Shown here piece by piece: positions 1-64,000 of a stretch of 64,000 nt of DNA. The notes below the pieces were generated by a model. It was not told the DNA's origin, did no database searches, and saw only the letters and a program-made list of their open reading frames with translations. The position numbers and the translations under genes were made by a program. The DNA is from a virus: positions 133,463 through 197,462 of the IMG/VR virus record IMGVR_UViG_3300033555_000001; one strand, written 5' to 3'. Positions within the stretch are counted from its first letter, which is position 1; every line of letters starts with the position of its first letter.

Positions 1-463
1 TACTAATTTTAAAAGCTAAACCGGGAGCGCTAAACAGCTTTCCAAGTACTACTGTCCCTAAATTTTTAACTAGAATTCCAATATCGCCGGCTATTTGCCA
101 CCTAATGCCTGTAATAACTGCGCCTAACACTCCATCGGTGTCTCTTTCTATTCTGACTTCTTGATCGTGCGGTAACTTAAAATCGTACACGACAATCTCG
201 GGAACATTCATTCCACTTGAGAAAAGTTCTGGCGGCATAAGTCCGGTATGGTGCGTTATAAAAACACCCATTGGATTAAGCACATCAGAAAAATCTTCTA
301 GGACCGCAACTTTGATTTGGTTAGCTGATTGGCCCAGCTCACGTGATCGGAAAAAAGTACCACCGGCAGTTAGTCTAGCTCGAGTTGCAGATCTAGTTTG
401 CAGCTTAATTGGGCCAACTGGTGCGGGCTTGTAGGAATATAGCTTGGGATCGTTCAGCGCCAT
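1..463 (-). CDS. hypothetical protein, partial (runs off the window start)
   Basis: ATG at 463-461 overlaps the PAAR stop (TAATG coupling). The frame MALNDPKLYSYKPAPVGPIKLQ... is open to position 1. Not in the ORF track because it is truncated. Confidence 0.7.
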   Translation of the reverse strand, partial: MALNDPKLYSYKPAPVGPIKLQTRSATRARLTAGGTFFRSRELGQSANQIKVAVLEDFSDVLNPMGVFITHHTGLMPPELFSSGMNVPEIVVYDFKLPHDQEVRIERDTDGVLGAVITGIRWQIAGDIGILVKNLGTVVLGKLFSAPGLAFKIS

Positions 464-762
464 TATGACTCGATTGAAACGTCAGGAGATCCGGTTGTGG
501 CTACCCCATCGTGAATTTTTTTACCGCACTTGTGTGGAGCAATCTTTGTTACGCCAGTAAGGGCTACGGGCCTGTTGTTAACAAAAACAGTTGTGGACCA
601 GCCGCCAATAAAAACAGTTGGTGGAAAGCAGCCATGGCCGGTGGTAGATGGAGTCTCTTGAGTGGTGATGGGCAGCCCATTTGCAAAAACATTTGCACTG
701 CCGCCTGCGGCATGATCACCGCAACTTACACTGTCACCTATTCTTACTGTGTTTCCGCTCAT
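463..762 (-). CDS. PAAR-domain spike tip protein (T4 gp5.4-like)
   Basis: 99 aa with RIGDSVSCGD, GSANVFANG, HGCFPP, TVFVNNRPVA, H...H and GSPDV: typical PAAR repeats with Cys/His metal ligands. Confidence 0.9.
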   Translation of the reverse strand: MSGNTVRIGDSVSCGDHAAGGSANVFANGLPITTQETPSTTGHGCFPPTVFIGGWSTTVFVNNRPVALTGVTKIAPHKCGKKIHDGVATTGSPDVSIES

Positions 763-765
763 TCA

Positions 766-1344
766 TTATTTAGAATCCGGAGCCGGATCTGAGGCGGCAA
801 CGTTAATGGTATCAGTAAAACCTAGCCTGCACAATTCAAAAAACAGTTTTCCAGGACTTACGATTATGGACGGCAGTTGTATTCCGCCCGCAATAAGCGC
901 GCTGGCGCAGAGTTCACTGCATACCTGCCCAGTGCCCTTTCGCCCAATATCAGTGTTAAAGAATTCTTTAAGTCCTATTGAAACTAAATTGTATAAACTA
1001 TAAGGTTGAATGTTTACGCGACTCATGAGCGCCGGTTCCATGTCTGTAAAAAGCACTTTTGCGGAAGTTAGCTGCACTGTTATGCGGTGTGAGCTGTATG
1101 TGCTTAGCGGTAAAATACGCTTTCCGGCAAACATATTAGCCTCTACTATCATGAGGCGCTTTTCACCAGAGGGGCTCGTCATCCACAGCGCTACGCCATT
1201 ATGATATATTTCTGATCCGGTAAAAAACCAGATTCCGGAATACAAGAGAGACTTAAGAGCAAACTTTTTAGGTATGAACACGTGAATAATATCGCCGTTA
1301 GAAATAACCTCACGCGCTTCTTGGTAAGTGATTGTTCTAGACAT
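766..1344 (-). CDS. permuted papain-like NlpC/P60 (YiiX/YebB-like) hydrolase
   Basis: N-terminal NGDII, then YHNGVA (catalytic His first), EA, a PY motif and a C-terminal VCSELCASAL (catalytic Cys last). This is the circularly permuted order. Confidence 0.75.
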   Translation of the reverse strand: MSRTITYQEAREVISNGDIIHVFIPKKFALKSLLYSGIWFFTGSEIYHNGVALWMTSPSGEKRLMIVEANMFAGKRILPLSTYSSHRITVQLTSAKVLFTDMEPALMSRVNIQPYSLYNLVSIGLKEFFNTDIGRKGTGQVCSELCASALIAGGIQLPSIIVSPGKLFFELCRLGFTDTINVAASDPAPDSK

Positions 1345-1351
1345 AATAGAC

Positions 1352-2983
1352 TTATAGCGGTAAGGATTTACAATACGATCTTACTTGTTCAACTCTTCTC
1401 AGCCAGCCCGCTTTAAACGCTGCTTTAGACGGAGCTTTTTCTACTTTTCCGAGCAAATACGCCTTCATTGAATTACACACGGCGTCAACGGATTCAACGT
1501 CTGATAAAGCAGAAATATTAGCCCGCGTCAAAATTGTATTTGCGCCACCAAGCCCGCATAAAAAACCAATATTAAATATTGCAATCGCAGTACGTGGTTT
1601 ATCTTGAGCCAGCGCTGAAGGTCTTTTACCATTCCAGAATGAGCTGTATCCTGCGTCACGCGCCTGTTGGTACTTGACGTCTGTTACTTTAATGTTCTTG
1701 TTAAACACCTGCGCAATACCGAATTTTGTTTCACCGCCCGGATCTTTAGGATGATTTACATAGCCTACTTTTCTGCGCTGAGTTTTTGTACTGATTAACC
1801 CGTCGCTAACTTCTTGATCAGTAGGCGGCGTTGCCTGCCATGCAATTACTTCAGTAGCCATAGTGAGTGCCCACGCAAGCTCAAATAAATCAGTGGTGGC
1901 CGGTGCAGCTGTGATTGGCACAGCATCTACAGTGTTTGGGTACCCTGGCCCAAAGGGCGCGCATCCACCTGATCTGGCTCTGGCATTTTCAGGAGTGAGA
2001 ACGGCGTCTGATGTTCGTGTTTCCAACGACGTTGGATCCGCGGAGTTGTCTGCGTTAGTGCGCTGCGCCACAGCAAGTGAACCTCTGATGAGCGGCTCAG
2101 GATCAATCCTGGTATCATTTGGGAGGCGGCATTCAAAGTGCAGGTGAGCACCAGTGCCATGCCCGGTATTTCCTTCTTGACCAATCACTTGCCCAGCAAT
2201 AACTTTTTGATTTTGCGCTACCAGCATTGTGTCTAGGTGCATGTACACTGTAGTGCACAAGTGTTCGCCAGCCGCGTTAACGTGTTTAATTTTAATGTAA
2301 TTACCAGCGCCCCTGGGCTCAACCCCTTTAAACACAACCTCACCATCCGCTGCCGCCAATACGGGACCAAGCTTGCCGCCCTTGTAGGCAAAGTCGCAGC
2401 CCTTGTGTGGCTTGACGATTTTATCGTTGGGGTGTAAGCGTGCAATACTGAAGCGAGAAGTAACAACCGAGCCAGGAAGAGGGTGTATGAATTGAATACT
2501 GCTTGATTTGCTGCCAATTGCTGGTGAGAAAGTATAGCCGCGCTTATCAATTAACCCAGCGGCGTCTGAGGCCGAGACAACTATCTTAAATGTTTTGCCG
2601 AGATTTGGCGCAGAAAAAACACCAAACAGCCGAGCGGTAGGACCTGCTGAAGTAAATGCCACGCCTGACCATGTTGGTATTTCAGTAGACTCTGCATACC
2701 TAATTGACCAGGATGTTGGTGTGCGTTGCTCTCCGGCCGGCAGTGATTGTAGTTTGAAAGTAGTGTCTACGTTACCGGCGCTGTTAAGAGAAATAGAGGT
2801 TGTGTCTATTTTGTTTGCGACATTTCCAGTAGCGTCATGATGCATGCCAGTAGGATTGTTTGCGGTTGCCATAAAGCAATCCGCGGTTTCTCCTGGCAGC
2901 GGCTGATTGTCCTGAATGCCAGTGGCCCGGTCGGCCCCTGCACCCTGAACTACAACCGGCGGTTTAGGGCAGCAACCAGCCAT
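1352..2983 (-). CDS. multi-domain peptidoglycan hydrolase: N-terminal beta-rich domain + M23 peptidase + GH108-like lysozyme
   Basis: M23 motifs HKGCD, YMHL and GNTGHGTGAHLHFE. GH108-like GYVNHPKDPGGETKFGI and C-terminal FKAGWLRRV. Lies directly downstream of the spanins. Confidence 0.85.
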   Translation of the reverse strand: MAGCCPKPPVVVQGAGADRATGIQDNQPLPGETADCFMATANNPTGMHHDATGNVANKIDTTSISLNSAGNVDTTFKLQSLPAGEQRTPTSWSIRYAESTEIPTWSGVAFTSAGPTARLFGVFSAPNLGKTFKIVVSASDAAGLIDKRGYTFSPAIGSKSSSIQFIHPLPGSVVTSRFSIARLHPNDKIVKPHKGCDFAYKGGKLGPVLAAADGEVVFKGVEPRGAGNYIKIKHVNAAGEHLCTTVYMHLDTMLVAQNQKVIAGQVIGQEGNTGHGTGAHLHFECRLPNDTRIDPEPLIRGSLAVAQRTNADNSADPTSLETRTSDAVLTPENARARSGGCAPFGPGYPNTVDAVPITAAPATTDLFELAWALTMATEVIAWQATPPTDQEVSDGLISTKTQRRKVGYVNHPKDPGGETKFGIAQVFNKNIKVTDVKYQQARDAGYSSFWNGKRPSALAQDKPRTAIAIFNIGFLCGLGGANTILTRANISALSDVESVDAVCNSMKAYLLGKVEKAPSKAAFKAGWLRRVEQVRSYCKSLPL

Positions 2984-2986
2984 AAC

Positions 2987-3235
2987 TTATTTGCAGCTCT
3001 TAAGGGCCGCGCGCTGCTCGATTTCATAAGCGGTAGACAGCTCGCGATCACCCAACAAATCCCTGATTGCGTCAAACACCGAAGTATACGGCGGCTCGTA
3101 CTGATATGTAGGCTGCGCAGGATCAGGGGTAGCGCACGGTACTGCAATAGGAATATTCACTGTTTCGGGAATTTTTACCCCGCTTGTAGCGCAACCGCTC
3201 AAGAACACAGTTGCGACTAAAATTGCTAATTTCAT
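2987..3235 (-). CDS. o-spanin (Rz1-like outer-membrane lipoprotein)
   Basis: Start re-set to ATG 3235: MKLAILVATVFLSG-C lipobox, Pro-rich mature part, terminal Cys. Follows the i-spanin. Confidence 0.8.
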   Translation of the reverse strand: MKLAILVATVFLSGCATSGVKIPETVNIPIAVPCATPDPAQPTYQYEPPYTSVFDAIRDLLGDRELSTAYEIEQRAALKSCK

Positions 3236-3236
3236 A

Positions 3237-3602
3237 TTATGGCCTTTCGTTAACCAAATCCAACGCTGACTTACAATCATTGCCAGGCGTGCTTGGGGTT
3301 TTTTTGTAAATGATTTTAGCTTGAGCTTTATTTTTTGCTGCTAGAGCGGTTGCTTTTTGAACTTCAATTCTGCCAGCCTCAACACGAGCATCCGTGTCTA
3401 TTTTAAGCTGCGCAATGGCATCATTTTGAGACTTTAGCGTGGTTGACAAAATAGTGTTTTGCTGTGTCAAAGAGACTATTTCTTTGTTTAGGTTAACAAT
3501 TTTTTTCTTTAGCCCGTTAACGTATAAAAAAGCTGCACCCAGCACAAGAACAATCAAACCAACCCCAATTAGTCGGGTGTACAACGCAGACAATCCAAAC
3601 AT
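3237..3602 (-). CDS. i-spanin (Rz-like inner-membrane protein)
   Basis: One N-terminal TM helix, a long coiled coil and a C-terminal Cys. GGAGA SD upstream. Immediately upstream of the lipoprotein. Confidence 0.8.
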   Translation of the reverse strand: MFGLSALYTRLIGVGLIVLVLGAAFLYVNGLKKKIVNLNKEIVSLTQQNTILSTTLKSQNDAIAQLKIDTDARVEAGRIEVQKATALAAKNKAQAKIIYKKTPSTPGNDCKSALDLVNERP

Positions 3603-3627
3603 ATGTTTCTCCTATATTATTGTTACT

Positions 3628-3855
3628 CTATGCCGTATAACGAGCCACACCTGAATATGGCAGCGTGAAAAATATTGTTGTTGTGTTGTTATCAGCTGAC
3701 ATTTGAATATCGTACGGCATGAATTTCTGAACGGCGCCGTCGAATACCGAACTGATGTCGACAATAACTGGCTTACCAAGATTATGGCTAATGACCCATG
3801 TTGTTGCTGGAGTTGCTTGGACAAATGTAAAAACTGGCATTCCTGAGATAAACAT
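3628..3855 (-). CDS. small virion protein, single W-x-I-x-HNL module
   Basis: TWVISHNLGKPVIVDI... is paralogous to the N-terminus of 4373..5707. Confidence 0.7.
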   Translation of the reverse strand: MFISGMPVFTFVQATPATTWVISHNLGKPVIVDISSVFDGAVQKFMPYDIQMSADNNTTTIFFTLPYSGVARYTA

Positions 3856-4103
3856 TAGACCACCATAGCGATACCAGCTCGCGCAGATTGAAAGGTAACT
3901 ACGGCAGTTGTATTATTGACGTACGAAATACCAAATGGAATAACCCTTGAAAGATTACCATCAACCGTAATGTAGACGTCAATAATTGGGTAATCATACA
4001 GCCCGTGATTAATTGTCCATACTGTCGCAGGAACTGCTTGCGTGTGTTGATAGCAAGTAGCAACGCGGCTTTGTAGAATCTGCCCAGTTGATCCTGTACT
4101 CAT
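3855..4103 (-). CDS. small virion protein, single W-x-I-x-H module
   Basis: RVATCYQHTQ...WTINHGLYDYPIIDVY; clear paralogue of 5707..5952. Confidence 0.75.
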   Translation of the reverse strand: MSTGSTGQILQSRVATCYQHTQAVPATVWTINHGLYDYPIIDVYITVDGNLSRVIPFGISYVNNTTAVVTFQSARAGIAMVV

Positions 4104-4115
4104 TTTTAGTGCTCC

Positions 4116-4211
4116 TTAGATTAGACGAGCGTAACCAGCCGTAGAGGAACTAAACGTGGCTGTCATTTGATTATTACTATCAACACGATTAGCATTACTG
4201 TAAAACTTCAC
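4116..4211 (-). pseudogene. 31-codon internally deleted remnant of the 5961..6563 gene
   Basis: GTG start, MKFYSNAN-RVDSNNQMTATFSSSTAGYARLI*. It matches the first 8 and last ~23 residues of the 200-aa protein (MKFYGNAN...HNSNNQVTLTFSTAVSGYARLI). Confidence 0.8.
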
Positions 4212-4358
4212 GGTAATCCGTTATTGATTGGCACTGTGTGAAATTCATCAGATCTATTTACGATTATTTGCAATTATTTGCGGCATATACGAAGAAAGCG
4301 GCACTGGGCCGCTTTCTAATTACTTCTGAGTATTACTTAGACTGCAGCAAGACCCATG
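4187..4358. repeat. direct repeat copy 1 (partner 6539..6700)
   Basis: Near-identical ~165-bp block holding the last codons of the fibre gene (MGLAAV*), a terminator hairpin, the TAAATA motif and the start of the next gene. Confidence 0.95.
4293..4317 (-). terminator. intrinsic terminator-like hairpin
   Basis: AGAAAGCGGC-loop-GCCGCTTTCT, then TCG on the minus strand, downstream of 4373..5707. Confidence 0.7.
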
Positions 4359-4372
4359 CTCCTATATTGTTA

Positions 4373-5707
4373 TTATCCTAAGTTACTAAACAGCTGCAGT
4401 TGTCCTGCTTTTGTTGTGACAACGTTAGCTTTAGTGGTCCAAGTTACTCCATCAGGCGAACTCTGCAGCGCGAACTCTTTTGCGTGATAACCGCTGTCGG
4501 CGTTGAAGGCTTCCATTCTGATTGACCTTACGGTTGCAGCACTAGCAAACTCAAGTTCCCAAAAAGTTGGGATTGTCGCGTTTGGCCCGTATGGGTCGTT
4601 TTGCCAGTAAGTAATTGTATTGTTATCATTAGCGTTTGACGCCGGATATTGAGGAGGGGTTGTATTTGCAGAAGCGGTACCCACGATTCGCGCACCCGTA
4701 CCATCAGTTGACTCGTAGAACGAGAACTCGCGAATGATTTGGAGGTACGTGCCAAAATTGGCTTCCCAACTAGGTTGCGTTGCTAATAGTCTCCAGCGAG
4801 ATGCGCCACTAACCACTAGAGGGCCGTTAGTGTATCCGCCTGCTCCAATTGGAAAAAAGCCCTCAGGATAACTTCCAGCAAATCCATTTGTTGAGGCAAA
4901 CGACGAGGTTGGGTCAGCTACTAGTTTAAAACCATTACCAATGGGGAGTTGATAATCATTTGTTACGGCCCAAAGATTACCAAGAGAATCTTTTTGATAC
5001 GCAACTCCGGCGAGCGGACCGTCATACTTCATGCCATTGTGCAGCGTGGTCAAATACGAACCATTACTTTGTATACATCCACCTGCTGGCTGGGTACCCT
5101 CAGACCATGTATAAAGCCCACAAGGCGCATATGAGCCCGCACCAGGCGGCACGCTAAAGTTAATGCTTCCAGTGCCACCAGGACTGCTAATTTCAGCAAT
5201 AATCTGATTTGCAAATGGCGCGTAATTTCGATAGGACTGAGTGTACTTATTGCTTATTGCCAAACCACGCTCGTTGAGCAGCATATATTCTGGAATGTCA
5301 TTTTGATTAGCGTAAACATTACCGTTGTATCTACCGTAAGTTTCACCGGTAACAGGGTCAACAAACAGGGACTCAGTGAATTCAGCGCTAATCTGCTGTC
5401 GTGCTGATTGCACCTGATTTAAATCATGTTCGTGCTCGGACAACAGCACATAGTAATCTGTAGTTGGCTCAACAACATCGTAGCCGACAATCCTGGCCTC
5501 ACCAAACAGCGGGCTGGCAAAAAGAATAGTAGTTGTGTTTTGGTCTGCCGAAGTTTGAACCGCTAGCGGGGTAATGGGCTTTAACACGCCGTTAAGTGTT
5601 GCCAACACTGTTACAATTACAGGCCTGCCAAAGTTATGATTAATCACCCACGATTTAGAGGGCGGTCCTTGCACAAATGTATTGATAGGTAAGCCGGTTT
5701 TTGACAT
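4373..5707 (-). CDS. fibre/receptor-binding-like protein with an N-terminal HNL module and a C-terminal discoidin (F5/8 type C)-like domain
   Basis: N-terminal SWVINHNFGRPVIV. C-terminal ASNANDNNTITYWQ...WELEF...VRSIRM...FALQSSPDGVTWT is typical of F5/8-like carbohydrate-binding sandwiches. Confidence 0.7.
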   Translation of the reverse strand: MSKTGLPINTFVQGPPSKSWVINHNFGRPVIVTVLATLNGVLKPITPLAVQTSADQNTTTILFASPLFGEARIVGYDVVEPTTDYYVLLSEHEHDLNQVQSARQQISAEFTESLFVDPVTGETYGRYNGNVYANQNDIPEYMLLNERGLAISNKYTQSYRNYAPFANQIIAEISSPGGTGSINFSVPPGAGSYAPCGLYTWSEGTQPAGGCIQSNGSYLTTLHNGMKYDGPLAGVAYQKDSLGNLWAVTNDYQLPIGNGFKLVADPTSSFASTNGFAGSYPEGFFPIGAGGYTNGPLVVSGASRWRLLATQPSWEANFGTYLQIIREFSFYESTDGTGARIVGTASANTTPPQYPASNANDNNTITYWQNDPYGPNATIPTFWELEFASAATVRSIRMEAFNADSGYHAKEFALQSSPDGVTWTTKANVVTTKAGQLQLFSNLG

Positions 5708-5952
5708 TAGATCACCAGTGCCACGCCTGAGCGTGCCTCTTGAAAAGTTACGTTAGCCACAGTATCACTTACGTGGGATATTGATGCAGGAACAATTTTA
5801 GTCAGTGTTCCGGCAATATCAGTATAAACGTCAATGATTGGGAAATCATACAGCCGATGCTCAATTACCCAGGTTGTTGCTGCCGTAGTCTGTGTGTGTT
5901 GATACAGCGTGGCCACTCTTGGTGTAAGCTGGCCAGGTTTGTATGTTTTCAT
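5707..5952 (-). CDS. small virion protein, single W-x-I-x-H module
   Basis: RVATLYQHTQ...WVIEHRLYDFPIIDVY; paralogue of 3855..4103. Confidence 0.75.
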   Translation of the reverse strand: MKTYKPGQLTPRVATLYQHTQTTAATTWVIEHRLYDFPIIDVYTDIAGTLTKIVPASISHVSDTVANVTFQEARSGVALVI

Positions 5953-5960
5953 CTCGACCT

Positions 5961-6563
5961 TTAGATCAAGCGCGCGTAACCAGAAACTGCCGTGCTGAAA
6001 GTAAGTGTTACTTGATTATTGCTGTTGTGTTCTACAGTAAGCGGCTGCACTTCGTTGGTGCCGACAAATGCGCGTACGATTGGCTGATAGCCCAAGTTGT
6101 GCAAGATGACCCACGATGTAGCTGGTGCTGATTGGTAAAATGTAAACGCGTATGTTGGTCTGCTTGCACCATCTGCATGGCCAGTAAGAATAACAGCACG
6201 ACCAATTGCCAGCGCAGCAAGAGATACTTTTACTGAGTTTGGTGACAGTACTTCAATTTCGTCAGGAATAACAACGCGTGATAGCCCGTCGAATACTTGA
6301 ATTTGTACCGAGGTAGTATTTAAGTTGTGAGCAATAACCCATTCACCTGCAGCGACCGATTGGTTGTGTGTAAAAGAAGTAATTTCGCGGGTCATTGGTA
6401 CCCATACTGGCAAATTATCAGTAAGACTCAGGCAAATATAAACAATTTTGTTTACAAAGGCGATTTGACCAACCTTTGGTGATATTGGAAATGCTGTCTC
6501 AATTGGTAAAACTGCGTTTTGGAGTTCGTTCTGTTGTAGATTAGCGTTGCCGTAAAACTTCAT
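5961..6563 (-). CDS. virion protein with two HNL modules
   Basis: EWVIAHNLNTTSVQIQV and SWVILHNLGYQPIVRAF. AAGGA SD and TAAATA upstream. Confidence 0.75.
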   Translation of the reverse strand: MKFYGNANLQQNELQNAVLPIETAFPISPKVGQIAFVNKIVYICLSLTDNLPVWVPMTREITSFTHNQSVAAGEWVIAHNLNTTSVQIQVFDGLSRVVIPDEIEVLSPNSVKVSLAALAIGRAVILTGHADGASRPTYAFTFYQSAPATSWVILHNLGYQPIVRAFVGTNEVQPLTVEHNSNNQVTLTFSTAVSGYARLI

Positions 6564-6700
6564 GGTAATCCTTTATTAATTAGTAATGCGTGAAATTCAT
6601 CAGATCTATTTATGATTATTCGAGGCATATACAAAGAAAGCGGCACGGGGCCGCTTTCTAATTACTTCTGAGCATTACTTAGACTGCAGCAAGACCCATG
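6539..6700. repeat. direct repeat copy 2 (partner 4187..4358)
   Basis: Same block as copy 1, here in its native context at the end of the 676-aa fibre gene. Confidence 0.95.
6635..6659 (-). terminator. intrinsic terminator-like hairpin after the fibre gene
   Basis: AGAAAGCGGC-loop-GCCGCTTTCT, then TTG on the minus strand. Confidence 0.75.
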
Positions 6701-8709
6701 ATTACAACTTTACACGCAATTGCCGTGTTGAAAGTAACTTCCAATGAGTTAGCAGTCAAGAACTTGATGCTTTGTGGAATGACAACTTCGTCAGTACCAT
6801 CAACAACTGTTACGCTGCAGTACATCTGGCCAAGGCTGTGCGTTACGGTGTGTGTTGCTGCAGCGGTTGCGCCGTTGTACAAAAAGTACATTTTTCCAAC
6901 GCGAGCATTAACAGCAGTAACACTGGCAGTAAGTACGCCTTCAGCAGCAGTAGCACGTGTAACTTCCGACGCAAGATCAGTACGCAGTACGCCTTCAGCA
7001 GCAGTAGCACGTGTAACTTCCGAAGAAATAGCTGCTGCGTTTGTTGCATCACCAGCAATACGAGCTGCAACTTCATTTGCAATATCAACTGCAAGTACGC
7101 CTTCAGCAGCAGTAGCACGTGTAACTTCCGACGCAAGATCAGTACGCAGTACGCCTTCAGCAGCAATAGCGCGCGCTTCTTCCGTGTTAACGTCTGCAAT
7201 ACGTGCGGCCGTTTCTGCGGTGTCAGCGGCAGCGCGATCAGTTGCCTCTTGCATGATGGCAGCAGCATTTACGCCTTCAGCCGTTGTGGCACGGGTTGTT
7301 TCTGCAGAAATTGCGGCAGTGTTATCAGAAATTGCCGTTTGAGTAGCTGCAGAGACAGCAATAGCATCAGCAGTTACTGTGATGGAACCATCAGCAGCAA
7401 CAACATTAACAACATTACCAGTCTGCGTTAAACCATTACCAGCAGTGACTGATCCAGCGCCGTTAAACTGAACAAAAGATACTGCAGTAGTACCAACAGT
7501 AACAACTTCCGCCGTTTGTGTAAAGCCCAGATCGGCGTTAACAGCACCTTCACGAACATAAACGCTGGCTGCATTAAACTCTGCGGCCAAGTCCATGTCT
7601 ACTGAACGAGTCAGCGCGGCGCCTGTGCCATTGAAAACATAGATACCGTTTTCTGACAATATAGCTTGGGACCTAACCAACACGCGATCACCAGTAACAA
7701 GGGTTACACCGTCGTAGCCAGCAGCCGCAATAGCAAGATCTATGTTACCAACTGTTGCTACGCGAACTGGATTTTTCCAGGAGAGACCCTGAACACGTGC
7801 GTTAAAGTCGGCTTCAATCGCTGTTTCGCGTGAAGTTGCGCGCGAGATCTCAGTTGCCAGGTTGCTAGCAATTAGCGCTTCAGCAGCAGTTGCACGTGTA
7901 ACTTCAGCGTCGGTTGCAGCAGTTTGAGCAGTATCAGCGGCGGTTGAACGTGTAACTTCCGAAGCAAGATCAGTACGCAGTACGCCTTCAGCAGCACGAG
8001 CAGTACTTGCTTCAGCAGTAATAGCTGTTTGTAGTACCGTGTCAGCAGCAATACGATCTGCAACTTCAGTAGTAACACGACCATTGACCGTTGTTTCTGC
8101 CAGTGTAGCACGTGCAATTTCGCTAGCAATGTCAGCAGTAAGTACGCCTTCAGCAGCAGTTGCGCGGGTGATTTCAGAAGCTAGGTTACCGGCAATAACG
8201 CCTTCGGCGCCAGTTGCGCGAGTTGTTTCTGCAGAAATTGCGGTAGCATTTGTTGCATCACCAGCAATACGAGCTGCAACTTCAGTAACAATCCGACCGT
8301 CTAACAGGGAATCGGCTGCAAGACGTGCTGCAACTTCATCTGAGGTAGCAAGAACAGCTGCTGCAATCAGAGCTTGAATTTTTTCAAACAGATTTACTAC
8401 TGATGTTGCGGTTGCCAGGTTACCAGTATAGGCGCCCGGAGCAAATGTACCATTTGAGTTCAGGCCAACAGCAGCTTCGATAGCATCAACTTCTGCCAAC
8501 AGCGCAGTAGCGTCACCACCAGTAGCAAGTGGGATCCAGCTATCAGCAATACCGACATAGATAATGCCAGAACCGGTGACAAACAAGAGACGGCCGACGT
8601 TGCCAATTAGGCTGTTATGAACTGGTAGTACGCTTACTTTTTCAAGGCGAAGGTTTTGAATCTCTGACGCGCTTGAGCCGTCAAATACTAATGAGCCATT
8701 AATTTTCAT
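6679..8709 (-). CDS. long coiled-coil fibre protein (head or tail fibre)
   Basis: Ala/Thr-rich ~18-aa repeats (EVTRATAAEGVL...), a central WKNPVRVAT...GDRVLV...ENGIYV domain and a C-terminal HNL-like module. Confidence 0.75.
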   Translation of the reverse strand: MKINGSLVFDGSSASEIQNLRLEKVSVLPVHNSLIGNVGRLLFVTGSGIIYVGIADSWIPLATGGDATALLAEVDAIEAAVGLNSNGTFAPGAYTGNLATATSVVNLFEKIQALIAAAVLATSDEVAARLAADSLLDGRIVTEVAARIAGDATNATAISAETTRATGAEGVIAGNLASEITRATAAEGVLTADIASEIARATLAETTVNGRVTTEVADRIAADTVLQTAITAEASTARAAEGVLRTDLASEVTRSTAADTAQTAATDAEVTRATAAEALIASNLATEISRATSRETAIEADFNARVQGLSWKNPVRVATVGNIDLAIAAAGYDGVTLVTGDRVLVRSQAILSENGIYVFNGTGAALTRSVDMDLAAEFNAASVYVREGAVNADLGFTQTAEVVTVGTTAVSFVQFNGAGSVTAGNGLTQTGNVVNVVAADGSITVTADAIAVSAATQTAISDNTAAISAETTRATTAEGVNAAAIMQEATDRAAADTAETAARIADVNTEEARAIAAEGVLRTDLASEVTRATAAEGVLAVDIANEVAARIAGDATNAAAISSEVTRATAAEGVLRTDLASEVTRATAAEGVLTASVTAVNARVGKMYFLYNGATAAATHTVTHSLGQMYCSVTVVDGTDEVVIPQSIKFLTANSLEVTFNTAIACKVVIMGLAAV
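6931..7165. repeat. intragenic nucleotide repeats in the fibre gene
   Basis: 6931..7003 is identical to 7093..7165 (offset 162 nt, 54 codons). Related copies lie near 7945-7995 and 8140-8160. Confidence 0.85.
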
Positions 8710-8745
8710 TTAGAAGTCCTCAGTGGGTGAAATTATACGGGCGAA

Positions 8746-8973
8746 TTAAAGAATTCGCTTTGTTGCCGTGGTCAGTGCTTTGACCGCGTTGTTAAGTGCT
8801 ACGGGCTCTACTAATGCCTGCCCAAGGTTAAACTCAGTGAGATACTCCGTGTCAACGTCTGCAAAGCAGAAGATTCCGCGTTTCCCATCTTTTTCAATTT
8901 TGTCTAGCTTAAACCCTTTTACTTTAAGAGCTGCCGCCAACACAATATCGCTTGTTTCGAGGTGTTGTTTCAT
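8746..8973 (-). CDS. small hypothetical protein (DUF5659-like by recollection)
   Basis: Start re-set to ATG 8973: MKQHLETSDIVLAAALKVKGFKL...FCF. TAAATA at 9000..9005. Confidence 0.6.
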   Translation of the reverse strand: MKQHLETSDIVLAAALKVKGFKLDKIEKDGKRGIFCFADVDTEYLTEFNLGQALVEPVALNNAVKALTTATKRIL

Positions 8974-9019
8974 GAGTACGCCGTTATTTGGTATCCAGGT
9001 ATTTAGTATTATCTGGGTT

Positions 9020-9958
9020 TTAGAACAGCAAAACAATTGCACGGCCAACAGCCGCAGTGTTGAATTTAACTAGCACAGCGTTTTCATCAACAATTCTAAT
9101 TTCATCAGGCAGCACCTGCACATCGTCTGCGTCGTAAATGGTAACTGTTGGTCGCCGCGAGTTTTTGTTGTGATTAATTAACCACTCAACCGCGGCAACA
9201 GTTTGAATGTGCTCCCAAGTTTTGATTGAGCCATTAAGTTGCGCGTCTATTGAGACCAGCGCTTGCTCTACCGTGTCTCCGACAATTTTCTGGAATGGAC
9301 CAGCTGCGCTAATTTGCGCAGCGCTGTGCTTAATTCCGGTTGAGCTTAAGTGCGCTGCAAGATCCGAAACGCTAACACCATTAATTAGGCCAAGCAAGCT
9401 AATGTCACCACCGACATTTAGCGATCTAATAAATGTACCGCCTGCGCCATCGATGCTGAATACTGGCTGACCACCGGAAACTGATCTAATTATTACCAAA
9501 TTAGACGTCATTGATACGCCGGCAAGTGGCTCAATAACTAAAGCAGTACTGGCTGATCCTGGCGGATTAATAATCAGTTGATCTAGATTACTAATTGTGC
9601 CTTCAATAACGGTGCTTGATCCAAGCACTTCCAAATCACCAGAGATGGTAACTTTTCCTGACGCTGCGTCAACACTAAAAAATTTATTGTTTAGCGCGTT
9701 AAGAACAAAGGGTTTATTTGTGCTGAGGTTAATTGCCCCAGTCTGTGAATTAGAGTACACCGCTTGCAGCGCAATCCCATTCCCTGTGCCGCCACCGTCG
9801 CTTGAAGTACCGTCGCTAAACATCAGCGATCGGCCGCCCACCGTGAATATTGGGCCTGTTACACCACCTATATTAGCAATGCCATGGTCAGGAACAAGAC
9901 CTAGTTCACCAGACTCACTGTTAAGATAAATTAAATTGAAAGCGGGTTTTTTGCTCAT
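9020..9958 (-). CDS. virion/fibre-associated protein with a C-terminal HNL module
   Basis: Gly/Ser-rich beta-repeat body, KHSAAQIS motif and C-terminal EWLINHNKNSRRPTVTIYD. Confidence 0.7.
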   Translation of the reverse strand: MSKKPAFNLIYLNSESGELGLVPDHGIANIGGVTGPIFTVGGRSLMFSDGTSSDGGGTGNGIALQAVYSNSQTGAINLSTNKPFVLNALNNKFFSVDAASGKVTISGDLEVLGSSTVIEGTISNLDQLIINPPGSASTALVIEPLAGVSMTSNLVIIRSVSGGQPVFSIDGAGGTFIRSLNVGGDISLLGLINGVSVSDLAAHLSSTGIKHSAAQISAAGPFQKIVGDTVEQALVSIDAQLNGSIKTWEHIQTVAAVEWLINHNKNSRRPTVTIYDADDVQVLPDEIRIVDENAVLVKFNTAAVGRAIVLLF

Positions 9959-11601
9959 GGTTTTACCACAATCGTGACGCTTTGTGAATTATCGCCCGGA
10001 GTGTTGTCAACCTCTGGTGACACTGCAGTGCCTTCAATCTGTATTGCTGAAGCGCTAGATGTTCCGACCGCATTTAATATCGCTGTGGCGCTCTGACCGC
10101 TGCCAAGAGGAATGCGCGGTAAGCTAACAACCGTAAGTACTCCCTCTGTCAGAACAGTAGTACCAGCCGGAGAATTTGTTATTGTAACTGCAGTGCCATT
10201 ATTTGAGCGCAGCTTGATTACTCGCTGCACCTCAGTAGCCGGAAGTAATCCGTCGTTTGTAGTTATTACTTGAAACGCGAACTGTGCACCGCCAATGATT
10301 TGTGTAGGCGCATTAAAGGAGAGACCCAGATTAACAGTTGCACCCTGCTGCGGGGCAGTAACGGTAATAATATTAGACTTTATTTCGTCATCAAAACCAA
10401 ACTGATTAATGGCGCGTAGCCGCACAGTATAGATACCAGGTGTGGCAAAAGTCCACACGGGATTTGTGGCTGTTTCGTCAACAAAGCCGTCATTTGTAAA
10501 ATCCCACTGCAGCGTTGTAGCATCAATTGATGTATTTGTAAAGCTCACGACCAGCGGAGCAACACCAGATAATACGCTTGCTGTAAACTGCGCTGTTGGG
10601 GCTTGCGTTGGCGGTATTTCTGGAACAGGCACATCCAGGGGATTAGACAGCACAACAACTTGTTTAATGTCCATCATAATAGCGTTGACATCATACACAA
10701 ACCCTACTTGCTGTAACACGCCGGTTCTTGGCGGGCGCAGTGTTACTTGCCCTGTTGCACCACAAAATACCGGTCGATTGATTTCATCGTCGGTAAATGT
10801 CCAATCATCAGATCTGACAACTCCACGTGTAATGACTTGCTCAACTTCACCCTCGTACATGTCGGTCGTAATAATACCAGAAACTCTGGTTGTGTAATCT
10901 GTACTGCGCGCCAGGAATAATCTGCGACCTTTTCTTAACTGCACCAGTGAGAACTGCGGCAGCTCCTCTGCCGCCTGGCCGCTCATGATTGGCTCTTCAA
11001 GACGCGTTGAAGTAGTGCCTAAATTAACTACGTTGAGCCAAGAGACCGTTGTAACAAAGGTGCCGTTGCTCTGTCTTAGAGGAGAACCTAAGCTGTCAAG
11101 AACAATATGACCGCCCTCAGTGTCTCCAACCAGCCCTGCCTCTGAGCCAACGCGTGCAGGATGAACCACGGCGTTAGATGTTACTGAACCCGCAAACACC
11201 CGCAGCTTCTCTACCCACTTAGTACCATTAAACACCCGCCCAATATTTTCAACCGTGTCAAACCAATACTGATCTGGTGCGGGTGCAGTTGGAGCTGATG
11301 AGGTGTATATAGGCGGGAGAAGTGTAATACTGCGGGTGAGCGTACCTGTCATAAGACTTAAGTCCCAGTACAGGTATTTTGTTCCCGGTCCAGAGAGCGG
11401 ACCCCACGCACGGGGCACCGTTCTTAATTCTTCAACTATGTAAGTGCTAGCGCGATGGGCAAAGGAGAGTATTGTTTGATCTGGCGAGACAATTAAATCA
11501 ATAAATTGCCCGCCTGATGCAGTAGACCGCTGCAGAAAAATAGCATTTCCGCTAACGTCTGTTTGGTGTCTAACTATTCCTTGTCTAAAATTTAATTTCA
11601 C
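9955..11601 (-). CDS. virion protein with PKD and Ig-like domains
   Basis: PTAQFTAS..SGVAPLVVSFTNTS...WDF...NPVWTFATPGIYTVRL is a PKD signature. The C-terminal DNTPGDNS resembles an Ig/DUF11-like end. Confidence 0.75.
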   Translation of the reverse strand: MKLNFRQGIVRHQTDVSGNAIFLQRSTASGGQFIDLIVSPDQTILSFAHRASTYIVEELRTVPRAWGPLSGPGTKYLYWDLSLMTGTLTRSITLLPPIYTSSAPTAPAPDQYWFDTVENIGRVFNGTKWVEKLRVFAGSVTSNAVVHPARVGSEAGLVGDTEGGHIVLDSLGSPLRQSNGTFVTTVSWLNVVNLGTTSTRLEEPIMSGQAAEELPQFSLVQLRKGRRLFLARSTDYTTRVSGIITTDMYEGEVEQVITRGVVRSDDWTFTDDEINRPVFCGATGQVTLRPPRTGVLQQVGFVYDVNAIMMDIKQVVVLSNPLDVPVPEIPPTQAPTAQFTASVLSGVAPLVVSFTNTSIDATTLQWDFTNDGFVDETATNPVWTFATPGIYTVRLRAINQFGFDDEIKSNIITVTAPQQGATVNLGLSFNAPTQIIGGAQFAFQVITTNDGLLPATEVQRVIKLRSNNGTAVTITNSPAGTTVLTEGVLTVVSLPRIPLGSGQSATAILNAVGTSSASAIQIEGTAVSPEVDNTPGDNSQSVTIVVKP

Positions 11602-11648
11602 GTTTTGCCTTAACGGTGTGTCCCCTATTTAGGAACAAAAGCAGGTTA

Positions 11649-12293
11649 TCAGCTAACGGTGATTACCAAAGTATATACAACTGTAAGCTCACGGTTTCCA
11701 GTATGCTCAATTGGCGAAAAGATTAAATGTGACAGCATGAGTTCGTCTGTCTCATTAAGCAAGTTTGTACCAACGCCAGCGGTAAAGAGACCCAGCTCAT
11801 CAAAAAAGAACTGACCTTCTGTTGGAATGGCAGCGCCAACTCCAACGCCGTCAAGTCCACCGCCCGAACCCGTGTCACTGTCTGCGCCGTCGGTAGGACG
11901 ATTTGCAGCTTCGTCTGCTGAAATAACACAGGTAACAATAACTCTGGTAGACGTGCTGTTTGGCACGTTAGTAAACGTTACGCTATTGCCGGCACCAACG
12001 CCAGAATCCGCATCATCAACAACTTCAAAGTACGTTGGGTTATACAAATCAGCAGCAACACCAGTTGTGTTAGGTGGTCTAAACACAATTTGCTGCGACG
12101 AATCAATATACGTACCTTGATTACCAAGCTTTAGCTTGAAAATTTCAAAGTTAGACGCGTTAGACAGGCCCCGAGCAATTGCTGTAGCCATGTTTCCAGG
12201 GTGAATAGCGTTCTTCTTATCAACAAGCACTGTACCGCTGCCGTCAGTAATTTTAACGTGGCCCTGAATAGATGTTTTGAATAGTTCCTTCAT
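11649..12293 (-). CDS. putative baseplate/tail structural protein
   Basis: GHVKI...DKKNAIH...FDELGLF...SHLIFSPIEH...YTL, a pattern recalled from fibre-attachment/baseplate proteins of large myoviruses. Late motif upstream. Confidence 0.55.
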   Translation of the reverse strand: MKELFKTSIQGHVKITDGSGTVLVDKKNAIHPGNMATAIARGLSNASNFEIFKLKLGNQGTYIDSSQQIVFRPPNTTGVAADLYNPTYFEVVDDADSGVGAGNSVTFTNVPNSTSTRVIVTCVISADEAANRPTDGADSDTGSGGGLDGVGVGAAIPTEGQFFFDELGLFTAGVGTNLLNETDELMLSHLIFSPIEHTGNRELTVVYTLVITVS

Positions 12294-12334
12294 GTTTCTT
12301 TCCTAGAGAGGATTAGCAGTTCTATTTATCAGAA

Positions 12335-15300
12335 TTACAGAACGATGAGTTTCAACTCTGTCTGCGCTATTAAACTCAACCTGAATAATCTTGAACTACC
12401 CCGTTCTACCACGGTAGCAAGCTCAGGTGCAGGATCCTCTGGACGCCACACGTAAAATACCGGTGTGGTTGATGGCTCCATTGAAAAAGAGAGTTCTATT
12501 ACTCGCGCACCAGGTGCTGGTATTACAAAAGGCGTTTCAAATTCGCTGTACAGCGTTCCGGCCGGCGGCAAGCCCGCAGCAGGTAGCGGTGGCATTTCAG
12601 CAGAGTAAATTATTGCCGTGCTCTCGGCCTGGCCGTCCATTGGTCCAGCATCAAGGCCATATTGATCTAAACCGTACGCAGTGTCCAGGGCAAATACTGA
12701 CAGCGCTTCAGTTATGGCCGTTGAAGCCGTAACACCAGAATTTTCCTGCACTTCAAAACCAGCGCCAATTGCCGGAACACCAAAATTAGGAGTGATGTCG
12801 CCTGATGCTACAGCTGCGTTAAATGCTGCAATAAAATCGCCGAATGTCGTATCATCAAGCGCGTTGTTAATGAGGTACCCAGAAATAAGAGCAATAAGAT
12901 CGTTTAATCTGCTAGACTCGACTGGGTCAAGTTCGGTGCGCGCAGAAAGAGCCTTGGCCTCTAAAAAATAATCAGTAAGCGGCAAGCCCGTATCATAGGC
13001 ACCGTCTGCAACTTCTGCGTCGTACGGCGTGTTATCATACCCTGGTAAAAATCCAATAAATGGGCCGTCACTCACCGTTACATCGAGCGGCATATCATAG
13101 CTTGACTTTATTAGCAGCTCATTGAGCTCCGCAATCTGTACACCAGTAACCTCGCTAAAGAGCGCATCAGATTCTCCGCCATCACCCTTTAGTAAAAATG
13201 CAATACCCTCTTGCATGTTTACGATAACATGCTCGTTCATACCAGAGCCAAATGTTACCAGTGTGGATTCAGCGTTGAGCGGCAAATACTTTGTGTGAAA
13301 GTCCAGGTCCCAATCAAATATTACAGGATCAGTAACCAAAGATCCAATTGTGCGTACTGTTCCTATGAGCTCACCAGTCACTGCTGCCCTGATCACTGCG
13401 TGCGTCGCCGGATCACTGAACTCAGCAATGGATAGCGCACTATCTCTAAACTCGGTAGATGCCGGTATCCACCCCTGCAACACCGCCGTTTCAGGTGAGG
13501 TGTTAAAGAGGGGTACGCCAGATCGCGCAGTGTGATCTACAAACCTGACATCAATAGTCTGCGGTGCCAGGGGCGCCAGCACTTCAGCGTGTGCCGCGTC
13601 TTTTGCTTTAATTGAGATTGAAATAGCATCAGTGGTGGTGCGCTCAAGGAGCACAAAATCCGCTGCAGTTGGGCTTCTGCCTGCAGTTGTTTTAATAATT
13701 GCAAGGTCGTGGCCCAGTGCCAATCGGTGTTCATCACCTGTAATCTGCAAAATAAAAGAGCTGCCAGCTACCGCAGTTGGTACTTCTAACAGCACATAAT
13801 CGTCACTCAGCGAATTGGTTCCTCGAGCAACAAGGGCGCCATTACGGTACATGTTCCAGGCGCCATCAGCCAAAGATTTTATTACGTAAGTTAAATCAGG
13901 GGCATCTTGCCGCAACCTTTTAAGAGACACAAGTCCTGCAGGTAGTTGCCACTCGCCATCGCCAGGTACTTTTTGATTACTAATAAACAGTTCAGCGGTT
14001 GGAGCGGTAATTTTAAAACCAATTTTCCCGTTCCAGTACCACTCGCCCACCGTTGCGGCAGGCTGCCACCCCGATACTGAACCATGAACTAAGTATGATG
14101 GCCGAGAATTAAGTGTTTCAAACGCAATACTGTCTGATTGTTTTAAGCCGGTGCGACCTGGCCTGATTGTAAAGTGCAGCCCATGCTCGCGGTCTCGATA
14201 GCTAAAGCCAGCCTCTAATTGAACCAACCTAGGTGTGCTAAAAACAGGCGAACCGTTTAACGCGCCAGCAGTATAAAAACCCTGCAGCTCGTACGCAGTG
14301 TTACTTACCCATGTAAGTACCCACTTTGCCGGGGTGCTGTTGTGATATGCCGCCCCGTGCATTACCAAGCGTGGGATTCGTGCTGATCCAAGTGCTGCCG
14401 CTCCAATTTGCTCGGGTGGCGAATTGCGCACGGTCCATGAAATAACATCACCGCCAAAAACACTCTCTTCAATAAATGCGGCAGAGGTGTCTTGGTACCG
14501 CGATGAGTTCAGCCGAGCAGCAATAAATGGTTTTGAGGCTTCAACAAGTTTAAATGACAGGCCAATCCCCGTGTTTGAATACGCATTACCAACTTGAATA
14601 TTGTCAATCAACACCCACAGGAGCGTCTCAGTATCAAAGTACTCTAGCGCAAACGAACTGCTGTACCACAATAATAAATCTGCTGTAGTATCAGGATCAT
14701 TTCCAGAATGAACGCCCTCAGCCGTGGTGGTATTCTCTGAATCATACACTGGCACGGCAGTTGAATCTGTGCCTGCTAAATTTACGCGATTTTCCGGTGA
14801 TGTGCTCTGTAGTGGCAGTGGTCGATCAAAATCAGGCAGCGCTCTCAGTCTCCACTGGCGGCCGCTAACAACGTTTCCAGCAAGTACCAGGTTAAATGAT
14901 TTAAGATCATAAGACGCAAAGCGCGTGTCAAATTTAAAATCTAATGTTTTAAAGTAGTCTTCACCCGCTGAATTAGTAGCGTTGTAAACTAATTCACTTG
15001 CGTCGTAGCTGTCAAAATCATATCCATAAAATAAATCAAGATCATCAGCAACTGGTTCGTTGTTTTGAATCTCAATATCAAAGCGATCACCCGCTGTGAA
15101 CTGGTAATCAGTTCCTGCTCTTATAGTAAATGCAAGTACACCATCGTTAAACAGCGTATTAACTGTAGCCACACCCGCATATTCAAGATCACTGGTGGCG
15201 CTAATAATAAATTGCGTGCTGCTGATAGCTGTCAGTACAACTGAACCAGTTTTAAATCCAGTGTCAAGAACCGTAATTTTATTTTTAGTACCACTGGTAT

Positions 15301-16450
15301 CAGTCAAGTATCCGTATCTGGTACTTGTAAACAGTGGACGTGAATAAGCAATTGGATTTACTTTTATCAGGCTCCACGCTTCAAGAGGGGCTGTTGGGTG
15401 CACCGCAATTTTACTGGATGGCGAGAGCGCAAGTACATCTGTTGTGTTAAGCTGTTGATCAGCTCGTAGACTAAAGCTTAATTGAAAAGAATCAAACTCA
15501 CCCGCATAGTAAGGTGCACCGTCAGTTGGCGTAACCTGAGCAATAGTTCCAGCGCCAATAATCCCAGTAACTTTACCACGCACTATAAATGTTGTGGCGG
15601 ATGTGGCTTCAACACTCCACTCTTCGTATAGAGCGCGCGCAAAGTTAGCGCTAATATCAAAAATAGAGACACCACTGCGCAGTACATCAGGATAGGCAAG
15701 CGCTCCAGATTCCCGGCTAGCGGGCAGGTTTTCATTAGCCCGCTCGACAAAAACCGGCAGGTAATTTGGTTTATCCGACAGGCCCATTACTTTAACGGCG
15801 CCAGGGCCAGTAATCTGTACCTCAGAGAGCGACACCTGTGTAACTGGTCCCAAGAGCAACAGCGAATCCGCTTGAAAGCTTAACTGTACAGAAATTGGAA
15901 AAGTATCAGTAACCTCATAAGTCTCGGCAAATCTACCGGTAATAAGCGGCTGAGAGCTTATTGTTTGCTTAATCTGAAACACGAACGCACCGCGTGATTC
16001 AAAAAAGTCATGGCCTTCAAGCAGTGGCTCTGAGCGCGCCGCTTGCCCGGCTCGTTGAACAAACGCATCGCTAATTCCCCGACCCTGCGAGGAACGTGGG
16101 TCAAACGCAAATGGCACTAGTGGCAGGTCAGTGTTCTCGTCACGGAAAGCGCGAAATGATCCGCGATTTTCGGCTGGAGTTGAATTTTTAGTAAACGTGC
16201 TAAAGCTTGGACTTACTAATCTGTGCAGTGGAACAGTTGGTGCAAAGCCCGTTGGGCCACCTGAAAAATAACTAGTAGGCCAAGCACCCTTTGCAAGCAC
16301 TGAACTAAACATACGCTCACCAAAATTTACGGACATAGTATCCGTAAAGCGATATTCTTCTACGATTTCTGATAATTTCGAATGATATGGCTTAGTGTCC
16401 AGGATAAACGCAACAAGGGCATTAACGTAAGTACTATTTTTATTTGCCAT
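12335..16450 (-). CDS. large virion structural protein (~1370 aa)
   Basis: Long open frame with a likely ATG at 16450 (GAGGG upstream), an N-terminal KPYHSKL motif and beta-rich sequence, within the baseplate cluster. Confidence 0.7.
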   Translation of the reverse strand: MANKNSTYVNALVAFILDTKPYHSKLSEIVEEYRFTDTMSVNFGERMFSSVLAKGAWPTSYFSGGPTGFAPTVPLHRLVSPSFSTFTKNSTPAENRGSFRAFRDENTDLPLVPFAFDPRSSQGRGISDAFVQRAGQAARSEPLLEGHDFFESRGAFVFQIKQTISSQPLITGRFAETYEVTDTFPISVQLSFQADSLLLLGPVTQVSLSEVQITGPGAVKVMGLSDKPNYLPVFVERANENLPASRESGALAYPDVLRSGVSIFDISANFARALYEEWSVEATSATTFIVRGKVTGIIGAGTIAQVTPTDGAPYYAGEFDSFQLSFSLRADQQLNTTDVLALSPSSKIAVHPTAPLEAWSLIKVNPIAYSRPLFTSTRYGYLTDTSGTKNKITVLDTGFKTGSVVLTAISSTQFIISATSDLEYAGVATVNTLFNDGVLAFTIRAGTDYQFTAGDRFDIEIQNNEPVADDLDLFYGYDFDSYDASELVYNATNSAGEDYFKTLDFKFDTRFASYDLKSFNLVLAGNVVSGRQWRLRALPDFDRPLPLQSTSPENRVNLAGTDSTAVPVYDSENTTTAEGVHSGNDPDTTADLLLWYSSSFALEYFDTETLLWVLIDNIQVGNAYSNTGIGLSFKLVEASKPFIAARLNSSRYQDTSAAFIEESVFGGDVISWTVRNSPPEQIGAAALGSARIPRLVMHGAAYHNSTPAKWVLTWVSNTAYELQGFYTAGALNGSPVFSTPRLVQLEAGFSYRDREHGLHFTIRPGRTGLKQSDSIAFETLNSRPSYLVHGSVSGWQPAATVGEWYWNGKIGFKITAPTAELFISNQKVPGDGEWQLPAGLVSLKRLRQDAPDLTYVIKSLADGAWNMYRNGALVARGTNSLSDDYVLLEVPTAVAGSSFILQITGDEHRLALGHDLAIIKTTAGRSPTAADFVLLERTTTDAISISIKAKDAAHAEVLAPLAPQTIDVRFVDHTARSGVPLFNTSPETAVLQGWIPASTEFRDSALSIAEFSDPATHAVIRAAVTGELIGTVRTIGSLVTDPVIFDWDLDFHTKYLPLNAESTLVTFGSGMNEHVIVNMQEGIAFLLKGDGGESDALFSEVTGVQIAELNELLIKSSYDMPLDVTVSDGPFIGFLPGYDNTPYDAEVADGAYDTGLPLTDYFLEAKALSARTELDPVESSRLNDLIALISGYLINNALDDTTFGDFIAAFNAAVASGDITPNFGVPAIGAGFEVQENSGVTASTAITEALSVFALDTAYGLDQYGLDAGPMDGQAESTAIIYSAEMPPLPAAGLPPAGTLYSEFETPFVIPAPGARVIELSFSMEPSTTPVFYVWRPEDPAPELATVVERGSSRLFRLSLIAQTELKLIVL

Positions 16451-16540
16451 GTTGCCCTCGCGCAACGCAAGCGCTGACACGCGCCGCTTTGCTGTTTCTG
16501 CTTAGCGCAGTATAAAAATAAACCTTGTTTTCAGTCATGG

Positions 16541-19500
16541 TTACTCGTAAGATGGAGCAATTGGCGCAGATCGCACCACTTTAATCGAATATGCGCTCAG
16601 TCTAGATGTCTTAAAAATATCTGTCATTTCATACTGAGCAGCGCAAATATCATTTAGGACGGCAAAAAATAGCTCATTAATCTGAGAAGGTTTTGCGGTG
16701 TTCCAGATCCGTGACATTGTATTGCGAGTATTTTCTGCCGAACTGAACAGACTGTCGCTTTTACTAAAATCCAAAAATGTCATGTAATCCGGCATTTGAA
16801 ACGCACCACTGTCATCAACCAGTGCTGTATTTAGGACCGTGAACAGAAGTGTTGATTTGACCAACTCGCTCGGCGCTAGAACCTGGTCGGAACCAAATCC
16901 AAACTGCGTGCGCGTACCATTTCTTTCGTCGTACGAGGCCCGGCGAGGAGATGGCAAAATATTACCAGCAGCGTCGGCACCACACGCGGTGTTTACCATT
17001 TTATCCCACAGTGCCTCAGGAATACGAGTTCTTTGTCCCGGTCTAATTAGCGCCCACTCAACGTGCGTATTTTTAAGATCCAGTTCCTGTGAGTCGTCTC
17101 TGAGTGTAAAGTTTCGCGTAAAGCGCAGCTTAAACGTGTCATCTTTGGTAACAACATATGACAAACCAGAAATTGTAATTGCGTCGTAACTGTACGGATT
17201 GCTCGCAGAGCCAGTTCCACCAAAATTTTGAAAGGTCAAATAATTAGATGGGCCAGTTATAAGCAACTGAGTAACAGCTCGAATCGACAGTTTCTTTCTG
17301 CGAGCCTGTGTTGAGCGATTTTTAACCCAGAAGAAATACTTAGTGCGCGTGATTTGACCTTCGCTGTCACGTACTGGTACCGCAACGTACTGATAGTCAA
17401 TTTTATACTGGCTTTGAATCAACAACACATCGTTGACTTCCGGATCAAAATCCAGCTCAGACTGCAGTGGAGCATAGGGCCTAATAATAACTACAACCTC
17501 TGATCCAAATGCTACAGACTGCACTGTTAGTGCAGTGCCAACAAGGGTGAATGTGCCGCTTAGCTGCGCAGCGCCGTTTACGTAAACAGAGATTAAATCT
17601 TTTGTAGTGCCGGCCGGAACAGCGAGGCCCGCAAAGCCCATTGTTGTTGCAGTAGTGCGGAGCACTGTGCTCTCAAGCTCAGCCCAAGCGCCCCACGTAG
17701 TTTGATAAGCGCCGGGTGAGGTACCATCATTAAGACTGAGCGCAGCGTTATTAGTGGCAAGTTTAATTAATTCTATTGTTGGCTCAACAGAAACAAATGC
17801 GCCTGGATAAGGCAGCCATGAGTTATTTGGTACTTTGGTATCAGCGTCAAGCTCGTCTTGGGATGGGACAGACCACGCTCTCCAACCAACCCCGTTGTTA
17901 ATCACATTCGCTGGATCGGTTGGATCATTGCTGAGAATCAACCCATCGCCCACTAATCCGGAGGGGTCTGACAGCGGTACCAGTGTTAACACTTGCACTG
18001 CGTCAAGTAACTCTACTGAACTTCTTAAAGCGTCAACAATGGTATCAACCAATATTTCCGGGCCGTACACGTTATTTTCTGTTACCCGCACTGAAATAGA
18101 GAGGCCAAACTCAAGGAGCGGCACAACAAGTACTTGATCAGCAAAAACTTGAAGCTCATCATTTATTGTTTCTTGAACTGCAGGTATTAAATTTTCTCCG
18201 GCGATTGAGGTGCCGAGCAAATCAAAATCATTAAGATCTGCAAATAGTGCTGAATTTCCAATGCTTACTGTTGAATCAGCCCCGCTTGTTCCAGAAATAA
18301 TTATAATGCGGTTTTGATCAAGTTTTGCTGGGGCACCGGGGAACTGGGAATTAATCACGGAGATTAATTCACCAAATGTTTGCGCTTCATCGCCAGTAAA
18401 TGTTACCGTAAGTGCTGTGCCGTCTAGCGTAATTACTAGAGAATACACTGTAACTGTGGCTGGATCTGTAGACAACCGCAGCCCGGTTTTACTGGCTTCA
18501 GTTTTAGTGGATCCAAAATTAATTGCTTGATAGCCGCGCGTTGCCGCAACAGCTGGTTTAGCCAGCACACCAGTAACCCGTGAACTATTAACTAACTGCA
18601 CGGTGCTCTTACCAGAAGATACCTCAACGGCTCTTAGATAAGTAGAAACGGTCCACATGTTTATAGGCTCACCCGCATCATTACGCTCCTGCACGCGTTG
18701 GGTTGGCTCTTTAATAAACAGCAACTCACCTACAACATCAGTATTTCCAACTGATTCTATGGATACCACGCCCAGTGGCTGATCTAGATCAGGGTTGTTA
18801 AGCGATATAAATTTAGAGAATCCGTCAAGCACTAAAAACTCAGACAGCGGACGAGTATGACTGTCATCTTGCTGCCACGCGCCAAGCCTCATCCCCGCAG
18901 AAATTCCCAAAATTTTAAACGTTGAACTTTCAAGAACCGCCGTAAGTGTTTCTTCTTTTTCTACCAGGGTCAAATTAGAGAAGAACGAACCATTAAATGC
19001 TGGGTGAGCAGCCTGGATGGCAACACCAGCGTGGCTCCAAGCCACTGGTCTAGTTTGCCAGATTCGTGTTCTGCTGTAGGTTTTTGCGCCATACACTTGG
19101 CCATCAGCCCGTGTTAAGACATCAAGATCAGCGTTACCAGAATCAACAAGCGCAAGTGCGTCGTACTCAGTTGGTGGTACACGACTTTCAATCCATTCAA
19201 CTACATCAACGGTTGAAAAGTCCGCAAGCGTTCCCCAACGACTAAGTCGCTCGTCAATTGAGCCATAAATCTTATCGTCCGAATAAGGAGTGTACTCCAA
19301 ATTTGTGGTATCCCACCACACGCGGCCCAGCTCTTTTGTACCCCACGTGCGGAGCGGATCAAAATTAGAGTTTCCAACAACCTGTGTTGACACGTTATAA
19401 CGCGCAGGGTCGATGTCTGAAATAATGTTAATGCTCTCAAGAGCAGTTGGGGTGTGCTGACCAATCAGCGGGTGCCACTGCGGAATCTCTTCAATGAGCT

Positions 19501-22500
19501 CTGCATCCACATAGTTAAACAATTTAATCGGATTAAACTTAGGTGTAGCTGGGCCATAGCCGGTTACTGACACGGTTCCTGGTTGCAGCACATACAGTGT
19601 TCGATCATTTATAATCTGCGCACCACTTAAATCAACAAGCTCATCAGCCACAAATGGCAGAGTTACCTGCAATGGGTAAATTATTGCTGCACCCCGTGCG
19701 TCAAACTCTGTAAATTCGTGAATGTAAGTTCCAACAACTTGTGCCTCAAATGCTGTTTCACCATCAAGATCGTCAAGCGTAAACCACCGCCCTTCATCTC
19801 CTCGCAGGATAGTTTTAAAGCCAAAATTCTGCAAAGTGTTAGAGTCAAATTGGAACTTAGTAAACTGCTGCAGCGTATCGCTTACCAGTACTTTTAGCTC
19901 TGGGAATACGCGCGAGCGTGAATCACCATACTCGGCTACTTTGTAGGCCCAGTACTCGTCAATCTTAGCATCTTCAAATCTGTCATTATTAAGAAAGGCG
20001 TCAATGGAAGAGTTAGTTCCCTTCATTTGCACCAGTCCACGCCAGAAATTAAACTGCGTTCTCTCCGTGATGTCCAAGTCGTCCATGTATTTTTTAGGAG
20101 AAAAACCAAGCAGCGCCAGTGCGTGACGCGTTGAGGTTTCATCTTCAAACACATGATCTGCATCATAGTAATGCGCAATTTTATCCGTGCTGGCCTGCAA
20201 GTTTTGCTTGACCTCATCACCTACCAGATAGTGACCGCCAAACTCTGGACGCAGCGTTTGTGCTGCTTGGCGTCGGCCATTAAGCTTAATGGTGCTGATT
20301 CTGGCGCCACTAAACGGATCATAAATCAAACCCTCGTTTGTTGATGGCGAGGTTAGATTGTTGAACACAAACAAGTGCTCGTATTCATCAACCTGCGCGT
20401 GCACGCTGAACATTGGAATGCTGGATCCAATCTGCGATTTACCGCGCGACCTTAAAATGGTAAGATCAGTAGTGTTGATTTTTGCGCCAAGCGTGTCAAA
20501 TACACCAGGGTGACCGGTAATATCAAACAGCGAGCTGTCAAAAAACTTGCTTAACAGCCCAACATCTTGGTCTAGCCAAACGCGATCCATAAATGGATTA
20601 ATGACATGACCCTGACCAAGCTGGATGCCGGCATAGACGCGATCTACTAATTTTTCTACTTCGAGCTGCCAATTTCTAGTTCTGCCAGTTCCAGCATCAA
20701 TGTTAGAGCTGAGCCCATCACTAAATCTCCAGCCTTCTTTTTCGCGCAGCTGTGCATAACCAAACAGGAAATTTAACACGTTCTGCAAGCCAGTAATTGT
20801 AAGCGGAAGCTGTGTCACCACCGGTGTGGACAATTCTGTGGTTGGTTGGTACCACGGCAGAGCGGTGTGTTCTCCGTTAAGAGCCGTAAAGGAAACTCGG
20901 TCTCCTGCTGTGTCAAAGGCGCTGAACGATACCTCTAAAAATCTGGCGTTATAACCATCAACTCTAAAGACCCAATCACTGGCGTCTCCAGCTGGTACAA
21001 AGCCTGATACAGTTGCGGCGTTGCTGGATCCAATTTGAACCACTGAGACTCGCAGACCCTGCAGCCACAGGTCGCGTGCGTACGGCGACCGCTTAAACCG
21101 CAGTGCAAATGCGCTCTCTGGCAGGGATTCTACATCGTTAAAAACACGCAAATCATCAGTGCTGACTAGCCCACCTGCACGATAGCCAAGATTAACGTCC
21201 CAGCCACGGTAGGCCTGAATTGCATAGCCCTGCGTTGTATCAATTGAGCCTTCACGCAGTGCATGCGAAAACACCTGCCCAAAACCTAAGATTTGGTTGT
21301 GCGTTGCTGGCTCAAATATTACAACTGGCAGGCCAGCAGTAACGGTCACGCTGAACTTGTCGCCAATTCTAAATGGTTTGCCGCCATCATTAATTACTGC
21401 GTCTGCAATGCTGAATCCTTGGCCAGACACTGTGTTACCTGCTCCAACGCGCAGGTATCCAACTATTACGCCTTTAGCCGCGACGCTAAATGACTGCGCC
21501 CGATCAGCAGTATAACCGTCATGTGTAATACTAAATGTGGTTCCAGCGAGTCCAGTTACTGAGCTAAAGAGAAACTCAGGCGTGCGTGCAACAGCCGCTA
21601 TTGGATCGCCGTGCAGCTTAAATCGGCGATGACCAGGCACTGCCATATCAAAGCTGTCATACAGAATGCCATCTACTTCTACCCACTTAAATCCCCACAG
21701 GTGACCTAAAAATCCCATTGGGTCAGCTCTAAAGAGCGCACGAGCCAGCGAATATCTAAATTCAACTGACTTTGTCCACACTGTTTCAACAGGTGAACCC
21801 TCGCCAAATACATACGCGCGTGTTGGAGCAGGTGGCAGCGTGGTAGTAAGAGCGTTAGTACTGTACGCAAATCCTGAATTTACATAGGGTGGCAGCAGCA
21901 TATCACGGTTAGTGTCTACCGATAATTTTAATCCTGGCCGAGCAGCCTGAATGTCTGTCCACATTGTGCTCTTCCACGAGCGGGCTTGCGTGAATACCAC
22001 CGGGCTTGTATTTAAATTTGGTGCATCAGCGCGCAGTACCCACTCAGTTCCAGCAAATGATTCGCCATCCGTAATTTGAATTACTAATTTTTCTACAAGC
22101 GCGGTACCGGCTCTGGCCCAACCATGTGACGCCACTGTCCACAGCCCGTTGTTTGCTGGGGATGCTTCGCTTACTAACAACACGGTTTGTCCAGCAGAGA
22201 GTTGGCGGCCGTCAACTACCGGTAAACCGCTCAGTATAGTATTGGTTTGAACCGCGCTAAACAGCACAACACGCGCAGTTTGACCGGTAATATATCCGTT
22301 TGCTGGTGCGTCAATCATGTCAAGCGTGATTTCGGCAGCATAGCTAGAATCCCAGGCTGGTGGTTTGGTTTCAAAACCCAACAGTCTCCATGGATCCAGA
22401 TTTGGGCGAGCCGTTTTTAGGACGCCAGGAATAGTTTGTTGGTGCGCAGTAAGTGCGTTAAACCACCGGGCTGGCAAACCAGCAGAACTGTAGTTCCAAG

Positions 22501-25500
22501 TAAAAGCGTCAGTGTTTACATAGTCCGGTGCAGTTGGGTCATAGCCGTTTGCTGCTGCCCAGACTGCAAGTTCGCGTTGGAGCTGTGCGCGAAGTGGACC
22601 GGTGAGCGCAGTACTTATATCAGTTTCTGAAAAATAGTACCGTGCTTCACTGTTAATTCCATTAAACAGCCGCGTCTCAATCTCCATGATCACGCTGTTT
22701 AGCAGGCTAGCCGGATTAATTGATATAAACGCGCCGGTTAAATTAGGTTGCGCAATCCACAGTGCACCGTCCCACATTGAAAGAATATTAGAACCGCGGT
22801 TGTACCAGTAATCGCCGATTGCGGTTGCGACTGGTGAGGCACGCTCATCGCTGATTACGTTGAACACGCGCAGGTCGCTGCCGTTAAACCAAAGCTCGCC
22901 CTTAAATGGTTGCGCTGGCGGGGTCTCAGTAAATGAGCCAACGGCCGGAGTAAATGTACCGTCTGATCGCTTTACTAGAGTTCCTGGCAGGAGCAACCGA
23001 TCTCTGAACTCTGATGTAAACTGATAGAGCGGTGTGAGGTGGCCGTCATGGTTGCGCAACAGTGAAACACCAAGCTCGTTGTCAAAAATAACGGCGGGCT
23101 GAACCAGCGCACTTACGCCAAGCTGTGGCAGCGTTGCTGGAAATCCAATTACAGGTGATGTTGAATCATAGAGCACGGAGCGTACATCACCGTCTCTCAG
23201 CCGCTGGTTTAATAAAAAGTCCGTGAGCTCTGTTGCTGATGGATTAGCAGTATTTGCGCTCAGAAAATTTACAAACTCTTGGGTGAATAAATCAGCAATT
23301 GAATTTGTAGCCGTTTCGTACTGACGCTGTGCCAGGTCAACAACAGACACTGGGGTCAAGTCACGCTGCATAAGCAATGAAGCTAACAAGTTTTGCTGTT
23401 CTGACCACAGCTTAATTGCGCCGCCAAATGCACGGTTTTGTGCGGTACCCGGTAATTGGTTAGTCAGTATGCTGCGGAAGTGCGAGTACAGGGTGCCTTC
23501 AGGAATTTCAGCGCCGTTATCAGCAGCCACGTTCGCATAGAACATGCGCGGAACCTGCCACGCACCAATTCCTGCAACATCAGCCACTGGGCCGCCAAAA
23601 AAGTCAAATATGGCCTCGTCCTCATCTCGGTACACATATCTGGCACTTTCAAAGGCGCCTACACTAATTGTAAAGACATCACCTGGGGTGAACGGGGTGG
23701 ATCCTGCGGTGATGCTGACGTTAAGCTCGCCATTAGAATACGGCACGCCAACTGCTGCCGTACTAAATTCGGCTGGCAGTACTTTAAGCTTAGATCCCTC
23801 AACAGCAAAGGTAGTTCCCGTAAGTGCAGTAAGAGTCCAAATTTGCTGCTGCGCAAATGGATTGCCCGCCGTTACTACTAGGCTGCCAGTTCCATCGCCC
23901 GCAAATTGCTGCTCTATTACTGCAGCGGTGCCATAACCTGGGTGCCAGATGGTATGCAGTGCGGCGTCTGTTGTTCGGTAGAACAGGAGAGAATTATCGC
24001 CCTCCGCTAATCCATGCGCAAACAAAAAGTCAGCGCTTTGATTTGAAGCCTGTGCCAGCCTGCGCTGTAGAGCCGGATCAATTGCTGCAGTAGGATCTTC
24101 AGCGTAAAAGAATATTGCTGAAACTTTACCAGCGTGCGTGCCGTTGTAGCGGTACAGGTTAAACAGTGGTGCTTGATTAAATTCAGTTTTGCTCTGTCTG
24201 TACGTGGTGCCGGTGGCCGATGGCGCACCATCTTTAAATGTAGAGTTAAGTTCTACATTAGCTTCGTACTGGATAATTGGTCGCACGGCCTGAATGATTT
24301 TAGAGCGGTCTAGTCCAAGTCCGTCAAGCTCATCACGGTGATACCAAAAATTAGCCTCTTGCCAGTCGCTGGTATTGCTGGTAGTATCACCAGTAAGAAC
24401 CCACTGCTGATTGGCTTCCGAAATATAAGTCTTGCTGGCATGGGCGTCAAACACACGTGCACCTGCAACAGCCGTTTCTCCGCTGTAATCTCCGGCCCGC
24501 GTAAAAGTGCCAGGCTGCACAGTGTAAATCCCGTTTTCTGCTGAGGCACCCTGGTTTTTCACAAGTACGCGATCACCAGCTTTAACTACAACGCCGCCGA
24601 TTGTTTGATATGTGTCCAGCGAATCAATTGCGGTAATCTTGCCCTTTACTCCTGGGCCTACATTTGGTGTTACTGAGTGCACGCTAGAAATAAATGGAGC
24701 AGTAATGCTGAACTTATCGCCTGTAACAAATGATTCGTACGAGGTAAGAACGCCGCTCTCACTATAAATTGGGTCTCTTACAACCGTAAACTCAAGCAGT
24801 ACTTTACCGCCTGCCTGGTATTGCACATCAAGCGGGCCAGTTTCTGGCAGAGCGTATGACTGAACACGCTCAGCAGCCGAAATACCTGGGCCACTTGCAG
24901 TAATGGTAAAGTTTTGTGCGTCTAAGAAATCTATAACCCAAGTTTGCTGGTAAAATCCGGTGCCAGAGAGCACAATCTGGCCAGTGGTTGAGGTTACAAC
25001 ATTTAGTTTATCAGCACCAGAATTTTTTGGCGCTGCAATAACATAGTACTCTGGAGAAAGAGTTGGATTCCATGAGAGTGCTGGAGCGCTTGGCAGCCCT
25101 TGAGCAACCCAGTAGTAATTAAAGAAGTTAGTAAAGCGTTCCAGATCAATTGGCGGAGAATAGTTGTTGCTCTGCGAGTACAGCCATGTAGACTGATTCG
25201 CCGAAATACCAAGCACTTCAGCCTTGCGAATTAAATCTTGAACGGTAAAAGAGTGAACTTCGGTACCAACTTTAAACGACAGCACAGGAATAAGCGCGTT
25301 AATGTCGCGTTCAGTACTTTGCTGTGGGATCTTTGGAGTTCTGTCGTCTACTGAAGCTGGCTTGCGGCCAACATAACCGTACAGTGGAACAGCCTCGTCA
25401 CGCGTAAGAAATCTATTAAAAAGATTGTCTATGAGTGAAGTGAGCATAGGGTTCCTCAAATTCTGAGGAACAAGTGAAATAAGATCCTGGTGCGGAAGCG

Positions 25501-25516
25501 TGTAGTCTTTATTCAT
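16541..25516 (-). CDS. giant virion structural protein (2991 aa), putative baseplate/tail component
   Basis: Uninterrupted 9-kb frame downstream of the gp6-like gene. Carries two GDRVLV...NG(I/L)(Y/W)-type modules like the one in the fibre. Confidence 0.75.
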   Translation of the reverse strand: MNKDYTLPHQDLISLVPQNLRNPMLTSLIDNLFNRFLTRDEAVPLYGYVGRKPASVDDRTPKIPQQSTERDINALIPVLSFKVGTEVHSFTVQDLIRKAEVLGISANQSTWLYSQSNNYSPPIDLERFTNFFNYYWVAQGLPSAPALSWNPTLSPEYYVIAAPKNSGADKLNVVTSTTGQIVLSGTGFYQQTWVIDFLDAQNFTITASGPGISAAERVQSYALPETGPLDVQYQAGGKVLLEFTVVRDPIYSESGVLTSYESFVTGDKFSITAPFISSVHSVTPNVGPGVKGKITAIDSLDTYQTIGGVVVKAGDRVLVKNQGASAENGIYTVQPGTFTRAGDYSGETAVAGARVFDAHASKTYISEANQQWVLTGDTTSNTSDWQEANFWYHRDELDGLGLDRSKIIQAVRPIIQYEANVELNSTFKDGAPSATGTTYRQSKTEFNQAPLFNLYRYNGTHAGKVSAIFFYAEDPTAAIDPALQRRLAQASNQSADFLFAHGLAEGDNSLLFYRTTDAALHTIWHPGYGTAAVIEQQFAGDGTGSLVVTAGNPFAQQQIWTLTALTGTTFAVEGSKLKVLPAEFSTAAVGVPYSNGELNVSITAGSTPFTPGDVFTISVGAFESARYVYRDEDEAIFDFFGGPVADVAGIGAWQVPRMFYANVAADNGAEIPEGTLYSHFRSILTNQLPGTAQNRAFGGAIKLWSEQQNLLASLLMQRDLTPVSVVDLAQRQYETATNSIADLFTQEFVNFLSANTANPSATELTDFLLNQRLRDGDVRSVLYDSTSPVIGFPATLPQLGVSALVQPAVIFDNELGVSLLRNHDGHLTPLYQFTSEFRDRLLLPGTLVKRSDGTFTPAVGSFTETPPAQPFKGELWFNGSDLRVFNVISDERASPVATAIGDYWYNRGSNILSMWDGALWIAQPNLTGAFISINPASLLNSVIMEIETRLFNGINSEARYYFSETDISTALTGPLRAQLQRELAVWAAANGYDPTAPDYVNTDAFTWNYSSAGLPARWFNALTAHQQTIPGVLKTARPNLDPWRLLGFETKPPAWDSSYAAEITLDMIDAPANGYITGQTARVVLFSAVQTNTILSGLPVVDGRQLSAGQTVLLVSEASPANNGLWTVASHGWARAGTALVEKLVIQITDGESFAGTEWVLRADAPNLNTSPVVFTQARSWKSTMWTDIQAARPGLKLSVDTNRDMLLPPYVNSGFAYSTNALTTTLPPAPTRAYVFGEGSPVETVWTKSVEFRYSLARALFRADPMGFLGHLWGFKWVEVDGILYDSFDMAVPGHRRFKLHGDPIAAVARTPEFLFSSVTGLAGTTFSITHDGYTADRAQSFSVAAKGVIVGYLRVGAGNTVSGQGFSIADAVINDGGKPFRIGDKFSVTVTAGLPVVIFEPATHNQILGFGQVFSHALREGSIDTTQGYAIQAYRGWDVNLGYRAGGLVSTDDLRVFNDVESLPESAFALRFKRSPYARDLWLQGLRVSVVQIGSSNAATVSGFVPAGDASDWVFRVDGYNARFLEVSFSAFDTAGDRVSFTALNGEHTALPWYQPTTELSTPVVTQLPLTITGLQNVLNFLFGYAQLREKEGWRFSDGLSSNIDAGTGRTRNWQLEVEKLVDRVYAGIQLGQGHVINPFMDRVWLDQDVGLLSKFFDSSLFDITGHPGVFDTLGAKINTTDLTILRSRGKSQIGSSIPMFSVHAQVDEYEHLFVFNNLTSPSTNEGLIYDPFSGARISTIKLNGRRQAAQTLRPEFGGHYLVGDEVKQNLQASTDKIAHYYDADHVFEDETSTRHALALLGFSPKKYMDDLDITERTQFNFWRGLVQMKGTNSSIDAFLNNDRFEDAKIDEYWAYKVAEYGDSRSRVFPELKVLVSDTLQQFTKFQFDSNTLQNFGFKTILRGDEGRWFTLDDLDGETAFEAQVVGTYIHEFTEFDARGAAIIYPLQVTLPFVADELVDLSGAQIINDRTLYVLQPGTVSVTGYGPATPKFNPIKLFNYVDAELIEEIPQWHPLIGQHTPTALESINIISDIDPARYNVSTQVVGNSNFDPLRTWGTKELGRVWWDTTNLEYTPYSDDKIYGSIDERLSRWGTLADFSTVDVVEWIESRVPPTEYDALALVDSGNADLDVLTRADGQVYGAKTYSRTRIWQTRPVAWSHAGVAIQAAHPAFNGSFFSNLTLVEKEETLTAVLESSTFKILGISAGMRLGAWQQDDSHTRPLSEFLVLDGFSKFISLNNPDLDQPLGVVSIESVGNTDVVGELLFIKEPTQRVQERNDAGEPINMWTVSTYLRAVEVSSGKSTVQLVNSSRVTGVLAKPAVAATRGYQAINFGSTKTEASKTGLRLSTDPATVTVYSLVITLDGTALTVTFTGDEAQTFGELISVINSQFPGAPAKLDQNRIIIISGTSGADSTVSIGNSALFADLNDFDLLGTSIAGENLIPAVQETINDELQVFADQVLVVPLLEFGLSISVRVTENNVYGPEILVDTIVDALRSSVELLDAVQVLTLVPLSDPSGLVGDGLILSNDPTDPANVINNGVGWRAWSVPSQDELDADTKVPNNSWLPYPGAFVSVEPTIELIKLATNNAALSLNDGTSPGAYQTTWGAWAELESTVLRTTATTMGFAGLAVPAGTTKDLISVYVNGAAQLSGTFTLVGTALTVQSVAFGSEVVVIIRPYAPLQSELDFDPEVNDVLLIQSQYKIDYQYVAVPVRDSEGQITRTKYFFWVKNRSTQARRKKLSIRAVTQLLITGPSNYLTFQNFGGTGSASNPYSYDAITISGLSYVVTKDDTFKLRFTRNFTLRDDSQELDLKNTHVEWALIRPGQRTRIPEALWDKMVNTACGADAAGNILPSPRRASYDERNGTRTQFGFGSDQVLAPSELVKSTLLFTVLNTALVDDSGAFQMPDYMTFLDFSKSDSLFSSAENTRNTMSRIWNTAKPSQINELFFAVLNDICAAQYEMTDIFKTSRLSAYSIKVVRSAPIAPSYE

Positions 25517-26243
25517 TTATATACCTAAAATTTGGGTGATTCTTTCCAGCTATTCCATAACCTAATTCAGCAATTAACAATTTCTGGCTTTCATAAATTT
25601 TAATTCCGTCTATTGTACATCTGCGACATAGTGAGGCACTAACTTTTTTATAAATTTCTGCTTTAGTTTGTTCAGAAATATTGGCGTTAATTTTTTGTCT
25701 AGCCTTAGACATTTTAGCAGAAGTGATAGCTTTTTGCTCATCTGATCTAGACAACTGAAAATCTGTTTTAATTTCAGACAACTGCTTTATCCACTTTTCA
25801 CGGGAAGCGGGTGACATTTCTGCCATTGCCGTTTTTACTTTTTTAGAGTGACTTTCTTTTTTCCCAGGCTTTTGCCATTCTATTATTTGTAATTTACTCT
25901 TTGCGGCTTTTTGCTCCTCGGTCCACTCACCCCTGCCACCGCCGCCTGGCGCGCGGTTAAAGAGTGGGCCAGTTTTTAGATCAGCTCTGCCGATCAAATC
26001 TATAAGAAATATTTCTAACTCCTGCGCCTGGGATTTTGATTGAACTTCAATAATTTTAGGCGCCATCTGAAATCCTTCGACAGTTCTTTTGTCGATTAAT
26101 CTTCTTAGCCGTGTGCAATGAGTATGTTTAAGATGGTCAAAAGCTCTCCCTGTTCGCCCTTCGCCTATGTACACAGGCATTTGCGTTTTGGGATCATAAT
26201 AGATATACGTGCAGTGAGAAAGTTCCATGCGTACTTGAGCCAA
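25509..26243 (-). CDS. GIY-YIG-like free-standing homing endonuclease
   Basis: YIYYD...VYIGEG...RAFDH...ELE...LFN catalytic pattern, followed by a Lys/Ser-rich DNA-binding-like tail. The sequence is AT-rich. The start may be ATG 26228. Confidence 0.7.
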   Translation of the reverse strand: MAQVRMELSHCTYIYYDPKTQMPVYIGEGRTGRAFDHLKHTHCTRLRRLIDKRTVEGFQMAPKIIEVQSKSQAQELEIFLIDLIGRADLKTGPLFNRAPGGGGRGEWTEEQKAAKSKLQIIEWQKPGKKESHSKKVKTAMAEMSPASREKWIKQLSEIKTDFQLSRSDEQKAITSAKMSKARQKINANISEQTKAEIYKKVSASLCRRCTIDGIKIYESQKLLIAELGYGIAGKNHPNFRYINE

Positions 26244-26354
26244 GAGGTTACCAGTACGCTATTTAGACTCCGGGCAAAATGTCAAAAAACACAACCCGAT
26301 ACTACATGGCCATATCAGTACAGGCAAGAAGAACCTGTACTCCCTCTTTAAATC

Positions 26355-29300
26355 TCATCGCATTTGCCTGATAACCGTTGGAGTAAGAGCTTCAACAATT
26401 TCAATGTCGGCCAACTGCGCTGCTGATTGCAAGATTTCATCAAAGCCGCACTCAATAGTAAACATGTCGCCAAATGAGTTTGTGCTGTACAGTGGAACCA
26501 GGACGGCACTTGCTATTTCAGTTGGCAAGCGGGTGTGCATGAGCGACAACAGTTCGGTAACATAGAATGTTTCGCCAAAGTCCCAGTTCGGAATGTCAAA
26601 ATACGTGTTGATGACATTTAACAGCTCCTCTTTAACGCGCTCATTTGTCAGTGTGCTGCCCGGGGCGCGCACAACTTTAAACTTAGCACGGAATTGTGGC
26701 TCTGCAAGCGCACCAAACAAGAGCCGTAATTTACCGGAGTGCAGTACAACTGTGTCACTCAACATTTTGTTTTTCAACAAATAAGAATAAGAGTTTCGCA
26801 GATCGAGTGGCGTTGGCGGTGTGGGTGCTGAGAGTGATATTCCTCGCAAAAAGCTAATCACTGAATCATAGTACCCCTGCGTAATCACGTACGCATCATG
26901 AATGTTGGTTACGGATGGGTCAATGATATTTGTAAATGGCGCAAAGTGCTGCCACATAAAATCAAGTCCTCGACCATCGCTGTTCTTTGCTGTCTGGCGG
27001 CGGCCAAAATTGCCAGCAAAGAACGCGTCTGGCCCAGCAAGACTAAATGCCTGAATGGCCAGTGTTTTATCCGCAAGAGTAACGCCGGGATTATCAAGCC
27101 TAAAGTACTCATAGCTTTGCCCGTCTACAGCACCAGCAAAACTTTCAAACTGCAGCAGGCGATCAGGAATTAAATCACCGCTTGAATCTTCCTGCAGTAA
27201 ATCAGTTGGTACTACTTGTAGTTTGTGAAAGTCAACTACACCATTACTGTCTTTGACCGCACCAGCCACATCGTACACCTGAGAAGATGCCAGTACTTCA
27301 CCGCGATAGTCTTTATTTGATCGCAAAATCTTAATGCTGTCAAACACGCGCTTTTTAGTATCGCTGTCAAGTAACTGATCTGCCTCATTAAACCAGAATT
27401 TAGTGGTGCGAGATTGAACAGTAAGCGCCAGATCTCGGTGGTGAACTTCATAACCAATTACGTTATTAGTCGGTTGCTGCCGCAGTTTTTTAACAAAGAT
27501 TAACCAGCTGTGCTGCGCAGAACCGGCTGAGTCTTGAGCAAACAAGAATTCATCGCCGTCGTTAATGCCGCTCGCGTAGTAGGGTAACTGCGAGACTCCC
27601 AGAATTTCCCACCAGCCGTTTAGGTTAATTACCCGGGTCTCGTTAAACGCATCACCACCTCGCACAACGCTGGCAAGATCTACGCTCAAGTCATCTAAAT
27701 TTTGGAGTACAAATGCATCGCCCGGTTCAAACGCAATATTCCCAGCGCTTACTGTAAAAAACTCGGTGCCATCTGCGCTGAGCTCATACGGGTCACCAAC
27801 TGCGCCGGTCTTAAATGTGCCGCGCAGATTTGACCGAACATTAAGGGTAACACCGTCAGCACTGACTTCAATAGTAAACACCTCGGCGCTGAGTACTTCA
27901 CTTGGCCGGTTATGCACAGTAATTGTGCCACTACCAACACCGGACAGGGTGCGGTGGTAGCGCAGCGCGAAATAGTCTTGCTCTGCAATTGGCTGTAAGC
28001 CTGATCCAATATCGCCCGGTGGAAATTTATTAATTCCATCCACCGTGCGTGGCACTGCAGCAGCGTAGATCCGTGAATCGTCTTTTGGAAATAAATCTGG
28101 GTCTGGAATTCGCGCGAAGACTTGAGAGTTAGGGCCCTCAACAAATGCCAGCGGTTCACCATACCAGTGCCGGTCGATCAGCGCTTGCATGGCAGTTTTT
28201 TCTTTTAGTGAACCATCACCGGTTGAGCCAGCAATCAGCTTTACAAATGAGTTGCCGGAATAGTGCAGGCCCGCGCGGTTGTCTTCAATAAATGACCGGC
28301 GTGGCGGGCTGACAACGCCAGCTGTGGCTGGATCAGTTGCTGACAGGTGCAACATGGCGTTAATGACACCATTAGTGTTTAACAGCGGTTCAATAACCGA
28401 GTCTATCAGCGCCTGACCTGAAAGAGAAGTAGTCAAGGACGTGAGGCTCAAGTCGTACTGCATAACAAGATCGTCACCAAATATTTTTACGTTCTCATAA
28501 GTTCCGCTTGGATCATTCCAGTCAATGTGCTTTGGCTGACCAGCGAATGTACGATTTACCGCCTTAAGTCGCAGGATTGACGGGTCTTTTAGCGGAAAGG
28601 TATTGTAGTCCTGACCGTTAACCATGCGGTTTTGCGCGTAATACGTGGCTGGTGCGGACTGACGCACGTGCTCAATTGTCTCGGAGCCTGCGCCATTTTG
28701 CAGAGTGGTTGTGAGGCTAAAGGTGACTGTTGCGGTCTCGGTGTTACCGGTTGATGAGATGTAAGTAAAGGTGAGAGGCTCATTAACTACCTTGCTCTTT
28801 TGCACGACAAGCGCACGGTTAGCGCTCTGCCTCATCCAAAAACGGAACAGCCCCTGTGGAGCCTCTGCAAAATCTCCGTCTCCAAACACAATTGCAATTT
28901 GGTCGTTCTCAAGAGTGTCAACCTCGTACTTTGATCGAGTGCTGCGATCATCGTTAAAAATCAGGTTTTGCTCGTTAATTGTTTCAACCTGTTTCCAGCG
29001 CTGCTCAATACCGCCTTGACCATTAATCTTTTGTACCCACACGTCCGTGTGATTAACGTTGTCTGGTAAAAATTCTAGTCTGCGGTTAGGCTGCTTATCA
29101 AGAATAGAATAATCAATGCGAGTCAGTGTACCCTGTTTTACATAGGCCAAAAAGCCTGTGTAGTCTGAGCCATCACCAATACCGTCATTTGCGTAGATAA
29201 TTGACAGCGCTGAGGCCAAATCAGGCTCGCGTTCCAGCGGGCCGTTTTCGTCAATGTCGGCTGAGACAACTTCCATTGGAAAGCTGTCCAGCCCAGTTGA

Positions 29301-29897
29301 AGCAGAGAATGGATATACCCCATTAGTAAATGAATTTTGCGTGGAGTTCAGCGCGTACAAGTCCATTACTACGTCACCAACTTGAAACGTCTTTTGCGGC
29401 TGACCAAAGCGCGTAGTAAGCACACGGTTTGCTATCAGCAAAAACTGCTCTTTCCAGTTCGCGTTGTTTGGATCATTCCAGCCAACAACTAAACCAGCAA
29501 TGTCAGTACCACGCGAATCAAACGCGCGTTCGGTTGTACTGATGCTTGTGAACTTTACAAGTCCACGTACCGGAATATTTCGTGTTGCCTTATAGGAAAT
29601 AAGTTTTGCCAGGCGCAGGATAGACTGTTTACGTTGCGCGGTAGTAATAAAATTCTCATGCGAGACCATGTCAACACGGTACGCAAGTTGCTCGGCCACG
29701 TATGCAAAAATCTCAAGCATAGCAATAAGTTCGCTGGACTCAAGCAAATCGTTAAAGACTTCGCTGTAGTAAATGCGCAAGTAATCAACGAGCGACTGTT
29801 TGATCGTGTCAGCGTCGTACGATGTAAAGTTTACCTTGGTAAACCCCTCGTAAATTTTGTCCCAGCTTTCTGCACTATTACTATTTCTGAATGCCAT
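26355..29897 (-). CDS. baseplate wedge protein (T4 gp6-like)
   Basis: FTSYDADTIKQSL...YRVD...ENFITTAQRKQSILRLAKLISY and ETIEHVRQSAPATYYAQNRMVNGQDY: gp6/baseplate-J signature. Confidence 0.85.
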   Translation of the reverse strand: MAFRNSNSAESWDKIYEGFTKVNFTSYDADTIKQSLVDYLRIYYSEVFNDLLESSELIAMLEIFAYVAEQLAYRVDMVSHENFITTAQRKQSILRLAKLISYKATRNIPVRGLVKFTSISTTERAFDSRGTDIAGLVVGWNDPNNANWKEQFLLIANRVLTTRFGQPQKTFQVGDVVMDLYALNSTQNSFTNGVYPFSASTGLDSFPMEVVSADIDENGPLEREPDLASALSIIYANDGIGDGSDYTGFLAYVKQGTLTRIDYSILDKQPNRRLEFLPDNVNHTDVWVQKINGQGGIEQRWKQVETINEQNLIFNDDRSTRSKYEVDTLENDQIAIVFGDGDFAEAPQGLFRFWMRQSANRALVVQKSKVVNEPLTFTYISSTGNTETATVTFSLTTTLQNGAGSETIEHVRQSAPATYYAQNRMVNGQDYNTFPLKDPSILRLKAVNRTFAGQPKHIDWNDPSGTYENVKIFGDDLVMQYDLSLTSLTTSLSGQALIDSVIEPLLNTNGVINAMLHLSATDPATAGVVSPPRRSFIEDNRAGLHYSGNSFVKLIAGSTGDGSLKEKTAMQALIDRHWYGEPLAFVEGPNSQVFARIPDPDLFPKDDSRIYAAAVPRTVDGINKFPPGDIGSGLQPIAEQDYFALRYHRTLSGVGSGTITVHNRPSEVLSAEVFTIEVSADGVTLNVRSNLRGTFKTGAVGDPYELSADGTEFFTVSAGNIAFEPGDAFVLQNLDDLSVDLASVVRGGDAFNETRVINLNGWWEILGVSQLPYYASGINDGDEFLFAQDSAGSAQHSWLIFVKKLRQQPTNNVIGYEVHHRDLALTVQSRTTKFWFNEADQLLDSDTKKRVFDSIKILRSNKDYRGEVLASSQVYDVAGAVKDSNGVVDFHKLQVVPTDLLQEDSSGDLIPDRLLQFESFAGAVDGQSYEYFRLDNPGVTLADKTLAIQAFSLAGPDAFFAGNFGRRQTAKNSDGRGLDFMWQHFAPFTNIIDPSVTNIHDAYVITQGYYDSVISFLRGISLSAPTPPTPLDLRNSYSYLLKNKMLSDTVVLHSGKLRLLFGALAEPQFRAKFKVVRAPGSTLTNERVKEELLNVINTYFDIPNWDFGETFYVTELLSLMHTRLPTEIASAVLVPLYSTNSFGDMFTIECGFDEILQSAAQLADIEIVEALTPTVIRQMR

Positions 29898-29924
29898 ATA
29901 TGTCCTAAATCAAAGTACAGCTAT

Positions 29925-30368
29925 TTACACTGGTAGGCGGTTGGCAGGAATTGAACCCTTCTGGACTAACCACATGCGATTGCTTTGCGGATTATTTTTA
30001 AATCCAAAACGCCGATAGAACTTTTGAAGCTTATTAACCTGTTCATCATCTGACATAGCTGAATCAGCATTCACGGCTTGACCAGGGAACGGATCTAAAA
30101 AGATAAGCTCGGCTGCCTGTGCTTCTGGCGTTTGCAGAAATTGTTTCATCAGTTTATCGCCATCACCGTTTCCCGGGTTATTAACCGAAATCATTTGAAG
30201 CTCAAGGACCTCTTTACTGTACCCATCAGGAATATACCCGGCGTGCTCTTCATCTTCAAGATCAGACTTCCAACCGTATTTGACGTATCCTTCAGCGGTT
30301 TTAATCTGCGCTTCCGACGGGTTTTCTGAAGATTTAATAAAGCCTCTACAGATTTCAAGCAGCTTCAT
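29925..30368 (-). CDS. GNAT-family acetyltransferase-like protein
   Basis: NPGNGDGDKLM (acetyl-CoA motif A-like) and LQKFYRRFGF. Confidence 0.65.
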   Translation of the reverse strand: MKLLEICRGFIKSSENPSEAQIKTAEGYVKYGWKSDLEDEEHAGYIPDGYSKEVLELQMISVNNPGNGDGDKLMKQFLQTPEAQAAELIFLDPFPGQAVNADSAMSDDEQVNKLQKFYRRFGFKNNPQSNRMWLVQKGSIPANRLPV

Positions 30369-30369
30369 T

Positions 30370-30750
30370 TTACGCCCCAGTACTAAATGACAGCTTTAGT
30401 GTTTCGGTAATATTGAGCTCAACGTAGCGCAAGTCAACAAAAGCAAAGATCGCGTTGTTATCCGGTGCAGCGTTAACTGACATGTCAATTAGCTGCACGC
30501 GCGGATCGTAATCAATTACTTTTTTTAAATCTTCTTTTACAATATCAAGGGTCAAATTATCAAGTGGCTGAAATGCCAGTAACGGGATTCGCGTGCCAAA
30601 ATCAGGCAAGTGCACGCGCTCACCAGGAATTGTGTAAATGTGATTTAGTAAATCCTGTTTTACCAGTTCTTGATTTGTGAGCGAAAAGCCACGCTTCTTG
30701 TTAGCTAAGTACGAGGCAGTACTGAATCCGCGGTAGAGTGGTAGAGCCAT
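30370..30750 (-). CDS. gp25: baseplate wedge subunit (T4 gp25-like)
   Basis: VKQDLLNHIYTIPGERVHLPDFGT...YDPRV is the gp25/GPW signature. Confidence 0.9.
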   Translation of the reverse strand: MALPLYRGFSTASYLANKKRGFSLTNQELVKQDLLNHIYTIPGERVHLPDFGTRIPLLAFQPLDNLTLDIVKEDLKKVIDYDPRVQLIDMSVNAAPDNNAIFAFVDLRYVELNITETLKLSFSTGA

Positions 30751-30763
30751 AAATTTCCTTTAA

Positions 30764-31879
30764 TTAAGCACGCCAATTTTTATTACGAGCAGTCTTTGAC
30801 GCTGCCCGGGGCCATGGCTCGTGCGATGGAACTGTGCTTGGGCCTGTCAGGCAGTCTGCTCCAGCAGCTGCTGGGCCGTTAAGATGAATGTTAGAACCAG
30901 TACAAAGTACTGCCCCCGCTGAGAGAATATTAAAGCTCTCAGTAGATTCTAAATTAATGCCACCACCGCTTACTGATAGTTTCCCGCACGATGTCAGCTT
31001 AAGCGCGCCAGTGGCGCCAATGTTTACCTCTTTACCGGCGCTCACATTAAACGATCCAGCAGCAGAAATATTAAAATCACCGCCCGTTGAAAAGCTAATG
31101 CTGCCCGCACCATACACATGCACTCGACCGTCCTGATCCATTTCAATCCATGATTTGCCGTGCGCAGTGCTCACATAAATTCGCTCGTTAGCGTCATCCA
31201 AAATAACTTGATGACCTGCCGCGGACTTAATTCGAACACGGCCGGTTTCCGGGTTGTCTTGAAAAATTAAAGAGTGCCGGCCTGGTGTTGTGAGTGCATA
31301 AGTTTGCGGATCCAGTTGCGCGCGACCATTAAATTCTGGGTCTTTTAAATTTCGCTGATAGCCCTCTTTACCGTCTTTTTCAGTTTTGTCCTGTGCAACC
31401 GCACGTTCGTACGCGCCGCGGGTGCGGGCCTCTGGCGCATCAAGCGCGTTATTAAACTGCTGCAGCAAATTGTTGTGTTGCGGCTGCACTGGTTCAAATG
31501 TGTCAGAGAGTGGGCTCTTTCCAAGGTCTGCTCTATTTCGACCAGTTGGCATAGACCTGTTACCATGATCTCTAAAATATGACCCCATGTAAACTCGGCG
31601 ATTTACGTCACCATACAGGAAACCCACCACGCAAAGCGCACCTGTCTTTGGCACAGCAAAAAAGCCGTATGCTTGCAGCCCGCTAGTGATTGTGGCTGCA
31701 GGACCTGCCGGGTAATCTCTGGTTTGCCCTGCTAGAGGAGAAGAATAAGTTGCCCACGGCAAATCTATTACGTTGTAGAGCTCGCCATCAATTGCTGGCA
31801 CGTATATTTTAACTCGACCCATTTGCTGAGGATCATTAGTGTCTACAACAACACCCTCCATTAATCCAGGAGTGTTCAT
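30764..31879 (-). CDS. baseplate spike (gp5/VgrG-like, OB fold + beta-helix, no lysozyme domain)
   Basis: GVVVDTNDPQQMGRVKIYVP, TPGRH...D...GHQVILDD, Gly-rich beta-helix and IHLNGP. Confidence 0.85.
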   Translation of the reverse strand: MNTPGLMEGVVVDTNDPQQMGRVKIYVPAIDGELYNVIDLPWATYSSPLAGQTRDYPAGPAATITSGLQAYGFFAVPKTGALCVVGFLYGDVNRRVYMGSYFRDHGNRSMPTGRNRADLGKSPLSDTFEPVQPQHNNLLQQFNNALDAPEARTRGAYERAVAQDKTEKDGKEGYQRNLKDPEFNGRAQLDPQTYALTTPGRHSLIFQDNPETGRVRIKSAAGHQVILDDANERIYVSTAHGKSWIEMDQDGRVHVYGAGSISFSTGGDFNISAAGSFNVSAGKEVNIGATGALKLTSCGKLSVSGGGINLESTESFNILSAGAVLCTGSNIHLNGPAAAGADCLTGPSTVPSHEPWPRAASKTARNKNWRA

Positions 31880-33987
31880 TTAATTTCCTTGACAGTGCTG
31901 GTGTTTTTACCAGTTGCGGTAAGATTATTTTGCAAAAAATTCATTGCTGTTGCCAGCTCAAATTCCTGGGTAAATTTGGAGCCTTCAATTTTTGTTCGAA
32001 TAGAGCGCACAAAAAAGTAGTTATCGTAAAACAGGCGCGTGCCAAAGTCTTGCCCGGCAATTAGCTCATTAGTAATAAAATCTACGTTAGGACCAAACAC
32101 ATTTACTTTTACAAAAATGGGCGTGCCTACCATACTTGGCCCCTGTAGCGGAGAGTTTACCTTAAAGCCGCCACCCGGAGACTGCTGTAACCCGGGTGTT
32201 AGCCGAAGTAGCTCCGCCTCAAATTGCGTTCTGTACTCGGCTTTTGAGTTGTCATTTGTTTTTGAGTTTCCATTATCAGCAAAAGTAGTAGCGCTTACGT
32301 GTTTTAATATTGATGTAAGTGTTACGCGCTCAAGCAGATCTGGGTTACCCCTGATTGTCATCTTTATATCTGTTGAGCCACCCACCAAGTAGTTAGTTGA
32401 GTTTTGAGTATAGCGTTGGGCAATTGTCTGCGCAGATTCTCCTGACGCTCCAGTACCAGCACTAAGATTACTGAAATTTGTACTTTGATCCCCAGTACGA
32501 GGCGGGAAAAGCACAGGGTCTTTTGATCTAATATTTGCTGGGCTACTTTGCCCGCCCCGTACTTCTTCGCCATCTGCCTGCTGATTATCTACTTTATCTG
32601 CAACTGTCAATAACTTCCCTTGTCCTAACGAAGTTTTAGACAGCAACATCAGATTTAAATTCTTAATTTTTAAATCAAGCGACAGCACATCTATATTTTT
32701 ACCTGAAAATATGTAGTCGTATTCTAGGAAGTTTTTTGGAACTTGTATATTCCCACCTTGACCGGCAATGGTTTCAAAGTATGGTGCTTGATCACCAACA
32801 GCATCAGTCTTTGCATTTAGTTCTACATTTGGAACCACAAACTCTACAACGTCTACGTGCACAGTATATGTTGAATCGTCGCTGGTTATTGAAACGAGAT
32901 GTTTAAAAAATTTAACATTGCTGGTGGTACCTGGATCTTTTTTAAAGTTCCCAAGTTCCATGACTTGTACTGTTTGACTCAAGATAATATCAAGCACTTC
33001 TGTAATTGAGATGTTTGGATCAACAGCAATAAAACTGTCTTTTGCAGGTGCGGCATTATTAATTGGCGTGGTGCGTGGGCCTACTCGCTTGTTTTCTTCT
33101 GTGCGTAACATGTCTCTAAAATTTGTTTCAATGGCGCCACCTTGTGCTGGCCCAGAAAAGCCGTAGTCTGCCCAGCCTTTAGGCAGCGTAATCATGTACT
33201 GCACTGGACGGCCGGAAGAAAACTCCAGGCCTAATTTTGCCGTTGTGGTGGTGGCTTCGGCGTCATTGTACTGCCTGAAGCGGGCAAAAGACTCGGCGTT
33301 AAGTCTGCGTTCGAACGCTGCCACTACAGCGCCTAGTGTGTTGGCTCCATCACCAGTAAAATATGATGAGGCAGTTCCAAGATTTGTCCATTTACTATTT
33401 ACTTCTCTAGAGCTGAGCACACCTACTAGCGAGATAAATTTACAGGCGTACACGCCCTTTGTGTCATTTAGGTCCAGCTGTATCTCGTTAAAAAGTGCCG
33501 GAATACCAACTGACTGAACAACTTTTGTTTCGCCGCTTGCAGTGTGCCCAATAAACATGATTCTAATAAGCACAGACATGCCGCTTGTGCTTACTCCGAA
33601 CCGCGCTTCCATTAAAAACTGTAGAAAATTAGCAAATGATATTCCTTGACTGTCAAGTATTGTCATTGCAAGCTCTTGAGCCGCAGTATTAGGGCTGGTG
33701 CCGGGCGCCGCATAGCCCGTTGCATTAGACTTAATATCAAAGGAAGTAACTGTGAATTGCGAAAATCTGCGAGTATCCATCATTAGGAAAACTCCGCCAC
33801 CGGGCTGACCGCTTACCTTTACTTCGTTTCCTAACTGCGTGCACGCATCAACGGCCTGTAGCGATTTGGCCATTGAGCCACCGCTGGTTTCAGTAAACTG
33901 GCGTAGCTCTTCTGTGCTTCGCGCGGCGAGCATTACATAGTGAATACTGTGAGACTGAAACTCATCTAATTTATTTTTAATAAACAT
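31876..33987 (-). CDS. putative baseplate hub protein (gp27-like position)
   Basis: Directly upstream of the spike gene. MTIRGNPDL and YFFVRSIRTKIEGSKFTQEFE resemble hub-type barrel ends. Confidence 0.55.
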   Translation of the reverse strand: MFIKNKLDEFQSHSIHYVMLAARSTEELRQFTETSGGSMAKSLQAVDACTQLGNEVKVSGQPGGGVFLMMDTRRFSQFTVTSFDIKSNATGYAAPGTSPNTAAQELAMTILDSQGISFANFLQFLMEARFGVSTSGMSVLIRIMFIGHTASGETKVVQSVGIPALFNEIQLDLNDTKGVYACKFISLVGVLSSREVNSKWTNLGTASSYFTGDGANTLGAVVAAFERRLNAESFARFRQYNDAEATTTTAKLGLEFSSGRPVQYMITLPKGWADYGFSGPAQGGAIETNFRDMLRTEENKRVGPRTTPINNAAPAKDSFIAVDPNISITEVLDIILSQTVQVMELGNFKKDPGTTSNVKFFKHLVSITSDDSTYTVHVDVVEFVVPNVELNAKTDAVGDQAPYFETIAGQGGNIQVPKNFLEYDYIFSGKNIDVLSLDLKIKNLNLMLLSKTSLGQGKLLTVADKVDNQQADGEEVRGGQSSPANIRSKDPVLFPPRTGDQSTNFSNLSAGTGASGESAQTIAQRYTQNSTNYLVGGSTDIKMTIRGNPDLLERVTLTSILKHVSATTFADNGNSKTNDNSKAEYRTQFEAELLRLTPGLQQSPGGGFKVNSPLQGPSMVGTPIFVKVNVFGPNVDFITNELIAGQDFGTRLFYDNYFFVRSIRTKIEGSKFTQEFELATAMNFLQNNLTATGKNTSTVKEIK

Positions 33988-33988
33988 G

Positions 33989-34363
33989 TTATACGATTGG
34001 TGTTATGTTAGTCAGTGGAATTTCTCTAGTAGAAGCAAACCCGCCGATTTTCCCAGCAAGAAGCGATTGCACTCGGCTGCGTGATGGAATGCGCAGTACA
34101 CGGCCTAGCGCGATCTCGGCAAATGGATCTAAAATTGCGTTGTACTGCGCAATAAACCACCACAGATGAGAATCACCCAAATAAGCAGCTGCAATTAAAT
34201 CCAGCCGACCTTCAGTTTTTTTGTCAACGGTGTATCTTTCATCAGTGTCATCAAGCTCAAATACAGTGCGTTCCCACCACTCAAGGTTGCGAGAGCCTAC
34301 TTCGGTTTTGCCGCCAACCACATAGCGTGATTGTTGCACCAGTGTTGAATTAGTTTCAGCCAA
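33989..34363 (-). CDS. baseplate protein with a LysM-like fold (gp53/tail-X-like)
   Basis: RLDLIAAAYLGDSHLWWFIAQYNAILDP...LRIP. Likely TTG start at 34363 after GGAGAA. Confidence 0.8.
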   Translation of the reverse strand: MAETNSTLVQQSRYVVGGKTEVGSRNLEWWERTVFELDDTDERYTVDKKTEGRLDLIAAAYLGDSHLWWFIAQYNAILDPFAEIALGRVLRIPSRSRVQSLLAGKIGGFASTREIPLTNITPIV

Positions 34364-34375
34364 ATTCTTCTCCAA

Positions 34376-35521
34376 TTAATCTCTGCTAATAACATTGCCT
34401 TGTTCGTCATATCGAATCTCTGAAATAAATGATGGCTTAGGCATAATCTTTTTTAGATTATTACGGCCTTCATTACCATAATTTCGTGACGCCTCGCTGA
34501 TGGATGGCGGCGGTGCCGGCTGTGGCGTGCTGTTAGTAATTCCTTGATTGCCACCCACCGGTTCAGACGCGTATTTGGAACCTTCAGCTCGAATAAGCGG
34601 CGCGTACGCGTCAAGCATAAGGCCAAATCTAAATGCAGTAAGATCAAAGCCGTTAAACTGTTCGGCCGAAAATGACTCAACAATGTTTAAGTTAATGTTC
34701 ATGACAGTTGGGAATGGAATCTCTTGTCCGTCTTTGTCAAATACGTTAGTTGGGATCCAGTCGCAATCTCGCGGCCAGTTCCACTGCGCATTAGTAAGTA
34801 CGACTGGAACCGTGCCGACAAGTCCTCTCCAACCAGAAAAGTTAAGAACTGGCGGTGGGCCGCCCAAGCGAGTACTAAACTCGCCGTCTAATTGTTTTTG
34901 CCCAAAAAAGGGCATACACCAACTTCTGATTCGGTTAATAAAATAATAGTTTTTCTGCGCCTCTTCGCGGGTCCGGCAAGTAAATGTTGCTGAGATCGTC
35001 CATGTGGTGCTCTTAGTACCGCGATATTTTTGAAATTCGCCGGGGAGTTGCGAGGTTTGTAGTGCCTCGTAGTCTGCAGTGCGGTTCTCAGTAACCTCTG
35101 GCATGTTATCAAAGACAACACCGCCGTCCTGCGAGTTTACACCGGTTAACTGAACCTTGTGCTGTTGGTTACCCGCATCATTTGCCTTGCCCAGTGCAGC
35201 GTTGGTTGCTGCGGCAGAGGTAGAACTAGTTTGTGCCTGTACCAGCGAGGCAGCAGTACTGTAGTACGGGTTGTCAGACAGTTGGCTATCAGACACTGCT
35301 GCATTAAACACCGCTGCAGCACTAAGTGCTTGGAACGTTGGAGCACCCGTTCCAAGTTTAGTAAATGGGCCAGTACTGCCAAAGGTAGTTGTTACAGCGC
35401 TGAAGCTCTCGTTGACCAGCGAGTCAACCGGTGCAGTGGCGTAGCTTATTAAATTGTTTGTGACGCTGCCCAGGCCGGATACGCTTGGCAGTGATTTAAT
35501 AGTTGAATCTAGCAAACCCAT
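34376..35521 (-). CDS. tail-tube initiator/baseplate protein (gp48/gp54-like)
   Basis: P.V.E...ADY...Y..TKSTTW.I...F and LGGPPPVLNFSGW...VPVVLT: tube-fold pattern, in baseplate context. Confidence 0.6.
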   Translation of the reverse strand: MGLLDSTIKSLPSVSGLGSVTNNLISYATAPVDSLVNESFSAVTTTFGSTGPFTKLGTGAPTFQALSAAAVFNAAVSDSQLSDNPYYSTAASLVQAQTSSTSAAATNAALGKANDAGNQQHKVQLTGVNSQDGGVVFDNMPEVTENRTADYEALQTSQLPGEFQKYRGTKSTTWTISATFTCRTREEAQKNYYFINRIRSWCMPFFGQKQLDGEFSTRLGGPPPVLNFSGWRGLVGTVPVVLTNAQWNWPRDCDWIPTNVFDKDGQEIPFPTVMNINLNIVESFSAEQFNGFDLTAFRFGLMLDAYAPLIRAEGSKYASEPVGGNQGITNSTPQPAPPPSISEASRNYGNEGRNNLKKIMPKPSFISEIRYDEQGNVISRD

Positions 35522-36222
35522 TACTTCTCCGCCGCGCGCCGTTGCGCTTTAATTTTGTTGAACATGAGCTCTGCAATTTCTGGTTTATCTTTTAGACCTA
35601 CCAAAATTGTAAATTTGTTTAGGTCGTTTTCTTTGACCGCATGGCGTGCCAATGAAGCGCTGACCATGTTTACTGGAATTTCATCATCAGTATATTTGAG
35701 CACCGCATCAAGTTCAGCAACAGAATCTAATTTTGCCGATGGAGCTGAAGTTCGGTTCATTGAAATAGCATAATGCGCAATGTCACCGCCGTCAGGTGTT
35801 TTAAAATATGTGTCAAGCATGCCTAGATAGCCATCTGTTATGTCGGTGCCAGCGGCAACCGCGATAGGTTCAAAACCAGCTTTTCGCACTTCTTCAAAAG
35901 CAGCAAAGGCTGAAGTAGCAGTTAAAAACTTTACTCCATCAGCTTTGCCGGACGCGGTCATAAAACTAATTCGCTCACCTGCAGAGAGTGGATTGCGCAG
36001 CTTGTCTTTTGAGCTTTCTACACCCTCAACTATTACGGCGATTGGCACGGCCTCTAAATTAAGTTTTGGGTTATTGCGAATGTACTTTTTGGCGGCGTCA
36101 AAGAGCGCGTAGTGCCCGATAGTTGGGGGCGAAAATCTGCCGACCACAATAGCAGCTCGCCTGGATTGCTCGCCAGCAGTGCCCTCAAACAGGAATAAAA
36201 TTACATCGTCAGTATCATTCAT
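35521..36222 (-). CDS. HIGH-motif nucleotidyltransferase (cytidylyltransferase-like)
   Basis: VVGRFSPPTIGHYALF, RNPLSAGER and VSASLAR. Start re-set to ATG 36222. Confidence 0.75.
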   Translation of the reverse strand: MNDTDDVILFLFEGTAGEQSRRAAIVVGRFSPPTIGHYALFDAAKKYIRNNPKLNLEAVPIAVIVEGVESSKDKLRNPLSAGERISFMTASGKADGVKFLTATSAFAAFEEVRKAGFEPIAVAAGTDITDGYLGMLDTYFKTPDGGDIAHYAISMNRTSAPSAKLDSVAELDAVLKYTDDEIPVNMVSASLARHAVKENDLNKFTILVGLKDKPEIAELMFNKIKAQRRAAEK

Positions 36223-36388
36223 CTCATATTTAGTCCTGAACACGGAACACTGCGCGGGTCACCCGCGGGTCCCGGGTTTAATACAATAAATGTGGCGGCC
36301 GGGAGTGCGTGATCCCGGGTGGTGTGGCGCCCAGGCCCAGGATAGCTTAGAATTACCTATGCCGATCAACACCCTCTTAGGATACAAT

Positions 36389-36916
36389 ATGACGGCAATT
36401 AAAACTACAGTACTGCCAGCAGAATCAACAGTAAAACCAGCAAAGCAAGTAAAAGCCGCAAAGAAAGAACGGTCAAAGTCTACCAAAGGGCACTATGTTA
36501 CTAACGCCCAGTTACTTGCAGCGTTCTATGAGGCTAAAGCAGCCGGTAAATTAACAAATCAAATGGCAAAGTACCTGATGATGGTTGCCACAAAGTACTC
36601 TTACCACCCGTGGTTTGCGAACTATTCGTTCAGAGAAGATATGGTGTGCACGGCGGTTGTTAATCTGTGCGCAAATTGGCACAAGTTTAATCCAGAGAAA
36701 CAAGAAAATCCTAATCCGTTCTCGTACTACACAACCGCATCGTACCGCAGCTTTCTTTCGTACCTGGAAGCCGAGCGTAAAGAGCGAGATATTCGTGATG
36801 AGCTCTTAATTGGAGCAGGATCTAACCCATCGTTTAACTACGGTTCCCGTCAAGGCGCCAGCGGTAAAACATCTGATGATACCGCTTTTGCCGGCACAGG
36901 CGGCGGCGAAGATTAA
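36389..36916 (+). CDS. gp55: late-transcription sigma factor (T4 gp55-like)
   Basis: HYVTNAQLL...ATKYSYHPWFANYSFREDMV...KFNPEK..NPFSYYTT..YRSFL...E.K matches the gp55 family pattern. Start re-set to ATG 36389. Confidence 0.85.
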   Translation: MTAIKTTVLPAESTVKPAKQVKAAKKERSKSTKGHYVTNAQLLAAFYEAKAAGKLTNQMAKYLMMVATKYSYHPWFANYSFREDMVCTAVVNLCANWHKFNPEKQENPNPFSYYTTASYRSFLSYLEAERKERDIRDELLIGAGSNPSFNYGSRQGASGKTSDDTAFAGTGGGED

Positions 36917-37392
36917 TTAACGGTAATTCTGGCGCAGGCTTTTTCACGGATTGATTTATAAGCCGTTTGAATAAAGCCTGGCTTTGCCTCAGCAGCTTTT
37001 CTTGACAGCGCTCTTAAACTAGCAGTGCTGATCCAGCTCAGCGCAGTACTTACTAGAAATGCGGTTACTACAGCCAAAACAGCAAGTACTAATATTGGAA
37101 TTATCATTGCTATTGGCGCGGAGCTGAAGTTCAACAATACTCCAGTGCCGGCCGATGCGGCAAGGAACGCCAAGGTATGTCCAAGTAACGCCATGAAGAT
37201 ACCGCCAACCATAATTAGCAGTACAACAACGCACGCGCCACGCAGCACAGCAGTGATGTACTCGCACATATCCCCAGTATACCACTCTGTTTTCTTATCG
37301 CTCTCATCGCGGCTGAGGCAATGGTTAAGAGAGCCATATCGCGCAGCCAGCCGCCAGTGCAAAGATTTTGTACTAAAGTTAAATGCTTTCAT
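36913..37392 (-). CDS. hypothetical membrane protein
   Basis: Two long hydrophobic stretches. GGAGAAG SD. Confidence 0.65.
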   Translation of the reverse strand: MKAFNFSTKSLHWRLAARYGSLNHCLSRDESDKKTEWYTGDMCEYITAVLRGACVVVLLIMVGGIFMALLGHTLAFLAASAGTGVLLNFSSAPIAMIIPILVLAVLAVVTAFLVSTALSWISTASLRALSRKAAEAKPGFIQTAYKSIREKACARITVN

Positions 37393-37404
37393 AGCTTCTC
37401 CTGA

Positions 37405-37737
37405 TTACTGGCAACCCGCAAAACCGCAGGCTACATCATAGATAAATTCAACCGTTTGAACTGGCTGTACTGCGTTCATGCGCTCAACAAGGACAGCCCC
37501 GTCTGTCCACCAATCAGCCCAACCTTGCGGTGAAAGCTTAATAGGATTTACAGTACTATCTTCAGCTGCCAGTTCCCACAAAAATACCCAGTACTTCAAA
37601 GCAACAATAATCTCAGGCGTCAGCACATCTTTAAATTCTTCCACACCAAGATTTGCACCGCCATCTTCATGAGTTGCCCAAAGACCACTCGCCATGTAAT
37701 CCGGGAATACTCGTATTTTTTTCATTTTATTCTCCAT
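37405..37737 (-). CDS. hypothetical protein
   Basis: Tightly packed minus-strand ORF; IRVFPDYMASGLW. Confidence 0.65.
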   Translation of the reverse strand: MENKMKKIRVFPDYMASGLWATHEDGGANLGVEEFKDVLTPEIIVALKYWVFLWELAAEDSTVNPIKLSPQGWADWWTDGAVLVERMNAVQPVQTVEFIYDVACGFAGCQ

Positions 37738-38071
37738 AGAGCTGCTTATTGACTAAGTTGTTATACTCCGCTTGCACCGCCTCTAAATGCTGCTTTGCAT
37801 CCTTAATTTGCAGGGTCAGCTGTAGGCGGGCTTCAGCCATGATACCAGCCAGCTCCTCAGCTGTTTTTTGTCTATAATGTTCTAACCTAAATCCTGGCAC
37901 CTTAAACACTGTGCGGTTCCAGTCGGATTCTGCAACATCTGCGTCAAAGGTGATAGAGGTCTCTGCACCGTATTTCTCAACAAGATCCTGTACATCCTCA
38001 AGCAGCTCGGCTAGTGTGCCGTTAAAACTGTGAGGACTTATTATTCCGACTGTTTTTTTAGTGTTAGTCAT
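37727..38071 (-). CDS. hypothetical protein, paralogue of 38074..38418
   Basis: FNGTLAELL...LVEKYGAE...FRL...RQKTAEE plus a coiled-coil tail. Confidence 0.65.
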   Translation of the reverse strand: MTNTKKTVGIISPHSFNGTLAELLEDVQDLVEKYGAETSITFDADVAESDWNRTVFKVPGFRLEHYRQKTAEELAGIMAEARLQLTLQIKDAKQHLEAVQAEYNNLVNKQLYGE

Positions 38072-38073
38072 TT

Positions 38074-38418
38074 TTAACTCTCTTTGAACTTAGCCCTGAA
38101 CTTAGCCTGCAGCCGCGCAAGTTCGGCGAGCTCGTATTCTTCTTTTCTGGCAGCATCTTCCGCCTGAGTTTTTGTTCGAAGCGTGAACTCTTCATCTGTT
38201 TCTGGACGCTGTTTAGTTAACGCAAACCTGGACGATGGGTGCGAATCATAATCATAATGAAACTCAGGCTGCCAGTCTAGCTCGCACTCACCACCATGCT
38301 CTTTTGCCAGTTCTGTCAGAGCGGCTATTATACTGTTTATCGTGCCCTCAAACTCATACGGCTGAATAGTGCTGACTTGCTCTGTGATTTTGATTTTAGT
38401 AGCTGGTAATTTGCTCAT
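38074..38418 (-). CDS. hypothetical protein, paralogue of 37727..38071
   Basis: FEGTINSII...LAKEHGGE...FAL...RPETDEE plus ELAELARLQAKF. Confidence 0.65.
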   Translation of the reverse strand: MSKLPATKIKITEQVSTIQPYEFEGTINSIIAALTELAKEHGGECELDWQPEFHYDYDSHPSSRFALTKQRPETDEEFTLRTKTQAEDAARKEEYELAELARLQAKFRAKFKES

Positions 38419-38426
38419 GATTATCT

Positions 38427-38490
38427 TTTTGGGTTAGCGTAAATAATTATATCCTAATCCCGAAATAAAGGTAAACTAAATTGTAACGGT
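38427..38490 (-). promoter_or_regulatory. sigma70-like early promoter
   Basis: The minus strand reads TTTACC-N18-TATAAT with an AT-rich upstream stretch, ahead of 38418. Confidence 0.55.
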
Positions 38491-38501
38491 TTCGGTACCA
38501 G

Positions 38502-38717
38502 TCAAATACCCGCTCTCAGCATAATTGCCTCTAAGCGCTTACCCATCTCATCTGTGAATACAGTTGGGCCATTGAACACCTCGCACAGACCATCAATAAA
38601 CGCGGCATCGTCAACCAAAAGCCGGTCCCTGTGATTCTCACAAAACTCTATCGCAACCATTACATCAACTATACTAGTCTGCCTATTCTTAATTTTTGGC
38701 ATTAGCATTGGCTTCAT
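38502..38717 (-). CDS. hypothetical protein
   Basis: 71-aa ORF with an AGGA SD, in the accessory cluster. Confidence 0.55.
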   Translation of the reverse strand: MKPMLMPKIKNRQTSIVDVMVAIEFCENHRDRLLVDDAAFIDGLCEVFNGPTVFTDEMGKRLEAIMLRAGI

Positions 38718-38741
38718 TCAATATTCCTGTATAATTTAAAG

Positions 38742-39146
38742 TTACCAGTCAATGACCAGCTGATATTCGCCGGCTGGCAAGAGCCCACGATCGTGCAAAT
38801 CATTTGCCAGTACTTCGTTCGAAGGATAGAAATTCCGCTCCCAGAACAGGCACAGTCCATGATTGCGATCCCACTCATCTGCGCTGCCTAACTTTTGTTG
38901 TGGATCACGCGCGAGCCATGCAGCAAAGCTAACGCCCCTTTCATCACCATTTACTTTTTCAGGGATAGAATCATTTTGATAGTCAAATGCTTCTATATCT
39001 GGAACGGTTATGTTATATATGCCGCGTTCCCTACAGTCATTTTGTTGCTGAAAGGAATACATGCGGCCGTATGTTTCTTTGACGAGCGCGTCCCAATCCT
39101 GTAAATCAATGCTTTGAACAGTTTTAATTTTTAACATGATTTTCAC
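38742..39146 (-). CDS. hypothetical protein
   Basis: DWDALVKETYGR.YSFQQQ...LFWERNFYP...GLLPAGEYQLVIDW; looks like a conserved phage protein. Confidence 0.7.
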   Translation of the reverse strand: MKIMLKIKTVQSIDLQDWDALVKETYGRMYSFQQQNDCRERGIYNITVPDIEAFDYQNDSIPEKVNGDERGVSFAAWLARDPQQKLGSADEWDRNHGLCLFWERNFYPSNEVLANDLHDRGLLPAGEYQLVIDW

Positions 39147-39393
39147 ATGTGAACGTTAGTTCAACTGTGCCACCCTCAAAATGGTTGTAGTCCGCGTTTG
39201 AACGAACAATCTTAAATGGGCCACGACATTGCTCCATTGCAGCCTCGTAAGTCATACGTTTTGCGCCTGATCGCCCACCCAATTCCCAAGTGGCTCTTGC
39301 AGAGACAACATATTCCCCTCCGCTCATAGCGATAGGTGTAGAGACTGACGCACAGCCGGTCAGTAGGAGCGATAGAAGGATAATAAGTTTCAT
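39124..39393 (-). CDS. small lipoprotein
   Basis: MKLIILLSLLLTG-C lipobox plus two further Cys. Confidence 0.75.
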   Translation of the reverse strand: MKLIILLSLLLTGCASVSTPIAMSGGEYVVSARATWELGGRSGAKRMTYEAAMEQCRGPFKIVRSNADYNHFEGGTVELTFTCENHVKN

Positions 39394-39472
39394 TTTCTGC
39401 CTCAGAATAATTTAAATTTACCGTTTTGTATAATTCAGCAATACGGTGAGTCATATGTTCTTTAGTTCTGTT

Positions 39473-39904
39473 TTATTTCGCTGTCATTTTCTCATAATAA
39501 TCGCCCCACCATTTAGCCTCACGTAGGACTCTGCCATTGACAATATCTACGCATTTTTTATCATTCTCCTGCATAACTACGCTAAGGCCACCTAACATTT
39601 TATGGTACGGTATAATTTTATCTATGGCCATTTGGTATCGGGCGGCTGTTACTTGTTCGTCTAAACCTAGTGCAATTGCTTGTTCTAAAAGAATATCACC
39701 AATCAAATGCGATTTTTTAGAAACTGCAGGATTATCAGTCGTCATTCTAAGACTTATAAACTCATAATATACTGAGCAATTTATTAGTTCATGGTGCGTA
39801 TTAGCGCGCCATTTTTGAAAGCGCAAGTGGTCTTTTTCAGATATTTCGCTATGCGCGTGCATACTACACGATGCAGCTAAAATAAGTGCAATAAGTTTTT
39901 TCAT
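39473..39904 (-). CDS. secreted/periplasmic hypothetical protein
   Basis: MKKLIALILAASCSMHAHS resembles a signal peptide. Confidence 0.6.
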   Translation of the reverse strand: MKKLIALILAASCSMHAHSEISEKDHLRFQKWRANTHHELINCSVYYEFISLRMTTDNPAVSKKSHLIGDILLEQAIALGLDEQVTAARYQMAIDKIIPYHKMLGGLSVVMQENDKKCVDIVNGRVLREAKWWGDYYEKMTAK

Positions 39905-40009
39905 GTTATATCCCATGTTAATTCAAACAGTTAAAAGTTATTCTGGATTCTCAGCTGCATTTTCGGCCCTTTGAAAGATTATCAGACGCTGACAGCATTT
40001 TAACATATT

Positions 40010-41674
40010 TTAAAGCTCTAATTTAAATTTTAAATTACCACTGTCTTCACAGCGTAACCAACCATCAGCTCTCATATTCTCTAATTCTGTTTTACTGGCA
40101 TCAAAATTCTTTACTATTCCAGGCAGCGCGGATTTCATAGCTTGATATCGCAACAATCTAACTGGCCCTTTAACGTAAAAATAGTTAGGCCGTGTTGTCT
40201 TAATCAGTTTAAACCCTGCTCTGAGGTACGCATCACCCACTGAAATTCTGCGATCTGCATAGGTGATTAAAGTCCGGTACGACTTTTTTCTGAGCTCTGC
40301 TAGAATTCGCTGAAATCCTCCGGTGACCGAAACTCCTGCACTGGCAAATCTAATTAGCTCTAATTCTTCTTTACCAAACCTAGCATGTCCAAAGCTAGCC
40401 GCTTGAACAAGTTTGTCATTATCAAACAGCCCAATAGTAAAACTTGCCTGCGCACTTCCTTGCAAGTGCCACTGCTTAAAAAATTCAGGACAGCCGCCCT
40501 TAAGCACTTTTACTTTTAGTTTTCTAGCCATTAGTCTAGGCAGCAATCCTAACTTAGCAAGTATAATGTTGTGCACCACAAGAGGCTTTTCATCTATTTC
40601 AAAATCCCAGAAGTGCAGTAACTGAATACCCGCAGCTTCAGCTAATTCAGTTTTCTTAATTAACGGTTGGGATACAGATTGGTCGTGATGCCAGTACACT
40701 CCATTTACTTCTATTGCTAATTGCTTAGCCGGAATATAAATGTCTAGTTCTAACGGTGAAATAACATTTCTGTCTTCTACCAAATACGAGAGATCTGTGT
40801 TAGATACCATTGCTTCAACGACTGTCTGAACTCCGCTCTTTCTTCTACAATACGGACAGAGAATACCTCTGTGTAGTCTGCCAGCTGCTTCAAATTGTTT
40901 GCCGCACTCTAGATGCTGCCACATGTATTTGGTTTCGTAACCGGACCAATCAGCTTTTGTGAACACTGGTATAACACTGCAGTCAGTTTTAATCTTCTGC
41001 ATCTGCTCGTCAAAAGACCCGTCTAGAAAGCGCAATTTTGCTCGGTTGCTTAATTGTTTTTTCACTTCAGCAGTTTTAGTATAGTGAACCTCACCGTACT
41101 TAAGTAAAGTAGTTGATTCTGTTTTTATTCTAGTTTCTTGTTTTTCTGTTACCGATCGCCGTGCATGAGTAGCTGAAATTTGTTTCTTAATAACATCCGA
41201 ATTGGCTGGATTTTCAGTACCGTATCTGAGCATATTTGTCGTAGCAGCTTTTTCTCGAACTTTAGGTGCGGACCATGATGCTTCATATCCGTACACTGCT
41301 AAACTTGTTTCTCTAATTTTAGCCCTGACAAGTTCAGAACCCGCAGCATGTTCGGTTCCATACTTACTAAGATTGGTTTCTGATCGTTTTGATTTTGTGC
41401 TCTTTGAGACTGCGGCGCACTTAGGACTGCAGAATTTTTGAAGTTTGCCGTTAGCGTTTAAATTTAACGACTGACCACAGGAACAGTTTGGCCTGATTGA
41501 AATATCATTCTTCAATGCGTACATTTTTTCGGCAAGAGTAATCCACCCACCCAGATCCGCAGACATTAAATCAGCTTTAAAGATTTTTCCATTTGCGGAA
41601 TTTAGCAGGCCAGTCATGAACTTACCGTCACGGTAAGCAAGATCCTGAAAGCGAGCTAGGAATAATTCAAACAT
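40010..41674 (-). CDS. Hef-like free-standing homing endonuclease (Zn-finger/KYG repeats + Vsr/PD-(D/E)xK-like domain + C-terminal domain)
   Basis: CSCG...FCSPKC, repeated T(N)L.KYG units, ELDIYIP..QLAIEVNGVYWH, ELIRFAS and ITYADRR. AT-rich, and sits just after the capsid terminator. Confidence 0.7.
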   Translation of the reverse strand: MFELFLARFQDLAYRDGKFMTGLLNSANGKIFKADLMSADLGGWITLAEKMYALKNDISIRPNCSCGQSLNLNANGKLQKFCSPKCAAVSKSTKSKRSETNLSKYGTEHAAGSELVRAKIRETSLAVYGYEASWSAPKVREKAATTNMLRYGTENPANSDVIKKQISATHARRSVTEKQETRIKTESTTLLKYGEVHYTKTAEVKKQLSNRAKLRFLDGSFDEQMQKIKTDCSVIPVFTKADWSGYETKYMWQHLECGKQFEAAGRLHRGILCPYCRRKSGVQTVVEAMVSNTDLSYLVEDRNVISPLELDIYIPAKQLAIEVNGVYWHHDQSVSQPLIKKTELAEAAGIQLLHFWDFEIDEKPLVVHNIILAKLGLLPRLMARKLKVKVLKGGCPEFFKQWHLQGSAQASFTIGLFDNDKLVQAASFGHARFGKEELELIRFASAGVSVTGGFQRILAELRKKSYRTLITYADRRISVGDAYLRAGFKLIKTTRPNYFYVKGPVRLLRYQAMKSALPGIVKNFDASKTELENMRADGWLRCEDSGNLKFKLEL

Positions 41675-41782
41675 CCTTTTATTATAACATCAACATTTAT
41701 TTCGGGTTGAGTTATATTATCAACTAAAATTTAAAGTTATGGAAAGGGAACGTTTAATCAGTGCTATTATTTTCTGGGTGCA

Positions 41783-41808
41783 AAAAAGGAGACCTAGGTC
41801 TCCTTTTT
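41783..41808. terminator. bidirectional terminator-like palindrome after the major capsid gene
   Basis: AAAAAGGAGACCTAGGTCTCCTTTTT is a perfect inverted repeat with T-tracts on both strands. Confidence 0.85.
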
Positions 41809-41853
41809 AAGATTAAGTTGTTGCGGAACAACAACTTAGAAAGTTACATCTGA

Positions 41854-43125
41854 TTACGAGAACGAAACGTTTGTGATCCTGATCCGTGCGTAGTAATCCG
41901 CGCTGTTACCAAGCGATGTACCAGCGTTGGTGAACGTAGCTTTTCCGTACCGGGTCATGAGGCTCACTGCTGGCATGAACGTGTTAGCGTCCATAACAAC
42001 ACCGGTGCTCATCAGTGGAACGTATGGGCAGTAAAAGTAACCTGTATCCAACTCTGACGAACCGCCTTTGTAGCCGATCAAGATGTCTTCGCCAGTTGTA
42101 CCAGTAGCCGAACCAGCGCCGCCAGTCAATGTCCAAGCATCATTCAGACCCCAGTTGTACGAGTAAACGCGCATCTGGCCATTCAACATACCAACAAGCT
42201 TGTTACCGGTAGGATCTTGGAACTGGCCAGAGACCGCTGGTGCAAACACGGACTTTGAAGCAGATTGCAAGATCGAAGTAACCAAGTGCGAACCAACCAA
42301 CCAGTTACCAGGTCCACGACGCGTTTTAGCGCCGATTTCGTTTGCAAGCTTGTTAACCAAAATACCAAGTTCAGCGTAACGATCACCAATGAAGTTCGGC
42401 GAGAAACCAGCTGGTGGAGTTGCGAAGTCGAATGTTCCAACAGTTGCGGCCAGGGCCAACAGGTCTGTCAAGATTTCATTGTCGATTTCGTGAGCGATCT
42501 GAGCTGACAAGGCTGCTGTCAATTCATTTTCCAGATCAAGACCGTGCTGCGAAGTCATGTCCTGAGCTGCTTCCATTGTCCAACGAGCCTGCAACTTACG
42601 GGAACCTGCAGTGATTGTTTGCTTCAAGACGCTCAAACGCAACGCACGACCGCCGTAGCCTTCGTAATCGCTTGTATTCGCGCCAACACCAGTACTTGTG
42701 TTAGCTGTCAGTGCTGGCGGATAACCTGCCGTACCAACGTTTGCTGTCGAATAGAAACGCTTCATCTTCGAGTTGTTTGCAAAAACTTCATCACCAGCAG
42801 CGATGTCGTTTGAAGGATCGCCGTTTGTGTCGACGGACTCAGCAAACGCAAAGCGCAAGCTGTATACCAAGCCAACTGGACCGCTCATTGGCTGTACGCC
42901 AACTAGATCGGTTGCAATAGTACCTGGCAAAATACGACGAATCATCGGGATAACGATTTTTTGGAAGCCGTCAACAGCGTTAGCCGTTGTTGCAGTTGCG
43001 CTTGCGGTTTCCATCATGTACTGCTTCTGATTCTCCAGAAGAGTAGACACGATTTGTTTCTTCGAACCAGTAAGGCCTTCTAGCAAGGCGGCTTTAGTTT
43101 CGATCCAGTTTTCCGTTAGTAACAT
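41854..43125 (-). CDS. gp23: major capsid protein (T4 gp23-like)
   Basis: LLENQ, IPMIRR..P..IA.DLVGVQPMSGPVGLVY.LR, SRKLQARWTMEAAQD...HGLD.E.EL, YCPYVPL and MTRYG. Confidence 0.97.
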   Translation of the reverse strand: MLLTENWIETKAALLEGLTGSKKQIVSTLLENQKQYMMETASATATTANAVDGFQKIVIPMIRRILPGTIATDLVGVQPMSGPVGLVYSLRFAFAESVDTNGDPSNDIAAGDEVFANNSKMKRFYSTANVGTAGYPPALTANTSTGVGANTSDYEGYGGRALRLSVLKQTITAGSRKLQARWTMEAAQDMTSQHGLDLENELTAALSAQIAHEIDNEILTDLLALAATVGTFDFATPPAGFSPNFIGDRYAELGILVNKLANEIGAKTRRGPGNWLVGSHLVTSILQSASKSVFAPAVSGQFQDPTGNKLVGMLNGQMRVYSYNWGLNDAWTLTGGAGSATGTTGEDILIGYKGGSSELDTGYFYCPYVPLMSTGVVMDANTFMPAVSLMTRYGKATFTNAGTSLGNSADYYARIRITNVSFS

Positions 43126-43157
43126 GTGTTGTGCTCCTTATATAGTGTGGGACAGGA

Positions 43158-44045
43158 TTACTTGCTGATACCTGCGAGGCGCTGCAGATTGGCGATGCTT
43201 TCATTAAGCTTCGTTGCTACTGCCGCTGGTTCCAACGGTGCGTCACCTGTCACGACCGTGGTTTTCTTTTCAACTGTAGACTCACTAAGAGTAGTAGTTG
43301 CCGGAGCAGCTACGTCTTCTTTCATGATACGACCGATGAAGAATTTATATGACTCTTCAAGACGAGCAGTATCGATGTTTTTAAGAACCATCTCCATTTG
43401 CTCACGTTTCTTTCCTGATAGATTAGAAAGAATTTTCTCAAGCTTTACTTCACGTACCATCACGCGATTAGCTTCTTCCGAGTCAGTTAATGCTTGTGCT
43501 AGATCTGCAAGTTGTGATTCAGCCACCTGGAGCTTGGAGCTCACGGAGTCTTCATTAACATGCGCTTTAGCAAATGTGGTTGCGTACGCTTCAAAAATCT
43601 GGCGACCAAATTCGTTTTGTTTTACAAGTGCGATATCTTCCGACAGTTCATCGATTTCGGCGGAGAGGCGAACTTCAAAAAACGCGTCCATTTTGTCGAT
43701 TAGCTGTTCCATTTCCGATTCAACTTCATCGGCTAATTTGTACTTTTCTTCAACTAACTTTTCAGCGTACTCAGCTTCAAGGTCGCGGAAACGTTCAATA
43801 TCAGATTTAAGTTCAGTAACTTCTTTAAGCAAAGCATCTGCTACAAAGCCATCAACCTTAGTAACCAGTTCATCGCGCTCAGCAAGCCACTGTTCTGCGA
43901 GTTCCGAACGAACCGTCAGTGAAACTTCTTCGCGGACTTGCGTCTTGAAGGATTCAACTGAAGTTGTCCATTGCTCGGAGATTTCAGCTTTAGTTTCTTC
44001 GCTAAGCAGCTCAGACTGAAGCAATTTCTGCAGGATTTCGTCCAT
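43158..44045 (-). CDS. gp22: prohead core scaffolding protein (T4 gp22-like)
   Basis: Acidic coiled coil with FGRQIFEAY and C-terminal LQRLAGI, immediately upstream of the capsid gene. Confidence 0.8.
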   Translation of the reverse strand: MDEILQKLLQSELLSEETKAEISEQWTTSVESFKTQVREEVSLTVRSELAEQWLAERDELVTKVDGFVADALLKEVTELKSDIERFRDLEAEYAEKLVEEKYKLADEVESEMEQLIDKMDAFFEVRLSAEIDELSEDIALVKQNEFGRQIFEAYATTFAKAHVNEDSVSSKLQVAESQLADLAQALTDSEEANRVMVREVKLEKILSNLSGKKREQMEMVLKNIDTARLEESYKFFIGRIMKEDVAAPATTTLSESTVEKKTTVVTGDAPLEPAAVATKLNESIANLQRLAGISK

Positions 44046-44157
44046 GCTTTCTCCTAATTAAATTTACCAAATTTTATAACCTGGCAAGTGTTGTGTTCTG
44101 CACTGACTGAAACAACAATCGTTTCTTTATCATGTTGTGGTATTTAGCGCGCAGTCG

Positions 44158-44192
44158 AAAAAACGCATCAAAAACACAGTGCTTTTGATGCG
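44158..44192 (-). terminator. intrinsic terminator
   Basis: CGCATCAAAA-loop-TTTTGATGCG followed by a TTTTTT run on the minus strand. Confidence 0.75.
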
Positions 44193-44200
44193 CAGGGAGT

Positions 44201-44368
44201 TTACTCGTCAGATTGTTCTACAGATGCTTCTTCTTTTGCGGCCGAGAAGCCCGCGAGTTCTTGTGTTTTTGCTACAATGTAGTTGTGGATAGTTACTTCA
44301 GCCTGCTCAGGCCGATCATTAATCAAATCCTGCAACATTGATTTTAGTTGCTCGCGTGCTTCGCTCAT
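44201..44368 (-). CDS. small prohead core-like protein (55 aa, below the ORF-track cut-off)
   Basis: MSEAREQLKSMLQDLINDRPEQAEVTIHNYIVAKTQELAG...; AAGGA SD, TAAATA at 44400 and a terminator after it. Lies between the protease and scaffold genes. Confidence 0.7.
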   Translation of the reverse strand: MSEAREQLKSMLQDLINDRPEQAEVTIHNYIVAKTQELAGFSAAKEEASVEQSDE

Positions 44369-44425
44369 TGTGAGATCCTTTATATTAGTTAGCGCATGGT
44401 ATTTAGTTCTACCGGTTGTGTGGAA

Positions 44426-44968
44426 TTACCACTCACTCTCTTCGGACCTGTCGATCACCGGTTTGACGAGCCTGACTGCCTTTCTAATAGATGCTCCATC
44501 AGGGAAAACAAAGTAAAAGATCCCAAAGTTCTCATGACGCTTGTACTCGATGCCAGCGTCTTTAAGTTCAGCCTCTGCTTTTTGAGCATTCAGCCGATCT
44601 TCGAAACCAAACTCTGGGCGCTCTGTACTGACGCCACCCATCTTCACGCCGAGGTGTTTACCTTCAGCAACTTTAGACCGTAGAAATTTTTCAAGGGATG
44701 CACCGCCTTCGGCGCGAGCCGCTGCGGTGATGGCTACTTTATCAGTATCCCACTGCTTTTGCGATTCATCGTCTGCAATCGACGCGGCAACTTTACCAGA
44801 TTTATTGAACAGCACGTTTATACCGTAGTAGTCCTCTTGATCGGCTTTGGCCGAGTTATTCTTAACAAGCACCGCAAACGTGGCCCCAATTGCGCCCATG
44901 TCGCCCGTACCGCAGTATTTATTTTTCTTGATCGCCTCGGTAAGTGCGATTAATTCCCTCAATATCAT
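44426..44968 (-). CDS. hypothetical protein, candidate internal head protein
   Basis: Overlaps the protease stop. N-terminus MILRELIALTE-A. Confidence 0.65.
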   Translation of the reverse strand: MILRELIALTEAIKKNKYCGTGDMGAIGATFAVLVKNNSAKADQEDYYGINVLFNKSGKVAASIADDESQKQWDTDKVAITAAARAEGGASLEKFLRSKVAEGKHLGVKMGGVSTERPEFGFEDRLNAQKAEAELKDAGIEYKRHENFGIFYFVFPDGASIRKAVRLVKPVIDRSEESEW

Positions 44969-45579
44969 TTTCCACCTTTGCGGATGGCCTCTAACAGGGC
45001 GTTAATTTCTTTCTTAAAGTACTCTTGAGCCTTTGGATCATGCACAACGGCTTCGGCTAAAGTGAGAACTTTCTTTGAACCAAGAGCTTCTGCAACGTAG
45101 TTTGGATAGGCGTCTGGCGCGCTTGGTGTGGAAACAATGTCCATTGTCACAAATGCAAAGTCTGAAACATTACCACCTTCATTTACCGTACCTGTACCAC
45201 GGGAGCTCACACCTAGTCTGACTCCACCCTCCATGATGGCCTTAGCAATATTACCGCATGGCGTATTCAACATCTTCATTTTGCCAACTGCGTTGTTGCC
45301 GTCCATACGGATTTCAGTAATGGCGTGCGATACATTTGCCAGGTTAATGCTTAGAACATCGGGATGGTTTAATTCTCCCAAAATAAAATTGCCCTGTTTA
45401 ATTTTACTCTGGCATTCGTCAACTGCGCGAGTAATTTGATCAACCCCATAAGTTCTTCCGTTACCGTTTTTCATCGCGGCCTGCATCATGATTCCGGACA
45501 AAAACATATCGCCACCCACGCGTTTCATTTCTGTCAAATTAGTAACATTCGGTGCAAGATATTCTGTCAACAAGATCAT
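44965..45579 (-). CDS. gp21: prohead protease (T4 gp21-like)
   Basis: GI.MQA..KNGNGRTY, LGELNHP, VSHAIT, LNTPCG, LGVSSRGTG and DIVSTPSAPDAY. Confidence 0.95.
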   Translation of the reverse strand: MILLTEYLAPNVTNLTEMKRVGGDMFLSGIMMQAAMKNGNGRTYGVDQITRAVDECQSKIKQGNFILGELNHPDVLSINLANVSHAITEIRMDGNNAVGKMKMLNTPCGNIAKAIMEGGVRLGVSSRGTGTVNEGGNVSDFAFVTMDIVSTPSAPDAYPNYVAEALGSKKVLTLAEAVVHDPKAQEYFKKEINALLEAIRKGGK

Positions 45580-45692
45580 TTTGTAACTCCCAGTTTTAAC
45601 TTAGCTTCCAGACCTGCAATAATCTTTATTACGGTCACGGCTTTAACTTTATTCTTGTATTTAGCGTACAGCTCTTTTTTAGGGCGCCGGCC

Positions 45693-45720
45693 AAATAATA
45701 CCTGCCCGTAGGCAGGTGTT
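45693..45720 (-). terminator. hairpin with a C(UACG)G tetraloop after the portal gene
   Basis: The minus strand reads ACCTGCC-TACG-GGCAGGT-ATTATTT. Confidence 0.6.
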
Positions 45721-45741
45721 CTACGTACTATAAGAAATAAA

Positions 45742-47391
45742 TTACTCTGCGGGTGGCTCTTCTGCAGGGGTTAATGTCTTAAATGGCGCGTCTTCAAAGT
45801 CCGTGTCTAATAACCCAGCTGCAGGATCCATATCCATTTCATCAGTTCCACCACCACCTTGTGCAACGTCAGTTCCTACAATCACTGGCGCACGCTGAGA
45901 ATAAACAGCATCGTCGTACAGCTGCTGCATGATAGGCACACCTGCTGTATCAACCATGTTCTTTTCTTCTTTGAGCTGAACTTCATTCATCTGAATTTCA
46001 TCGTCAGACAGACCAAGATAGCGCTTAAGAATAAACCGGCGTGACAACCATTTAACCTCTTGAATATTGGTAAACGAGCTAATAAGATCGGCGTCAAGAG
46101 CTGCCTGGCGGTAGAGTGCAAAGTTCGCTGGGTCTGGTAGTTTAATGCTGAATACTTCATCATCAACGTGTAGCCCACATACCTTTAGGTAAATCTTAAA
46201 TTCGGCGTCGTAGATCTCATTGATCCTGTCCTGCAGCCTCGAAATAAAGTTCGCAAATCTGAGCTCTTCAATGTACGCAATACCTACTTTGCCGTCATTA
46301 GACTGCGGATCGGTGCCACCACTGCCGCCCATGTACGAGGTAGGAATACGCAGGCCGCGGAAGATCTTATCCTGGAATTGCTTGAGTAAATTAGTACCAA
46401 AGTCCTCGCTGCCACCGGGCAGTGTTTCAACCCGTGAACCTTTACCGGCCGCTGTTACTGGGAAAAAGTAATCTTCTTGGAGTGAAGACGGATCGTACTG
46501 CCCGTCAACCGTGTCCTTCATGCCATTTGTCTGTACACCCGGTGCGCGCTTTTGACGAATTTCATTTTTGATAGATTCAAGATAACGCTTTACCGCTTGC
46601 TGGTTCATGTTACCGGTGTCAATGTAGAACACGCGTCGCTCTGGGGCTCGCACAATTCGGTAAATGATTACTGCGTCTTCCAGCATTGACAGCTGGCGGT
46701 AAACGCGGAAAATTGGTTTTAGTACCGAAGCGCCAAAGGGTGCAGAGTCCCCCATGTCGTCTGACATAGAGAAATGAATCATTGCCGATGCTGGAACAAT
46801 ATCAAACTGCTCACCGCGATTTACACCAAAGCCAGTTGTACTTGCAATGCCAGGGCGGCGCAAATGATAATTTATTCGCGATCCCATTTCGTCAATTTCA
46901 ATTCCAGCTACTAGCGATGGATCCACATACGCCCATTTTCTGGTGTCACTTGCCTTGCGGAAGAAACAATCACCGTACTTGATCATGCATCTTGATGTAC
47001 TAAACACACGCTTCTTGAGGTCCTGCAGCTGTGCCCACTGGCGTAGAGCCGCGCGAACTGTTACCGTTGTAGTATCTGAAACGTCTTGGTTATCTTCTTT
47101 TTGCCACTGAATTAAAAATGGCAACTCAGTCTTGTCATCTTTACCGGACATTTCTTCTGCAATAATATCCAGTGAGCGAGAAATATCAATGTCTGCGTCC
47201 ATTGCATCGTACTGCTTGTACGTTGCAGTACGGCCGCCAGGGCCGCGCATGATTTGCGAATACCAGGTAACGGCGGCCAACGAGCTGGCGTCAGTGCTGC
47301 GCGGATCGTATGCATCCGTTGCCAGCGTGGTGTACATTTGTTTTCGCGTCTTTGGAGATACTATCTTCCACATCGCGGAGAGTTGTGCCAT
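45742..47391 (-). CDS. gp20: portal protein (T4 gp20-like)
   Basis: QLSMLEDAVIIYRIVRAPERRVFYIDTGNM, EDYFFP...G..VETLPGG, LRIPTSY and EELRFANFISRLQ. Confidence 0.97.
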   Translation of the reverse strand: MAQLSAMWKIVSPKTRKQMYTTLATDAYDPRSTDASSLAAVTWYSQIMRGPGGRTATYKQYDAMDADIDISRSLDIIAEEMSGKDDKTELPFLIQWQKEDNQDVSDTTTVTVRAALRQWAQLQDLKKRVFSTSRCMIKYGDCFFRKASDTRKWAYVDPSLVAGIEIDEMGSRINYHLRRPGIASTTGFGVNRGEQFDIVPASAMIHFSMSDDMGDSAPFGASVLKPIFRVYRQLSMLEDAVIIYRIVRAPERRVFYIDTGNMNQQAVKRYLESIKNEIRQKRAPGVQTNGMKDTVDGQYDPSSLQEDYFFPVTAAGKGSRVETLPGGSEDFGTNLLKQFQDKIFRGLRIPTSYMGGSGGTDPQSNDGKVGIAYIEELRFANFISRLQDRINEIYDAEFKIYLKVCGLHVDDEVFSIKLPDPANFALYRQAALDADLISSFTNIQEVKWLSRRFILKRYLGLSDDEIQMNEVQLKEEKNMVDTAGVPIMQQLYDDAVYSQRAPVIVGTDVAQGGGGTDEMDMDPAAGLLDTDFEDAPFKTLTPAEEPPAE

Positions 47392-47394
47392 GTA

Positions 47395-50313
47395 TTAGCC
47401 TCGTCTGAGGAGTTGATTAGTAAACTGTTCTGAATCAGCAAATCTAACTGCAGGACGCATGGCTAGCAGCATTGCGTCCGTGGCGTCTGCGTTTCGGGTT
47501 TCAACTGCTAGGTTATCACGCATGACTTGCAACATGCTTGTTAACACTATCATCATATCAGTATTTGTAGGTGTACCAACTGCAGGAACCTCTTTTGCTG
47601 CGACTGGTGGCGGTTCAATTGTATTTACCGTAGCCGGCACAACAGCTTTTGGTATCTGAACCTGCGGCTGGCCCATGATTGCCTGTGCATCTCCGATTAG
47701 GGTTGATGCGCTGAGTGCACCGGCTTGGGCACTTGAAAACTTTACTTGTGCCGCTGTTGCCTTAGTTGTAGCTTCAGTTGTTGCTTTTTCTGATTCAGCG
47801 GCGGCTTGTTGAGCGCTTTTACCCATTTTCTTAAGTGTTTTAGAACTATCGTCCCACAGCATACCCATAGCATTCATGTTTTCTGTTGAAGACTTTTCAA
47901 ACGCCTCACCGCCGCCCTTTAAGTCTTTTACAAGCTGCGAGTCGTTGCTTAAAAACAAACCAAGCACGCTACCAAGGCCACTAAAGAGCCCGCCAAAAAA
48001 ATGCTTAACCATTGCGTTTGCGCCCGCAACAAAAACGTCAAACTTGTTCTGCAACCAGCCGCCTGCGCCGGATCCAAAGACATAACCAAAAACGTCAATT
48101 AAAAAATTAGGAATTGCCGTTAAAAAGGCCGTAACAACTCCGCCTACTCTGTTAAAAAAGCCACCGCTTGGATTTAATGCAATCGCCATTTCACCCGTAA
48201 TTGCCTCTTTTATACCATCTATAATTCCAGCTATAGGCCCAAAAGCTTTGGCCGCGACCTTTAACCCGCCTATAATAGTGCCAATGCCGCCGGTTAGAGC
48301 GCCCGCGGTGCCGGCAAACACACTTCTGATTGCCGCTAGTGCGCCGTTAGAAGAGTTAATGGCCTGCACCCCGCTAATAGACGATTGCACCGCTCGAGGA
48401 ATACCCGTAAGACTCGTGTAGAGGCCACTGGCGCCAGATTTAATAGCCGCCAGTGGATTTAATAGCGTAGAAAGAACTGAACCGGTACCTTGTGCTACTT
48501 TAGCCAGCGCTCCAGTGGCTCCAGCGGCGCCACTGGCACCCTGTGCGCCGGTTGCTAGTGCTCCAGCGGCTCCTTTGATACCTCCGCCGGTCAATAGAGA
48601 TCCCATTAACTTGACTATTGGTCCACGGAATAGGGTAAGCAGTACGCCGCCAACCGCAGCTCCAATAGCAGGCACAATACTTTTTTGTATGCCCTCAGTC
48701 CATGCGGTTAACTTACCAACAGCTCGACCAAAAGAACCTACTGACTTACCAAAATCAGCGTTAGCCGTAGCGGGGCCGCTGTCAGCTGCAAGTGCCGCGG
48801 CATCGCTGGCCTTCCCAACTTGGCCAAGCTTTGTGGCATCAATTTTTGCCCTCAAGTCTTCAATCGCGTGCTGCATGCCTAAATTACCGTTATTTGCCGC
48901 CTCTGCATACAGCGCATTTATTTTCTTAGAAAATTCGCCCTTGCGAGCGACCAATTCCTGGCTTTCTGCTCCAGTAATTGCAGTACCTTTAAGGCCAAGT
49001 TCGGTTATTCGCTGCGCATTTCCAGTATCGCCAGTAAGTGCGCCAAGGTTTAGGATAGCAGCGCGCTGGTCTAATCTTTCTGTAACTGTTGCTCCGCGTG
49101 CGGCAATAAGCGCATTACCAAGCGCTGTTGCTGCCTCGCCGGTTAAACCTAACCTGTTTCCAAGTGTTCTGATCTGTATCAATTCCTGCATTCGCGCCTG
49201 ACGCTGAGCTGGTGCCAAGCCCAACATCTCACGCTGCACCTGTTCATTCTTGCCAAGGCCGTCTACAACTTTTGCAAACTCATCAGTAGTAAGCAGAGTA
49301 GAAGCACGCAGATCTGAGAACGTTTTAATTTGTGCGTCTACAGCGCTACCAAGATCGCTGTTAAGAATACCAAATTCAGTACCGGTAGAGGCCAGTGCAG
49401 CCTGGAATGTTCGCGCTTCAGCTCCAAAGACGCCAATTGTTGCCAGCTGGCCATCGGCGGCCGAAATTAATTTATCGTATTCATTCAGACTGCCCTGACG
49501 CGCGGCGGTGCTGGAGTTCTCACGCACCATTTCGGTGTACTCTTTTAACGACATGCCGGCCCTGGCCGCAAAGAACGACAGATCCGCCAAGTTACCGGCC
49601 GAGCCCAAGCCAAGGCGGGCGAGCGTCAAGTAATCAGCGGTTAATTTTGTTGTTATGTCAATAAGGCCTGAAAATACGGTAACAACTCCACCCGCAACAG
49701 CGCCAAGGCCTGTAAATCGTCCCAACATTTTGTCAACAGTGGTGCCAAACGCTGTAGTAGTACTGTCTAATCGCGTAGGCACTGGCCTGATCGCGCTATC
49801 TGCACCAGCCCGGCGGCGCATGCGCGCCTGTAAAATTCGGGCGGCTTCCTCGGTCGGCGCGTTAGAAGCGGCTCGCGGCGTTGCTGCTGCAGCTGCACCG
49901 TTTAAACCGAGTCCTTTTAATCTTGTGGCTGCTCCGCGCAACACGCCCATGAGCGAGTCAATTAAACCACTGCCGGTACCGCCGGATGTTGGTGTAGCCC
50001 CACCCTTTGCCGCGGTAAGTGTACCTTTAAATTTGGCCATTTCAGAGGCAAGGGAGCCAAATCCGGTGGTTGTGCGGCCAACTGACGTGTTTAAGCTTAC
50101 TAAGCTTTTATTCAGCCCGAGCAGTGCGTCATTTGTATTCTTAGCTGTTAAGGCAATAGCTGTAAAAACTCGGGTGCCGGCGCGAATAGCTCCAGCGTTT
50201 TTTGCCTGCTCTGCTTTGTCTGCTGAAGATGGAAGCCGCCCGCCCGAGCCCGCCATTGCATTGCTGAGCAGTGTTTTGATATTTTCTAGCGTTTTAAGGA
50301 TTTGTTCATCCAT
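47395..50313 (-). CDS. tape-measure-like protein
   Basis: 972 aa, Ala/Gly-rich, predicted helical with hydrophobic Gly-rich segments. Divergent from the gp26/gp51-like pair. Confidence 0.65.
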   Translation of the reverse strand: MDEQILKTLENIKTLLSNAMAGSGGRLPSSADKAEQAKNAGAIRAGTRVFTAIALTAKNTNDALLGLNKSLVSLNTSVGRTTTGFGSLASEMAKFKGTLTAAKGGATPTSGGTGSGLIDSLMGVLRGAATRLKGLGLNGAAAAATPRAASNAPTEEAARILQARMRRRAGADSAIRPVPTRLDSTTTAFGTTVDKMLGRFTGLGAVAGGVVTVFSGLIDITTKLTADYLTLARLGLGSAGNLADLSFFAARAGMSLKEYTEMVRENSSTAARQGSLNEYDKLISAADGQLATIGVFGAEARTFQAALASTGTEFGILNSDLGSAVDAQIKTFSDLRASTLLTTDEFAKVVDGLGKNEQVQREMLGLAPAQRQARMQELIQIRTLGNRLGLTGEAATALGNALIAARGATVTERLDQRAAILNLGALTGDTGNAQRITELGLKGTAITGAESQELVARKGEFSKKINALYAEAANNGNLGMQHAIEDLRAKIDATKLGQVGKASDAAALAADSGPATANADFGKSVGSFGRAVGKLTAWTEGIQKSIVPAIGAAVGGVLLTLFRGPIVKLMGSLLTGGGIKGAAGALATGAQGASGAAGATGALAKVAQGTGSVLSTLLNPLAAIKSGASGLYTSLTGIPRAVQSSISGVQAINSSNGALAAIRSVFAGTAGALTGGIGTIIGGLKVAAKAFGPIAGIIDGIKEAITGEMAIALNPSGGFFNRVGGVVTAFLTAIPNFLIDVFGYVFGSGAGGWLQNKFDVFVAGANAMVKHFFGGLFSGLGSVLGLFLSNDSQLVKDLKGGGEAFEKSSTENMNAMGMLWDDSSKTLKKMGKSAQQAAAESEKATTEATTKATAAQVKFSSAQAGALSASTLIGDAQAIMGQPQVQIPKAVVPATVNTIEPPPVAAKEVPAVGTPTNTDMMIVLTSMLQVMRDNLAVETRNADATDAMLLAMRPAVRFADSEQFTNQLLRRG

Positions 50314-50347
50314 CCTGGGTGTCCGGTAAGCCCTTAACAGGGCAGCG

Positions 50348-50366
50348 TAAATAGGTGATCTATTTA
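50348..50366. promoter_or_regulatory. face-to-face TAAATA late-promoter motifs serving the divergent genes
   Basis: TAAATAG-GTGAT-CTATTTA: the motif occurs on both strands between 50313(-) and 50386(+). Confidence 0.7.
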
Positions 50367-50385
50367 GATAAGAGGACTACGTCAC

Positions 50386-51174
50386 ATGTCTGACACTCAA
50401 AACCCGCTGCTGGCCAAGATTAAATTGCCAGGCCGCACATTCCAGCTCCCATCCCGTGGTGCAATGTACAACAATGGTGAATTAGCAGCAGATTCGCCAA
50501 CCGGCGAAATTCAAGTATATCCGCTAAGCGCTCTTGCTGAAATAAATTTAAAGAACCCTGATTTGCTGTTTAACGGCCAGGCATTGGTTGCTGTGCTGAA
50601 TGAGTGCGTTCCAGCAATTAAAAAGCCGCTAGACATGTTTGGGCGAGATGTTGACGCGCTGCTGTTCTTCTTGCGACTAGCAACGTACGGCCAAGAGTAT
50701 CGGATTGAAGTAAAGCACGATTGCGCAGAGGCTAAACAACACGCCTATGCGGTTAATTTAGAAGAAGTAATCCAGCGCATGGTATTTCTTGACCCAACAG
50801 TTATTGCCAGTAAACAGACGGTGGTGCTGTCAAATGGCCAGACCGTTTATACTCGCCCAATGAAGTTCAGCGATATTATTGCGCTCTTTCATAAGAGCGG
50901 CAGCAAAAAAGAACTTACCCCAGATGACATCAAAGAACTTGCTGTTACTAATCTTATGTCAATGATCGAGCGAGTTGAGGATATTACTAACGCAGCTATG
51001 ATTGAAGAGTGGGTGCGCACGCTTACGACTCCAATGTTTAATCGAATTACTGAGGCTGCAAACGAGCTCAACAGTTGGGGTCCTGAGCAAGTGGTAGAAA
51101 TCAAGTGCAAAGACTGCCACGGAACAATGCGCGTAGAGCTGCCGCTGAATCCTGTATCTTTTTTCACCGAATGA
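50386..51174 (+). CDS. baseplate hub assembly protein (T4 gp26-like)
   Basis: NPLL...LPSRG..Y, PDLLFNG, DVDALLFFLRLATYG, IKCKDC and a terminal NPVSFF. Confidence 0.8.
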   Translation: MSDTQNPLLAKIKLPGRTFQLPSRGAMYNNGELAADSPTGEIQVYPLSALAEINLKNPDLLFNGQALVAVLNECVPAIKKPLDMFGRDVDALLFFLRLATYGQEYRIEVKHDCAEAKQHAYAVNLEEVIQRMVFLDPTVIASKQTVVLSNGQTVYTRPMKFSDIIALFHKSGSKKELTPDDIKELAVTNLMSMIERVEDITNAAMIEEWVRTLTTPMFNRITEAANELNSWGPEQVVEIKCKDCHGTMRVELPLNPVSFFTE

Positions 51175-51401
51175 TTTTGGATGGCGATCGCACCAAAATC
51201 ATAAACATGATCGATAGAATGTCCCTGGATGTCAAGGCGCTTATTCAGTGCGCACTTGATATTGCAACACATACTAGAGGCGGCGTGCCGTACGAGACCG
51301 CACTTAACATGTCAGCTTTTGAGCGTGATCTGGCAATTGAGGGAATTAATAAGAGATTAGAGGCTGCGTCTAAGTCTCCATTTGGTGGCATGATGATGTA
51401 A
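51171..51401 (+). CDS. gp51-like small hub/tail assembly protein
   Basis: ATGA overlap with the gp26-like stop. RGGVPYETALNMSAFERDLAIE pattern. Confidence 0.7.
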   Translation: MILDGDRTKIINMIDRMSLDVKALIQCALDIATHTRGGVPYETALNMSAFERDLAIEGINKRLEAASKSPFGGMMM

Positions 51402-51402
51402 T

Positions 51403-51430
51403 AAAAGGGGATCTTATAAGATCCCCTTTT
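51403..51430. terminator. bidirectional terminator between convergent genes
   Basis: AAAAGGGGATCTTATAAGATCCCCTTTT is a perfect inverted repeat. Confidence 0.85.
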
Positions 51431-51462
51431 CTTTTATTCGGCATTTAGGTTAATGTCAAGTA

Positions 51463-52713
51463 CTACGCCGTAAGACGAAGGTTTAATTTCTTCATGATTT
51501 CTGGCAGCCGATCCAAATACTGCTGAGGCACGCCATCTAGCCCATCATGCACCATAATTCCATGCTGATCAACAGCTTCCCAGAGCGCATATCTGGCGCG
51601 GCGTTCCCACGCAAAGTACCCACTGAATACCGATTTTATATTTTGCCTGTTAGGCGCACGCTTGAGCAGTCCAAGACAGGCGTATTTTCTGGCAGCCGAG
51701 AACTGCGCAGCAATTCGCTGCAGGCGAGCACCAATTAACATTAACTCAGACGTAGTAGCGTGTGGCGCAGCTTTGAGAATAATATCAGCGGTGAGTGAAA
51801 AGCCCGATCCGTTGGTTAGTAGTGTTGGGGAAATCTTTGAACCATTAGCCAGGCTCATGAGCACTTGCTTGATGGTACCGCGGTATTGATCAGTATACGG
51901 GTGCTGCAAAATCTGTAAACACAGCTCTTCCCTAAACGATTCTTTATCTTCAAGCAGCCGCAACAAATCTGGAAACATCAGCCGCAGCGCGTTAGATCGA
52001 TCGTGAAATGCTACTTCCAAGTGCTCCATTAAAAACTGCACATACGCAGAGTCAAGATCAATTCCCTGACCAAAGAGCATTTCTCTGAGCCAACCAGGCC
52101 AGGTTTCAACCGCGGCGATTGGCCACACTGAAGTATCTCGTAGCTGCAATTTACCACTGCGTGCAAAATAAAAGTTTATTTCTGGTGGCTGCCGTAATAA
52201 CCAAATAAGCTGTGGGATAATTTCTGGCCGGCCGGTTGATAACAGCCGGTTAATTATTACTGACTGATTGAGATTGGGCTGCAGATAGACTTTTGAAATA
52301 GCCGCATTTTCCGGCCTGACTCCTGGCTCGTAGTGCAGCTCAGTGGTTACGGCGTTAACCAGTTCTAAATCTGTGCGACTCAGTGTGCGAGGCACAAGAG
52401 TGCTCAGCTCCATGTTCTCTTCGCCAAGATTAAACCCAAGCTGCTTTATGGTGAAAAAGTAATCAAGGGCCGGTCGGTAATCGCGTACTTGATCCCTGAG
52501 ATCCATTAGCCGCACTTGTACTTCACAGAAGCCCCGCGGCTTGCCGGATTTAATTGCTCCACGATACAAGTTCGCAAGCCATAAGATTAAGTCCTGGCGA
52601 GCCTCAATTTTTCCACGATGCAGTCGCTGCAGATCAGGCCAAAACTGCGTCCAGTGCAGGGGGTGATTGTGTGGCAAAGCGCCGGTGATGTTTAGCTTGT
52701 ATGGACGTGTCAT
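51463..52713 (-). CDS. hypothetical protein with PolA/T7-like palm motifs
   Basis: P..LRE.LF...IDLDSAY (motif A-like), RGTIKQVLMSLANG (motif B-like) and IMVHDGL (motif C-like). Confidence 0.5.
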   Translation of the reverse strand: MTRPYKLNITGALPHNHPLHWTQFWPDLQRLHRGKIEARQDLILWLANLYRGAIKSGKPRGFCEVQVRLMDLRDQVRDYRPALDYFFTIKQLGFNLGEENMELSTLVPRTLSRTDLELVNAVTTELHYEPGVRPENAAISKVYLQPNLNQSVIINRLLSTGRPEIIPQLIWLLRQPPEINFYFARSGKLQLRDTSVWPIAAVETWPGWLREMLFGQGIDLDSAYVQFLMEHLEVAFHDRSNALRLMFPDLLRLLEDKESFREELCLQILQHPYTDQYRGTIKQVLMSLANGSKISPTLLTNGSGFSLTADIILKAAPHATTSELMLIGARLQRIAAQFSAARKYACLGLLKRAPNRQNIKSVFSGYFAWERRARYALWEAVDQHGIMVHDGLDGVPQQYLDRLPEIMKKLNLRLTA

Positions 52714-52741
52714 GCTGTAATTGTATCATCTTCTAGATGCT

Positions 52742-52765
52742 AAAAAGGGCATACAGTGTATGCCC
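52742..52765 (-). terminator. intrinsic terminator
   Basis: GGGCATAC-loop-GTATGCCC followed by TTTTT on the minus strand. Confidence 0.75.
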
Positions 52766-52789
52766 CTCTGGTTATTCAAACTGCAGAAA

Positions 52790-53017
52790 TTAGGGGAAAG
52801 CGCCTAACCAATACCCAATGCCGTGAATAACTCCAATTGGAAACAGCAAGGCTCCGGCAATTAACAGGATCCAAAAACCTGCTTTAATTGAAACCACAAT
52901 GTGCGTCAGCCATGCCGCAAAAATGATAACTGGAAGAGCAACAAATAGTAGCACCGTTGCCACCGCACCTTTCTTGCTAAAGAATGAGTTAAAGCTAGAG
53001 CTAATCCTGTTAAACAT
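52790..53017 (-). CDS. small two-TM membrane protein
   Basis: MFNRISS...AAWLTHIVVSI...WILLIAGALLFPIGVIHGIGYW. Confidence 0.6.
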   Translation of the reverse strand: MFNRISSSFNSFFSKKGAVATVLLFVALPVIIFAAWLTHIVVSIKAGFWILLIAGALLFPIGVIHGIGYWLGAFP

Positions 53018-53219
53018 TAGCTGCCGGCGGTGCAGTACCCTGCCGCACGCTCTTTTTAAGAGCCAAATATGCGCCACGAAAAGTATTACTGTTTACGGTG
53101 ACCGTGCCACGCTTGTCCCGTGTGTACGCCACGGCTTTGACGTCGACGCCCTGTGCAATTGCAGCTTTTTCTAGATTACGGGTAACTTTGCGCAGGCTTT
53201 TTGCTGTTTTAGCGTTCAT
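53010..53219 (-). CDS. small basic hypothetical protein
   Basis: MNAKTAKSLRK...RGAYLALKK, with a strong GAGGAG SD. Confidence 0.7.
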   Translation of the reverse strand: MNAKTAKSLRKVTRNLEKAAIAQGVDVKAVAYTRDKRGTVTVNSNTFRGAYLALKKSVRQGTAPPAANV

Positions 53220-53278
53220 TGTGTGCTCCTCTTAAAAATACTATTTTAGCCTGTATTGAATTTTAAGAGAGAGCCTTT

Positions 53279-53677
53279 TTAGGTTGATGCTTTTGCTGCC
53301 TTGGCTTTAACTCTGGCGCGCTTTGTTTTAAGCTTTCGACGTTCTGCTTTTTCTTCAGGGGTGAAGTGCGTAGGGTGAATCAGTGCAGTTTGATTTGCGG
53401 CGTGCGTGCTAAGATAATTACCGGCCCCGTGCAAAAAGGCGATTAGCTGTGCGGGTTTCATGCCATATCGCGGCGCGCCATTTTCCACTTTTCCGAGCAA
53501 ACTATTACAACTGCGGTGCAGCACGGCTCGAACGTGTCCGCCTTTATGGCAGTGATCTAGCACCGCCTCTTCTGGAGTGCAAACTAAGTTGCAAATAGCA
53601 CAAAACCCGCCTTGCTGTTCGTGCATCAGCGTGCGGGTTTTCTTTACACCGGTAGTCTTAAGTTTTGTAGGAGTCAT
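53279..53677 (-). CDS. recombination endonuclease VII-like resolvase (T4 gp49-like)
   Basis: QGGFCAIC...LDHCH..GHVRAVLHRSCNSLLGKVEN...HP. Confidence 0.85.
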   Translation of the reverse strand: MTPTKLKTTGVKKTRTLMHEQQGGFCAICNLVCTPEEAVLDHCHKGGHVRAVLHRSCNSLLGKVENGAPRYGMKPAQLIAFLHGAGNYLSTHAANQTALIHPTHFTPEEKAERRKLKTKRARVKAKAAKAST

Positions 53678-53680
53678 CCC

Positions 53681-53953
53681 CTATTTAACTGGGCTCTGCT
53701 CACCCCAAATTTCCATTTCTTCTGGTTCACCCGTAACGATTAATGTTTTACCGCTTGCTTTTATAATACCATATTCACCATCGTCCCAAATTTCTTGAGG
53801 ATCGGGAATGATTGTAACTTTACGTGTAATATAGCAAAATCCATCTCGGGCTGTTGGAAATTTATTTGAAAAGTACCGCTCATTGTCTCGCTGAGTAATA
53901 TAAATTTTAGCAGAGGCAGTGCGCGGTTTTTCTAAGATTTCTGATAATTTCAC
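53681..53953 (-). CDS. hypothetical protein, candidate internal head protein
   Basis: N-terminus MKLSEILE-K. Confidence 0.6.
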   Translation of the reverse strand: MKLSEILEKPRTASAKIYITQRDNERYFSNKFPTARDGFCYITRKVTIIPDPQEIWDDGEYGIIKASGKTLIVTGEPEEMEIWGEQSPVK

Positions 53954-54414
53954 GGCGACTTCTTCAATGAAGACTCAAAGGTAGAGGCTTCTTCAATTTC
54001 AAAGTTAAACGAATTATCAGTTACTCGCTTGACGACGTAATCACCATCATTTAGCTGCGCGGTCATACTGTTTTCAAGTTGAACTTCAATTGTATCTCCG
54101 GAGTACTTAAACGCTGAAATTTTAAGTGGATCCATGTAGACGGTAAAACCCTCGGCATCAGCCGTTTGATTAGGGCGAATTGGAGCCAGTGTTTTAGAGA
54201 GTTCAACCGCGCTAAACGTGCCAAACGGTTTTGATGTTGTACCAACCACGCTCAAGACCTCGTACGTTACTGGCTTTGTATCCAGTGGGCGAACCATGTA
54301 AGTAAGGGTTGATACGTACTTTGAAACTTCGGATTCGTTATTTGACCACAGGTCTTCTACGGCAACTTTTTCAATTGCCGCTTCAAAGATAGGTTTTAGA
54401 TCTGATAATTTCAT
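53950..54414 (-). CDS. hypothetical protein, candidate internal head protein
   Basis: N-terminus MKLSDLKPIFE-A. TAAATA and an AGGAG SD upstream. Confidence 0.7.
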   Translation of the reverse strand: MKLSDLKPIFEAAIEKVAVEDLWSNNESEVSKYVSTLTYMVRPLDTKPVTYEVLSVVGTTSKPFGTFSAVELSKTLAPIRPNQTADAEGFTVYMDPLKISAFKYSGDTIEVQLENSMTAQLNDGDYVVKRVTDNSFNFEIEEASTFESSLKKSP

Positions 54415-54421
54415 GACTGCT

Positions 54422-54454
54422 CCTGTAAGATCAGATATTTAGCCCTCTATGATC
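54422..54454. repeat. 33-bp direct repeat copy 1 (partner 54819..54851)
   Basis: CCTGTAAGATCAG(A/G)TATTTAGCCCTCTATGATC, one mismatch between copies. Confidence 0.9.
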
Positions 54455-54472
54455 TTGATAAGTCTACGGTGT

Positions 54473-54811
54473 TTAATAAAGTGGTTTTTTCTTAGTGAAA
54501 ATTACATCGAACGAATTATCATTCTGTTCAAAACGAAACATCGCCCAACCAGCAGCTTTTTCTTTTGCTATTGCTAAATTAAATGTCGCTTTATAAACAT
54601 CAGGCGTGGTATTTTTTGGCATCTTAATAAGTTTTGATTTGACGTCGCAGCCAGCGTTGTATAACTTCATCAGCTTGGTGGCGTCGGCACGCGACATCCA
54701 TATATTGGCTGCAGAACCTTTGTCTTCAAGAAACTCATAGAAGCCGTCAAGATCGGTAAATGCAAATCGCAATTTGGCTTCGGTAATTTGTAATAGCTGC
54801 TTCAATATCAT
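54473..54811 (-). CDS. hypothetical protein between the direct repeats, candidate internal head protein
   Basis: N-terminus MILKQLLQITE-A. TAAATA upstream. Confidence 0.7.
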   Translation of the reverse strand: MILKQLLQITEAKLRFAFTDLDGFYEFLEDKGSAANIWMSRADATKLMKLYNAGCDVKSKLIKMPKNTTPDVYKATFNLAIAKEKAAGWAMFRFEQNDNSFDVIFTKKKPLY

Positions 54812-54818
54812 AATTCCC

Positions 54819-54851
54819 CCTGTAAGATCAGGTATTTAGCCCTCTATGATC
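54819..54851. repeat. 33-bp direct repeat copy 2
   Basis: Spans the gp46 C-terminal codons (IIEG*) and the TAAATA motif. Confidence 0.9.
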
Positions 54852-56575
54852 GTACTAAACCCGTGATGCTTTTGTATTGTCATTGACCGATCTAATCGAC
54901 CTTGGATATTTTGATGATGACTGATAACATAGATACCAAGATCCTCGTCACGGCTCTTTTCTTTTAGAATCCTGACAATTGCGTCAATTCCCGCGCTGTC
55001 AAGTGCGCCATCCAGCTCGTCAATCAGGAGCAGATTACATTTGGCGTGCAAGTGGTGCAACACGTCTCTGAACGCCAGGGCCATGCCGGTATTGACGCGC
55101 TTCTTTTCGCCGGCTGACAAGTTACCAAAGTCAAGGTCTCGCCCAAACTCAGACACAGTACAGCTCAGGTCAGCGTCAAATTTCACAATGTGCGGCAGCC
55201 CAAGCTTAGCCGTGTAGTTGTTGATTCGACTGTTCAAGAACGGAATGGTTCGGCTAATAATTCGCCGGCGCAGAAATGAATCTTTAGAGGTAAGCAGCTT
55301 TAGCAGAAACGCCTGATGTTCTAATCGTTTTTTCAGAGCATCAACTTTTTCAGGTTCTGCTGCTTGTGCAGTTTCAGCGCTTAACTGCTTAAACGCTTCA
55401 GTGTGCGGATTAACTGCGGTGGCTAAATCACCAAGCTTTACGGTCATGACTGATGAATTTTCACGGGCGGCCAAGAGCTCTTTCAAGTTACTGTGCTTGA
55501 TAGCGCCTTCAACTTCAGCGAGCCGCTGTGCATGGGACTGCACCTGTAGAGCCAGGTCGCCTACCACTTCCTCAACCTCCAGCAGTCTGGCGCCTTTAGC
55601 TTCAATGGCCGCATCCAGTTCTGTGAGCTTTTTTGGAGCATCAGCAAATTGCTGCAAACAGTACGGGCAATTTGCTTTAGCCAAGTGCGTCTGCTCGCTG
55701 AGTAGCCTTTCTACTTCAGCGGTGAGTAACTGCCGATCTTTTTTGGCTGGGGCCAGCTTAGAGTTTAGTTGTGCACCCTCTTGCGCCAGAGCAGTGCGCT
55801 CGTCATGCAGTAACTGCTCAAGCTCAAAGTCAACTGTGCCAAGCACCGCCAGGGTTTTTTCAATACTGGCTATTTCTTGCTGGCGCGTAACTTCCCAGCG
55901 ATCTACTCTACTTGAGGCATCTGTAATCTGCTTTTGATGCAGTTCTGCTGCTGTTAATTGCTGCTTGAGTACCGCCTCTTGTACTTTTAAATCGCTCTCT
56001 GTTTCGCGAATCAGCTCTTTGAGCACTTTTGCTTTTTCAGACAGGAGTGTAATGTTAAACAGTTCTTCAATTTGATTGCGCTGCGCTGCGGTTGGCAGCT
56101 GCAAAAACGCCACTGAGTTACCGGAGAAAATAATAGTCTTGGTAAAGAGATCATAAGAAATTCCAATGATCTCCTCGATCATTTTATCGCACTCAATTAC
56201 GCTTTTACCTGGTGTAATGTCATCGCCGTTCTTCCACAGGTTAATTGTAAAGTGCTCACCACGTGTTCGTAAAATTTCATACTCATCACCGCCCCGCTCA
56301 AATGACAGGCGTACTTCCATGAGTGTGTTCTTTGATGCGTTTGTGCTGTTAATCAACCGCTGTAGACTGATATTGTCAAACGGCTTGTTGTACAGCGCGT
56401 AACACAGCGCGTTAATGATTGTAGTTTTGCCAGCGCCATTTGAGCCGCCAACGTCTAGATTTTGGCCATCAATAGTTACAGTGCCAGGCTCGGCCAGATT
56501 TATTACGGTATCATTTTGGCCGAACGATAGAAAGTTTCTGAGCGTCAAGTCCCTGAAATACAGTGTACTGCTCAT
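54836..56575 (-). CDS. gp46: SbcC/Rad50-like recombination ATPase (T4 gp46-like)
   Basis: NFLSFG, Walker A GSNGAGKTT, CPYC zinc hook, LSAGEKKR signature, Walker B LLLIDE and VISH. Confidence 0.95.
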   Translation of the reverse strand: MSSTLYFRDLTLRNFLSFGQNDTVINLAEPGTVTIDGQNLDVGGSNGAGKTTIINALCYALYNKPFDNISLQRLINSTNASKNTLMEVRLSFERGGDEYEILRTRGEHFTINLWKNGDDITPGKSVIECDKMIEEIIGISYDLFTKTIIFSGNSVAFLQLPTAAQRNQIEELFNITLLSEKAKVLKELIRETESDLKVQEAVLKQQLTAAELHQKQITDASSRVDRWEVTRQQEIASIEKTLAVLGTVDFELEQLLHDERTALAQEGAQLNSKLAPAKKDRQLLTAEVERLLSEQTHLAKANCPYCLQQFADAPKKLTELDAAIEAKGARLLEVEEVVGDLALQVQSHAQRLAEVEGAIKHSNLKELLAARENSSVMTVKLGDLATAVNPHTEAFKQLSAETAQAAEPEKVDALKKRLEHQAFLLKLLTSKDSFLRRRIISRTIPFLNSRINNYTAKLGLPHIVKFDADLSCTVSEFGRDLDFGNLSAGEKKRVNTGMALAFRDVLHHLHAKCNLLLIDELDGALDSAGIDAIVRILKEKSRDEDLGIYVISHHQNIQGRLDRSMTIQKHHGFSTIIEG

Positions 56576-56907
56576 TTTGAAAGCTTTACTGGCAAGTCGT
56601 TAATGCTGATGATCTTAATCGTAAAATCACCCTCTTCTTCTGCCTTCTTTGAAAAGCTAGAAAAAATACCAGACATGATACCAGACATACGTTCGGAGTC
56701 CTTGTGGCATATGTATACGGAGCCGCTGGCTTGAGGCATGGTGTACTGCTCACCGTCAAACACAACGCTTTCAATTCCTGAGCTCAGTTTCCATGAATCA
56801 CCATTAGCAAAGCCGCCATACCAGCTAGCAAGCACTTTATTAATTGTGCCATGTTCGGCAGAATCTAACTCTACAATTACCCATGCATCCGGATGATAGT
56901 CGCTCAT
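56572..56907 (-). CDS. conserved-looking phage hypothetical protein
   Basis: PDAWVIV...KVLASWYGGFANGDSWKLSSGI...SGSVY.C; overlaps both neighbours by ATGA. Confidence 0.75.
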   Translation of the reverse strand: MSDYHPDAWVIVELDSAEHGTINKVLASWYGGFANGDSWKLSSGIESVVFDGEQYTMPQASGSVYICHKDSERMSGIMSGIFSSFSKKAEEEGDFTIKIISINDLPVKLSK

Positions 56908-57953
56908 TCTGTTCTTAATTCCTCATAAATTTGAACCAACATCTCTGGATCAATTGTTGCTGTTGGCGACACACCCTCGTGAATTAACTGTCGCACGGTA
57001 CCGTCCAGCGATGACAGGTCTAGTTCACCCTCCAGTTCTAACCCGGAGTTGAGAGCATCTTTCTTAGATTGTAAGTCCTCTTCGACAGAAAATTCTCTTA
57101 AATTAAAGGTTGACATCATTTCTTCTCGCAGGGCCTGCACATCGCTGTAGCCAACATCTACGTCAAGTACACATCTGACTCGCCCGCCGGATTTAAAGCT
57201 CATTTCGCCTGTGAGTACCTGAGAAAGCTTAGTCTGATAAAACAGTGGAGCGTCCTCATAATCAAAGAACTCTACACTCTCAGTTCCAGGAATAAAGAGA
57301 CAGGCACCGCGTTCAGTATCCCAAGAGTCGCCAAAGGTGGTTGGAAAAGTGTTGCCAATATAAATGATGTTCTTGTTTACTTGGCGCAGGTGAAAGTGCC
57401 CGCTGAAAATATACTTAGGCCCAGTAAATTGATCTGCGTCCGGGCCGTGTTCTAGTCTGCGGTCGGTACCAGACACAACAAAATTTCGGAACTCAAAGTG
57501 CCCAAGCACGTACTTGTAAGAGTTAATCTGTTCGGCGAGCTGCGGGTATTCTTCTTTGAAGATAAAGGGTGTTGCAAATAAATCAGGCGCCAGTTCCATT
57601 GGCTCATTAACAATAACGAAGTTCTTCAGATCTCTGAATTGGTCAGTGCTAAACACTTCGCGATTGGAGCGGTGATACAGGTCATGGTTGCCCACCAAGA
57701 AGAAAACTGGTAAGCCCAGGGCGTCTAATCTGCGGGCACCCTCTTGAGATGCTTTTAATGTTCGCACATTAATTGCATTTCGGGATTCGAACCAATCACC
57801 CAGGAACGCGATATGTGTGGCTTTTTGTTCGATGGCTCGGGCACAAAACCAGTCTATGTAGTTTAGACAGTCTTGCAGATGTTGGTCGCTGTTCGACCGT
57901 GCGCCCCAATGAATGTCGGTGCACATCATCATTCTCATATTGGAGGTTATCAT
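56904..57953 (-). CDS. gp47: SbcD/Mre11-like metallophosphoesterase nuclease (T4 gp47-like)
   Basis: TDIHWG, FLGDWF, VGNHD, GHFE and FSGHFH. The exact start (57953 or 57938) is uncertain. Confidence 0.95.
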   Translation of the reverse strand: MITSNMRMMMCTDIHWGARSNSDQHLQDCLNYIDWFCARAIEQKATHIAFLGDWFESRNAINVRTLKASQEGARRLDALGLPVFFLVGNHDLYHRSNREVFSTDQFRDLKNFVIVNEPMELAPDLFATPFIFKEEYPQLAEQINSYKYVLGHFEFRNFVVSGTDRRLEHGPDADQFTGPKYIFSGHFHLRQVNKNIIYIGNTFPTTFGDSWDTERGACLFIPGTESVEFFDYEDAPLFYQTKLSQVLTGEMSFKSGGRVRCVLDVDVGYSDVQALREEMMSTFNLREFSVEEDLQSKKDALNSGLELEGELDLSSLDGTVRQLIHEGVSPTATIDPEMLVQIYEELRTE

Positions 57954-58223
57954 GCCGCCGCTCCTTGGAGACAACCGCTAATAACTACTCTAAGTCCTGC
58001 AAAGTTTACTACCAAAAATTGCTGCGTTGGGTATAAAGTGTAAGCCGTCATTGGATCCTTATTGGGAGAATGTGACGGCGACTCAGAAATTATATCCAGC
58101 TGGTCAGACAGTGCCACCTGGAAACGGGCTCGGGTTGTGTTGATCCCGACCGGCCCAGAATACTATTTTAAGAGACTAATCTATAATGATGTACCGTGTA
58201 ACATAATATAACTGGAGTCTGCC

Positions 58224-58508
58224 ATGAAATTTCTGAAAATTGCGTTCCACGCCGATACCGAGGAATCACTGGACTCGATTCTTGAGTACATGAAAACGAC
58301 GCTAGACAGAAATGAAATAGTTACAGAAGATGGCTTTACGTACATTGAGATCCTTACCGACGCCGAGTTGGTGGATGAGCTGATTTGCCTTGGCGGTTGC
58401 CTGCTGGAGCTTGACAATGATGGTTATGAGGACGCGTTTTTTGTCGAGATCGTGGAGCTTGATGTTGCTCCAGTGGACTGCGACGCACCACCGCAGTACT
58501 TGCAGTGA
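58224..58508 (+). CDS. acidic hypothetical protein
   Basis: TATAAT and GGAG upstream. Very D/E-rich 94 aa ending in APPQYLQ. Confidence 0.7.
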   Translation: MKFLKIAFHADTEESLDSILEYMKTTLDRNEIVTEDGFTYIEILTDAELVDELICLGGCLLELDNDGYEDAFFVEIVELDVAPVDCDAPPQYLQ

Positions 58509-58513
58509 GCGAT
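58485..58513. repeat. repeat A copy 1 (partner 59119..59147)
   Basis: GCACCACCGCAGTACTTGCA(G/A)TGAGCGAT, 29 bp, one mismatch. Confidence 0.9.
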
Positions 58514-58993
58514 CTTCTCAATCCTAAGGCTATTTGTAAGCTAACGGAAGAGCAGTGGGGAGGTTCATACCCTATTAGTTGGGACCCTATCAAAAAAGGC
58601 ATTAGTGTTGACCGAGCCGTGAAAAATACATTTGGGGGAGAAGGTGGGAGGTTTGACCCCTTTGATATGAATTTTTTTGTTGGCAACATCAGCCATCATG
58701 AAATAAAAACAACAACCACGAACTGGATTAAGCTTTCACCAAAAGAAAAAGAGCTTGCGGATAGCCTTTTACAGCAGAAATTAGATATGCTGTACTGGAT
58801 TTATTTCCAACATCAAGCCCGAGACGACTTTCAATTTAAGTGCATAGTTAGATGGAGTAAATTAACGCAAAACGATTTAATTTTCACATCACAGTACGAC
58901 ATGTGCAATGTTGAGCGAGAAGGTGTTTGGACAGTAGAACCAGGTTATTGTTTCTCTTTATCCCGAGCCCTGTCAACAGCTGAACCTAATTAA
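58505..58993 (+). CDS. hypothetical protein, possible PD-(D/E)xK nuclease
   Basis: FDPFDMNF...HEIKTT; AT-rich; GTGA overlap with the upstream stop. Confidence 0.5.
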   Translation: MSDLLNPKAICKLTEEQWGGSYPISWDPIKKGISVDRAVKNTFGGEGGRFDPFDMNFFVGNISHHEIKTTTTNWIKLSPKEKELADSLLQQKLDMLYWIYFQHQARDDFQFKCIVRWSKLTQNDLIFTSQYDMCNVEREGVWTVEPGYCFSLSRALSTAEPN

Positions 58994-59010
58994 TAATCTT
59001 AAAAAAATTG

Positions 59011-59098
59011 TCGCTTGTTACAATATCTCATCTCCTGTCACCTACGTCGGGCGACAAAATAGGAGAAAATTAAATGACTCAAGAAAATCAAACTGCAA
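59011..59098. repeat. repeat B copy 1 (partner 59789..59876)
   Basis: 88-bp block containing TGTTACAAT, an anti-SD hairpin, the AGGAGA SD and the first codons MTQ(E/D)NQT. Confidence 0.95.
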
Positions 59099-59142
59099 CT
59101 GCGCTGGTGGGCGGTGGTGCACCACCGCAGTACTTGCAATGA
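59074..59142 (+). pseudogene. 22-codon chimeric junction ORF
   Basis: MTQENQTATALVGGGAPPQYLQ*: the start of 59852..60337 fused in frame to the end of 58224..58508. Its TGA overlaps the ATG at 59139. Confidence 0.8.
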
Positions 59143-59147
59143 GCGAT
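59119..59147. repeat. repeat A copy 2
   Basis: Partner of 58485..58513. Confidence 0.9.
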
Positions 59148-59762
59148 ATTAATCTGATAAGAGCTTTGACAGGCAATAACCGAATTGAGCGAATTAGGCA
59201 GGCTAGGCTTGATTCAAGTTTCAATACAGTTATTGCAATATTAAAAGAATATTGCAGTGCAATACCAGCCTTTTCAGCGGACACAATTGGTCAAGAATTA
59301 TTCGATGAGGTTAACAATATTGTCATCATTGCGAATTTACAGCCAGACCAAAAAAGATCAAAGGCTAAAAAAGAAGCTGATTTTAAGAGGGGGATGTTTT
59401 GCGAGTGCATGGTACGAGACGTGTTGCGTTTAGCACTTGCAGAAATTGGATGGAAATGCGAGTGGCCCAACGATTCTGGGCCACGTGACCTAATTCTGAC
59501 TAGCCCCGCAAAAATTAGATTTTTAGTAGATGTGAAAACAAAGGCTGTTTTACCTGGCAAATCTGGAACTGTTACGTGTTCAGAGTCTGAGGCAAGAGCG
59601 CTGGTTAACGGCATGTACAAAAATGAAAAAATAGATGAAATACTATTAGCAATATTTAACATAAGCACAGCTGGAATTTATACATTTGCGGACGTTCGCC
59701 GCGCAAAAACAGAAGCATGGAGTCTGAGTGAGGATGGCTGCAGCTGGTATTTTGAATTTTAA
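59139..59762 (+). CDS. putative PD-(D/E)xK (restriction-endonuclease-like) nuclease
   Basis: KRGMFCECMVRDVL...RDLIL...FLVDVKTK; AT-rich. Confidence 0.55.
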   Translation: MSDINLIRALTGNNRIERIRQARLDSSFNTVIAILKEYCSAIPAFSADTIGQELFDEVNNIVIIANLQPDQKRSKAKKEADFKRGMFCECMVRDVLRLALAEIGWKCEWPNDSGPRDLILTSPAKIRFLVDVKTKAVLPGKSGTVTCSESEARALVNGMYKNEKIDEILLAIFNISTAGIYTFADVRRAKTEAWSLSEDGCSWYFEF

Positions 59763-59788
59763 CCCAAACATCGCATAACCGGCAAATT

Positions 59789-59876
59789 TCGCTTGTTACA
59801 ATATCTCATCTCCTGTCACCTGTGTTGGGCGACTGAATAGGAGAAAATTAAATGACTCAAGATAATCAAACTACAA
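59789..59876. repeat. repeat B copy 2
   Basis: Partner of 59011..59098; native leader of the MazG-like gene. Confidence 0.95.
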
Positions 59877-60337
59877 TTATGCCAGCAGCCAATTTAGAAG
59901 CACCTCAAATCAATACTGACTGGGTTGCTGACATTGCTGACATGCATACGAAATTCGGCGTTAACACAGTTATCAGAAAACTTAATAAAGCAGACTTGGC
60001 CAAGTTCTTAAAATTTCGCGTTGATTTCTTGCAAGAAGAACTAGACGAGATGATTGCAGCCAGCGAAGACCCTGACTACAAAAAGCCAGACGCTCGTGGC
60101 GACGACATTGTCGATGCGCTGATTGACATTTGCGTTGTTGCAATTGGCACCATGAACGCGTTTGATGTTGATGCGCATACAGCATGGGCCAGAGTCCACA
60201 GTAAAAACATGGAAAAGAACGCTGGCGTCAATCCCAATAGGCCCAACGAATTAGGACTGCCGGATCTGATCAAACCAGCTGGTTGGACTAGCCCTACACA
60301 TGCGGATAATGTTGGCTTGTTAAGCAAGCTGTTTTAA
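59852..60337 (+). CDS. MazG-like/PRA-PH-like nucleoside triphosphate pyrophosphohydrolase
   Basis: MHTKFG...FLQEELDEM...IVDALIDICVVAIG...VH.KNMEK...DLIKPAGW. Confidence 0.85.
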   Translation: MTQDNQTTIMPAANLEAPQINTDWVADIADMHTKFGVNTVIRKLNKADLAKFLKFRVDFLQEELDEMIAASEDPDYKKPDARGDDIVDALIDICVVAIGTMNAFDVDAHTAWARVHSKNMEKNAGVNPNRPNELGLPDLIKPAGWTSPTHADNVGLLSKLF

Positions 60338-60338
60338 T

Positions 60339-60614
60339 ATGGAGACGCCAGTGTTAGAGACGGTACTCGCTCTTCTAAAAGAAAAGCGTAAAAAGCTGGC
60401 GTCTGTGTACAAAAGAGCCGCTGTATTAGACAAAGAAATTTTAGAACTTGTGAAACAGCAGCAATCAATGTGTCAGCACGAAAATATTACAGACCAGTCT
60501 AGTTATTCTCCAGGCACGTATTATGATACAGACTATACACTTTGCTGGCGAAAGTGCAGTGACTGCGGGCTGGAGTCTGAAAGACTGACTAAGAATCACG
60601 GTAACTACGGTTGA
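60339..60614 (+). CDS. hypothetical protein with a coiled coil and a CxH...CxxC zinc site
   Basis: MCQHE...KCSDCG. Confidence 0.65.
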   Translation: METPVLETVLALLKEKRKKLASVYKRAAVLDKEILELVKQQQSMCQHENITDQSSYSPGTYYDTDYTLCWRKCSDCGLESERLTKNHGNYG

Positions 60615-60643
60615 TTTGTTCTGCTCAGAACTCTAAATAAAGC

Positions 60644-60952
60644 ATGCCAAAAATAACCTCTCGCCCAACAGGTTCCCATTCTATCGCAGATTTAGAGCGG
60701 GCTATTCAGCCTACACTCAATGCTATTGAGTGGATGACTGACATCATGTACATGCCTGACAATACGCATGAATCAGTAGGCTCTGCCTATGATATGCTAG
60801 AGGGCTTGCTGGACTGCATGATGCTCTCTAATTTCATTATCATGACTTCTCCAGGTTCACCTGTTAACGAAGTGCATTTTGATGTGGCCGCTCAGCCCGT
60901 GGCCGGTGGTCCCCATTTAGCCTTTAGGGCTGCTTTTCGCGTACAACAGTAA
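60644..60952 (+). CDS. hypothetical protein
   Basis: TAAATA four bases before the ATG. Confidence 0.55.
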   Translation: MPKITSRPTGSHSIADLERAIQPTLNAIEWMTDIMYMPDNTHESVGSAYDMLEGLLDCMMLSNFIIMTSPGSPVNEVHFDVAAQPVAGGPHLAFRAAFRVQQ

Positions 60953-60988
60953 TCGTGTAAATAGGTCTCCTGACTTAAAGGTTTCAGC

Positions 60989-61858
60989 ATGCGCCGCTTC
61001 GACATTTTAAATATTACGCCAAGTACAAATCCAACTGTCCCGTCTACTATTGAGATTGGGCTAGATTTTTCTGGTGTATTTCATGGCCGTGAATGGTCCA
61101 GCGAAACTGGACTGCGCTCGCCAGCCTATACATACACCCCTGGCACAGCGCCAAGCGGCACAGTTCAAGTAGTTGCCACTACATTTGAGGTGCAGGGAAA
61201 TTCAAAGTACCGCGGCAAATATACCGTTTACACACAACCTGAAGGTGGGTTGCCCTCTAGCCAGTACGATCAAAACAGTGGTCGCACGTTTATTAGAATT
61301 AATGAAGTAATACCATCTAACGGAACTCCAGAGGAGCTTAGCACTGGATTTATTACCCGTGTAAGTACGTATTTGTTTATTGTTGCGGGCGAAGCTGATC
61401 TTATTGTACTTGAACAGAGTCATAATGATACGCGGCCAATTGGGTTACTTGGTCAGCTGTCAAGTGGTTGGGGAGAAACTCTGTTTCAGAACCAGCTGCG
61501 ACAGGCACAAAGTTTTGCAGATACTACCGCACCGCTGAATCCATTTCAGGGACAACAGTGGTTTGACACCATGAACTCAGTGCTCATGATTAGAAACAAT
61601 AACGCGTGGGGCGTTGTTAACGCAGAGTATTTTGGTGGCGCACCATACCGCCATGAGCAAACTGTTCCAAGTGCTCTGTGGGAAATTGCGCACAACTTAA
61701 ATGCTGCTGCGCCGTTTGTTCTGTCAACTGACTTTTTTGTTGAGGTAGCCGGAATCATCCGGGCAATTTTGCCATCAGAAATTAATTTTATTGATGCTAA
61801 TAATATCCAAGCGGTGTTCACCGAACCATTTGCCGGAGTAGCTTTACTTCGTCGATAA
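60989..61858 (+). CDS. virion protein with a C-terminal HNL module
   Basis: GETLFQNQLRQAQSFA...P..P.QGQQWFD motif and WEIAHNLN. TAAATA upstream. Confidence 0.7.
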   Translation: MRRFDILNITPSTNPTVPSTIEIGLDFSGVFHGREWSSETGLRSPAYTYTPGTAPSGTVQVVATTFEVQGNSKYRGKYTVYTQPEGGLPSSQYDQNSGRTFIRINEVIPSNGTPEELSTGFITRVSTYLFIVAGEADLIVLEQSHNDTRPIGLLGQLSSGWGETLFQNQLRQAQSFADTTAPLNPFQGQQWFDTMNSVLMIRNNNAWGVVNAEYFGGAPYRHEQTVPSALWEIAHNLNAAAPFVLSTDFFVEVAGIIRAILPSEINFIDANNIQAVFTEPFAGVALLRR

Positions 61859-61921
61859 CCTGCGCAGGCTGACTGTCTGCGTGTATTTCCCTTCTTGAAA
61901 AACCTGTGGTATAATAGGCAC

Positions 61922-62533
61922 ATGAATATTTTTGTGCTAAATGCTGACCCACATCTTGCTGCTCGCGATCACTGCGACAAGCACATAGTTAAAATGATCC
62001 TGGAATATGGCCAGCTTCTGTCCAGTGCTCACAGATTACTTGATGGCAAACCTATTTTACTCATTAAACCAAATAATAAAGCGCAGCAATTATTGCTGTT
62101 GCCTAGTGAAGTGTTTGAGCTCAATGAGGAAAAGGGTAGATATTACATTAGCAACCCGCTCATGTATTCCATGACACATGCAAATCATCCCAGTGCCAGT
62201 TGGGCGCGGCAGTCCGTTGGGAATTATAATTGGTTGTTTGCGCTGTTTGACGGGTGTCTAGCGGAGTACACAAAACGCTACGGCAAAGTTCACTTGGCAG
62301 CACGAATTAAACCGGCAGTAGAGCAGGCACCGCGCAATATTCCAACTGGAGAGCTTACACCATTTGCGCTTGCAATGCCAGAACAATACAGGGTTGCTGA
62401 TGCAGTTACTTCTTACCAGAATTACTACGTTCATGACAAGATTCGCTTTGCAAAGTGGACAAACACACCAGCGCCCGAATGGTTTGTCAGCAGGTCAGGC
62501 CTGGATTCATCCAATTTCGAAAGATCGCGTTGA
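61922..62533 (+). CDS. pyrimidine-dimer DNA glycosylase/endonuclease V-like protein
   Basis: MNIFVL..DP..AA..HCDKHIVKMILEYGQLLS.AH, THANHP...W.R and EY.KRYGKVH. Start re-set to 61922. Confidence 0.85.
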   Translation: MNIFVLNADPHLAARDHCDKHIVKMILEYGQLLSSAHRLLDGKPILLIKPNNKAQQLLLLPSEVFELNEEKGRYYISNPLMYSMTHANHPSASWARQSVGNYNWLFALFDGCLAEYTKRYGKVHLAARIKPAVEQAPRNIPTGELTPFALAMPEQYRVADAVTSYQNYYVHDKIRFAKWTNTPAPEWFVSRSGLDSSNFERSR

Positions 62534-62732
62534 GTTCGCCAAAGCCCGGGTAAAAGTACTTGATGCCATGTACCGCGAGCTGTCACGCAGAAGACACTTG
62601 TTTGGCGCTCGACCAGTGCACATTCAGTCCGCAATTGATTTGCTGCTGACCGAAAAATTATCTCTGCAGCTTGAGATTGAAATTATTTCGCAGCATTTAG
62701 AGAAAAATAATGGCAACAACACAGTCACTTGA
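62500..62732 (+). CDS. hypothetical protein, start uncertain
   Basis: The distal part of the 62364..62732 frame fills the gap after the glycosylase. Confidence 0.4.
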
Positions 62733-62880
62733 TAATTTCATTCAAGAGCAGCATGATTTACTTGATAAGTTTAGATTAACTTGGCTGTGTGAAGCTGAGA
62801 AAAACCCAAAACTGTTTCCGGTTGAGATGCCTCTTGGAGATTGGGATGTGCAGTTCGCAATTTATCAGGATAGCAATTAA
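62710..62880 (+). CDS. hypothetical 56-aa protein (below the ORF-track cut-off)
   Basis: MATTQSLDNFIQEQHDLLDKFRLTW...FPVEMPLGDWDVQF. Confidence 0.55.
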   Translation: MATTQSLDNFIQEQHDLLDKFRLTWLCEAEKNPKLFPVEMPLGDWDVQFAIYQDSN

Positions 62881-62935
62881 TGTTAACCGCAAATAAAAGT
62901 GTTCTAGTAATCAACGCTGTGCTAAAGGTGCTGAC

Positions 62936-63130
62936 ATGACTCTTGAAGAAATACAATTACGTGATGACTTTGCTGGCTTGGCGCTACAGGGATTACTGTC
63001 GTCTTGCGGGCCGCACTGGGATATTGGTGCCGATAAAAGGTATCTGGCTAAGGAGTGTTATCAGTATGCAGACAGCATGATACAGGCTCGAGCAGAATTG
63101 GTCAACCAGGAGAGAAATCGGGCAGTGTGA
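62936..63130 (+). CDS. small phage hypothetical protein
   Basis: LRDDFAGLALQGLL...YQYADSMI.AR, a common phage small-protein pattern. Confidence 0.7.
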   Translation: MTLEEIQLRDDFAGLALQGLLSSCGPHWDIGADKRYLAKECYQYADSMIQARAELVNQERNRAV

Positions 63131-63185
63131 AATTTGCACCGCTGTTTCCCTCACCCACCTGCTTTTAAAAATTTCGCAACCAGGT

Positions 63186-63368
63186 TCACTCTTCTAAGAG
63201 TGGTATTTTAAACTCTATTCCTGGCTTTGGGACTCTGTTGTTATTCAGCGTGTTAAATTCTACGTGTAGTAATTTAAGTTCTTCCCGGGTATAATTATGC
63301 CTGCCAAGTAATCTGAACACGGCGTCAATAGTTTCTGTTGGTCTGAAAGTGTGAAGAACGAATCGCAT
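63186..63368 (-). CDS. small LysM-like protein
   Basis: HTFRPTETIDAV...LN....PKPG...KIP resembles the LysM consensus. Confidence 0.5.
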   Translation of the reverse strand: MRFVLHTFRPTETIDAVFRLLGRHNYTREELKLLHVEFNTLNNNRVPKPGIEFKIPLLEE

Positions 63369-63424
63369 CTGATATTAAAGGATCGCGGCCGTGTAAATAG
63401 GTGATTACACCTACAGATCCCGCC

Positions 63425-64000
63425 ATGCTAGATACCTTTACAGAATTAACTACTCATGACTTGTGGGTAGAGGCTCGTCAATTTGAACTTGAGATGACCC
63501 GGCCATCAGCCGATACAGTTAAATTAACGGTGCGACGCCCAAGTGCGCTGCGTGCGGTTGATGGAGCCGTGATTCTTTTAAGCACACGACCATTTGATCC
63601 TAATAATTTTCCAGTTGACGGCCGGCAGTACGCTAATCCGTCGCAGGTTTTTAATCAAGCTGGAGCTGACGCGATTAATAACGCGCAAGTTGTTGCATTT
63701 TATTCTGGCAGTACTGGGAATGCGCTACCAACCGGAACTTTAAACGGTGATGTAGTTGCTTTTCCAGAGGGTGAACAGCGGCTAGATCCGTTTGTTGCTG
63801 AATTTGCAATTACTGTTACTAACACTGATCCAAACACAGTGTACTATGCCAGCGTGCACGCGGCCAGTAATGTGCTGCAGTATTTTCCACTTGGTATTCA
63901 GTCTTATCCGCTTGACGCCACGGGCGGCGGTCGTGAAACAAGTTCCTATACCGGGTCTATTCCATCACTGCCGGGTGCGCCGACCTCTCCAACGCCAGGC
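63425..64000 (+). CDS. late structural protein, partial (runs off the window end)
   Basis: ATG at 63425 after TAAATA (63394..63399). The frame MLDTFTELTTHDLWVEARQFELE... is open to the end. Confidence 0.65.
   Translation, partial: MLDTFTELTTHDLWVEARQFELEMTRPSADTVKLTVRRPSALRAVDGAVILLSTRPFDPNNFPVDGRQYANPSQVFNQAGADAINNAQVVAFYSGSTGNALPTGTLNGDVVAFPEGEQRLDPFVAEFAITVTNTDPNTVYYASVHAASNVLQYFPLGIQSYPLDATGGGRETSSYTGSIPSLPGAPTSPTPG

Follow-up and report, generated by a model that had tools for sequence, protein, structure and literature searches.

Why does a phage carry two nuclease-like genes one behind the other, each preceded by the same gene end and followed by the same promoter and leader? The locus that raises this question lies in a 64,000-nt stretch of viral DNA, here called the window, which corresponds to positions 133463-197462 (G000:C1) of a 310,728-nt virus record with a CheckV completeness of 87%. 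The 311-kb source record is a jumbo phage. The gene order is U, X, B, mini-ORF, Y, B′, and a MazG-like gene, and the parts are located in the window as follows:

58224-58508, plus strand: U, a 94-aa acidic ORF whose stop codon overlaps the GTG start of X.
58485-58513, plus strand: repeat A, the end of U plus the first codons of the slot gene, with an exact 20-nt match at 58485-58504.
58505-58993, plus strand: X, a predicted PD-(D/E)XK nuclease of 162 aa (G32, D54, E66-x-K68, E81).
59006-59098, plus strand: repeat B, a TACAAT promoter-like element, a leader hairpin predicted over the Shine-Dalgarno (SD) sequence, and the first codons of the MazG-like gene.
59074-59142, plus strand: the mini-ORF, a chimeric 22-aa frame (MTQENQTATALVGGGAPPQYLQ, then a stop) with a MazG-like N terminus and a U-like C terminus.
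59119-59147, plus strand: repeat A′.
59139-59762, plus strand: Y, a likely PD-(D/E)XK nuclease of 207 aa (G84..E88, D117, D131-x-K133, S147..E150).
59784-59876, plus strand: repeat B′, which serves as promoter and leader for the intact MazG-like gene.
59852-60337, plus strand: the MazG-like nucleotide pyrophosphohydrolase gene (PF01503, phrog_671).
Locus neighbors, minus strand: SbcC/SbcD-like and endonuclease VII genes.

An earlier note on this DNA had described repeats A and B at both places, and both pairs are real. Repeats B and B′ are 93 nt long, 90% identical, and 778 nt apart, with an identical core of 33 nt (59011-59043 = 59789-59821). Repeats A and A′ are identical over exactly 20 nt (58485-58504 = 59119-59138) at a distance of 634 nt, and their likeness extends into the first codons of the slot genes (GTGAGCGAT / ATGAGCGAT). 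By a rough estimate, the chance expectation within 9 kb is 8e-5 for a matching 20-mer and 2e-12 for a matching 33-mer.

The chimeric mini-ORF of 22 codons and its coupling to Y, also described earlier, hold up equally well. Nucleotides 1-25 of the mini-ORF match the start of the MazG-like gene at 23 of 25 positions, its end matches the end of U, and its stop codon and the start codon of Y (59139) share the sequence ATGA. The best breakpoint falls after nucleotides 25-27, which places the junction near 59098-59100; in the middle 20 nt, 11 positions match U and 7 match MazG. At the best in-register junction, any surviving microhomology is shorter than 3 nt; a GCACC match is present one codon out of register. 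No SD sequence is evident just before Y. The frame of Y is also open upstream of its ATG (stop-to-stop from 58938), and therefore a second junction frame would have yielded a fusion. Because one frame in three is expected by chance and the Y frame is open upstream, little can be read into the junction being in frame as a sign of design, and a working frame would be likely to arise by chance.

The presence of this arrangement in DNA was assessed with Logan contigs from the only sequencing run that holds it, which is cataloged under ice metagenomes and is the probable source of the record. The mini-ORF junction resides inside a single 805-nt contig (59014-59818), and thus the junction exists in DNA. 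The contigs break at the 33-nt core of B, where a k=31 graph built from the assembly also predicts breaks (giving pieces of 805 and 48,919 nt), and therefore they do not place both copies of B on one molecule. Neither contig branches at A, so that no strain with a U-Y arrangement is evident. The Logan contig on the left, which is 17,070 nt long, stops at about position 41971 of the window, where the assembly has no 31-nt repeat; this is possibly a variant site.

Logan depth is a single figure per contig, and by this measure the Y-module contig has a depth of 15.1, the flanking contigs 23.6 and 24.4, and four short unique control contigs of the phage 24.2, 26.4, 23.2, and 29.6, the last of these being of similar GC content. 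In simulations, a depth of 15.1 was reached in 0 of 5000 trials at any of three read lengths (sampling SD 1.4-2.5). The difference between 15.1 for the Y contig and 23-30 elsewhere is a hint that about a third of the genomes in the population are without the B-to-B′ (Y) module. A crossover in the 33-nt core creates no new 31-mer. The depth evidence is no more than a hint, as the collapsed 33-nt repeat itself has a depth of 18.5, which is below the two-copy expectation.

The graph break at the B core and the lower depth of the Y contig would also suit an assembly chimera, wherein the chromosome carries only X and Y is located on a separate molecule or in a separate strain. We judge this to be very improbable, given that the junction is inside one contig at a depth of 15 and that neither contig branches at A. 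Moreover, a free circle of 778 nt that does not replicate could not plausibly be maintained at about 0.6 per genome; for circles formed between PeSL repeats, the figure is about 1 in 1e5 virions (PMC2839356). Y is also present in both JGI/IMG and ENA sources, which possibly hold the same reads.

We next consider what X and Y encode. Word-based protein searches with X, Y, and U returned only the proteins of the window itself, and a PDB sequence search with an X profile gave 0 matches, but an exhaustive search recovered 12 matches to X. In an alignment of 14 rows, comprising X, 11 of these 12 matches (P0019 was dropped), and two slot relatives, residues G32, D54, K68, E81, and S129 are invariant. 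The structural model of X (pLDDT 90.6) is predicted to have a restriction-enzyme-like fold of the PD-(D/E)XK superfamily. Its best VIA matches are NhoI, DpnI, SwaI, and Hjc (Z 7.3-7.9), and the top 14 are all restriction-endonuclease-like nucleases, with a maximum Z of 7.9 and none at 8 or above. Foldseek agrees, with no match at E <0.001.

NhoI and DpnI are modification-dependent enzymes. Their rank near the top, together with that of Hjc and with weak NOV_C matches for two slot relatives, could indicate that X and Y are themselves modification-dependent and aimed at co-infecting phages or at host DNA with other marks, or that they are resolvase-like helpers. We give this interpretation very little weight, since restriction enzymes of no relation reach tied Z scores and an endonuclease VII is already among the products of this phage.

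For Y, no homolog was found in word-based protein searches, in viral contigs, or in any of 20 related records. Its single-sequence model has a pLDDT of 37, and its Atlas model matches restriction-enzyme-like clusters at TM 0.52-0.56, which is below the Atlas naming bar. Residues D117, D131, and K133 of Y align with the slot families, and X, Y, and all slot families exhibit the common layout G..E/D, D, (E/D)xK, S..E. From these sequence features, Y is likely a PD-(D/E)XK nuclease. The D..(E/D)xK motifs that the earlier note had pointed out are indeed in both proteins, whereas its description of X and Y as unrelated is too strong: they have no significant similarity (HH probability 0.1%), but they do share the motif layout.

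The window is not the only place where a nuclease gene precedes this MazG-like gene. Searches that started from the MazG-like gene and from the conserved gene spanning 60989-61858 identified 39 distinct loci in the same jumbo-phage group, of which 36 could be counted (three have 151 nt or less upstream and were dropped). One PD-(D/E)XK-type nuclease is located before the MazG-like gene in 23 of the 36 and none in the other 13. The 23 occupants form five clusters, namely the X family with five members and others with 2, 6, 2, and 8. Profile comparisons connect most clusters at probabilities of 65-94% along a chain, leaving one cluster and Y unconnected, and this chain indicates that most clusters are one deeply diverged group. 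These findings bear out the view of one slot with alternative nuclease-like occupants, including the expected relatives with a single occupant (X homologs stand singly in five), but relatives holding only Y, which the earlier note had also proposed to look for, were not found. Two occupants or a duplicated leader were seen in 0 of 36 relatives, and there is no exact leader-duplicating repeat of 16 nt or more.

On a tree of the downstream conserved gene (aligned without L021), the occupant label changes 18 times, compared with a minimum of 6 and a mean of 23 for shuffled labels, and is thus more clustered than shuffled labels; the starred branches force at least four changes for the X family. 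The MazG tree was built by a quick method and has poor resolution. Occupants have been exchanged or lost repeatedly, as the scatter of their families on the tree indicates. The aligned occupants have catalytic motifs that seem intact, and no decayed nuclease remnants were found in the 13 empty slots, where a search gave one weak match (E 0.024).

The upstream neighbor of the slot in relatives is a gene other than U, so that neither an X-only nor a Y-only slot bounded by U was seen. No U homolog was found in word-based protein searches or in viral contigs, and searches of viral contigs with U, SbcD, and Y yielded no loci. No close relative was found among cultured phages by blastn, and the exact 30-nt B pattern gave 0 matches in metagenome contigs. 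PADLOC returned no match for X, Y, or eight slot relatives, and X and Y have no match in Pfam or PHROG, including the PHROG homing-endonuclease families. In the literature searched, from which subscription journals are mostly absent, no paper on the slot, on the pairing of DenB with MazG, or on the leader hairpin was found.

Several other arrangements were observed near the slot. HNH genes upstream of MazG in L092, L105, and L111 were considered as occupants or as signs of a homing hotspot and were rejected, because the family is also present at other distances and, in L092 and L105, follows what we take to be a capsid-like gene; these three loci are counted among the 13 without a PD-(D/E)XK occupant. 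In L003 (4440-5462), a single open frame of 340 aa encodes both the slot nuclease and the MazG-like protein and runs through the leader. In L103, L104, L106, L109, and L040, the empty slot before the MazG-like gene contains, or has close to it, one or two small ORFs that we presume to be acyl-carrier-protein-like.

How, then, could the stack have formed? We consider it most likely a one-off recombinant. Two lineages, U-X-B-MazG and U′-Y-B′-MazG′, would have met in one cell, and an out-of-register join would have linked about nine first codons of one MazG copy to about 14 last codons of the other U copy. The other side would be supplied by ordinary homologous recombination, or else the join would be made as a circle that is then integrated. 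The resulting chimeric ORF would put Y under the MazG promoter and leader and would restore stop-start coupling. Subsequently, a crossover of the 33-nt B cores would remove the 778-nt Y module, and one of the 20-nt A cores would remove the 634-nt X module. Because such crossovers would drop one module or the other, the stack is probably transient. A circle, as proposed in the earlier note, is a possible route but is not needed, since a linear unequal crossover gives the same product; the two routes are indistinguishable because the parental alleles are absent.

The earlier note had generalized from the circle to an integron-like, recombinase-free way of stacking accessory genes at conserved boundaries, citing other loci of this genome as support. 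Consistent with that idea, both boundaries are duplicated, as expected from circle integration; mini-circles formed by PeSLs are known in T4-type phages (PMC2839356); and several other short-range repeat pairs are present in the genome. Against it stand the lack of any stacked slot among the 36 relatives and the nature of A and B, which are ordinary gene boundaries that occur twice only, with no third copy of either in a self-BLAST of the genome. In addition, the circle needs an illegitimate junction, whereas PeSL circles form between two repeats, and the other repeat pairs examined copy one boundary only (a gene end, or a promoter with its ribosome-binding site [RBS]). Given also the equivalent product of a linear crossover, general stacking of this kind seems very improbable to us.

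One such pair (54407/54804) repeats a promoter-and-RBS stretch in front of neighboring small genes, and only one boundary is copied. It belongs to a region of the window (53681-54861, minus strand) with a run of small genes whose products start MKLSE, MKLSD, or MILKQ, two of which are preceded by the same 55-nt promoter-and-RBS stretch. At G000:C1:206409-208527 (L160), two copies of a 63-nt gene 3′ end bracket a homing-endonuclease gene of 475 aa and an ORF of 117 aa; the gene with the duplicated end is presumably tail-sheath-like, and again a single boundary is copied. Paralogous genes of the tail-fiber region at window positions 3973-6700 are surrounded by two further repeat pairs, one of 80 nt and one of about 170 nt. 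An element of 25-31 nt has about seven dispersed copies on both strands of G000:C1 (11602, 53770, 84645, 198853, 236860, 279005, and 307962). A GIY-YIG/NUMOD3 homing-endonuclease gene is located directly after the thymidylate synthase gene (G000:C1:70358-71176; L163:4359-5177).

Repeat B corresponds to the promoter and leader that are conserved before the MazG-like gene. A 5′ anti-SD stretch is predicted to pair with the SD sequence in 30 of 33 leaders (window 59030-59076 and 59808-59854, and 31 related), and matching changes are found on both arms of the hairpin, for example CTCTCC/GGAGAG, TGCTCC/GGAGCA, and CTTCCTC/GAGGAAG. The differences between B and B′ are mainly in the hairpin loops. 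This pairing, with differences confined largely to loops, explains the 90% identity of B between lineages. Rfam gave no real match on B, and no terminator-like site is present there. Based on these predictions, the leader hairpin is a candidate translational control element of the gene that follows, which is a probable dCTPase gene for reasons given below.

The record carries a dCMP-hydroxymethylase-like gene and a T4-type β-glucosyltransferase gene (G000:C1:39404-40429 and 45652-46803; L162:7405-8430 and 13653-14804), with a kinase-like gene between them. The former is a second thymidylate-synthase-like gene whose best PDB matches are CMP/dCMP hydroxymethylases. Among near-complete relatives, the hydroxymethylase is present in four of four and the glucosyltransferase in three of four. 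The DNA of this phage is therefore predicted from its gene content to carry glucosylated hydroxymethylcytosine (hmC). This neighborhood suggests that the MazG-like protein is probably the phage dCTPase and does the job of T4 gp56, although direct comparison with gp56 is not significant (E 0.02 among five targets). Searches for N6/N4, C5, and Dam methylases found none in this genome (record 87% complete), which fits protection by a global base change better than protection by a cognate methylase.

T4 pairs its hmC pathway with DenA and DenB, which cut DNA with unmodified cytosine (PMC2993671; PMC1635256). We consider it about an even chance that X and Y are DenB-like cutters of this kind, by context and analogy rather than by family membership. 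No denA or denB homologs were found in this genome (record 87% complete). X aligns to a DenB profile over the D..ExK..WIS core, and for the X family this alignment over the catalytic core has a probability of 13-18%; overall, the resemblance to DenB is weak, with HH probabilities of 2-18% for the X family and <1% for Y, and a DenB HMM gives E 0.1-0.7 for X and no match for Y. Among 45 distinct loci of the same MazG family outside the clade, a hydroxymethylase or glucosyltransferase gene is present in the fetched stretch in 35, and a nuclease detected by the DenB-seeded profile abuts the MazG-like gene or is located within 1.9 kb of it in 17; note that this profile, iterated from seven seed proteins, may have drifted to generic PD-(D/E)XK proteins. 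In the T4-like hmC phages of L013, L045, L046, L048, L056, and L066, the nuclease detected by this profile comes directly after the MazG-like gene. Further observations count against the DenB-like interpretation. In T4 itself (NC_000866), DenB is not beside gene 56, whereas SegF is. Furthermore, 13 of the 36 relatives are without an occupant, whereas the distribution of denB reportedly tracks that of gene 42 (PMC2993671).

The position of segF introduces the main competing interpretation, under which X and Y would be free-standing homing endonucleases directed at the neighboring dCTPase gene of nuclease-free relatives by intronless homing. The stack would be the same one-off event, and its junction would have arisen as a side effect of repair that had homology on one side only. 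In T4, segF adjoins gene 56 (NC_000866) and targets it (PMC2988022, Table 1). The slot genes are optional, are swapped between lineages, and are always located by the same conserved gene. In 31 related records searched as a whole, a set that leaves out 10 metagenome loci, the X profile has six matches, and all are in the slot before the MazG-like gene. Such a patchy but site-faithful distribution fits homing equally well. Other homing-endonuclease genes are present in the genome, and I-Ssp6803I is among the fold matches of X (Z 5.8, rank 14). However, the best folds for X are restriction enzymes with short sites or with sensitivity to modification, together with Hjc, and no PHROG homing-endonuclease family matches. 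The intact motifs, the lack of remnants in the 13 empty slots, and the DenB-like genes that also adjoin this MazG family in T4-like hmC phages lead us to place the DenB-like interpretation ahead of homing, which we regard as possible but less likely.

Taken as a whole, the locus is best read as two alleles of a swappable one-gene slot, holding DenB-like nucleases by a probable dCTPase, that were joined by a single illegitimate crossover; we hold this complete account to be about as likely to be right as wrong. A broader proposal, which we offer only tentatively, is that the slot holds unannotated, fast-diverging cytosine-restricting nucleases that are swapped under host counter-defense in a clade of hmC jumbo phages. 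This genome would then represent an allele swap in mid-course, wherein the tandem expresses both genes and resolves to either one, with the X-only form already in the population.

The stack itself is probably an ordinary product of recombination. The lasting finding is the swappable nuclease slot by a probable dCTPase gene across a clade of jumbo phages, with families that are unnamed by Pfam, PHROGs, and PADLOC. If the occupants are DenB analogues, they would be a source of enzymes that discriminate cytosine from hmC, and they would provide a host DNA degradation route for hmC phages without denA or denB. DenB triggers the retron Eco2 defense (PMC12916289), which in that case would give a reason for the frequent loss and replacement of occupants. 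If they are instead homing enzymes, they would be a PD-(D/E)XK counterpart of SegF.

Several known systems resemble parts of this locus. No attC-like shared site or cassette array of the integron type was found: A and B differ from each other, each has two copies, and there is no array in the 36 relatives. As in the PeSL cassettes of RB49 and phi1, which their authors liken to integrons, short promoter-bearing repeats flank an ORFan that can be lost or gained by general recombination (PMC2839356). Unlike PeSLs, which are many-copy elements with a promoter and a terminator stem-loop, B is a two-copy gene leader without a terminator-like site whose hairpin pairs with the SD sequence, and the stack needs an illegitimate junction. 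The SegB-driven segmental amplification between short homologies in T6 likewise produces an unstable tandem beside a phage nuclease gene (PMC13096335), but in the present locus each unit carries a different gene, and the module has a reduced depth instead of being amplified.

With SegF, the slot shares an optional nuclease gene that abuts a gene for a dNTP pyrophosphatase and is without an evident SD sequence of its own (PMC2988022; NC_000866). SegF differs in being a GIY-YIG enzyme encoded downstream of gene 56, whereas X and Y are predicted to be of the PD-(D/E)XK type and are encoded upstream, and their homing is putative. Compared with T4 DenB, X and Y are not detectable family members, are located directly before the probable dCTPase gene, and occur as two in tandem; the slot nucleases are also optional, with swaps between members of at least five divergent clusters, and their dC specificity is predicted by analogy. 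Nevertheless, as with DenB and DenA alongside gp56 and gp42 in T4, a small nuclease with a similar D..ExK..WIS core is found in a phage with a hydroxymethylase and a β-glucosyltransferase, and DenB-like genes are located near the same MazG family in T4-like relatives.
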